Sequence record: SRR20825010_29
Reading direction: 5' to 3' (one strand)
Length of the DNA: 39,786 nucleotides
Under the pieces are notes generated by a model. That model did no database searches. It saw nothing but the letters and a program-made list of their open reading frames with translations, and was not told the origin of the DNA. Shown here one piece after another: positions 1-39,786 of the stretch. A program made the position numbers and the translations under genes. How positions within the stretch are numbered: the stretch's first letter is position 1; each line of letters opens with the position of its first letter.

Positions 1-948
1 TTCAAAATAATTGGTTCGCTTCAGTTCTGTTCCAAATTCATCTACTCGATAGATACTTTTAGAAACGTCTTCCCATGTTGTGGCGTATGTTTTCAGCGGT
101 GAGCCAGGAAAATCTATATAACTCATCTCAAATTGAAGTGCCGTAGTATAATTATTTAAATTACCTACATACGATTCTTCTTTAAGTGCTGGAACATTTT
201 CTAAAGCTACAGTATAGGTGTCTTCATTAAATTTAACTTCTCGCGTTGTAGTTTCTGGAATTCCTGCGCCTTGAAATGCCTTAATATCCTGTGTTGTTTG
301 TCTATAAGTCATTGTGCGCTCTCTTGTTTCAGAATCAACATTATAAGGAACCCAACCTCTTTGGTGTGTCTTATAAACAAAATATTCTGGGGTGGTAAAA
401 AGCACTTTTAATTTATCTACCGGAATGGTTTCTTGAAATCTAAATTCATCTATATTAAAGATAAAAGGTGAATTGATCGTATATTTGTATTCAATAACAC
501 AACCTTCACGAACATCTGGCATGGTGATTTTTGTTTGTGTTAAATATTTACTGGTTTCTTCTTCAAAAATACCATCGTTTTTCAATTTCACCTCTTCCAC
601 TTTCCCATCGGCACCAACATAGTACGTATACCCTCTCAAACCAAGAAGTTTATCTTCACCATCTCCTTTATAAATATTTATAGTCGCATTAGCCCAATCA
701 AAACCTTCCTTAGTATAAATTTTAATTCGCTCAAAATAATCTGTCACCATATACCAACCTGCATCTTGTGTATATTGAAAATCGGTTTTAGTTTCACGAT
801 AAAGCACTGCTGCATCTGCGGTTGGTTCAGACGGGTGTTCTTTCTGAAGTATTTCTTCTTTAGACACTTTTCCGAATTTATAGTTTTGTGCAATCGAAAT
901 ATTCATAAAGAATAGTACCGTAATTGCTGAAAGTATACGTGTTTTCAT
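1..948 (-). CDS. DUF3857 domain / transglutaminase-like exported protein (N-terminal part; runs off the window)
   Basis: Manual translation from ATG at 948: MKTRILSAITVLFFMNISIAQNYKFGKVSKEEILQKEHPSEPTADAAVLYRE...FERIKIYTKEG...MPDVREGCVIEYKYTI, open to position 1; signal peptide and DUF3857-type motifs; not in ORF track. Confidence 0.85.
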   Translation of the reverse strand, partial: MKTRILSAITVLFFMNISIAQNYKFGKVSKEEILQKEHPSEPTADAAVLYRETKTDFQYTQDAGWYMVTDYFERIKIYTKEGFDWANATINIYKGDGEDKLLGLRGYTYYVGADGKVEEVKLKNDGIFEEETSKYLTQTKITMPDVREGCVIEYKYTINSPFIFNIDEFRFQETIPVDKLKVLFTTPEYFVYKTHQRGWVPYNVDSETRERTMTYRQTTQDIKAFQGAGIPETTTREVKFNEDTYTVALENVPALKEESYVGNLNNYTTALQFEMSYIDFPGSPLKTYATTWEDVSKSIYRVDEFGTELKRTNYFE

Positions 949-960
949 TTGAATAGGTGT

Positions 961-2862
961 TTATTGGATATTTTGTTTTAACAGTATTTTTGTCTTGTCT
1001 AATCTTGCTATGGATCTTAAAAATTCACGATAATTTTCATATTCTGAAGGAGGATATTCTCCTTTATGAATAAGTAGTTTTCTAGTGTATATCAACTTAT
1101 TTGCTTCCGTTTTACTGAAATTCATTTCATATTTTCCAAATTTCGTTTCTAAAACCGAAGCTTCTGGAAGTGTTTCAATACTAAAATTTTCAGGAATTCC
1201 AACTTCAATAGTATCATCATCCACATACCCGAAACCTATATAAAGGTTTTGTTTTCTGTTTTCAATTCGCGGTGGAATGTATTTATTTTGATTAAAAATA
1301 TTAGCACAGAATAAAAAATCATCCCCCACGGGGTTTGCGTAATTAGGGATGGTAAGTGATAATTTTTCAGTAAACACAACATTTTCACGATCGTTGTTAA
1401 ATTCAATAGCATCTATTGAAAATCCATTAATATAGCTCCATCGGTTCTTAAAATACGCATCTATATCGTCTTGTTTTTTCTTCGGAAGTAAATATTTATC
1501 GTCATATTGAAGTCCTTTTGAAATACTTTCAAAATCTACACTCACCTTACCATCCGCAGCTACTTTTACTTTTGCAGTATTTGTTTGGCTACTATTTTCA
1601 GTTTCATACACAGCGGTATGGGCAATTTTTCCACCTTCAGGAGTAATAAGCAACACATCCCTATCATCCGTAAAATTACCTAAATAGCCATAAGGCAAAT
1701 CTTGACTGGTACATTCTAGCCAGGTTATTTTGTCTTCGTCCGGAATTGCAAGAATCATATGATTACCTTGAAGTGAAGTAAAATCTGAAGTAATATCTCT
1801 TTCCGCAGTATCGCCGTATAAAATAGTATAATACGACGGTACACCTACCGCATCAAGCATAGCTTTGGTATAATTTGTCAACGCTTTACAATCTCCATAA
1901 CTAAGCTTATCAACATCGGAAGCAAGCATTGGTTTCCACCCACCAATACCAATTTGAATACTCACATAACGAACTTTGTCTTGAAGGTATTGATATATTT
2001 TTCGAGCTTTCTCCTCATTAGTTGTTTCATTAGCGACTAGACTTTTTGCACGAGCTAACGTTCCTTCAGGTAAATCACGCACGTCAGAAAGAAGGTTTTT
2101 ATACATCCAACTTCCAAATTGTTGCCAATCTTTACCAGAACCTGTTTCCCCTTTTAGCTTAAAAACATCAAGAGCAATAGTAACATGGGGTAAAATAGTA
2201 CTTATGGAAGGACTGTGCTCCTCATACCGAATTGTTTTTAAATTGCTAGCTGAAAAGATAAGTTCATTTGCTTCTTCAGATATTGAAATATCATATCCTT
2301 CTATATTATGAGATTTGTATTTTGGCTTGTTTGAAGGATCATATTTTAATTTTAAAACACTTTTCTGAGTGCTTTCAGCATAGCCGTTCAAAGGGAACCA
2401 AGAGTCTAGAAATGCAGAATCACCAGTTTCGGTTTCACTTTCATAAACTACAATATAAGGATAAGTAGTAGGGGTGTACTTTAAATAGAGCACGCGATCA
2501 TCACTATAAATATTACTTCCAGTTCGGCTTACATCAATAAATTCCTTCTTTTTGAAATGTGCTATTTCTTTACCAAAAGAATTATAAACCCATGCTTCAG
2601 CATTTTTTACACGTGAATTTTCATCATAAAACTCATAAAGGTTGGCATCATCATCACCAATTTTGTTAAGAACTGCTACAACACGACGTTTTTTTACTTT
2701 CAGTTTATTAATATCGCTAACATCCATCTCAACCAATTCATCGATCAAAACACTATTAGCATACTCCATTAACTCTGCATTTACAGAGGTTATATTGTAT
2801 TCTTTTTGAGCATAAATACTAACCGAGCAAAACAGAAATACGAAACATAAGATGGTTTTCAT
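961..2862 (-). CDS. DUF3857 + transglutaminase-like domain protein
   Basis: 633 aa, signal peptide, VRYVSIQIGIGGWKP and YGDCKAL (catalytic Cys) plus NHMILA motifs. Confidence 0.88.
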   Translation of the reverse strand: MKTILCFVFLFCSVSIYAQKEYNITSVNAELMEYANSVLIDELVEMDVSDINKLKVKKRRVVAVLNKIGDDDANLYEFYDENSRVKNAEAWVYNSFGKEIAHFKKKEFIDVSRTGSNIYSDDRVLYLKYTPTTYPYIVVYESETETGDSAFLDSWFPLNGYAESTQKSVLKLKYDPSNKPKYKSHNIEGYDISISEEANELIFSASNLKTIRYEEHSPSISTILPHVTIALDVFKLKGETGSGKDWQQFGSWMYKNLLSDVRDLPEGTLARAKSLVANETTNEEKARKIYQYLQDKVRYVSIQIGIGGWKPMLASDVDKLSYGDCKALTNYTKAMLDAVGVPSYYTILYGDTAERDITSDFTSLQGNHMILAIPDEDKITWLECTSQDLPYGYLGNFTDDRDVLLITPEGGKIAHTAVYETENSSQTNTAKVKVAADGKVSVDFESISKGLQYDDKYLLPKKKQDDIDAYFKNRWSYINGFSIDAIEFNNDRENVVFTEKLSLTIPNYANPVGDDFLFCANIFNQNKYIPPRIENRKQNLYIGFGYVDDDTIEVGIPENFSIETLPEASVLETKFGKYEMNFSKTEANKLIYTRKLLIHKGEYPPSEYENYREFLRSIARLDKTKILLKQNIQ

Positions 2863-2896
2863 AAACTCTTTTAATTAGATGCCAATATATAAAATT

Positions 2897-2918
2897 ATAA
2901 AAGGTTAATAAAAGGTTA
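2897..2918 (-). promoter_or_regulatory. Perfect 11-bp tandem repeat (ATAAAAGGTTA x2), candidate regulator binding site
   Basis: Reads TTAAC-N6-TTAAC on the minus strand, just upstream of a near -7 element TATATTGG (2882-2889) of the DUF3857 gene. Confidence 0.4.
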
Positions 2919-2924
2919 AAGACG

Positions 2925-3377
2925 TTATTCTCTGTTTTTTGAATCCATCCAGATTGTAACTGGGCCGTCATTTATTAAAGCTACATCCATCATAGCACCA
3001 AAAGTTCCCGTTTTTGTTTTTTTTGAGGTTTCCTTTTCTAACTGAAATATAAATTTTTCATACAGCGGAATAGCAACTTCTGGTCTGGCTGCCTTTATAA
3101 ACGAAGGTCGATTTCCTTTTTTTGTATTTGCGTGAAGCGTAAATTGGCTTACTACTAAACAATCACCATCTATATCGTGCACAGAAAGATTCATTGCATC
3201 GTTTTCATCTGAAAAAATACGTAATCGTGTAATTTTTCCAGCCAACCAGTCGATGTCTTCTTGAGTATCTTCAGCTTCAATTCCCAATAAAATAAGCAAA
3301 CCTTGATTTATTTCAGAAACTATTTCTCCTTCAATCGCTACAGAAGCTTTTTTCACTCTTTGAATTAAAACACGCAT
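2925..3377 (-). CDS. dtd: D-aminoacyl-tRNA deacylase
   Basis: MRVLIQRV start, SQFTL and NDGPVT motifs, 150 aa. Confidence 0.97.
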   Translation of the reverse strand: MRVLIQRVKKASVAIEGEIVSEINQGLLILLGIEAEDTQEDIDWLAGKITRLRIFSDENDAMNLSVHDIDGDCLVVSQFTLHANTKKGNRPSFIKAARPEVAIPLYEKFIFQLEKETSKKTKTGTFGAMMDVALINDGPVTIWMDSKNRE

Positions 3378-3433
3378 TTTATATATGATTAGATAATTAG
3401 AAAAATTCCTCCCAACACCTTCCTTTTCAATTT

Positions 3434-4381
3434 TTATTTTTCATAAATATCTTTTCGGAAGTGTTCTTCCTCTCCTTCTATAATCTGCAAATAACTTTTA
3501 TACCGAGACCAAGCTATTTCTTCTTTTTCCAAAGCTTCTTTTACGGCGCAATGTGGTTCTTCAATATGCAAACAGTTATTGAATTTACAATTTTCTTTTA
3601 GTTCAAAAAACTCTGGAAAATAAGCTCCGAGTTCTTCTTTATCTATTTCCACAACACCAAAACCTTTAATTCCAGGGGTGTCTATTATTTGCCCACCAAA
3701 AGAAAGATCGAACATTTCTGCAAAAGTTGTAGTGTGTTGCCCTTGTAAATGCTGTTCAGAAATTTTTGAGGTTTTTAGACTTAAACCTGGCTCTAACGTA
3801 TTTATTAAAGTAGATTTTCCTACCCCACTATGACCAGAAAACATAGTTACTTTATCATGCATTAACGCCTTAACCTTATCGATGTTTTTTCCAGTAATTG
3901 CTGAAATTCCAATACATTCATACCCAATTTTTCGATACAAAGCCGCGAGAAATTTTATTTCTAATAATTCATCATCCGTATAGGTATCTACTTTGTTGAA
4001 AAGCAAAACAGCTTTAATATGGTATGCTTCTGCAGTAACCAAAAAACGATCTATAAAAGTTGTAAAAGTTGGCGGATTGTTTAAGGTAATTAGCAAAAAA
4101 GCAACGTCTATATTAGCGGCGATTATATGGGTTTGCTTTGAAAGATTTACCGACTTTCGAATGATATAATTATCCCTTTCATCAATATGTGAAATAACAC
4201 CAACTGTTTCATCTCCTTTTTTTTCAACCTGAAAATCTACATGATCCCCTACCGCAACTGGGTTTGTGCTTTTAATACCCCCAATACGGAATTTACCTTT
4301 AATACGACAATCGTAAAAATTTCCATCCTCAGCTTTTACTGAATACCAACTTCCAGTAGATTTATAAACAAGTCCTTTCAT
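3434..4381 (-). CDS. rsgA: Ribosome small subunit-dependent GTPase A
   Basis: Circularly permuted GTPase NKVD...GHSGVGKS...HTTT...DTPG; C-terminal CKFNNCLHIEEPHC zinc site. Confidence 0.97.
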   Translation of the reverse strand: MKGLVYKSTGSWYSVKAEDGNFYDCRIKGKFRIGGIKSTNPVAVGDHVDFQVEKKGDETVGVISHIDERDNYIIRKSVNLSKQTHIIAANIDVAFLLITLNNPPTFTTFIDRFLVTAEAYHIKAVLLFNKVDTYTDDELLEIKFLAALYRKIGYECIGISAITGKNIDKVKALMHDKVTMFSGHSGVGKSTLINTLEPGLSLKTSKISEQHLQGQHTTTFAEMFDLSFGGQIIDTPGIKGFGVVEIDKEELGAYFPEFFELKENCKFNNCLHIEEPHCAVKEALEKEEIAWSRYKSYLQIIEGEEEHFRKDIYEK

Positions 4382-4493
4382 TGCAACAAAAATCTGAAAA
4401 TTAAACCATTCCGCAACTTTTTAATTGCTCAGATATTTAAATTTATGTAATTTGCACCAATAGTATGAATATGCATGAATTAATATTTAAAAA

Positions 4494-4751
4494 ATGGCGG
4501 TAATACGAAAAACAGTAACCTTCACTGAGCAACAGGATAAATGGATAAAAGCTCAAATTGAAGCTGGTGAATTTACTAATGATAGTGAATATCTTAGAAA
4601 TTTGGTGCGCCAAGACCAAGCAAATAATGCTCAGTTCTTAGCACTAAAAAAAACCCTACTTGACAGTCTTGAAAGTGGCGTAAGCAACAAATCGCTCCCA
4701 GAAATTATGAAAAGTATAGAAAAGAGAATGAAAGCTGATGGGCGTTTATAA
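4494..4751 (+). CDS. parD: ParD-family (CC2985-like, ribbon-helix-helix) antitoxin
   Basis: 85 aa with IEAGEFTNDSEYLRNLVR motif; overlaps the downstream toxin gene by 14 nt. Confidence 0.85.
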   Translation: MAVIRKTVTFTEQQDKWIKAQIEAGEFTNDSEYLRNLVRQDQANNAQFLALKKTLLDSLESGVSNKSLPEIMKSIEKRMKADGRL

Positions 4752-5028
4752 GCTATCTAAAAACTCAGAAATTAACATTGCCGAAATGTATCAATACGGT
4801 ATTGTAAAATTTGGTCTACTTCAAGCCCAAAATTATTTTATAGAAATGGAGCAACTCTTAAACTTGTTGTCTCATAATACTGAACTCGGAAGGGATGCTT
4901 CCGAATTTATTCCAAAATTGAAGCGTTTTTCATTTAAAGCACATACTATCTTTTACATGGTTACAGATTACGGGATTTTTATTGTTAACATTTTAAGTCA
5001 TAAAATGGATTACACAACCAATCTCTAA
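4738..5028 (+). CDS. parE: ParE/RelE-family toxin
   Basis: 96 aa: YKLS...YGIVKFGLLQAQNY...GRD...HTIFY...IVNIL, typical ParE pattern; paired with antitoxin. Confidence 0.85.
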   Translation: MGVYKLSKNSEINIAEMYQYGIVKFGLLQAQNYFIEMEQLLNLLSHNTELGRDASEFIPKLKRFSFKAHTIFYMVTDYGIFIVNILSHKMDYTTNL

Positions 5029-6107
5029 TCATTAATAATCTTTTTCTGATGATTAATCGACTCTTGATGAATCGCCTTGAATATTTTTAGGATAAATTCT
5101 TCACTCAACTTATTTTCTTCTCCTTCTAAAATCATTTTTCCTAAAATCTCATTCCATCTTTTTGTTTGAAGAATGGCTACGTTATTTTTCTTTTTCAAAA
5201 CACCTATATCATCTGCAATCCTCATTCGTTTACCTAGAGATTCTAAAAGTTGGTGATCTAAAACATCAATTTTTGTTCGCAATGTATTCAACTTATTTTT
5301 AAATTCAACCGCATCTCCTTCTTGCTTTCTGATGCGTAAATCTACCGTCATTTGGTCTAGAGTTTGTGGTGTTATTTGCTGTGCAGCATCGCTCCAAGCA
5401 TTGTCTGGATCAAAATGAGTTTCAACCATTAAGCCGTCAAAATTTAAATCTAACGCAGTTTGGCAAAGCTCAAAAATTATATCTCTTCGGCCTGCTATAT
5501 GCGAAGGGTCTAAAATAAGCGGTAAATCTGGAAATTTGTTCTGCAAATCAATCGGTATTTGCCATTCTGGATTATTTCGGTAACGCGTTTTTTCATAGGT
5601 TGAAAAACCGCGGTGAATAACGCCCAAATTTTTTACATCAGATTCATAAAAACGTTCTACAGCACCCAACCACAATGCTAAATCTGGATTCACTGGATTT
5701 TTTATTAAAACAATTTTATCAGTTCCTTTTAACGCATCGGCAATTTCCTGTACAATAAACGGCGAAACTGTTGTGCGCGCACCTACCCAAAGAATATCTA
5801 TATCATGTTTTAAAGCCAAATCTACATGGTTGGCGTTGGCAACTTCAGTTGCAATCATTAATCCTGTTTCCTGTTTTGCTTTTTGCAACCATTTTAACCC
5901 CAAAGCACCCACGCCTTCAAAATTACCTGGGCGGGTTCTAGGCTTCCAAATACCTGCTCTTAAAACTGTAGCATCAGTTGCTTTTAACTGGTGTGCAATT
6001 TTAAGCACTTGCGCTTCCGTTTCTGCACTGCAAGGACCAGCAATTACTAATGGGTGGGCCAATTCCATTTTAGTTAGCCAATTACGAAGATTTTTATTGT
6101 TTTCCAT
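5025..6107 (-). CDS. Bifunctional DAHP synthase (class I-beta) / chorismate mutase type II
   Basis: IAGPCSAE, WKPRTRP, DPSHIAG motifs; C-terminal LRTKIDVLD chorismate mutase domain. Confidence 0.93.
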   Translation of the reverse strand: MENNKNLRNWLTKMELAHPLVIAGPCSAETEAQVLKIAHQLKATDATVLRAGIWKPRTRPGNFEGVGALGLKWLQKAKQETGLMIATEVANANHVDLALKHDIDILWVGARTTVSPFIVQEIADALKGTDKIVLIKNPVNPDLALWLGAVERFYESDVKNLGVIHRGFSTYEKTRYRNNPEWQIPIDLQNKFPDLPLILDPSHIAGRRDIIFELCQTALDLNFDGLMVETHFDPDNAWSDAAQQITPQTLDQMTVDLRIRKQEGDAVEFKNKLNTLRTKIDVLDHQLLESLGKRMRIADDIGVLKKKNNVAILQTKRWNEILGKMILEGEENKLSEEFILKIFKAIHQESINHQKKIIND

Positions 6108-6969
6108 TTATTCTTGCATTTGAAAATTGAGCTTCCATATTAGTTTCATCTTGTTGGTAAACTCCCAATATTTTTAATTCTTTCACTGTTTTTTTTAGTA
6201 TTTCCATCACTTCAAAAAAGAAATTTTCATCTTCAAAAACCACATCTACAAAAAAAGCATACTGCCAAGGTTTTCCAACAATTGGAAGTGATTGTATTTT
6301 GGTTAAATTTATATTGAAAGTCGTTAAAAGACTAAGCACATTACCCAAACTACCTACATTATGGTCCAATTCAAACTTTAAAGAAGCTTTATTGGCTTTT
6401 TTAAATCGTTGCTTTTCTTTTTTGCCCAAAAGTACGAAGCGCGTATGATTTTCTTTAATATCTTGAATATTACTGTCTAATATTTTAAGTCCAAACTTTT
6501 CAGCAACCTGTTTTCCAGCAATTGCAGCAACGCCTGAAAGATTTTGATCTTTAATTTTTTTTGCTTCTGAAGCAGTATCTTTTCCTTCAATTATTTTAAA
6601 CTGTGGCGGAAACTTTTGAAGGTATTCTCTACACTGTAACAAAGCTACAGGATGCGAATGTATTTCTTTTATATCGTGTATAGATTCCGTTTCTAAAGCC
6701 ATAACATACATTTGGATGTTTAAGACTGTTTCCGCTAAAATTTCAAAAGCACCTGTATCAATAAGTGAATAATTAGGCAATATTGAGCCTACAATTGTGT
6801 TTTCTATGGCAATTACACCATAATCCGCAATTGAATTATTTACTGCATTTGTAACTTTTTCAAAGGAATCGCACATTAAAAGAGTTATTTCTTCGTTTGG
6901 AAAAAGCTTTTCAACCGCTTGATGGTGAAACGAACTTTCTATTCCATGCATTGCTACTTTTAAGTTCAT
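6094..6969 (-). CDS. pheA: Prephenate dehydratase with ACT domain
   Basis: AIENTIVGS, SHPVALLQC, NHTRF, INLTKIQSLP motifs. Confidence 0.92.
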   Translation of the reverse strand: MNLKVAMHGIESSFHHQAVEKLFPNEEITLLMCDSFEKVTNAVNNSIADYGVIAIENTIVGSILPNYSLIDTGAFEILAETVLNIQMYVMALETESIHDIKEIHSHPVALLQCREYLQKFPPQFKIIEGKDTASEAKKIKDQNLSGVAAIAGKQVAEKFGLKILDSNIQDIKENHTRFVLLGKKEKQRFKKANKASLKFELDHNVGSLGNVLSLLTTFNINLTKIQSLPIVGKPWQYAFFVDVVFEDENFFFEVMEILKKTVKELKILGVYQQDETNMEAQFSNARINGKQ

Positions 6970-6987
6970 TGTTTTAGAATTTAGATT

Positions 6988-7022
6988 AAAAAAAAAGTCC
7001 CGGAAATAATTTCCGGGACTTT
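6988..7022 (-). terminator. Intrinsic terminator of the aromatic amino acid attenuator
   Basis: Minus strand AAAGUCCCGGAAA-UUA-UUUCCGGGACUUU followed by a U run (A9 at 6988-6996 on plus). Confidence 0.85.
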
Positions 7023-7044
7023 AAATGTTTTATGTTTGGATTAA

Positions 7045-7116
7045 CTATACAACATACCCGGTTCTATCTATAAAATAGAAATACCAAAAGTTGTTGAAAG
7101 TAAAAGTTTTGTTCAT
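7045..7116 (-). CDS. Attenuator leader peptide MNKTFTFNNFWYFYFIDRTGYVV (23 aa)
   Basis: ATG at 7116, TAG at 7047-7045; six consecutive aromatic codons FWYFYF; directly upstream of the terminator and pheA. Confidence 0.85.
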   Translation of the reverse strand: MNKTFTFNNFWYFYFIDRTGYVV

Positions 7117-7188
7117 TGTGTTCTAATAGATTGCTAAAGTAGTTAATTCTTAAAAACAGAAAAGACTTTTTTCATTTTTTTATTTATG

Positions 7189-7196
7189 TAACTTTG
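7189..7196 (+). promoter_or_regulatory. Bacteroidota -7 promoter element for gldA
   Basis: TAACTTTG matches TAnnTTTG, 17 nt before the ATG. Confidence 0.6.
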
Positions 7197-7213
7197 TTCA
7201 ACTTATAAGAATT

Positions 7214-8113
7214 ATGTCAATTAAAGTAGAAAATATAACCAAAACCTACGGCGAACAAAAAGCGCTGGATGCTATTTCATTCACTATTGAAAAAGGTGAA
7301 ATCGTTGGCTTTTTAGGCCCGAATGGTGCCGGAAAATCTACGATGATGAAGATATTAACTACATTCATTCCTGCTTCAGAAGGCGTAGCAATAGTTAACG
7401 GATTTGATGTAAACAAAGACGAGATTGCGGTTAAAAAAAGTGTAGGTTATTTACCCGAACACAATCCACTTTATTTAGATATGTATGTAAGAGAATACTT
7501 GCTTTTTAATGCTGGAATTTATAAAATTCCTAAAAGTGAAGTAGATTCTGTCATTGAAAAAACAGGTTTAACACCTGAAGCAAACAAAAAAATCGATCAA
7601 CTTTCAAAAGGATATCGCCAACGTGTGGGACTTGCAAATGCGTTATTACATGAACCTGAAGTGTTAATTCTCGATGAGCCAACTACAGGCTTGGATCCAA
7701 ACCAATTAATTGAAATTAGACAGCTTATAAAAAATGTTGGGAAAGAAAAAACAGTTTTACTTTCTACACACATTATGCAGGAAGTTGAAGCTATTTGCGA
7801 TCGTGTAATTATTATAAACAATGGGAAAATTGTGCTTGATAAAAAACTTCAAGACTTAAAGAACAACAAACAACAAATTATTGAAGTAGAATTTGATTAT
7901 CGTGTAGAAGATGTTGCGTTACAACAGCTTCCCAAGATTGAGAAAGTTGAAAATACTATAGGTTTTGTATATCAACTCTATTTTGATACAGATCAAGATA
8001 TGAGAGGAAAAGTATTTGATTTTGCCCACGATAATGGGTTGAAAATACTTCAATTACACCAAAAAAATACTACGCTCGAAAAACTATTTTCAGAATTAAC
8101 TACTCAAAAATAA
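7214..8113 (+). CDS. gldA: Gliding motility-associated ABC transporter ATP-binding subunit
   Basis: GPNGAGKST, GYLPEHNPLYLDMYVREYL, LSKGYRQRVG, C-terminal VEFDYRVE typical of GldA. Confidence 0.92.
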   Translation: MSIKVENITKTYGEQKALDAISFTIEKGEIVGFLGPNGAGKSTMMKILTTFIPASEGVAIVNGFDVNKDEIAVKKSVGYLPEHNPLYLDMYVREYLLFNAGIYKIPKSEVDSVIEKTGLTPEANKKIDQLSKGYRQRVGLANALLHEPEVLILDEPTTGLDPNQLIEIRQLIKNVGKEKTVLLSTHIMQEVEAICDRVIIINNGKIVLDKKLQDLKNNKQQIIEVEFDYRVEDVALQQLPKIEKVENTIGFVYQLYFDTDQDMRGKVFDFAHDNGLKILQLHQKNTTLEKLFSELTTQK

Positions 8114-8849
8114 GTTTTCCACGATACAATGCTTCAACCTCGACAATTGGAGGACGGTTTTTTGAAATTACATTTCCCAAACCTACTATTTTTCCTCTAA
8201 TGGATTCTTGTGGATTCACAATCATATCTGCTGTACTTCTATTAAAAACATACAGATTCTGCACGATTAAGTTTTCTGCAAACATTCTAGAATCGCTCGC
8301 ATAAAAACCGTAGCTAGCCTTAGTTGCCGTTCCGCTTAAATAGAATTTAGACAGTCCATTAGCAACTACACTTAAGTTTTCTGTTTCTACATTTAGTATA
8401 AAATCTCCGTCGGTATGATAGCCATCTTCATTATTTTGATCTTCAGATAAGAGTAGTAATGATGGGTAACGAAGCACGCCAATACTTTCAATTGGCAAAC
8501 CTGTACTGCTTCTAATTTCAGTTATATCTGGTGAAGTAACGTACACTTTTGTAAGCCCATAATCACGCATTAAATTGCAAGAATTATTATTATGAATTTC
8601 TAGCTTTCCATCAGCAACATAAACTTCAACATCATTCATTAAATGTTCTCCTGTTTCCACCACTACTTTATGCGTATCGCCCTGTTGAATATACAATTTA
8701 GTACGTTCCCAAACTAGAATTTTTGTAAACGGTTGTAATGTTACTTCAGTTTGAACAATATTACCTGCTTCTTGAAAACAATCCCAACTTTTATCTGAAC
8801 TGCATCCTACAAAAAGAACTAATAATACTGCGTAAATTATTTTTTTCAT
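8100..8849 (-). CDS. DUF2807 / head GIN-domain lipoprotein (copy 2)
   Basis: Likely start MKKIIY (8849), lipobox LFVGC; WDCFQ, NSCNLMRDYG, VYVTSPDITEIRSS. Confidence 0.8.
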   Translation of the reverse strand: MKKIIYAVLLVLFVGCSSDKSWDCFQEAGNIVQTEVTLQPFTKILVWERTKLYIQQGDTHKVVVETGEHLMNDVEVYVADGKLEIHNNNSCNLMRDYGLTKVYVTSPDITEIRSSTGLPIESIGVLRYPSLLLLSEDQNNEDGYHTDGDFILNVETENLSVVANGLSKFYLSGTATKASYGFYASDSRMFAENLIVQNLYVFNRSTADMIVNPQESIRGKIVGLGNVISKNRPPIVEVEALYRGKLIFE

Positions 8850-8880
8850 AATTATCATTTCTGAAAAAATTCAGGTGTTT

Positions 8881-9993
8881 TTACAATCTAAAGCCGATAC
8901 CGTATTCAATGGATTCTGCTTTTGCCCAATGAGAGTGTACTGCAACGGTAGCGAATATTTTATCATTAAAAAAATAACGTTTTAAACCCAAGCGACTGTA
9001 TATTCTATTTTCAAATTCATACGGCCAATACACGTAATACCCCAACTGAGTTACAAAAGCAATTTTATTAAACCGCAACTCATGTCCTACAAAAATAGCT
9101 ACGCGTTTGTAGTCTTCATCGCCTGAAAGATTATCTTCTGGATATGCAATAGAACGGTATTTAATTAATTCTTTTAGAAAAGTTGAAAAGAAAACGTCTA
9201 CACCGCCAGTAATCGTGCTTTTATAGCTTAGTCGTTTATCTACATAGGCTGAAAGTTCATAAAAAGGTTCTTGTCCAAGGCCTATAACATCACTTTCATT
9301 CAATCCTGTTCTAAATTCAAAATTGTATTTAAAACGTTCTGAATGATTTTTTTTAAGCGAATCTGCTTCTTTAGGAATATATTCTGGAAACTCTTTATAA
9401 TCTAATTGATAACTAAGCCCCGCATTTAGCGCAAAAGTATTTGTGCTATTATTTGGCGCTTTAAGATTCCCATTACTATAATGAAACAATGTAACCCCAG
9501 CATGAAAACCTAGGCCTTTCCATATATTTTCACGGACAAAATTTCCTTTTAAATAGGTCGTACTTAAAAACTGTGTTCCATATGCATTGTTTATAAAATT
9601 TGTTTCAGCATCATAAGGCTTCTCAGCATATGCAACTCCTGTTCCTACAGAAATCTTTAAATTTCTATTTAAAAAATACCAGCTTAAATGGCTATAAACA
9701 CCTGTAAGATTTCCTAAATATTCGTTATGCATGTTCTGATATGCAACTGAAAAACCCCAATCTGGATAATTATATAAACGCTCCCATTCATTAAACCCAT
9801 AGGTTTTTATGTTATAGGAAAGTATCATTCCAGTGGGATGGCCAGTAATTAAATGCTGAATATCTGGATTGTGTTCTATAATGCTTCCGTAGAAAAAATC
9901 GGCTTCAAGCGAAACTGGTTTTAATTCCTTTTCCTGTGCATAAAGTGAAAAACTTAAAAGAAAAAGTAAAAAGACGAATAAAAGATGTTTCAT
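8881..9993 (-). CDS. Outer-membrane beta-barrel, acyloxyacyl hydrolase/PagL-like family (copy 2)
   Basis: Signal peptide, YNYPDWGFS, HYSNG motif, C-terminal YGIGFRL. Confidence 0.75.
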   Translation of the reverse strand: MKHLLFVFLLFLLSFSLYAQEKELKPVSLEADFFYGSIIEHNPDIQHLITGHPTGMILSYNIKTYGFNEWERLYNYPDWGFSVAYQNMHNEYLGNLTGVYSHLSWYFLNRNLKISVGTGVAYAEKPYDAETNFINNAYGTQFLSTTYLKGNFVRENIWKGLGFHAGVTLFHYSNGNLKAPNNSTNTFALNAGLSYQLDYKEFPEYIPKEADSLKKNHSERFKYNFEFRTGLNESDVIGLGQEPFYELSAYVDKRLSYKSTITGGVDVFFSTFLKELIKYRSIAYPEDNLSGDEDYKRVAIFVGHELRFNKIAFVTQLGYYVYWPYEFENRIYSRLGLKRYFFNDKIFATVAVHSHWAKAESIEYGIGFRL

Positions 9994-10020
9994 ATTTTTT
10001 TCAATGCAGGTAAAGATAAA

Positions 10021-10773
10021 TTAATCTTTAAATAATAACCGCCCTGTGAAAATTTCTTTTACATCCACTATTGGCGGGAGATTATAGCTTAAAATATCGC
10101 CCGTGCCCGTAATTTTTCCTACAATACTTTGACTTGGATTTACAAGCATTTTGTTTGCGCTTCTTTGTGAAACAGTAAGTTCCTCCACTATTAAATCTTT
10201 TCCTTCAAAACGTGGCATTTCATCAGCAAAACTCAAATTTGCTTTTTCCGTTTTACCGGTAATATAAAAAACACTTTGCCCATTGGCTTCAACAACAAAT
10301 TCTTCGCAATTAATATTTAAATAAAAGTCGCCGCTTTTTCTAAATGTTTCCGGGCCCGCTGTAGTATTACTAACTAGGCTAAGTTTAGGAAAAGTGAGTG
10401 TTCCTTCACCAATAACATCATACGCAGAGCTATTTCTAATTTCAGTAATATTCGGCGTGGTAACATATATTTTGGTTATGCCGTAATCTCTCACCAAATT
10501 ACAATCGTTTTGATCCTTGGCCACAAGTGTTTCGTCTTCTACATATACGGAAATATCGCTTAAAAGGTTTTCGCCAGTTTCTAGTAATACTTCCTGAATA
10601 TCGCCTTGTTTTAAATACAACGTAATATCATTTTCTATTCTAATTTTTGAAAAATCTAGTACTTCATATTCCTTTGAAACAGAATTTCCAGCTGATTGCA
10701 TACAATCCCAAGAATTTTCAGAATTACAGGAAACCAAAAGAAACATAACCGCTAAAAATGATAGTTTTTTCAT
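10021..10773 (-). CDS. DUF2807 / head GIN-domain lipoprotein (copy 1)
   Basis: Lipobox LLVSC; WDCMQ, NDCNLVRDYG, IYVTTPNITEIRNS; paralog of 8100..8849. Confidence 0.8.
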   Translation of the reverse strand: MKKLSFLAVMFLLVSCNSENSWDCMQSAGNSVSKEYEVLDFSKIRIENDITLYLKQGDIQEVLLETGENLLSDISVYVEDETLVAKDQNDCNLVRDYGITKIYVTTPNITEIRNSSAYDVIGEGTLTFPKLSLVSNTTAGPETFRKSGDFYLNINCEEFVVEANGQSVFYITGKTEKANLSFADEMPRFEGKDLIVEELTVSQRSANKMLVNPSQSIVGKITGTGDILSYNLPPIVDVKEIFTGRLLFKD

Positions 10774-10776
10774 AAT

Positions 10777-11874
10777 TTATAATCTAACACCTAAGCCAAA
10801 TTCAACACCTTCTACTTTCGCGCCATGTGACTTTAAAGTTACCGCACTAAAAATTTTATTGGTTAAATAATACTTCAAACCAGCTCTAAAATAAATTCTT
10901 CCTTCAAAATCATATGGGTAATAAACATAATACCCAACTTGTGAAACCACTGCCAAATCACTTATTCGCAACTCATGGCCTGCAAAAACCCCAACACGTT
11001 TATAGTCTTCATCGCCTTTTACACCAAATGATGGAAACGCGATAGAAAGGTACTCTGTCTCTTTTTTTAGAAACGGTAAGTAGAAAAAATCTGCCCCTAA
11101 TTGAAGTGTGCTTTTATAACTTAAACGTTTGTCTGCAAATGCAGAAATCACAAAAAATGGATGCTGCCCTAAGTTTAAATAATCACTTTCGTTAAGTCCG
11201 CCACGAAGTACAAAATTGTACTTTATCGGTTCTGAGAATTTTTTAGGAATTGAATCAGAAATGTAGTTTTTTGGAACCTCATCTTCAAAAGAATATTGAA
11301 CGCCCAAATTTACGGTGAATGTATTTGTACTAGAATTTGGTGCAGTAAAATTTCCATTCGAATAATGCATCAAAGTAATTCCAGCCTGAACTCCAACATT
11401 TTTAAAAATATTCTGCTTGTTATAGTTCAACATTAGGTACGTAGAACTCAATACATGACTCCCATAGGCATTGTTTTTGAAGTTTGCATCTATATCAAAA
11501 GGATTGGTATTGTACGTAAGCCCTTGTGCAACTCTAAGAAAAAGATTTCTTCGGAAGAAATAAAAATTGAAATGCCCATAAAGCCCATAATTTTCACCTA
11601 AAACCTCGTAATGCGGATTATGATATAAAAAAGAAAAACCCCAATCTGGGTAGTTATACTCCTGTTGCCAAAACTGCGACCCGTATGTTTTTTTATTGAA
11701 ACCTATTATATAACCGTCTGGATGATTTTTTATTAAATGTGAAATATCCTTATTATGCCTTAGAATAGTACCATAAAAATAATTGGCATCCACAAAGAAA
11801 TCGTCATTGCTTTTTTCTTGTGAAAAAACAAAACAAGTTGTAAAAAGAAGAAGTAAAAAAATTCTTTGGGACAT
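10777..11874 (-). CDS. Outer-membrane beta-barrel, acyloxyacyl hydrolase/PagL-like family (copy 1)
   Basis: Likely start MSQRIF (ATG 11874); YNYPDWGFS, HYSNG, GDEDYKRV, FGLGVRL; paralog of 8881..9993. Confidence 0.75.
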   Translation of the reverse strand: MSQRIFLLLLFTTCFVFSQEKSNDDFFVDANYFYGTILRHNKDISHLIKNHPDGYIIGFNKKTYGSQFWQQEYNYPDWGFSFLYHNPHYEVLGENYGLYGHFNFYFFRRNLFLRVAQGLTYNTNPFDIDANFKNNAYGSHVLSSTYLMLNYNKQNIFKNVGVQAGITLMHYSNGNFTAPNSSTNTFTVNLGVQYSFEDEVPKNYISDSIPKKFSEPIKYNFVLRGGLNESDYLNLGQHPFFVISAFADKRLSYKSTLQLGADFFYLPFLKKETEYLSIAFPSFGVKGDEDYKRVGVFAGHELRISDLAVVSQVGYYVYYPYDFEGRIYFRAGLKYYLTNKIFSAVTLKSHGAKVEGVEFGLGVRL

Positions 11875-11894
11875 TACCACAAAATAAAGCAATC

Positions 11895-12851
11895 TTAAAA
11901 TACCTGAGAAGCTATTTCTCTAATATTGTTACTTTTTCCCATAGAATAATAATGCAAAAAGGGAACACCAGCCTTCACCAACTCTTTACTTTGTGCAATG
12001 CACCAATCAATACCAATCTGCCGTACTTCTTTATTATCTCTGGCTTTCACCACTTCCTTCACCAATGCATCAGGCAAATCCACTTTGAATCTGTGGGGAA
12101 TAAGGTTTAAATGAGTTTTTACGGCTATTGGCTTTAAGCCAGGAATAATTGGGACTGTTATACCTTCAGCTTTGCATTTTTCTTGAAATCTGAAAAACTT
12201 TTCATTATCAAAAAACATTTGAGTAACAATATATTCCGCTCCATTTTCTATTTTCCTTTTTAGAAATTGAATATCACTTTCACTACTCGGCGCTTCCATA
12301 TGTTTTTCAGGATATCCAGCCACTCCCACACAAAAATCTGTTGGATTGGTGTTTTGAAGGGCATCGTCCAAATAGATCCCTTTATTTAAATCACTTAGTT
12401 GCGAAACCAAATCGCAAGCGTATTTATGACCGTTTTTTTCTGGCGTAAAATAGGTTTCGCTTTTTACCGCATCACCTCGAAGTGCCATTACATTGTCAAT
12501 TTCTAAAAATTGAAGATCTATCAAAAAATTTTCAGTTTCTTCTTTCGTGAAACCTCCGCAAAGAATATGTGGCACTGCATCTACATGATACCGGTTTTGA
12601 ATTGCCGCACAAATACCAACAGTTCCTGGGCGTTTCCGAACTATTTTTTTTTCAATCAAACCGTCCTTTACTTCCTTAAAAACATACTCTTCACGATGAT
12701 ACGTAACATTTATATATGGCGGTTTAAACTCCATCAATGGATCAATATTATTGAAAATAGAATGAATATTCTCCCCTTTTAAAGGTGGTAAAATTTCAAA
12801 TGAAAACTGAGATTTTCCGTTTCCGTTTTTTATGTGTTCCGTTACTTTCAT
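11895..12851 (-). CDS. metF: Methylenetetrahydrofolate reductase
   Basis: FSFEILPP, ALRGD, GVAGYPEKH, IVTQMFFD motifs. Confidence 0.95.
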   Translation of the reverse strand: MKVTEHIKNGNGKSQFSFEILPPLKGENIHSIFNNIDPLMEFKPPYINVTYHREEYVFKEVKDGLIEKKIVRKRPGTVGICAAIQNRYHVDAVPHILCGGFTKEETENFLIDLQFLEIDNVMALRGDAVKSETYFTPEKNGHKYACDLVSQLSDLNKGIYLDDALQNTNPTDFCVGVAGYPEKHMEAPSSESDIQFLKRKIENGAEYIVTQMFFDNEKFFRFQEKCKAEGITVPIIPGLKPIAVKTHLNLIPHRFKVDLPDALVKEVVKARDNKEVRQIGIDWCIAQSKELVKAGVPFLHYYSMGKSNNIREIASQVF

Positions 12852-15575
12852 CTAGTCTGCAAGGTTTGTTTTAAGCCAGTTTGTGGCTTCTTCAATATTC
12901 ATGTTTTTTCGTTTCGCAAAATCTGCAATTTGGTCTTCTTTAATTTTTCCAAGTCCAAAATAACGCGCTTCAGGATTTGCAAAATAATACCCAGAAACTG
13001 AAGCTGCTGGCCACATTGCCAAACTTTCGGTAAGCGTAACATCTATGTTTTTATTTACTTTTAAAATTTCCCAAATAATTTTCTTCTCCAAATGATCTGG
13101 GCAAGCTGGATACCCTGGCGCGGGACGAATTCCTTTATATTTTTCTGAAATTAAATCTTCATTTGTAAGATTTTCCTCCGAAGCATAACCCCAATACTTT
13201 GTGCGCACCTCTTTGTGAAGATATTCCGCAAAAGCTTCTGCTAAGCGATCTGCCAAAGCTTTTACCATAATAGCGTTATAGTCGTCATGGTCTGCTATAT
13301 ATTTTGCAGCTAATTCTTGCGTGCCAAAACCTGTACTCACGCAAAAACAACCTATATAATCCTGAATTCCGCTTTCCTTTGGCGCAATAAAATCTGCCAA
13401 TGCAATATTAGGTTTTCCTTTTGCTTTTTGAGATTGCTGGCGGAGTGTTTGGAAAATAGGGTTTTTAGTTTGTAATTTATCAGTTGATGTTTTCAATAAA
13501 ATTTCATCATCATTAATTGTATTTGCTTCAAAAATGCCAAACACTGCGCGAGCCGTCAATAATTTTTCTGAAATAATTTTTTCAAGCATCTTTTTTGCAT
13601 CTTCAAAAAGTTCTGAAGCTTGCTCGCCCACAATTTTATCTGTCAAAATATTTGGATACTTTCCGTGCAATTCCCAACTTCGGAAAAAAGGCGTCCAATC
13701 TATATATTTAGTTAATAAATTTAAATCAAAATCTTTTAAAACTTGAACGCCCAGATGATTTGGTTTTACTATTTCTGAAGCACTCCAATCAATCTGAAAT
13801 TTATTTTTCCGTGCTTCGGAAATAGGCAAATAGGTTTTTACTTTTTGACGCTTTAAAAAATCATTTCGGAAGGTATCGTATTCTTTTTTCAAGTTTTCCT
13901 TATAAACCCCCGAAGTTTCCTTTTTCAATAAATCGCCAACAACCGTTACTGCGCGTGAAGCGTCGTTTATATGAACCACAGCACATTCGTATTGCGGATC
14001 AATTTTTACAGCGGTATGTGCTCTACTTGTGGTGGCGCCTCCAATCAATAACGGAACTTTAAAATTTTGACGTTGCATTTCCTTCGCCAAAAAAACCATT
14101 TCGTCCAATGATGGTGTTATCAAACCACTTAAGCCAATAGCATCCACGTTCTCTTCTTTTGCAGTTGCAATTATTTTTTCAGGTGGAACCATGACGCCCA
14201 AGTCTATAATTTCATAATTATTACACGCCAAAACAACGCCAACTATGTTTTTTCCAATGTCATGAACATCGCCTTTTACAGTTGCCATTAATATTTTCCC
14301 CGCATTTTTTGAATCATTTATATGCGGGTTTTTTAGTTTTTCTTCTTCAATATATGGAAGTAAATATGCCACTGCTTTTTTCATAACGCGTGCACTTTTT
14401 ACCACTTGAGGCAAAAACATTTTTCCGCTTCCAAAGAGGTCGCCAACTACATTCATTCCCGTCATTAAATGACCTTCAATAACTTCAATAGGTTTTGAAG
14501 TGCTTTGTCTAGCTTCTTCAATATCTTTCAATATAAATTCATCAACTCCTTTTACCAGCGCTCTCGTAATACGGTTTTGCAACGGTTCTTCCCGCCAAGA
14601 AAGATCTATCTTACTTTCTTTAGCAGTTCCTATTACGCTTTCTGCAAAATCCAATAATCGTTCGGTGGCGTCCTCACGACGATCGAACATTACATCTTCT
14701 ACATGTTCTAATAGCTCTTTTGGTATATCGTCATAAATCTCCAACATTGTAGGGTTTACGATACCCATGTTCATCCCAGCCTGAATTGCGTGATACAAAA
14801 ACACAGAATGCATTGCTTCGCGAACAGGATCATTGCCGCGAAAACTAAACGATACATTGCTAACTCCACCACTTACGCTAACATGGGGAAGATTTTCACG
14901 AACCCAGCGCGTTGCTTCTATAAAATCGATTGCATTTTTTCGGTGCTCATCCATTCCTGTGGCAACAGGAAAAATGTTTAAATCGAAAATAATATCTTCT
15001 GGGGCAAATTTTACTTGATTTACCAAAACATCATACGATCGTTTGGCAATTTCTATTCTTCGGTTGTAAGTATCTGCTTGCCCCTTTTCATCAAAAGCCA
15101 TCACAATTACCGCGGCTCCATACCGTTTTATAAGTTTTGCATGATGAATAAATTCTGCTTCACCTTCTTTTAAACTAATAGAATTTACAACACATTTTCC
15201 CTGTACAACCTGCAATCCTGCTTCAATAATCTCCCATTTAGAACTATCAATCATAATTGGAACTCGCGATATATCTGGCTCCGCAATTACAAGGTTTAAA
15301 AACTTTACCATTGCTTCTTTGCCATCAATCAAGCCATCGTCCATGTTTATGTCGATGATTTGAGCACCATTTTCAACCTGCTCACGTGCTACGGAAAGTG
15401 CTTCCTCAAAATTTCGTTCTTTAATAAGCCGAAGAAATTTCTTTGAACCTGCCACATTGGTTCGTTCTCCCACATTTATGAAATTGCTTTCTGGGGTAAT
15501 GATTAAAGGTTCTAAGCCTGATAATTTCAGGTATTTTGGTTGTTTGTTGTTGGTTGATGGTTGATGGACTTTCAT
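12852..15575 (-). CDS. metH: Cobalamin-dependent methionine synthase, pterin/cobalamin/reactivation part of a split MetH
   Basis: [40 protein letters not shown]; lacks the homocysteine-binding domain. Confidence 0.95.
15534..15568. repeat. Five 7-mer units, left arm of a 35-bp inverted repeat flanking the four-helix-bundle gene
   Basis: TTTTGGT TGTTTGT TGTTGGT TGATGGT TGATGGA; lies within the first codons of metH ([11 protein letters not shown]). Confidence 0.85.
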
Positions 15576-15586
15576 TATATTTTCTT

Positions 15587-15928
15587 TTAATAATTAATAA
15601 ATCCATTCAACAGTTTTTTACAACTCTCGATTTGAAAAATGATGTCATTCAATTGATTTTCAGTTATAAAATTTTGATCTGATGCAAGAAGCAATTGAGT
15701 TTCTATTTCATAAAGTGATCCGCGCGAAACATATAAAAATTGAACTGTGTCTTTTGAAGTTCTTCTTCCGAAACCTTCTGCAATATCTGAAGGGATTGAA
15801 ACCGCACATCTTCTTGTTTGATTTGTCAATCCATATATTTCCTCTTTCGGAAAACTTTTCGTCAATTCATAAACAGTATTGACAAGCTTCCGAGATAATT
15901 TCCAAACATCCAAATCTCTATACTCCAT
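15587..15928 (-). CDS. Four helix bundle protein (23S rRNA IVP / Avd-like family)
   Basis: [45 protein letters not shown] family motifs; 113 aa. Confidence 0.93.
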
Positions 15929-15936
15929 AATATTTC

Positions 15937-15971
15937 TCTATCAACTATTAACCAACAACAATCAACTAAAA
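15937..15971. repeat. Five 7-mer units, right arm of the 35-bp inverted repeat
   Basis: TCTATCA ACTATTA ACCAACA ACAATCA ACTAAAA; 30/35 identical to the reverse complement of 15534-15568; contains the dehydratase stop codon (15966-15968). Confidence 0.85.
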
Positions 15972-16907
15972 AGGTAAATTTTTCAAATCCACATTTCCGC
16001 CAGAAATTATTATTCCTACTTTCTTGTTTTTGAAGCTGTTTTTTTCACGAAGTAATGCTGCAAAAGCAACTGCACTACTGGGTTCAACTATTATTTTCAG
16101 ACGCTCCCAAATAAGTTTCATCGCCCCAATAATTTCAGTTTCTTCAACCCTGATTACTTCTGAAACAAGTTCTTTTATAATTGGAAAATTTATATCGCCA
16201 AGAAAAGTTTTAAGGCCATCTGCTATAGTCTCTGTGGAATTGTTGAATTCTATTTTTCCACTTTTCAAACTTCGATACGCATCGTCAACTTCAAAAGGTT
16301 CACCGCCAATAGTTTTACAGTTTTCACCAAAATATTTTGCTGAAAGTGAAGTTCCAGCAACTAGCCCACCACCACCGACTGGTGTGAAAATAAAGTCTAA
16401 ATTAGGGTACAATTCTAGCAACTCTGCCGCTGAACTTGCATTGCCAAGAATTACATTTTTATCGTTTGAAGGGTGAATAAAAGTAGCTCCCGTTATTTTT
16501 TGAATTCGTGCAGCTTCGTTTTCACGAGCGATTGCTGTAGATTCAGATTCTGTTATTATTCCGCCATAGCCTTTTACGGCTTCTTTTTTTACTTGGGGAG
16601 CATTTTTTGGCATCACAATATATGCCTTAACTCCAAGATTTTTTGCAGCTAATGAAAGGGCTTGCGCAAAATTTCCCGAAGAATGTGTTACAACTCCTGC
16701 TTCTTTTTGTGCTTCAGAAAGTTGCAAAATAGCATTGGTTGCGCCACGCATTTTGAAAGCACCCATCTTTTGAAAATTCTCGCATTTAAAAAATATTTCT
16801 GCTCCCACAAGTTCATTTAAATAAGAAGATTTAAGCACAGCTGTTTTGTGAACGTATGGTTTTACACGTTTACAGGCTTCTTCAACTTCTTTCTTTGTGG
16901 GGATCAT
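15966..16907 (-). CDS. PLP-dependent serine/threonine dehydratase or serine racemase-like enzyme
   Basis: KCENFQKMGAFKMRGA, HSSGNFAQA, PVGGGGL, IISGGNVD; no ACT domain. Confidence 0.88.
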   Translation of the reverse strand: MIPTKKEVEEACKRVKPYVHKTAVLKSSYLNELVGAEIFFKCENFQKMGAFKMRGATNAILQLSEAQKEAGVVTHSSGNFAQALSLAAKNLGVKAYIVMPKNAPQVKKEAVKGYGGIITESESTAIARENEAARIQKITGATFIHPSNDKNVILGNASSAAELLELYPNLDFIFTPVGGGGLVAGTSLSAKYFGENCKTIGGEPFEVDDAYRSLKSGKIEFNNSTETIADGLKTFLGDINFPIIKELVSEVIRVEETEIIGAMKLIWERLKIIVEPSSAVAFAALLREKNSFKNKKVGIIISGGNVDLKNLPF

Positions 16908-16909
16908 AT

Positions 16910-17917
16910 TTAATTATTTTGAGTTTGAAAAACAGGACGTGGCTTGTAGTTTGAAGCAATTTCAGCTATCGCTTGTATGTGTTCAGGCGTTGTGCCACAG
17001 CAACCACCAATAATATTCACTAACTGTTTGTCTAAATATTCTTTTACCTGTGATGCCATTTGCGTCGGACTTTCATCATATTCTCCAAACGTGTTTGGCA
17101 GTCCGGCATTTGGATAGGCGCTAATAGCAAGATTGGTGCGGTTAGCAATCACTTCAAGGTGAGGCGTAAGTTGTTTGGCGCCCAAAGCACAATTAAAACC
17201 AATGCTTAATAGCGGGATATGCGAAATGGAAATTAAAAACGCTTCAGCCGTTTGCCCAGAAAGTGTACGCCCAGAAGCATCTGTAATGGTTCCACTTATC
17301 ATAATTGGGATATCGATATTCCGTTCTTCTTTTATTTCATCAATTGCAAAAAGTGCGGCTTTGGCATTTAGCGTGTCAAAAATAGTTTCTACCAAAAGTA
17401 AATCTACGCCGCCATCTATTAAAGCTTCACATTGTTGTTTGTATGCTACACGTAATTCTTCAAAAGTAACGGCGCGAAAACCTGGATCGTTTACGTCTGG
17501 GCTCATGCTTGCTGTTTTGTTGGTTGGCCCAATAGCACCAGCTACAAATCGTGGTTTGTTTGGTTCTTTTTTTGTGAATTCCGCAGCAACTCTTTTTGCA
17601 ATTTTAGCCGATTCATAATTCAGTTCGTAAACCAAATCTTGCATATCGTAATCTGCCATTGCTATTGTAGTGCTAGAGAAAGTGTTTGTTTCAACAATAT
17701 CTGCCCCCGCAGCAAAATATTTTGAATGAACCTCAGCAATTGCATAGGGTTGTGTTAGCGAAATTAAATCGAAATTTCCCTTCACTGATTTGTGAAAATC
17801 TTTAAATCGTTCCCCACGAAAATCTTCTTCCGAAAATTTATAGCGTTGTAGCATTGTCCCCATAGCACCATCGAGAATCAATATTCGGTTTTGTAACGCT
17901 TTTTGTATTTTATTCAT
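16910..17917 (-). CDS. metH: Homocysteine-binding (N-terminal) subunit of split methionine synthase
   Basis: LDGAMGTM, ETNTF, GFNCALG, IIGGCCGTTPEHI zinc ligands. Confidence 0.93.
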   Translation of the reverse strand: MNKIQKALQNRILILDGAMGTMLQRYKFSEEDFRGERFKDFHKSVKGNFDLISLTQPYAIAEVHSKYFAAGADIVETNTFSSTTIAMADYDMQDLVYELNYESAKIAKRVAAEFTKKEPNKPRFVAGAIGPTNKTASMSPDVNDPGFRAVTFEELRVAYKQQCEALIDGGVDLLLVETIFDTLNAKAALFAIDEIKEERNIDIPIMISGTITDASGRTLSGQTAEAFLISISHIPLLSIGFNCALGAKQLTPHLEVIANRTNLAISAYPNAGLPNTFGEYDESPTQMASQVKEYLDKQLVNIIGGCCGTTPEHIQAIAEIASNYKPRPVFQTQNN

Positions 17918-17930
17918 TTCTTGGTTTCAA

Positions 17931-19097
17931 TTAAAGTGCTGCAAAAGCATTTTTTAAATCGTTCTTTATGTCTTTTACGTGTTCCAATCCAATAGAAATA
18001 CGAACCAAACTGTCTGTAATTCCAACTTCAAGCCTGTCTTCTTTCGTTAATTTACTATGTGTAGTTGATGCAGGATGGGTTACAATTGTTCGAGAATCGC
18101 CTAAATTTGCTGAAAGCGAACACATTTTTAAAGAATCTAAAAATGTTCGCCCAGCATGAAGCCCTCCTTTTATTTGAAATGCAATTACATTTCCACCCAT
18201 TTTCATTTGCTTTTTTGCAATTTCATAGTTTGGATAGGATGGCAGAAAAGGATATTTCACATCAACTACCATTTCGTGGTCTTCTAAAAATTGTGCTATT
18301 TTCAATGCGTTTTTACAGTGTTTTTTCACTCTTACCGAAAGTGTTTCCAAACTTTTTGAAAGTATCCAAGCATTAAATGGGGAAAGTGCTGGTCCTGTAT
18401 TTCTGGCAAATAAATATATTTCACGAATCAACTCTTTTTTTCCCACGGTTACACCTCCTAAAACCCTACCCTGACCGTCAATCAATTTTGTGGCGGAATG
18501 AATAACTAAGTCGGCTCCAAATTTTATTGGATTCTGCAAAAAGGGCGTTGCAAAGCAATTATCAATAACCAGCAACAAATTATGTTTCTTAGCAATTGCG
18601 TTTAACTTTTCAAGATCTATAATAGCCACCGCAGGATTTGTGGGCGTTTCAGCATAAAGAATTTTTGTTTTTGAAGTAATAATAGATTCAATAGTATCTA
18701 ACTCATCTATTTTGAAATAACTTGTAGTAATATTCCATTTTGGAAGAAACTTAGTAAATAAGGTATGTGTAGAACCAAAAACACTTCGGCAGGAAACAAT
18801 ATGATCGCCACTATTTAGTAATGCTGCAAAAGTGGAAAACACCGCAGCCATGCCAGTGGCAAAAGGATATCCAGCTTCAGCACCTTCCAATGCGCACATT
18901 TTTTCTACAAACTCTGAAGTATTCGGGTTTGTAAAACGACTGTAGATATTGGTTTCCTTTTCTTCAGCAAAAGAAGCACGCATATCTTCTGCATCATCAA
19001 ACACAAAGCTTGATGTTAGAAAAAGTGGGACGGAATGCTCCTTAAATTGACTGCGTTCATTCTGAATTCGAATTGCTTCTGTTTCGAGCTTTTTCAT
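17931..19097 (-). CDS. metZ: O-acylhomoserine sulfhydrylase (MetZ-like), Cys/Met PLP family
   Basis: IYSRFTNP, HSATKLIDGQGRVLGG, ANLGDSRTIVTHPASTTH. Confidence 0.8.
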   Translation of the reverse strand: MKKLETEAIRIQNERSQFKEHSVPLFLTSSFVFDDAEDMRASFAEEKETNIYSRFTNPNTSEFVEKMCALEGAEAGYPFATGMAAVFSTFAALLNSGDHIVSCRSVFGSTHTLFTKFLPKWNITTSYFKIDELDTIESIITSKTKILYAETPTNPAVAIIDLEKLNAIAKKHNLLLVIDNCFATPFLQNPIKFGADLVIHSATKLIDGQGRVLGGVTVGKKELIREIYLFARNTGPALSPFNAWILSKSLETLSVRVKKHCKNALKIAQFLEDHEMVVDVKYPFLPSYPNYEIAKKQMKMGGNVIAFQIKGGLHAGRTFLDSLKMCSLSANLGDSRTIVTHPASTTHSKLTKEDRLEVGITDSLVRISIGLEHVKDIKNDLKNAFAAL

Positions 19098-19513
19098 AAT
19101 TCCTTTCCATTTAAAACAACGCTGTAGGTTATTTTCACAGAAGCTTCCAATGTTATTGAAACCGAACAGTACTTTTCAAAACTTAAAGCTGCCGCCCGAA
19201 TGGCTTTTGCTTCATCTATTTTTCCTTCCAAATGAAGTGTTACGTGAATCGCTTCAAAAGGTTTTGCGTCTCGAACTTCTTTTCTAGCACCTTCCACTTC
19301 CATTTTGTAAGAAGTAATTTCTTGGCGTTGTTTCTGTAAAATCAAAATTACATCTATCGCACTACAACCGCCAACACCCATTAGTAAAAGTTCCATCGGG
19401 CTTGCGCCTTTTGAAGCCTCGTCGGTTTTATTATCTATAAAAACTGGAACTCCAGAAGTGCCTTTCGCTTCAAATAAATACTTGTCGTTAATTCTGTTTA
19501 GTGTAACTTTCAT
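19094..19513 (-). CDS. OsmC/YhfA family protein
   Basis: GASPMELLLMGVGGCSAID and EKYCSV cysteine motifs. Confidence 0.88.
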   Translation of the reverse strand: MKVTLNRINDKYLFEAKGTSGVPVFIDNKTDEASKGASPMELLLMGVGGCSAIDVILILQKQRQEITSYKMEVEGARKEVRDAKPFEAIHVTLHLEGKIDEAKAIRAAALSFEKYCSVSITLEASVKITYSVVLNGKEL

Positions 19514-19524
19514 TGTGTATTGTT

Positions 19525-21657
19525 TTAGTTTTCTTTATCGCTAATTCTCAAAATATCACCAAAAACACCACGAGCCGTTACTGCTGCACCCGCTCCTGCA
19601 CCTTGAATAACTATTGGATTATCACCGTAACTTTCGGTATAAATTTCAAAAATGGAATCGCTACCTCGAAGTGCTCCCAACATACTATTTTTTTGAACCG
19701 ATGCTAAATTAACCGTCAAAATTGCCCCTGTTTCCTTTGAAAGATCGCCGTGCAAATCTGCTACGTATCGAAAAACAGAATCTTTAGGTTGATTTTTCTT
19801 TTTAATTTGAAATGGAACATCTAGTTCTTTCAAGCGCTCCAAAAACTCGGTTTTTGAAACATTTCTTAAATCTTTTGGAATTAAATTTTGAATGGAAATA
19901 TCTGAAAATTCATTGTGTAAATCCAATTCACGAGCCAAGATAAGTAATTTCCGTCCAACATCATTTCCACAAAGATCCTCGCGCGGGTCGGGCTCAGTAA
20001 AACCTTTATCTATTGCAGAATTTAGCACAGAGCTGAATGACCTATCTTCTTCCGAAAAAGTATTGAAAATATAACTCAGCGAGCCCGAAAACACACCGCG
20101 AATTCGCGTAATATTTTCCCCAGAAAGATGTAAAAGTTTAATGGTATCTATAAGTGGAAGTCCCGCACCTACATTAGTTTCATACAAATAGTGTCGTTTT
20201 TTTGACACAAGTTTTTCTCGAAGATTTTGATAAAAACCTAAATCTAATGTATTTGCAATTTTGTTTGACGACACCAAATGAAAACCATTTTCTACAAATG
20301 TGGTATAATTCTGCACAAAGTCAGAATCGGCTGTGTTATCTACCAAAATTAGATTTTGAAGATTATTGGTTTTCGCAAAAGCAATAACATCCTGCGGATT
20401 GTATTTTTCGCCTGTTTTAGATTTTTCTTCTAACCAGTTCTCACCCAATCCATTTTGCTGAAGTAATACCGTTTTAGAATTAGCAATTGCAAAAATATTT
20501 AGCACCAAATCTCTTCTACGAGAAATTTCTTCTTTAGATGAAATTATCTGATTAACTAAATGACTTCCTACGTTTCCGTGGCCGAAAATTGCAATGTTTA
20601 TTTTCTTCTTTTTTATGTTGTTTAGGTCAATTCGGTTCAAAACCGGATTATCCAATACTTGCGTGCTCATATTTTCTTTCTTTGTAGTTTTTTCTGAATT
20701 AAAAATCGGGTCCAGAATTCCCGCCAATTGTTCGTATTCTATTAAAAATGCATCGTGTCCATGAATGGAGTTTATTTCAGCAAAATGCACATTGTTTTTT
20801 ATCGGCTTTAGAGCAAAATAGGTCTCTTTTATTTCTTCATTTAAATAAAATCCATCGCTATCTATTCCTACCAAATGAATGTTTCCTTCAATTTTTGAAG
20901 CCAAATTATTAAAATTAGCTTCCTTCGTTTCAATGTTTGCAGTAGTTAACAAGTGATTCATTAATTTATATGCTTGCAATTGAAAACGTTTTTCCAAAGT
21001 TGCACCGTGATAAAGCAACCAACCTTCAACATTAAACAACGCCTCGTTCTCACTACTACTTCTATTGAATTTCTGCTTAAAAGACTGCGGGGTTCTATAA
21101 AAAGTCATTGCATGTACACGGGCATCGTGAAGAGGTTTTTCAGAATTGTTTAAAATTTGTTTTTGCACTCTGCATTGTGCAATTAACCAATCTGTAGCCT
21201 TCCAATCAGTGGCAATAGGAATTAAATTTTGAAATAAATTAGGTTTCAAAACTGCCATTTGCCAAAGAATACTTCCACCCAAAGAACCTCCAATTGCTGC
21301 AAAAACGGACGATATTTCAAGTTGCTCTAATCCATTTAAAAACCACTGGGCAATATCGTAAACCGTGACATCTTCATAATTATCAAGTAAAAAATCATCA
21401 AAACCGTTGCCAGGAATATTGAAGGAAAGTATGGTATATTGATTAATGTCGATACACTTTTTAGCACCAATCAAATCTTTCCACCAGCCTTTTTCCCCAC
21501 AAACATTGCTGTTCCCAGTTAGTGCATGAGTTACCAAAACCACAGGAGCAGTACCCAATTTCTTCCCAAAAACTTGATACGTTAATGGCAACTTTTTAAA
21601 AAGAAATCCGCTTTGGGTTTTATAATTAACAATAGTAAGCTTTGAAATGTGCGACAT
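19525..21657 (-). CDS. Fusion: homoserine O-acyltransferase (MetX-like alpha/beta hydrolase) + homoserine dehydrogenase
   Basis: N-half HALTG, GGSLGG, HGHDAFL; C-half GHGNVG, YETNVGAGLP, TEPDPREDL, GAGAAVTA; no aspartokinase domain. Confidence 0.88.
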   Translation of the reverse strand: MSHISKLTIVNYKTQSGFLFKKLPLTYQVFGKKLGTAPVVLVTHALTGNSNVCGEKGWWKDLIGAKKCIDINQYTILSFNIPGNGFDDFLLDNYEDVTVYDIAQWFLNGLEQLEISSVFAAIGGSLGGSILWQMAVLKPNLFQNLIPIATDWKATDWLIAQCRVQKQILNNSEKPLHDARVHAMTFYRTPQSFKQKFNRSSSENEALFNVEGWLLYHGATLEKRFQLQAYKLMNHLLTTANIETKEANFNNLASKIEGNIHLVGIDSDGFYLNEEIKETYFALKPIKNNVHFAEINSIHGHDAFLIEYEQLAGILDPIFNSEKTTKKENMSTQVLDNPVLNRIDLNNIKKKKINIAIFGHGNVGSHLVNQIISSKEEISRRRDLVLNIFAIANSKTVLLQQNGLGENWLEEKSKTGEKYNPQDVIAFAKTNNLQNLILVDNTADSDFVQNYTTFVENGFHLVSSNKIANTLDLGFYQNLREKLVSKKRHYLYETNVGAGLPLIDTIKLLHLSGENITRIRGVFSGSLSYIFNTFSEEDRSFSSVLNSAIDKGFTEPDPREDLCGNDVGRKLLILARELDLHNEFSDISIQNLIPKDLRNVSKTEFLERLKELDVPFQIKKKNQPKDSVFRYVADLHGDLSKETGAILTVNLASVQKNSMLGALRGSDSIFEIYTESYGDNPIVIQGAGAGAAVTARGVFGDILRISDKEN

Positions 21658-21698
21658 TCGTTATGAGGTTTTTTTACTTGATAATTAAATTAGTGGCA

Positions 21699-22994
21699 TT
21701 AAACCAATTGTTTTTTAAAAACAGTTTCGAAAGCTTGTTCCAAATCTGCAGTTAAATCCTCAAGGTTTTCCAAGCCAACAGAAAGTCGGATTAAATCTTG
21801 ACTTACACCCGAAGCAACTTGATCTGCCTCACTCAATTGTTGATGCGTAGTACTTGCAGGGTGAATTATTAGTGATTTTGTATCGCCTATATTTGCTAAA
21901 AGTGAAAATAGTTTTACGTTATCAACTACTTTTTTTGCTGTATCAAAACCTCCTTTTACGCCAAAAGTAACCAGACCACTTTGCCCTTCAGGAAGATATT
22001 TTTTTGCAAGTGTGTAATATGGACTATCTGCTAATCCAGGATAATTAACCCAAGATACTTCTTCACGGTTTTGAAGCCATTTTGCAAAACTTAGTGCATT
22101 TTCACTGTGCTTTTTAATTCGGATATCTAACGTTTCAAGACCTTGAATAATTTGAAAAGCACTAAACGGACTTAACGCAGCGCCGAAATCACGAAGCCCT
22201 TCTAGACGAACTTTAGCAATAAAAGCTGCTTCTTTTAAAGCTTCCGCATAAACCAATCCATGATATCCCGCTGAAGGCCCTGTAAACTCTGGAAATTTTC
22301 CATTAGTCCAATCAAAATTTCCAGCGTCAATAATTACACCCCCAAGCGTTGTTCCATTTCCATTTATGTATTTGGTAAGCGAATGGATTACAATATTTGC
22401 CCCATATGCTATTGGATTCAACAAAGCAGGGGAAGCAACAGTATTATCTACAATAAGTGGAATTTTATTTTCTTTAGCTTCAGCGGCAATTGCTTCAATA
22501 TCCAAAACATCTAACTTTGGGTTTCCTAGTGACTCTATGAAAACAGCGCGTGTGTTTTCTTTCAAGGCTTTTCCAAAATTTTCCGGTTCTGATGGGTCTA
22601 CAAACGTGGTTGTAATGCCTAATCTTGGTAATGTTACGTTTAGCAAATTAAAAGTGCCTCCATACAAACTACTTGACGCTACAATATGATCGCCTGCACG
22701 AAGTAACGTTAGTAATGCTGTGGAAATAGCAGATGCTCCAGATGCTGTAGTAACTGCAGCAATTCCGCCTTCAACAGCTGCCAGCCGTTGTTCCAAAATA
22801 TCGCAAGTTGGATTGTTAAGTCGGGAATAAATAAACCCAGATTCAGATAAGTTGAACAGATTTGCAGCATGGTCGCTGTTTTTAAAAACGTAACTTGAAG
22901 TTTGGTAAATTGGCACCGCTCTGGTTCCTCCATTAGCGGTTACATCGTGTCCTGCATGCAACAAGTTTGTTGCGAATTTGTTTTGTGAACTCAT
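21699..22994 (-). CDS. metY: O-acetylhomoserine aminocarboxypropyltransferase (sulfhydrylase)
   Basis: Start re-set to MSSQNKF (ATG 22994); VPIYQTSSY, YSRLNNPT, HSLTKY, ANIGDTKSLIIHPASTTH. Confidence 0.92.
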   Translation of the reverse strand: MSSQNKFATNLLHAGHDVTANGGTRAVPIYQTSSYVFKNSDHAANLFNLSESGFIYSRLNNPTCDILEQRLAAVEGGIAAVTTASGASAISTALLTLLRAGDHIVASSSLYGGTFNLLNVTLPRLGITTTFVDPSEPENFGKALKENTRAVFIESLGNPKLDVLDIEAIAAEAKENKIPLIVDNTVASPALLNPIAYGANIVIHSLTKYINGNGTTLGGVIIDAGNFDWTNGKFPEFTGPSAGYHGLVYAEALKEAAFIAKVRLEGLRDFGAALSPFSAFQIIQGLETLDIRIKKHSENALSFAKWLQNREEVSWVNYPGLADSPYYTLAKKYLPEGQSGLVTFGVKGGFDTAKKVVDNVKLFSLLANIGDTKSLIIHPASTTHQQLSEADQVASGVSQDLIRLSVGLENLEDLTADLEQAFETVFKKQLV

Positions 22995-23121
22995 TTTTCT
23001 AATTTTTTTTGAGTTAATTAAAAGATTAAACCAAAAGTCAATTCCGAAATTAATTCGGAACAATAGAAAAATGTTAAAAAGAAAAAATGAAAAGCAATCT
23101 CAGATGAGAAATTGTCTTGTC

Positions 23122-23236
23122 GTTATCTATCGCCAATTTTGAAATTTCAAAATTGTTGTAGAATGTAGCACCTTCATTCCGAAGAAAGGGTTGCTAAGGC
23201 GTCATAGGGTCTAATCCCTCGGCCTTTCTTGATAAC
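23122..23236 (-). ncRNA. SAM-I (S-box) riboswitch
   Basis: Minus strand GUUAUCAAGAAAGGCCGAGGGAUUAGACCCUAUGACGCCUUAGCAACC...GGUGCUACAUUC...AGAUAAC; P1 GUUAUC/GAUAAC; leads the met operon. Confidence 0.93.
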
Positions 23237-23266
23237 ATTTCAATAAAGTTTTGAACTTTGTGAGCG

Positions 23267-23299
23267 CAAATATAGCGTCAGAAATTTTTAATAACCAAA
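23267..23299 (-). promoter_or_regulatory. Bacteroidota -33/-7 promoter of the met operon
   Basis: Minus TTTG (23299-23296), 21 nt spacer, TATATTTG (23274-23267). Confidence 0.7.
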
Positions 23300-23326
23300 T
23301 ATTTTCCCAAAAATCTTTAAATAAAA

Positions 23327-23355
23327 TTGCGGTTCATATAATTTTTTTACTTTTG
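23327..23355 (+). promoter_or_regulatory. Bacteroidota -33/-7 promoter of metK
   Basis: TTG (23327-23329), 18 nt spacer, TACTTTTG (23348-23355). Confidence 0.65.
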
Positions 23356-23370
23356 CCAAAGACAATTAAA

Positions 23371-23424
23371 GAGGAAAGATTTGACTGATTGCAACCTCCA
23401 TAAAAAATGCTAAAGGCAGTTAAA
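23371..23424 (+). ncRNA. SAM-II class riboswitch upstream of metK
   Basis: GAGG-AAA-GAUUUGACUG-AUUGCAA-CCUC...AU-GCUAAA-GG-CAGUUAAA; P1 GAGG/CCUC, pseudoknot UUGACUG/CAGUUAA, conserved GAUUU, UGCAA and GCUAAA elements. Confidence 0.75.
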
Positions 23425-23480
23425 ACCTCCCTTAGGCGCTATCGTCAAATCTTCGGATATTTATATTTTAAAACCATTTT

Positions 23481-24734
23481 ATGGCCTATTTATTTACTTC
23501 AGAAAGTGTTTCTGAAGGACACCCAGATAAAGTTGCGGATCAAATTAGTGACGCACTTTTAGATAATTTTTTAGCTTTTGACCCCGAAAGTAAAGTTGCA
23601 TGTGAAACATTAGTGACCACAGGACAGGTTGTTTTGGCAGGAGAAGTAAAAAGCAACACCTACCTTGATGTGCAAACCATTGCTCGAGATGTAATCAATA
23701 AAATTGGGTATACAAAAGGCGCTTACAAATTTAGCGGTGATTCGTGTGGCGTTATTTCTTTAATTCATGAACAATCACAGGATATAAACCAAGGTGTAGA
23801 TCGCGAAAACAAAGAAGAGCAAGGTGCTGGAGACCAAGGAATGATGTTTGGCTACGCTACAAACGAAACTGAAAACTACATGCCATTGGCATTAGATATT
23901 TCACATAAAATTTTAATTGAATTGGCTGCACTTCGCAGAGAAGAATCTGAGATAACGTATCTACGTCCAGACTCAAAAAGCCAAGTTACAATTGAGTATA
24001 GTGACGATAATATTCCACAAAAAATTGTGGCTATTGTAGTCTCTACACAACATGATGAGTTTGATGCTGATGAACCAATGCTGAAAAAAATCAAAAAAGA
24101 TATTGTTGAAATTTTGATTCCAAGAGTAATAAAACAACTTCCAGAATATGTTCAGAAGTTATTCAATGACGATATTGTTTATCACATAAATCCAACTGGA
24201 AAATTTGTAATCGGTGGTCCTCACGGAGATACTGGTCTTACAGGAAGAAAAATAATCGTTGACACCTATGGCGGAAAAGGTGCGCATGGCGGTGGTGCTT
24301 TTAGCGGAAAAGACCCTAGTAAAGTAGATAGAAGTGCAGCTTATGCTTCCAGACATATCGCCAAAAACTTAGTTGCAGCAGGTGTTGCAGACGAAGTTTT
24401 AGTGCAAGTGTCGTATGCAATTGGGGTGGTGGAACCAACTTCAATTTTAGTTAACACCTACAATTCATCAAATGTGAAACTTTCTGATGGTGATATTGCT
24501 AAAAAAGTAGCAACAATCTTTAATATGCGACCAGCTGCTATAGAAAGTAGATTAAAGTTGCGCAACCCTATTTATTCTGAAACTGCTGCATACGGGCATA
24601 TGGGACGTAAACCAGAAATGGTTTCAAAAGTTTTTGAAAGCCCTTATAACGGTAGAATAGAAAAACAAGTAGAGCTTTTTACATGGGAAAAACTGGACTA
24701 TGTTGACCAGGTAAAAGTAGCTTTTGGTATCTAA
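23481..24734 (+). CDS. metK: S-adenosylmethionine synthetase
   Basis: [28 protein letters not shown]. Confidence 0.98.
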
Positions 24735-24747
24735 TATTTTTTATAAT

Positions 24748-24792
24748 CACGATTGCACAAATATTTCATTCCTACTTATTTGTGCAATTGTG
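24748..24792. terminator. Long hairpin between convergent metK and the response regulator
   Basis: CACGATTGCACAAATA / TATTTGTGCAATTGTG, 16-bp stem (one G-U), 13-nt loop. Confidence 0.6.
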
Positions 24793-24829
24793 TATTAACT
24801 AAATATAAACTAAAACACCTAGAAACATT

Positions 24830-25480
24830 TTAAATTATATTGTGATTTCTTGCTTTTTGAACTGCTTCAATTTTACTATGAACTTGCAGTTTTTTATAAA
24901 TATTTTCAATGTGTTTTCGAACCGTGCTTGGCGAAAGAAAAAGGTGATTTGCAATTACAGTATAACTTAAACCTTTGCTTAAATGCTCTAAAACCTCAAC
25001 TTCACGAGTAGAAAGCGATATTTCTTCTTTATCTTTAAGATTTTCAATATCGATTGGATTTCGCAATAATTTCAACGTTTTCATTGCTATGGAAGGATTC
25101 ATTGCAGCACCACCATTTATTGTTTCTTGAATGCCTTCGTACAAATCTTTAGGGTTAATTTCTTTTAGCAAATAACCATCTGCTCCTGCTTTTATAGCGT
25201 TAAATATATGCTCATCATTATCAAAAGCAGTAAGCATTATTATTTTAATATGTGGATATTTTTGTTTTACAATTTGGGTAGTTTCAATACCATTTAGCAC
25301 AGGCATTTCTATGTCCATCAAAATTAAATCGAGGTTGTGATTTTCTTGAAGTTTTGTAAGAAGTTCACTGCCATTTATTGCTGAGTGTTTTATGATAATA
25401 TCATCAAAAAAAGAAAGTTTTTCTTTTATAGCATGGATTAGAAAAGTGTTGTCGTCAACAATGGCAATTTTTATCTCCAT
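24830..25480 (-). CDS. NarL/LuxR-family DNA-binding response regulator
   Basis: REC domain (VDD, LMDIEMP, GYLLK) + LSTREVEVL...TVRKHIENIYKKLQV HTH. Confidence 0.95.
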   Translation of the reverse strand: MEIKIAIVDDNTFLIHAIKEKLSFFDDIIIKHSAINGSELLTKLQENHNLDLILMDIEMPVLNGIETTQIVKQKYPHIKIIMLTAFDNDEHIFNAIKAGADGYLLKEINPKDLYEGIQETINGGAAMNPSIAMKTLKLLRNPIDIENLKDKEEISLSTREVEVLEHLSKGLSYTVIANHLFLSPSTVRKHIENIYKKLQVHSKIEAVQKARNHNII

Positions 25481-25537
25481 ATGGTTTGTAGGTTATTTAA
25501 AGATACTAAACTATTTAGTTTCTAGAATTAATAAAGA

Positions 25538-25801
25538 CTATCTACTGCAAAACATTTCAGATTTGTCTAAAATTACTTCCTTTTGCACTTTCAAAGATTC
25601 GCTTAAATTATATTTAAGAAAATTGTAATTATTAAGGTTTGAATCTCGAAATTTTATTTGATTTTGATTAACAGAAATAGCATTTTCTATACTAGAAAGA
25701 TACTGTAAATGAATCTCGATTAACTGCTTATTTTTAAAGTGATTCCACAAAAACAATCCAATTACTGTAAGCAGAAATAATATTATGGTTTGAATACACA
25801 T
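25538..25801 (-). CDS. Small hypothetical membrane-anchored protein (87 aa)
   Basis: Start re-set to MCIQTIILFLLTVIGLFLW (ATG 25801), N-terminal hydrophobic helix; lies just downstream of a palindrome + -7 element. Confidence 0.55.
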   Translation of the reverse strand: MCIQTIILFLLTVIGLFLWNHFKNKQLIEIHLQYLSSIENAISVNQNQIKFRDSNLNNYNFLKYNLSESLKVQKEVILDKSEMFCSR

Positions 25802-25853
25802 GGTATAATGTTGATTTTCAGTCTTAAAAATACGCTCCTTTATACTAAAAACC

Positions 25854-25873
25854 AATAAGGCAGTTGCCTTATT
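25854..25873. promoter_or_regulatory. 7-2-7 palindromic operator, copy 1
   Basis: AATAAGGCA-GT-TGCCTTATT perfect inverted repeat; 21 bp from minus-strand TATTTTTA (25825-25832). Confidence 0.7.
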
Positions 25874-27830
25874 TAAAAGACAACAATATCGTGGTTCCTT
25901 TTGCTTCTTCTGAAGTAATTTTCACATTTCCTCCTAAATCTTTCGCACGCTTTTGAATGTTTACAAGTCCATTTCCGGTTTTTGAATTTTTTATATCAAA
26001 ACCTTTTCCATTATCAAAAATTGAAACTTCAACGAAAGCTGCTTCACTTTTATTAATTGCTACTTTTATCAAGGTAGCTTCCGCATATTTTAATGAATTG
26101 TTCACTGCTTCCTGAATAATTCGATACATATTCATTCCTTGCATAGACGTAAAATTTGTTTCTTTTACGATATTTTTAGCTACCTCAAAATGAAATTCAA
26201 CATCGCTGGAAACTTTTGCTTTTTCTATAAAATTTGATATCCGAGCTTGAAGATCTTCAACAGAAATATCATTTTTATTCATAGCCCAAATTGTGTCTCT
26301 AAGCTCATAAATTGTTTGTGAAGTAAACTCGCTAATTTTTCCTAATTTATCAGTAACTGACGTTGCCGCTCCACTTAAACCAAACTTTAAATTGTCTATA
26401 GAAGAAATAATAAAAGTAAGCTGTGAGCCAATATTATCATGCAAATCTCGGGAAATTCGCAGTCGTTGTTCCTGAAGTTGGTTTTGGGTTTCAATTTTTG
26501 CGAGTGCAGCTTTTAACTCTCCTTCCTTCAGCAATTGATTGTTTTTAAGTTTTTGTTGTTTATAAACTAGAAAACCAAGAATACCCAGAAATATAGCCAC
26601 AGCAATTGTTCCAAAAATTAGACTGTTTTTTTGTTTAACCTCCAATTCTCTTTGAACAAGATTGGCACGCGCTTCTGCCAACTCTTTTTCTTTTTCTGCA
26701 ACTTTAAATTTGGTTTCAAGATTGGCAATTGCAGTTGCATTTTCAGTAGAAAAAATTTCTTCTTTTGCTTGTATCGCTTTTTCTATAAACGCTAAGCCTT
26801 CTTTTGAATTGTTGGTTCGAAAATAAGTTTCAGAAGCATTCTGAAAAAAATCAACAGCCGAATTTTTTATATCTGGAAATTCTTGCAAGAAATTATTTCC
26901 TGATGTTACGTATTTTAATGCCGCTGTCAGGTTTCCAGTGGCGTTATAAGCATCAATCAAATGTGAAATAGCAACTAAATTTGATCGCCTGTCAATATTA
27001 TGTTTGTTTCTACCTTGAAGTAATTCTTCCAACAGCGGTATTGCCTTTAAGGGCTGATTTTGTTCAAGATAAATGGTACTCAAACCACTTAGTGCATCGT
27101 AGTATTTGCCCATTTCATTTTCTGCTTTGGCCATTTTTATGGCTTTCATGAACGTTTCTTCAGATTTGGAATACTTCCCCTGAGCGCCAAGAACTACAGC
27201 AATGTTTGATAATGAAGTGGCGATTTCACTTTTCTGATGGTATTTTTCTCTTACTGCAAGTGCTTTTTCATGATACTCTAAGGATTTATCATATTGCCCC
27301 ATTTCTTGATAAATTAAACCAATATTGTTGAAATAAACACCATTTCCTGAATCCTTAGCGTTATTTTTATTCATTTCAAGCGCTTGGAAAAAATAATTCA
27401 ATGCTTCTTGATAGTTTCCTTTATTCCAATGGAACATACCAAGGTTGTTAATTATCATTACCGTAATAATTCCATAGTCATGCTTTTTGCTAATGCTTAA
27501 TGCCTTTTCAAAATAATATTTAGCAGAGTCTGACTGACCGGAAACATCATAGTAAATCCCGTAGGTATTAATTAATTCTGCTTCAGAAAAAGGAATTTTT
27601 TTCTTTTCCGCTTGATTAATTCCTTTTAACAAAAGTGCTTTTGCTCTTTCGGGTTCATTAAATATGTAATAGAAGCTTACTTTATTATAAATTCTTAGCT
27701 TCACTGAATCGTTTGAAGTTTCAGCATGCTGCATTAAGCTATCCATTTTTTTTGAAACGGATTGTCCTTCTACAGAAAATGAGCAACAAAGTGCAAAAAG
27801 GAAAACAGAAATTTGTATGATTTTAAACAT
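25869..27830 (-). CDS. TPR-repeat sensor histidine kinase (HisKA_3 type)
   Basis: Signal peptide, TPR repeats (NNLGMFHW, NNIGLIYQ), one TM helix, RISRDLHDNIGSQL H-box, QEAVNNSLKYA, DNGKGF, GNGL. Confidence 0.93.
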   Translation of the reverse strand: MFKIIQISVFLFALCCSFSVEGQSVSKKMDSLMQHAETSNDSVKLRIYNKVSFYYIFNEPERAKALLLKGINQAEKKKIPFSEAELINTYGIYYDVSGQSDSAKYYFEKALSISKKHDYGIITVMIINNLGMFHWNKGNYQEALNYFFQALEMNKNNAKDSGNGVYFNNIGLIYQEMGQYDKSLEYHEKALAVREKYHQKSEIATSLSNIAVVLGAQGKYSKSEETFMKAIKMAKAENEMGKYYDALSGLSTIYLEQNQPLKAIPLLEELLQGRNKHNIDRRSNLVAISHLIDAYNATGNLTAALKYVTSGNNFLQEFPDIKNSAVDFFQNASETYFRTNNSKEGLAFIEKAIQAKEEIFSTENATAIANLETKFKVAEKEKELAEARANLVQRELEVKQKNSLIFGTIAVAIFLGILGFLVYKQQKLKNNQLLKEGELKAALAKIETQNQLQEQRLRISRDLHDNIGSQLTFIISSIDNLKFGLSGAATSVTDKLGKISEFTSQTIYELRDTIWAMNKNDISVEDLQARISNFIEKAKVSSDVEFHFEVAKNIVKETNFTSMQGMNMYRIIQEAVNNSLKYAEATLIKVAINKSEAAFVEVSIFDNGKGFDIKNSKTGNGLVNIQKRAKDLGGNVKITSEEAKGTTILLSFK

Positions 27831-27913
27831 TGCTTAATCAATAATTTAGATGTAGTAAGGTATTAAAATGAATTGACATAGTTTCAAAAATTGAATACTT
27901 GACATACTAATTA

Positions 27914-28639
27914 TTATTCAGAAAACTCTTGGTATTTTTTCTTAAGTTCTAAATAATGGTCGTAGCTATTAGAATATTTCTTCATAGTTTCATCAAAAAC
28001 AGGGGAATCTTTCTTTATGGAAACAATCAATAAATCTACAGGCAGGCGTAACAATATAAGAAGCATGGCTGCGACATATCCTGCTGAAAAAAGAATAAAG
28101 AAAAACCCAGAAAAAATTACAACAAACTGCTGAATGAAAATGCGCACGTAGGGTTTAAAGAAGATTTCAGAGGCAGTATAGTCTTGATATTTTTTATTCG
28201 TTAGAAAGTTGTTATAAAAATAGGTGAGATTTGAAAAAAACAGGGAAGCCAAAATAATCCCCATTCCTTTTTCATTTAGCAAAACCCAATAGTTGTTTAT
28301 TAAATTAAACCCACTATCAATTCCGGGAATAGATGATTCAAAAAAGCTAAAAGCAAAAATGGACTGCACGGCAACAAACATTCCATAATGGAATATAAAA
28401 AAGCCAATCATTCCAAAACCTGAAGGTAATTTACCATCTTTCTCAGTAGGTCTTCCTTTGGTTATAACAAGCCAAAGTTTGATAATATGAAAAAATCCGA
28501 TGAGTATCGTTTCAAAAAAATATGCAAACACAACTGTCAAAGGCGCCACATAATTAAAAGCTACTAATACTAGCAGGAAAATACCATTCAGCCAGATATA
28601 AAAGTTTTTTGAATTTGGGAAAAAGACTTTTTTAAGCAT
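27914..28639 (-). CDS. Multi-pass membrane protein (DUF6498-like)
   Basis: VFAYFFETILIG, FFIFHYGMF, FKPYVRIFIQQF; several TM segments. Confidence 0.7.
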   Translation of the reverse strand: MLKKVFFPNSKNFYIWLNGIFLLVLVAFNYVAPLTVVFAYFFETILIGFFHIIKLWLVITKGRPTEKDGKLPSGFGMIGFFIFHYGMFVAVQSIFAFSFFESSIPGIDSGFNLINNYWVLLNEKGMGIILASLFFSNLTYFYNNFLTNKKYQDYTASEIFFKPYVRIFIQQFVVIFSGFFFILFSAGYVAAMLLILLRLPVDLLIVSIKKDSPVFDETMKKYSNSYDHYLELKKKYQEFSE

Positions 28640-28650
28640 GTTTCTAAATT

Positions 28651-28686
28651 AAAAAAATAAACCCCATTTTTTTAGATGGGGTTTTT
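28651..28686. terminator. Intrinsic terminator downstream of the beta-propeller gene
   Basis: AAACCCCAT / ATGGGGTTT stem (28659-28684) flanked by A and T runs. Confidence 0.7.
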
Positions 28687-28740
28687 GAATTGTAATTGCT
28701 CCTCCACCAATTACAATTTAAAAATAATTTGGTTAATTAC

Positions 28741-30609
28741 TTACTTTTTAAGGTCGTAAGCAAATATTGAATTGTTATCTGCTTTATAATATAGTATTCC
28801 CCCTATTTCATCCACAATGTATTCTGGTTGTTTATCTTTTAGCACAATTTCCTTTTCTTTCTCACCAGTATCTTTGCTCAATTTAACAAGCCCAACGCCG
28901 TCATCAAGTTTGGTTAGAATAAATTGATTGTTTTTTGTAGCGGCAGTTGCTTTAAAACGTTTTAGCATTTCTGCTACTGAAGCTCCACTTGCAGCAGCCA
29001 TCCCTCCTGCTAACTCTGCATCACGTTCAGACTGTTCATCATATCCAGCCAATTTGTTTTGCATAGAAGAATTGGCAGCTGCCATTGCGGTTGCAGCGGT
29101 TGCAACTGCAGCAACTCCAGCAATAATTGCTCCCATTGCACTTTTTCCTGGTGCACGGTAATATTCTTGCCATTTTTTTGAACCATCCCAATCCATTAAA
29201 AGCATATTTTGATCGCTTGTTAATAAAATTCCGCCGTCTCTTATTTCTACATGTGAAGGGTCTTCTTTACCATCAAATTTTGATTCTGCCAATGTGCTAA
29301 CTTCCCCAGAATTTGCATCAACGGCAAATAATATATCGTCAGTACTTATTAAATAACGGTTGTTCTTCTTGTCCATAGTAGAGCTTACCGCTCCAGCTCT
29401 TTTATATTTTAATGGCTTTTTCCAAACTGCTTCCCCAGTATTTAAGTTTACAATATTTGCATCTTCAGAAGTAATATAAATTAAGCCTTGCGGCGTGTGT
29501 GCCATCGTTAAAATATTCTCTCCTGTTTTTAGTGGCTTTTTGAATAGGGTATTTCCATCAAAAGAAATTTTATTAATCCCTCCTTGATAAATTCCGAAAA
29601 GAATACCATCCTCCATCACGTAAAAATGCTGCACATATCCTTTTGTTTTTGGAGCTTTATCCCATAAATCTTCTCCGTTTGAAGCATTTAAGAAAGCAAT
29701 ATTAGATTCATTTTTGGTTGCAAAAACACTATCGCTTCCGCCATCGCTTGTATTGCTTACTACTGCAATTCCGTTGGGAAGAATTTCAAAATTAACTACT
29801 TGTCCCTTTACTTTATGATCGTCTTTCCATAGCTCCGCTCCATTCACGCCTACTTTATGTATGCGGGTGTTTTTTCCTTGGTTTACACCTTCAAAAGCAT
29901 AAATTTCTTTTTCAGAAGCATCTGCTACCATCCAGTTTATGTTTTTCATATCGTTCTCCCAAAGTGTTTCGCCTGTCTGTGCCTTTTTGGCTAATAACCC
30001 TTTGGTTGTAGGCACGATTAAATAGTCTTTTAAAAGCAAAACAGACCCACAAGGTTGCATTCCTGCACCAACAGTTACCTTTCCCGGATCGCCTAAATTA
30101 AAACGATAGTCTTCTTTGCCTGTGTTAAGATCATAGACCGCAACAGCAGTTGCATATTTTTCATCAGCTCTCCGCTGACCCGTAACTACAAGCTTGTTTT
30201 GTGGCATTTTTACTTCACAGCTGTATGCTATTTTCCAACCGTTGGTTTCAGTATTAAATAATATTTTTCCTGAAATATAATCTATAACTGTTTTTTTTGC
30301 AGTGAGGTTTGCAAAACCTCCTTGAGCAACAATCACATAAGGTGCATTTGGAACAAAAGTAAGCTCCTCTGGTTTTACCCTGCCATATTCTGTGAAATTA
30401 AACAATAGTTGGTTGCTACCTGGCTTGATCCCCACAAGCCCATTATTGGTAGCAACCACCATTGTTCCTCCCTGCGTTAATGACATTTCATTTATTTTTG
30501 CCCCTGTATCATATCTAAAATCTGGCTGCTCAGCTTTTTGAGAAAACACTGGATTTTCTACAATAAACATACAGCATAGTAATGCGTAAAAAAGGATTGA
30601 AGTTTTCAT
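28741..30609 (-). CDS. Exported PQQ-like/BamB-like beta-propeller protein
   Basis: Signal peptide; repeated xxTG/SG(E/K)xxW blade motifs (QTGETLW, SNGEDLW, NTGEAVW). Confidence 0.75.
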   Translation of the reverse strand: MKTSILFYALLCCMFIVENPVFSQKAEQPDFRYDTGAKINEMSLTQGGTMVVATNNGLVGIKPGSNQLLFNFTEYGRVKPEELTFVPNAPYVIVAQGGFANLTAKKTVIDYISGKILFNTETNGWKIAYSCEVKMPQNKLVVTGQRRADEKYATAVAVYDLNTGKEDYRFNLGDPGKVTVGAGMQPCGSVLLLKDYLIVPTTKGLLAKKAQTGETLWENDMKNINWMVADASEKEIYAFEGVNQGKNTRIHKVGVNGAELWKDDHKVKGQVVNFEILPNGIAVVSNTSDGGSDSVFATKNESNIAFLNASNGEDLWDKAPKTKGYVQHFYVMEDGILFGIYQGGINKISFDGNTLFKKPLKTGENILTMAHTPQGLIYITSEDANIVNLNTGEAVWKKPLKYKRAGAVSSTMDKKNNRYLISTDDILFAVDANSGEVSTLAESKFDGKEDPSHVEIRDGGILLTSDQNMLLMDWDGSKKWQEYYRAPGKSAMGAIIAGVAAVATAATAMAAANSSMQNKLAGYDEQSERDAELAGGMAAASGASVAEMLKRFKATAATKNNQFILTKLDDGVGLVKLSKDTGEKEKEIVLKDKQPEYIVDEIGGILYYKADNNSIFAYDLKK

Positions 30610-30663
30610 TGTCGTGGTTTTATAAGTTGTTATTCAAAGATGGTGAGAGATAAAAGTGAAATC

Positions 30664-30683
30664 AATAAGGCAGTTGACGTATT
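30664..30683. promoter_or_regulatory. 7-2-7 palindromic operator, copy 2
   Basis: AATAAGGCA-GT-TGACGTATT; 21 bp from minus-strand CATCTTTG (30635-30642). Confidence 0.7.
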
Positions 30684-30708
30684 TTTATAGTGTTGAATTT
30701 TTTAATAT

Positions 30709-30745
30709 AAAAAACCGGAAACAAAACATGCGTTTCATTCCCGGT
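30709..30745 (-). terminator. Probable imperfect terminator after the DUF6252-like gene
   Basis: Minus ACCGG...GAAAC / GUUUC-CGGU followed by a U run. Confidence 0.45.
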
Positions 30746-30789
30746 CCACGTAAAAACCTCAACATTGAGATTCTCTTTTATGTGTTTAC

Positions 30790-31311
30790 TTATTTAAAAT
30801 TTACATCAAACGTACCTTCTGTAATATCTTTAAAACTTCCATCCGCATTTTTTCCGCGAAATTTAAAAGTTCCTTTAATATTTGTAGTTGAAACTTCAGA
30901 AACTTTAATTTCACCAGCTACACTATCATCATAAGGTGCAACCCACATTTGCGCATCCATAGGGTTTGCTACATCAACTTCTGTATAACTTGCATTACCA
31001 AATACATTGGCACCTCCACCAATATTATACGTTCCAACTCCTTCAAAGCCAGCAATTATAGAAAGGGACATGTTTTTCCCATTCATTGTGTTCGCCGTAA
31101 TTGTAACCGCACTAATTCCATTTGCCTCTATACGTGTTGCTGTAGTTAGAGAAGGTTCTGAGCTATAATTCGCCCCAGATACTTTTGCTTGCACAGTTCC
31201 AGAAACAGAACCACTTCCGCCGTCACCACCGTCATCATCTTTTTTACAAGAAGTTAAACTCACGGCTACGACAGCCATTAATACTAAAATTGTTTTTTTA
31301 AATGTTTTCAT
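30790..31311 (-). CDS. Lipoprotein, DUF6252-like
   Basis: Lipobox LTSC followed by KKDDD acidic export-type signal; C-terminal IKGTFKF...ITEGTF. Confidence 0.7.
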   Translation of the reverse strand: MKTFKKTILVLMAVVAVSLTSCKKDDDGGDGGSGSVSGTVQAKVSGANYSSEPSLTTATRIEANGISAVTITANTMNGKNMSLSIIAGFEGVGTYNIGGGANVFGNASYTEVDVANPMDAQMWVAPYDDSVAGEIKVSEVSTTNIKGTFKFRGKNADGSFKDITEGTFDVNFK

Positions 31312-31364
31312 AATGTTTTGGTTTTTATAGTTCCGCTAAATGCGAAAACGTGGTTGTTTATTGA

Positions 31365-31892
31365 TTAAAATTTAAAGGTTACCCCAGCTTTTAGCAATGA
31401 TATTCCGTAGCCTAATTCAGCGTTTATACCAATACTTTCAGAAACCCAATAGCGCGCACCAACTTGAGCTCCATAAAGTAACCCGGATGCTTCTGAAGAA
31501 AAATTAAATCCATTTCCTCCGCCAACAGTTTCTGAAGAAATGCTTACATAGCCCAACTTAGCTCCTGCATAAACATCAAAAGTAGCTTCGTTTACAAAAT
31601 GATAGTTTCCTACGGCTCCAAATAATAAATATGTATAATCGAAACCAAAGCCACCGCTTCTAAATTCAGCCCCTGCATATCCCGCAAAAGCACCAGCAGT
31701 AATCTTTTCGGTAAATGCATATTCCCCATTAATCTCAATAGGTGGAAGCGATGATTCGTAACCTGAACCTGAGTAAAATGTAGGACTTAAGCCTACTCCC
31801 AAAGTTACCATCACGTCTCCTTCAGCTATTTGTGCTTGAGAAATCTGGAAAAAACCTAGTGCAATTAGCACAACTAATATTCTTTTTTTCAT
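31365..31892 (-). CDS. Small outer-membrane beta-barrel protein
   Basis: Signal peptide, amphipathic strands (GNYHF, VYAGAKLGY, GARYW), C-terminal Phe. Confidence 0.8.
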   Translation of the reverse strand: MKKRILVVLIALGFFQISQAQIAEGDVMVTLGVGLSPTFYSGSGYESSLPPIEINGEYAFTEKITAGAFAGYAGAEFRSGGFGFDYTYLLFGAVGNYHFVNEATFDVYAGAKLGYVSISSETVGGGNGFNFSSEASGLLYGAQVGARYWVSESIGINAELGYGISLLKAGVTFKF

Positions 31893-31950
31893 ATTTAAAA
31901 TTTGTTATGGTTAATATTCTACAAAGTTGAAACACATAGCCAAATTTTGA

Positions 31951-31970
31951 AATAGGGCAATTGACGTATT
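31951..31970. promoter_or_regulatory. 7-2-7 palindromic operator, copy 3
   Basis: AATAGGGCA-AT-TGACGTATT; 21 bp from minus-strand CAACTTTG (31922-31929). Confidence 0.7.
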
Positions 31971-32002
31971 ATTTTTAGAATTAATTGTTTAGAGAGAAAA
32001 AA

Positions 32003-32965
32003 CTAAAACTCTATGTGTGGAAGTCGTTGTTGAAGTAAAGCAATTTTTTGCTGAAGTTTCGCGCAAAACTGAAGGTGTTCGTCGCTTTTTGCATTGAAAG
32101 GCCTGTGCGCCAAACCATTTTGAATTATAGCAATTTCCTTTTGAAGTGATACTGTTTCTGAAGAAATCCATACCTCTGAAAATTTCTGCCATATTATTTC
32201 AATCGCAGTTTTATTTGGGTGAAGCATATCTTCCGCATAAAAACGATAATCGCGAAGCTCGTCCATCATCATTTCAAAAGACGGAAAATAAAAGGATTTT
32301 TGATTTTCGATTGACGATTGACGATTTTTGAAGTGGTGAATTGAAGAAATTAGATGCGCTTTGCTTAGTGAATTTTCTGCAAAACCATCTTTAATATGCC
32401 GTACTGGCGAAACGGTATTAATTACAGTAGCTTTCGGATTTACTTTTGAAATTTGATTAAAAATATTCTGAATACTTCCGTAATTTTCTTCAATGGAAAG
32501 CAATTCTTTTTTAAAATAATGCTGCGGAAGTTTATGGCAATTAGCTACTATTTTATCTTTTTCAAGATGCCGATATACCCACGAAGTACCATAAGTGAAA
32601 AGAATATGTGTTGCAGAAAAAAGAGATTCTCGTAAGTTTTGAAGTGCCGAATTAAGGTTCGCTAAAAGCTCATTTTTAGCTAAGGCAGAAAGCTCAGAAT
32701 GTACTTCAAAACACTTCCAAACTCCGTTGTGTTCAAAAATACTTTCTTCTGTAAAAAGCCGCTCTTCAATTGCGCGTGTAATTAAATTTTCAATTGAAAC
32801 TGGATTGAAAATAACGCCAAACGGGTTTTGTAAATTCTGAAACTTATAATAATCTAACTTTGCCCCAATATTTTCCGAAAAACAACTTCCTAACAAAAGT
32901 ATTTTTGAAGAATAATCTATTTGATTTTCCTCAGGTTTTAGTGGTATTTCGGTTTGAAGTTTCAT
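32003..32965 (-). CDS. GSCFA domain-containing protein (SGNH-like)
   Basis: LLGSCFSENIG, NPFGVIFNP, VANCHK, TVSPVRH, DELRDYRFY..D.LHP. Confidence 0.92.
   Translation of the reverse strand: MKLQTEIPLKPEENQIDYSSKILLLGSCFSENIGAKLDYYKFQNLQNPFGVIFNPVSIENLITRAIEERLFTEESIFEHNGVWKCFEVHSELSALAKNELLANLNSALQNLRESLFSATHILFTYGTSWVYRHLEKDKIVANCHKLPQHYFKKELLSIEENYGSIQNIFNQISKVNPKATVINTVSPVRHIKDGFAENSLSKAHLISSIHHFKNRQSSIENQKSFYFPSFEMMMDELRDYRFYAEDMLHPNKTAIEIIWQKFSEVWISSETVSLQKEIAIIQNGLAHRPFNAKSDEHLQFCAKLQQKIALLQQRLPHIEF
32295..32329. repeat. Five 7-mer units inside the GSCFA coding sequence
   Basis: GATTTTT GATTTTC GATTGAC GATTGAC GATTTTT, translated as KNRQSSIENQKS. Confidence 0.65.
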
Positions 32966-32969
32966 TTTT

Positions 32970-33029
32970 CAGTATTCAGTGAGCAGTGGCAGTTGGCTGT
33001 ATAGAATACTGCAACTGCAAACTGCTACT
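32970..33029. repeat. Periodic CAGT/ACTG inverted-repeat hairpin filling the alaS-GSCFA junction
   Basis: CAGT at 32970/32977/32984/32990 and ACTG at 33008/33014/33021; arms 32977-32993 and 33008-33024 are 14/17 complementary. Confidence 0.7.
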
Positions 33030-35637
33030 TTATAAATTCTTGTGCTTTTTGCAAAGCTTCTTCTATTCCCGCTGGGTTTTTACCGCCTGCAGTTGCGAAG
33101 AAAGCTTGTCCGCCACCGCCTCCTTGAATAAATTTCCCCAACTCTCGGATTATTTTTCCAGCATCTAAACCTTTCTCGGTTGCCAATTCTTTTGAAATAT
33201 AACAGGTTAACAATGCTTTTCCATCATTTTCTGCTCCAAATACCAAAAATAGATTTTCAATTTCACCGCCAAGTTCAAAAGCCAAATCTTTCATTCCTCC
33301 TGCATCAAGATCAATTTTCTTTGTAAGAAAACGTACTCCGTTAATTTCTTCAATTTCTGACTTTAGCTCACCTTTTAAGTTTTTAGCTTTGTCTTTCAAC
33401 AACTGCTGAATTTGCTTTTGAAGACTATTGTTTTCTTCTTGCAAACTTTCCACTGCTTTTACAGGGTCTTGGGCATTGTTTAATGCTTTTTGTAGCGACG
33501 CAAAAGATTCGCTTCTATCAATAAAATATTGCTTTGCAGCATCACCAGTAATTGCTTCAATCCTTCTAATTCCTGATGCAACAGCACCCTCTGAAGTAAT
33601 AATAAAATGCCAAATATCGTTGGTATTCGGTACGTGTGTTCCTCCACACAATTCCATTGATTTTCCAAATTTAATTGCACGAACAGCATCGCCATATTTT
33701 TCACCGAAAAGTGCAATCGCACCTTCGTCAATAGCTTGTTGGTACCGAATATTCCTTCTTTCTTCTAATGCAATTCCTTCACGAATTCGTGCATTCACAA
33801 AATCTTCAACTTGCTTTAACTCTTCGTCCGTAACTTTTGCAAAATGCGAAAAATCGAAACGTAGATTTCGGCTGTGAACCATACTTCCTTTTTGTGCTAC
33901 ATGCTCGCCCAAAATATTTCGCAATCCTTGATGCAACAAATGGGTTGCAGTGTGGTTTGAAGCAGTCCGACTACGCTGTTTTTCATCTACAACGGCCTTA
34001 AATGTAGCTTCAGGATTTCGAGGAAGGTTTTTAGTAAAGTGAATAATTAAATTGTTTTCCTTTTTTGTATCCACAATATAAGTGACACCGCCATCGGCAG
34101 CTTCCAAATACCCTTTATCACCTACTTGGCCTCCGCCTTCAGGATAAAAAGGGGTAAGATTGAAAACCAATTGGTACATTTCGCCTTCTTTTTTACTATC
34201 TACTTTTCGGTAACGGGTAATCTTTACTTGCGTTTCTAAAGTATCATAACCTACAAATTCCTCTACATCATCTTGTTCCAAAACCACCCAATCGCCCGTT
34301 TCTACCTTAGTCGCTGCACGAGAACGATCTTTTTGTTTTTGCAATTCAGCATCAAATTCTTTTTCATTTAAAGAATACCCGCGCTCACGAAGAATTAATG
34401 CAGTTAAATCTATTGGAAAACCAAAAGTATCATATAACTCGAATGCTTTTTTACCTGAAATTTCTTTAGAATCTGCTGTTTCAATTACGTTTTCAAGCAA
34501 CACTAAACCCTGATCTAATGTTCGTAAAAAAGATTGTTCTTCTTCGCGGATAACGTTTGTAATAAGGTTTTTTTCTGAAATAAGCTCTGGAAAAGCATCG
34601 CCCATTTGTGAGCTTAAGGTCTCGATTAATTTATAAATGAAAGGCTCTTTTTTGTCTAAAAATGTAAATCCATAACGAATTGCTCTTCTTAAGATTCTTC
34701 GTATAACGTAGCCAGCACCTGTATTACTAGGCAATTGACCATCAGCTATTGAAAAAGCTACCGCACGAACGTGATCTGCAATTACACGAGTTGCAATGTC
34801 TTTTTTCTCGTCTTTTCCATAAGAGGTATTGGTAATGGTTCCAATTTCACGAAGTAGTGGTGTAAAAACATCGGTATCATAATTACTCTGTTTATTCTGA
34901 AGAACCATGCACAAACGCTCAAAACCCATTCCGGTATCTACGTGCTGTGCAGGTAATTTTTCAAGGCTCCCACTAGCTTTTCGGTTGAATTGCATAAAAA
35001 CCAAATTCCAAATTTCAACTACTTGTGGATGGTCGTTATTTACTAAATCTTTTCCAGGAATTTTAGCTTTTTCTTCTGCAGAACGAATGTCTACGTGAAT
35101 TTCGCTACACGGACCACAAGGACCTTGATCGCCCATTTCCCAGAAATTATCTTTTTTATTACCGTTTAAAATTCTGTCTTCAGGTACAAATTGCTTCCAA
35201 AGATTGTAAGCTTCAGTATCTCGCTCTAAGCCTTCACTTTCATCTCCTTCAAAAATTGTAACATACAATATGTCTTTATCAATTTTTAAAACTTCAGTTA
35301 AAAGTTCCCACGACCACTCAATCGCTTCTTTCTTAAAATAATCTCCAAAGCTCCAATTTCCAAGCATTTCAAACATGGTATGGTGGTATGTATCCATACC
35401 AACTTCTTCCAAATCGTTGTGTTTTCCACTTACCCGAAGACATTTTTGTGTATCGGCAAGTCGATTGCTTTTTGGCTTTCCGTTCCCTAAAAAATATTCC
35501 TTAAACGGGGCCATCCCACTGTTTATGAACATTAATGTAGGGTCGTTTTTTACAACCATTGGTGCAGACGGGACAATGGTGTGTTGTTTCGACTTAAAAA
35601 ATTCTAAAAACTGGGAGCGTATTTCCTTGGACTTCAT
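33025..35637 (-). CDS. alaS: Alanine--tRNA ligase
   Basis: [57 protein letters not shown]. Confidence 0.98.
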
Positions 35638-35759
35638 TGTTATAAAATTATGCTAAAATTAAGGGTTGGGCGCACTAATAAACAATTTCTATATTTGTAA
35701 AAACGTTACCTTTAATTCGCGCCAACAAGCAACGCGCAAAAATAGCAAAATTTTAATGC

Positions 35760-36737
35760 ATGTCTAAGGTTAAATATTATTACGATAGTGAAACGCTTTC
35801 GTATCGAAAAATAGAAAAGAAAAAGGGAAGAAAACTCAAGATTTTTGCCTTAAGTCTTTTGGGAATGTTTTTAAGTGGTTTCTTACTGTTTTTAATATAC
35901 ATAAACCTACCTTCGGTTCAAACACCAAAAGAGTTGTCGTTACAACGCGAGCTTAACAATATGGAGCTTCAATTTGAACTTTTAAACAAGAAAATACAAC
36001 ATGCACAAGAAGTACTTTCTGAAGTAGAAGACCGCGACAATAACCTATATCGTGTATATTTTGAAGCAAATCCCATTCCTGAAGAACAACGAAAAGCTGG
36101 TTTTGGAGGTATAAATCGCTACAAGGATTTGGAAGGATTTGATAATTCAAAATTGATTATAAACACAACTCGTAATCTAGATGTTTTAACAAAGCAGATC
36201 GTTATTCAATCAAAATCATTAGACGAAATAGCAAAACTAGCCGAGAAAAAAGAAAAGCTTTTAGCTGCGATCCCAGCAATACAACCTGTAAAAAATGAAG
36301 ATTTAACACGTATGGCATCGGGATATGGGTACCGAACTGATCCTTTTACAAAAGCTCGAAAATTTCACTTTGGGATGGATTTTACGGCTCCCAGAGGAAC
36401 ACCTGTGTATGCCACGGGAGATGGTAAAATTACTAGAGCTGACAATACCGCGTCAGGATATGGAAAACATGTTGTAATTGATCACGGCTATGGCTACGAA
36501 AGTCTTTACGCACATTTATACAAATATAATGTGCGCCCAGGGCAAAAAGTGCAACGTGGCGACATTATAGGCTTTGTAGGAAGCACCGGAAGAAGCGAAG
36601 CTCCTCACTGCCATTATGAAGTTTTTAAGGATAATGAACGCATCAACCCGATAAATTTCTACTATGGAAGTCTAACTGCGGAAGAATTTTCAGAAATTCT
36701 TCAAAAATCGCAACAAGAAAACCAATCGCTGGATTAA
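35760..36737 (+). CDS. M23-family metallopeptidase
   Basis: N-terminal TM + coiled coil; HFGMD, YAHL, STGRSEAPHCHYEV. Confidence 0.93.
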   Translation: MSKVKYYYDSETLSYRKIEKKKGRKLKIFALSLLGMFLSGFLLFLIYINLPSVQTPKELSLQRELNNMELQFELLNKKIQHAQEVLSEVEDRDNNLYRVYFEANPIPEEQRKAGFGGINRYKDLEGFDNSKLIINTTRNLDVLTKQIVIQSKSLDEIAKLAEKKEKLLAAIPAIQPVKNEDLTRMASGYGYRTDPFTKARKFHFGMDFTAPRGTPVYATGDGKITRADNTASGYGKHVVIDHGYGYESLYAHLYKYNVRPGQKVQRGDIIGFVGSTGRSEAPHCHYEVFKDNERINPINFYYGSLTAEEFSEILQKSQQENQSLD

Positions 36738-36771
36738 ATAAGTTTGGCTAATAAAACACCTCAAACATATA

Positions 36772-37101
36772 ATGCACATAGACTTACCTGAAAAACTATA
36801 CTATAACATTGGCGAAGTAGCTGATGCTTTTGGCGTTAACACCTCACTAATTAGATTTTGGGAAAAAGAATTTGATGTATTAAAACCAAAAAAAAACGCC
36901 AAAGGAAATAGAAAATTTACCCCACAAGACATTAAAAATCTTGAACTTATCTATCATTTGGTAAAAGAACGTGGATTTACGTTAGAAGGTGCTAAAGTTC
37001 ACCTTAAAGAAAACAAACAAAAAACCTTAAACCAATTTGAGATTATTCGTAAATTGGAAACTGTAAAAGCAGAACTAATAAAAATTAAAGAACAACTCTA
37101 A
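36772..37101 (+). CDS. MerR-family transcriptional regulator
   Basis: YYNIGEVA...SLIRFWEKEF..LKPKK..GNR. Confidence 0.92.
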   Translation: MHIDLPEKLYYNIGEVADAFGVNTSLIRFWEKEFDVLKPKKNAKGNRKFTPQDIKNLELIYHLVKERGFTLEGAKVHLKENKQKTLNQFEIIRKLETVKAELIKIKEQL

Positions 37102-37115
37102 AAATCAACCTCATC

Positions 37116-37721
37116 ATGAAAAAATGGTTACCCATAATTATTATTCTAGGCATCATCTTGCTAATTGGTGCTTATTTAGCAAAAGTGAACAACAAACTTG
37201 TGGTTCTAGACGAAAAAGCAACTGCACAATGGGCAAATGTTGAAAGTTCATATCAACGTCGTGCAGATCTTATCCCAAACATTGTTAGCACCGCAAAAGG
37301 CTATGCAGAATTTGAACAAGAAACCTTAATTCAAGTTACGGAAGCTAGAAGTAAAGCAACCTCAATAAATATTGATCCATCAAATATTACCCCGGAACAA
37401 CTTGCGCAATTCCAACAAGCACAGGCTGGCGTTACCTCTGCCCTTTCACGTTTGTTAGCCGTTTTTGAACGCTATCCAGACTTAAAAGCGAATGAAAATT
37501 TCAAGGAATTAATAAATGAACTAGAACGTACCGAAAACCGTATAAACGTGGAGCGAAATAGGTTTAATGAAGAAGCCAGATTATTCAATACAGAGATTAA
37601 TCAGTTTCCAACTAAATTTGTTGCTGGAATTATAGGCTTTCATGAAAAAGCATATTTCAAAGCAGATGAAGGCAGTGAAAATGCTCCAAAAGTGGATTTC
37701 GATTTCGGAAAAGACAAGTAA
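37116..37721 (+). CDS. lemA: LemA family protein
   Basis: WANVESSYQRRADLIPN, ERYPDLKANENF, ENRI. Confidence 0.93.
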   Translation: MKKWLPIIIILGIILLIGAYLAKVNNKLVVLDEKATAQWANVESSYQRRADLIPNIVSTAKGYAEFEQETLIQVTEARSKATSINIDPSNITPEQLAQFQQAQAGVTSALSRLLAVFERYPDLKANENFKELINELERTENRINVERNRFNEEARLFNTEINQFPTKFVAGIIGFHEKAYFKADEGSENAPKVDFDFGKDK

Positions 37722-37740
37722 TAAAAACATATTTTACAAC

Positions 37741-37789
37741 TTTAGTTAGCAATGTTTTTAACCGAATTCATTGCTAACTAAATTTTTTT
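37741..37789 (+). terminator. Intrinsic terminator-like hairpin after lemA
   Basis: TTTAGTTAGCAATG / CATTGCTAACTAAA perfect 14-bp stem followed by T7. Confidence 0.7.
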
Positions 37790-37814
37790 AAAATTTTAAA
37801 ACACCCAAATAAAC

Positions 37815-38276
37815 ATGTCTAAAGTTGAAGATTTTCTTACTTCGGAAGAAGAAAAAGCAATTATTGAAGCCATACGTATCGCAGAAAAAAATACTTCGGG
37901 TGAAATACGTGTTCATTTAGAACCAACTTCAATTTCTGCTGAAGAACCCAATGAACATATTGATGCATTTGACCGTGCTGCTGAAGTTTTTGATATGCTA
38001 AATATGGACAACACCAAAGAAAGTAATGGGGTGCTTATTTATGTTGCAGTAGACGACCGCACACTGGTTATTATGGGCGATAAAGGTATTAACGATATTG
38101 TTGGTCAGAATTTTTGGGAAAGCACAAAAGATATAATCATCAGTCATTTTAAAAATGGAGCTATGAAACAAGGCCTTGTTGAAGGCATTCTTAAAGCAGG
38201 AGAACAGTTGAAAAAACATTTTCCATATCAAAAAGACGACAAAAACGAATTGCCAGACGAAATTTCAGTGGGATAA
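37815..38276 (+). CDS. TPM domain protein (short type)
   Basis: AEKNTSGEIRVH, NGVLIYVA, GDKGI, NELPDEIS. Confidence 0.88.
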   Translation: MSKVEDFLTSEEEKAIIEAIRIAEKNTSGEIRVHLEPTSISAEEPNEHIDAFDRAAEVFDMLNMDNTKESNGVLIYVAVDDRTLVIMGDKGINDIVGQNFWESTKDIIISHFKNGAMKQGLVEGILKAGEQLKKHFPYQKDDKNELPDEISVG

Positions 38277-38332
38277 TTAATGGCAAACAATGCTTCGCAC
38301 AGCAAGTTAAATAATGCGTAGAAAAAAAATCA

Positions 38333-39103
38333 ATGAAAGCATTTCTTCAGAAATATAAATTTTTAGTTGTTTTAGTTGCTACATTATTTTTGTTTGAAAA
38401 TGTTTCAGCACAATTTGAAATTCCGAAAAAACCTTCGAAAGAAACTTCGGTATATGATTATATAGACCTACTTACTGCTTCCGAAAAAACAGCCCTTGAA
38501 AACAAATTGGTTCGTTATGCAGACTCCACTTCCACACAAATTGTTTGTTTTATAATTGGTTCTACTAAAGGTGAAGACATTTCAATGTTAGGTGCAGAAT
38601 GGGGCCAAAAATGGGGTATTGGACAAAGCGGTGAAGACAATGGAATTGTAATAATTCTCGCTAAAGATGACCGCAAAGTAGACATAAATACCGGCTACGG
38701 AATTGAATACCGAATTACCGATTTAATAGCGGAGCGCATTATAAATCGCATAATGATTCCAGAATTTAAAACCGGTAATTTTTATTCTGGTTTAGACAAA
38801 GGAAGTGATGCTGTTTTTGCTGCGCTAAAGGGAGAGTTTAAAGAAGACCGTGATTTTGGCAAAAAAGATGGCACACCAATCCCCTTCTTTATTATTTTCA
38901 TTTTTATCATAATAATCATTGCCCTAATTAGTAAAAATGGTCGCGGTGGAAATGGTGGCGGAGGTTTGCTAGATATTATTGTGCTTAGCAGTCTTGGACG
39001 TGGCGGTTTTGGTGGCGGAGGAAGTTTTGGTGGTAGCGGAGGCTTCGGCGGTGGTTTTGGCGGCGGCGGTTTTGGCGGCGGCGGTGCTTCTGGGGGTTGG
39101 TAA
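38333..39103 (+). CDS. TPM domain protein (YgcG-like) with TM helix and Gly-rich tail
   Basis: KWGIGQ..DNG, INTGYGIE, C-terminal GGFGGG...GASGGW. Confidence 0.9.
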   Translation: MKAFLQKYKFLVVLVATLFLFENVSAQFEIPKKPSKETSVYDYIDLLTASEKTALENKLVRYADSTSTQIVCFIIGSTKGEDISMLGAEWGQKWGIGQSGEDNGIVIILAKDDRKVDINTGYGIEYRITDLIAERIINRIMIPEFKTGNFYSGLDKGSDAVFAALKGEFKEDRDFGKKDGTPIPFFIIFIFIIIIIALISKNGRGGNGGGGLLDIIVLSSLGRGGFGGGGSFGGSGGFGGGFGGGGFGGGGASGGW

Positions 39104-39121
39104 TTTTTAATAGAATTTAAA

Positions 39122-39625
39122 ATGAAATTTTCCTTAGCAGCTATTTTACTTTTCATTAGTGTTTTTTCATGTAAAAGTAAGGACACTGAATTTTCAAATG
39201 CTTTTCAAAAAAACCCAAATGCATTAGCTGTATCTGATTATTCAAATATCTTTTCAACATCTGAAAATCATGCGTTAGCGACCAAGCTTGTTGACTATGA
39301 ATCTCTGACCACGAGACAAATAGCAATAGTAACGGTAGATTCAATTTCTCCCTATTCAAGCATTCAAAATTACGCAAGTGATTTAGGGAAGTACTGGGGT
39401 GTAGGTCAAAAAAACCTTGATAATGGATTAGTTATTGTTTTCTCAAAACCTCTTAGTGAAATTGCTATAGCTTCAGGTTATGGAACTGAGAAAATCTTAA
39501 CTGATGTAATCTGCAAGCGAATTATTGACAGTGTAATGATCCCAAAGTTTAAAGAAAAAAGTTATTATGAAGGAATCAATAATGGTATAGACTCCTTAAT
39601 TCATCGATGGAATAAAGGCATCTAA
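39122..39625 (+). CDS. TPM domain lipoprotein
   Basis: Lipobox VFSC; YWGVGQKNLDNGLVI, IASGYGTE. Confidence 0.85.
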   Translation: MKFSLAAILLFISVFSCKSKDTEFSNAFQKNPNALAVSDYSNIFSTSENHALATKLVDYESLTTRQIAIVTVDSISPYSSIQNYASDLGKYWGVGQKNLDNGLVIVFSKPLSEIAIASGYGTEKILTDVICKRIIDSVMIPKFKEKSYYEGINNGIDSLIHRWNKGI

Positions 39626-39664
39626 AAGTTATTCGCATACACCCTATTATAGATACAATACAAA

Positions 39665-39786
39665 TTATTTCTTCCTAAAATAAACTGTAATTGGCACTCC
39701 TGAAAAATCGAAGTTCTCACGCAACTTATTCTCAATAAAACGTTTGTACGGATCTTTTACATACTGCGGAAGATTACAGAAAAAAG
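39665..39786 (-). CDS. der: Ribosome biogenesis GTPase Der (EngA), C-terminal fragment
   Basis: Manual translation ...[39 protein letters not shown], stop at 39667-39665; matches the Der KH-like C-terminus. Confidence 0.88.

Follow-up and report, generated by a model that had tools for sequence, protein, structure and literature searches.

What kind of element is a small gene that lies between two complementary arrays of 7-nt repeats inside a methionine operon, with arrays that run into the coding sequences on both sides? The locus is part of a 39,786-nt stretch of DNA from sequence record SRR20825010_29 (the window). We put the probability at about one half that this cassette belongs to a widespread class of elements in which a PF05635 gene sits between inverted arrays of approximately 7-nt units, similar to a ribosomal intervening sequence (IVS) but housed in a protein-coding operon, and in which an RNA stem loops out the gene.

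Architecture of the cassette and its host operon

The cassette sits within a minus-strand methionine operon of about ten genes that is headed by a SAM riboswitch (23120-23238, minus strand) well outside the cassette itself. All parts of the cassette and both flanking genes are encoded on the minus strand. The upstream gene (15966-16907) encodes a PLP-dependent dehydratase of the serine/threonine or hydroxyaspartate dehydratase family and the downstream gene (12852-15575) is the C-terminal metH gene (metH-C) of a split methionine synthase, encoding its pterin, B12 and activation domains. Read in gene sense, the 5' arm (15937-15971) is a G/T-rich heptamer array (TTTTAGT TGATTGT TGTTGGT TAATAGT TGATAGA) with stop triplets in two of three frames, and its TAG at 15966-15968 supplies the stop codon of the dehydratase gene. 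The four-helix-bundle gene (15587-15928, 113 amino acids, PF05635/TIGR02436) starts 8 nt past this arm and is followed by a segment (15569-15586) comprising the spacer after its stop codon and the metH-C ATG (15573-15575). The spacer between the end of the cassette gene and this ATG is 11 nt long in the window, while in the eight full-length orthologous alleles compared the TAA of the cassette gene overlaps the ATG (TAATG). The 3' arm (15534-15568) is a C/A-rich heptamer array, free of stops in all frames, and is read in frame as residues 3-14 of the metH-C product. Together with the ATG inside the cassette, it supplies metH-C with a start codon and an in-frame 10-residue N-terminal extension. 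For annotation, it is relevant that the N-terminus of MetH-C here is cassette-derived. The in-frame extension is present in 10 of 10 filled alleles; most unfilled alleles instead begin with MK[IT]ENKKYLKL.

The two arms represent the longest of 19 inverted pairs in the entire window (pairs of at least 20 nt with arms no more than 700 nt apart). They are 35 nt each, 86% complementary and separated by 368 nt. On the plus strand, 30 positions form Watson-Crick pairs, four are G-T, none is A-C and one is T-T. Tandem Repeats Finder assigns the left arm (15534-15568) a period of 7 with 4.6 copies of the unit TTGGTTG; the right arm (15937-15971) is more degenerate and receives no call at a score of at least 30. 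The flank complementarity score of 53 compares with a 95th percentile of 24 in 258 shuffles and a maximum of 28 in a separate set of 170 shuffles, which excludes a chance origin of the complementarity. On either strand, both the minimum-energy and the centroid fold contain the long-range stem, with z-scores of -2.4 for the sense strand (2 of 100 shuffles equally good) and -4.2 for the antisense strand (0 of 100). The sense-strand stem contains five internal mismatches. Of its four A:C mismatches, one belongs to the stop codon of the dehydratase gene and two others are G-to-A changes absent from orthologues such as L118, L121 and L122 in a comparison covering 7 of 10 alleles.

No transposase is encoded among the genes near the cassette, and within about 8 kb only methionine-pathway and other ordinary genes are found. 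Likewise, the 14 annotated ORFs between 8881 and 25480 include no reverse transcriptase, integrase or recombinase. An Rfam scan of the window returns two SAM riboswitches as its sole matches and no rRNA, and the arms match no Rfam family. A sequence-only reading of the window had described a transposase-free stem-loop cassette composed of periodic arms and this gene, and its description holds: the pair count and Tandem Repeats Finder confirm arms that are reverse-complementary at 30 of 35 positions with a 7-nt period, the coordinates show that the arms enclose only the 113-residue gene and the metH start codon and that the dehydratase TAG lies inside the right arm while the left arm is translated in MetH, and the position-wise count reproduces four G-T pairs among the five plus-strand mismatches.

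The cassette protein is a member of the PF05635/TIGR02436 family over its full length. It matches Pfam PF05635 with an E-value of 2.5e-38 (131 bits against a cut-off of 33.8, positions 1-106 of 106), NCBIfam TIGR02436 with an E-value of 2.6e-35 (120.9 bits against a cut-off of 24) and PDB entry 2GSC with an E-value of 7.7e-22. Ten Flavobacteriaceae genomes counted contain between 2 and 16 matches to the family profile each. Five of the six near-invariant polar residues of helices 2-3 (Q37, S44, N48, I49, E51 and E74, window numbering) are found in the window protein. Position 48 is D, where the other 85 of 86 aligned members carry N, and the substitution suggests that the window copy may be losing function. 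Its C-terminus is 4-5 residues shorter than that of its orthologues. Among nine orthologues, a dN/dS of 0.07 (median 0.069, 36 pairs) points to strong purifying selection on the cassette gene.

This arrangement suggests how the cassette could work as an RNA element. No promoter is evident in the cassette, which would be expressed from the host operon transcript with little harm to that transcript. The transcript, initiated at the SAM-riboswitch promoter, would fold the arms into a stem of about 35 bp with the cassette looped out and, by analogy with rRNA intervening sequences, this stem would be a substrate for RNase III. As an alternative or added role, the cassette may act as a translational coupling device, with ribosomes that stop in the 5' arm and at the stop codon of the cassette gene opening the arm that covers the first metH-C codons. 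A stem over these codons could equally inhibit metH-C translation. On this reading the cassette would serve in RNA processing or regulation.

Complementary arms across the PF05635 family

The sequence-only reading had predicted that this design recurs at gene junctions of operons and had suggested examining the flanks of other family genes for periodicity and complementarity. This survey supports the prediction; it covered 86 full-length PF05635 genes, drawn from Flavobacteriaceae together with a small number of other Bacteroidota. Complementary flanks scoring above the 95th percentile of shuffled flanks are found around 68 of the 86 genes, while 18 have no significant arms. For 59 of the 86, complementarity also exceeds the 95th percentile obtained with swapped partners. 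A period of 7 fits best for 49 of 68 5' arms and for 50 of 68 3' arms, compared with 31 of 341 control pieces. Arm sequences vary from cassette to cassette yet agree within each cassette: the units of the 5' arm and the reverse-complemented 3' arm are at most one base apart in 37 of 68 cassettes, a closeness reached by only 3.7% of unit pairs between cassettes. Both neighbours are co-oriented with the PF05635 gene in 68 of 86 cases, 17 being unclear and one opposite. Most 5' arms begin at or close to the upstream stop codon: in 33 of 67 cassettes the arm contains it, and in most of the remainder it is no more than 8 nt away. The downstream ATG is located between -16 and +24 nt from the end of the 3' arm in 47 of 67.

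Partner-specific complementarity in 59 of 86 cases, and units that agree within and not between cassettes, are difficult to reconcile with an ordinary small gene placed by chance between two independent slippage arrays or terminator-like hairpins whose pairing has no function. Heptamer arrays are described as common products of slippage in bacteria in the pertinent part of one report (PMC4679880), solitary arrays are found at many gene boundaries in relatives, and other hairpin families occupy the dehydratase-metH junction, all of which would suit such an origin. The same layout around a homologous gene in rRNA intervening sequences, according to the section of PMC4990558 that concerns them, and the preference of outer arms for distal partners in all five long-form alleles (see below) argue against it, and this disfavoured explanation is very improbable.

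Pairing on the antisense strand, as claimed on the basis of the window, gains little from the family: over the 68 cassettes, sense A:C mismatches number 140 and sense G:U 105 (p = 0.03), and the duplex energies of the sense and antisense strands do not differ significantly (p = 0.10). Stop codons as the cause of the A:C excess were considered and rejected because the enrichment is slight, the A lying in a stop triplet in 41 of 85 mismatched and 233 of 609 paired cases. Selection on pairing of the sense RNA would be expected to yield more G:U than A:C on this strand, and the opposite is weakly observed. Also counting against the RNA reading are the five mismatches in the sense stem at the locus, the 18 family members without significant arms and the D in place of N48. 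None of the runs listed as containing this DNA is recorded as an RNA run.

History of the dehydratase-metH junction in Aequorivita

The same cassette, 81-87% identical, occupies the dehydratase-metH junction in 9 of 57 Aequorivita genomes. Other Aequorivita genomes contain deletion scars and unrelated hairpins at this junction, so that the comparison of filled with empty sites proposed earlier finds filled, scarred and differently filled alleles within one genus. No close copies exist elsewhere in the 57 genomes: every close homologue is located at the dehydratase-metH junction and the next best homologue is 51% identical. In part of the genus, the copy has been passed down at this single junction, and deletions have removed it several times. 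The single junction, the lack of close copies elsewhere and the dN/dS of 0.07 indicate that the cassette is old and selected and not recently mobile. Mobility, as suggested by the sequence-only reading, therefore stands as a matter of history; for the present, residence at one junction in 57 genomes and a dS of about 0.87 among orthologues speak against it. A tree of the junction (828 columns) is poorly resolved, with 7 of 29 inner branches well supported. A transposon or MITE was rejected given that no transposase is nearby, no target-site duplication is present and no second close copy is found in the 57 genomes. The candidate target-site duplication consists of similar flanking words that are native to both host genes and also occur in unfilled alleles.

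In the five long-form Aequorivita alleles, ATGAAA plus the C-arm is directly duplicated on either side of the gene. In each of them, the distal arm past the gene is a better pairing partner for the outer arm than the nearer duplicate is, and this better-kept distal pairing is our basis for selection on the stem enclosing the gene. The same duplications are compatible with a cassette that is maintained by DNA recombination, its arms being hairpin or array recombination sites and the RNA stem a by-product. A circle carrying the gene and one arm or hairpin would rely on host recombination functions to integrate, Campbell-style, into an array of its own unit already present in the genome, and would be lost likewise. 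Direct repeats between flanks, in which an arm or an entire hairpin is found on each side of the gene, are present in 22 of 68 cassettes (for example L098 with 120 nt, L100, L099 and L086), mismatches are nearly symmetric between strands, and cassette-bearing genomes also contain dispersed solitary arrays of the unit. In addition, the very close relatives L130 and L128, whose flanks are 96.5% and 95% identical, differ sharply at the junction: the cassette is present in one, and an inverted-repeat element unrelated to it in the other, with the divergence starting exactly at the stop codon. Set against such exchange are the lack of a recombinase in or near the cassette, the lack of a close second-site copy in the 57 genomes and the long residence indicated by dS. 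A gene-less hairpin of the TTGGTTG type, moreover, is not found at the junction, where unfilled alleles consist of other units or scars. Contigs of four DNA runs contain no cassette-less allele and no alternative joint across the cassette; what they do show, at the left arm, is a break in the assembly together with a spike in depth. Overall, we consider a recombination cassette unlikely, with a small but real chance of being correct.

Solitary arrays of the cassette unit are scattered through cassette-bearing genomes and raise the possibility that arms and arrays alike are putative binding sites, in RNA or DNA, of the cassette's own protein. This protein would regulate its own gene, or genes that have a stop or start codon next to an array. 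TTGATGG arrays are far more common where the cassette is present, with a median of 32 pattern matches in 9 cassette-bearing and 1 in 47 cassette-less Aequorivita genomes (Mann-Whitney p = 8e-5, uncorrected for the relatedness of the genomes), and 8 of 20 solitary arrays begin at the end of a same-strand ORF. The polar stripe formed by Q37, S44, N48, E51 and E74 is invariant in the family, and sub-threshold matches relate the family to the nucleic-acid-binding protein Avd. For three other cassettes, the unit is practically restricted to the cassette's own genome; two of these three units are, however, hardly or not dispersed beyond their own cassette. Several genomes (G035, G036, G037, G016 and G007) are rich in arrays despite having no such cassette, and both arrays of G007 are distant from all nine of its PF05635 genes. 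A code linking protein and unit was rejected: repeat units do not follow protein identity (Mantel p = 0.24), and close paralogues with 70-88% identity mostly have different units. Binding by the cassette's own protein is thus a decidedly unlikely explanation of the arms.

A broader and distinctly improbable proposal is that the four-helix-bundle protein and the heptamer arrays form one genome-wide system. Unit arrays would spread to gene boundaries, G/T-rich just past stop codons and C/A-rich just ahead of starts, and the protein would act in trans on RNA processing, translational coupling or array propagation. Cassettes would enter operon junctions by array recombination without a dedicated recombinase, with rRNA intervening sequences representing a special case.

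Relation to known systems

Proteins of the very large PF05635 family have no known function, and bacterial heptamer arrays are likewise unexplained. The cassette links both to rRNA intervening sequences, for which RNase III cutting of the heptamer-repeat stem has been shown experimentally. If the preferred reading of an IVS-like RNA element is true, the cassette is an operon-resident element whose arms provide host genes with stop codons, start codons and linker peptides. Filled, scarred and replaced alleles occur naturally at the Aequorivita junction and are available for experiments.

Integron cassettes are small ORFs without an evident promoter bounded by attC, an imperfect inverted repeat that is conserved in structure and not in sequence. 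The present cassette is similar in that it contains a small, promoterless-looking, co-oriented ORF presumably expressed from host or upstream transcription, and in being bounded by an imperfect inverted repeat that likewise keeps its structure but not its sequence. Unlike integron cassettes, it has arms of tandem heptamers on both sides of the gene, no integrase is encoded among the 14 annotated ORFs, and cassettes are single and scattered in operon junctions instead of forming an array at one platform; the strand bias of its mismatches is also weak. Avd of diversity-generating retroelements shares a distantly related four-helix-bundle fold and family with the cassette protein, which scores 33.1 bits against the bAvd profile (cut-off 40) and 25.1 bits against NF033474 (cut-off 80), both below threshold. 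In contrast to such retroelements, no reverse transcriptase is found among the 14 ORFs, and we know of no Avd gene enclosed by heptamer arms.

Dispersed heptamer repeat arrays are known in bacteria, for example the cyanobacterial STRR. The TAACTGA repeats of marine Beggiatoaceae are tandem 7-nt units at gene boundaries that abut stop and start codons, contain stops in several frames in one orientation and are open in the other, and have been proposed as perhaps tolerated between protein modules, as described in the relevant part of the report (PMC4679880). They resemble the cassette arms in unit length, frame-dependent stops and position at stop and start codons, and differ, as there described, in being direct repeats with no partner arm and no enclosed gene; the terms "helix bundle" and "intervening" do not occur in the text of PMC4679880. 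PF05635 genes are also reported inside CRISPR-cas loci, for example between cmr3 and cmr2, a position interpreted as functional association with cas nucleases (PMC3936711). Like the cassette gene they are wedged between operon genes, and the same conserved motif is reported; the passage concerned mentions no flanking repeats. Our literature search found no description of heptamer-armed PF05635 genes outside rRNA, although the supplementary tables of PMC4679880 and PMC3936711 may hold some.

The closest published relative, judging by the part of PMC4990558 that describes it, is the ORF-bearing 23S rRNA intervening sequence, cited there for Leptospira, Xanthomonas and Brucella in addition to Coxiella burnetii. 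In both elements, a homologous PF05635 ("S23p") ORF has the orientation of the host transcript and lies within a stem made by terminal inverted repeats (28 bp in Coxiella, 30 of 35 positions paired here), the arm upstream of the ORF contains heptamer repeats, and there is no transposase. The Coxiella heptamers occur in tandem with a copy number that differs by strain, and the left arm here has 4.6 copies with a period of 7. Both elements are sporadically distributed, which is interpreted as horizontal gain followed by vertical descent. Unlike the 23S rRNA intervening sequence, the cassette resides in a protein-coding operon, between the dehydratase gene and metH-C, and its arms include a stop codon and contribute translated sequence to the following gene. 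The ORF of Coxiella is reported to be decaying and probably untranslated, in contrast to the cassette ORF with its signature of strong purifying selection. Cleavage by RNase III within the Coxiella stem has been demonstrated experimentally (PMC4990558) and is predicted for the cassette. The operon-embedded cassette is a widespread element that has so far been without a proper description, with an architecture already known, from that account, in rRNA intervening sequences.

Periodic arms around a PF05635 gene in the methionine operon

The PF05635/TIGR02436 gene (113 aa, 15587-15928) lies on the minus strand between a PLP-dependent dehydratase gene (15966-16907) and metH-C (12852-15575), one half of a split methionine synthase gene. 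The other half, the homocysteine-methyltransferase gene metH-N (16910-17917), and metF (11895-12851) occupy the same strand. Additional methionine genes and a SAM riboswitch (23120-23238) upstream of metH-N place the PF05635 gene deep within an approximately ten-gene, riboswitch-led operon. The window has a G+C content of 34.7% with no N, and its nearest relatives are Aequorivita, the metH-C product being 87% identical to its A. todarodis counterpart. The minus-strand riboswitch heading the operon is of the SAM-I class and stands back to back with a plus-strand SAM-II riboswitch (23365-23423) heading the divergent metK (23481-24734), with ca. 125 nt between the two SAM classes in a single intergenic region. 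A dehydratase gene between split metH halves (15966-17917) was found at only one of 80 metH-C loci, the Aequorivita locus L030.

Two 35-nt arms enclose the gene, which together we refer to as the cassette. The 5' arm in gene sense (15937-15971) and the 3' or left arm (15534-15568) are complementary at 30/35 positions, the remaining five being four G-T and one T-T on the plus strand, and the left arm has a period of 7. They form the longest inverted repeat in the window, with a flank complementarity score of 53 compared to 24 for the 95th percentile of shuffled flanks. The dehydratase TAG is located inside the 5' arm and the metH-C ATG between the PF05635 gene and the 3' arm; the latter arm is translated as 12 residues of the metH-C product. 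Both the heptamer-periodic repeat and this stop and start arrangement had been proposed in a sequence-only reading and were reproduced here, including the mismatch counts. The long-range stem folds on both strands, with z -2.4 on the sense strand and a cleaner fold (z -4.2) on the antisense strand.

One assembly (run X4, records 9 and 14; window 15537-15603) breaks exactly at the left arm, one contig ending at 15569 and the next beginning at 15560. A spike in word depth at this arm in two runs suggests further occurrences of the arm words in the respective genomes. Ranking second among the inverted repeats of the window, a pair at 21377-21404 and 21660-21687 (28 nt, 89% complementary, 255 nt apart) covers the 5' end of a homoserine acetyltransferase/dehydrogenase fusion gene and the preceding spacer. 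Other period-7 arrays are found at 32295-32328 (GATTTTC x4.9) and 9942-9973 (AAAGTAA x4.6), where a partner arm is not obvious.

Distribution of the armed layout among PF05635 genes

In four of the 80 metH-C loci (L005, L010, L012, L038) a PF05635 homologue separates metH-N from metH-C, and in another four (L024, L051, L054, L078) one lies directly past metH-C. All eight have periodic, mutually complementary arms, with a unit that varies by locus. At the two Cytophagia-type loci L078 (6760-7140) and L054 (6730-7220) the genes past metH-C look broken while the arms are still recognisable: the profile match ends at position 65 of 109 in L078 and begins at position 18, past an apparent insert, in L054.

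We also collected PF05635 genes irrespective of context from 5 genomes and then from 30 further Flavobacteriaceae genomes, yielding 86 full-length, non-identical members with 150-nt flanks. Flank complementarity exceeded the 95th percentile of shuffles in 68/86 and that of swapped partners in 59/86; by comparison with shuffles, significant arms were absent around 18/86. Seven was the best period for 49 of the 68 5' arms and 50 of the 68 3' arms; among 341 control pieces it was best in 31. In 37/68 cassettes the units of the two arms agree within one base once one arm is reverse-complemented, a match reached by only 3.7% of pairs drawn from different cassettes. Of the 86 genes, 68 have both neighbours clearly in their own orientation; the orientation is unclear for 17 and opposite for one. 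In 33/67 the 5' arm contains the upstream stop, which in the others is usually within 8 nt of it. The ATG of the downstream gene comes after the 3' arm in 42/67 and, like in the window, is found inside or before it in 25/67. Arm polarity is fixed, with a C-poor 5' arm (10.7% C, 24.2% G) and a G-poor 3' arm. More reading frames are blocked by the 5' arm in 32 cassettes and by the 3' arm in 15 (p 0.02). The cassette is a real, non-random feature that belongs to a widespread class, and the original cassette interpretation stands.

History of the dehydratase/metH-C junction

The dehydratase gene is present in 44/57 Aequorivita genomes. We fetched the junction from 40 and found the dehydratase gene adjoining metH-C in 32, among which filled, remnant, scarred and otherwise filled alleles occur. 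Eight of the 32 carry a full cassette orthologous to that of the window (L118, L121, L122, L130, L132, L133, L143, L156), with 80-87% protein identity and arms of the same TTGGTTG type; a ninth cassette-bearing genome, G047, is known from the protein search alone. One locus (L149) is a remnant with an internal deletion. Gene-less hairpins have CTCTGTG-type units in eight (L119, L124, L129, L138, L141, L146, L147, L148) and CTTTGCG-type units in seven (L125, L126, L131, L134, L135, L140, L157; also L030). Four carry an unrelated inverted-repeat element (L127, L128, L139, L142) and four a tight junction (L123, L136, L144, L150). The gene-less hairpins, which occupy this junction in most Aequorivita genomes, have a short loop and 7-9-nt periodic arms (CTCTGTG/CACAGAG or CTTTGCG/CGCAAAG). 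A third inverted-repeat element (CGACAAGCTCAGC...) is seen at this junction in L127, L128, L139, L142 and L148.

Deletion scars are suggested by some of the tight junctions. L136, whose well-supported sister L132 is filled, retains ...ACCCAACCAAAATACCT in frame, and L150, sister of the remnant L149, retains the first codons of the cassette gene. L130, which is filled, and L128, which holds the other element, share 96.5% and 95% identity in their flanks; their divergence spans precisely the stretch between the dehydratase stop codon and the MetH-C codons for KYLKL. In 10/10 filled alleles the 3' arm is translated in the same frame and at the same length (MK.[HQD]QP[STA]T..(.)QP[KR]YLKL), and most unfilled alleles start MetH-C with MK[IT]ENKKYLKL. 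Cassette presence requires 9 changes on the weakly resolved flank tree.

Across the 57 Aequorivita genomes all close homologues (81-87%) reside at this junction, the next best matches being 47-51% identical, and the nine orthologues show a dS of ca. 0.87 and a dN/dS of 0.069 (range 0.03-0.14). Together these values indicate that the window-type cassette is old, under selection and bound to its site, and that it has been lost repeatedly. The suggestion of a mobile unit is supported as history only, with no recent movement apparent from this single-junction distribution. In the window protein N48, conserved in 85/86 members, is D (codon 15785-15787). The gene also ends (15587-15589) 4-5 residues before its orthologues; the TAA overlaps the metH-C ATG in 8/8 full-length orthologous alleles fetched, while 11 nt separate the two in the window, so the TAATG overlap has been lost. 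Both changes may represent early decay of this copy.

Direct repeats between flanks and solitary arrays hint at a DNA-level history. In 22/68 cassettes an arm or the entire hairpin is duplicated on either side of the gene. Matches to a TTGATGG pattern have a median of 32 in 9 cassette genomes and 1 in 47 without (p 8e-5, kinship ignored; remnant genome left out), with five exceptions lacking this cassette and holding 17-73 matches. A partner array within 400 nt is lacking for 19 of 20 fetched arrays, and eight of the 20 begin at the end of a same-strand ORF (at least 70 codons). G007 has two such arrays far from all nine of its PF05635 genes. Three other cassette units, tested in five genomes, are each essentially confined to the genome of their own cassette, with very uneven dispersal beyond it (2, 0 and 12 matches). 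The repeat unit is not predicted by protein identity (Mantel p 0.24). The arrays of genomes G013 and G011 (L215-L234) are long and situated at gene boundaries, some with ca. 26 near-perfect units; a complementary partner is nearby in 1/20 (L216), and L234 comprises ca. 670 nt of consecutive mixed heptamer arrays of several units.

Arm pairing, possible mechanism and related systems

The sequence-only reading had argued that the stem pairs better on the antisense strand. Across the 68 cassettes, with both transition types scored alike in the alignment, sense A:C mismatches outnumber sense G:U (140 vs 105, p 0.03; by locus 31 vs 19), but duplex energies do not differ significantly (sense -31.1, antisense -32.4 kcal/mol, p 0.10). 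The window mismatches themselves weaken the argument as well: one of the four mRNA A:C mismatches is the dehydratase stop codon itself and two are G-to-A changes in the 5' arm absent from orthologues such as L118, L121 and L122. Overall, mismatched A residues of A:C pairs lie in a stop triplet slightly more often than paired A (41/85 vs 233/609). The antisense argument is therefore weak: what stands of it is a slight antisense lean, and selection tolerant of wobble pairs is not evident on the sense RNA. This pattern speaks mildly against a role confined to the sense RNA and would be compatible with a process acting alike on both strands. A long form (G arm, ca. 100-nt spacer, duplicate ATGAAA-plus-C-arm, gene, ATGAAA-plus-C-arm) is seen in five Aequorivita alleles. 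In 5/5, pairing of the G arm is stronger with the C arm on the far side of the gene (-36.6 to -44.7 kcal/mol) than with the nearer duplicate (-30.9 to -39.0 kcal/mol), which suggests that gene-enclosing pairing matters. Most likely, a stem in the operon transcript would loop out or excise the cassette, and translation of the dehydratase, the cassette gene and metH-C would be chained in that order.

In the article texts searched, we found no account of PF05635 cassettes with heptamer arms inside protein-coding operons. Eighteen PF05635 genes were reported from within cas loci, one example being the cmr3-cmr2 interval, and their position was taken as a functional association (PMC3936711). In Flavobacterium columnare, a four-helix-bundle gene flanked by guanylate kinase and nadD was tabulated under 'phage elements' (PMC5524665). 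TAACTGA heptamer arrays carry, in one of their orientations, stops in every frame, and they lie against start codons (PMC4679880). In the Coxiella 23S rRNA intervening sequence, a homologous ORF is enclosed by a 28-bp terminal stem and preceded by two to three tandem heptameric repeats of strain-variable copy number (PMC4990558). Such an ORF-bearing rRNA intervening sequence is the nearest published kin of the cassette, which differs from it in host context and coding role.
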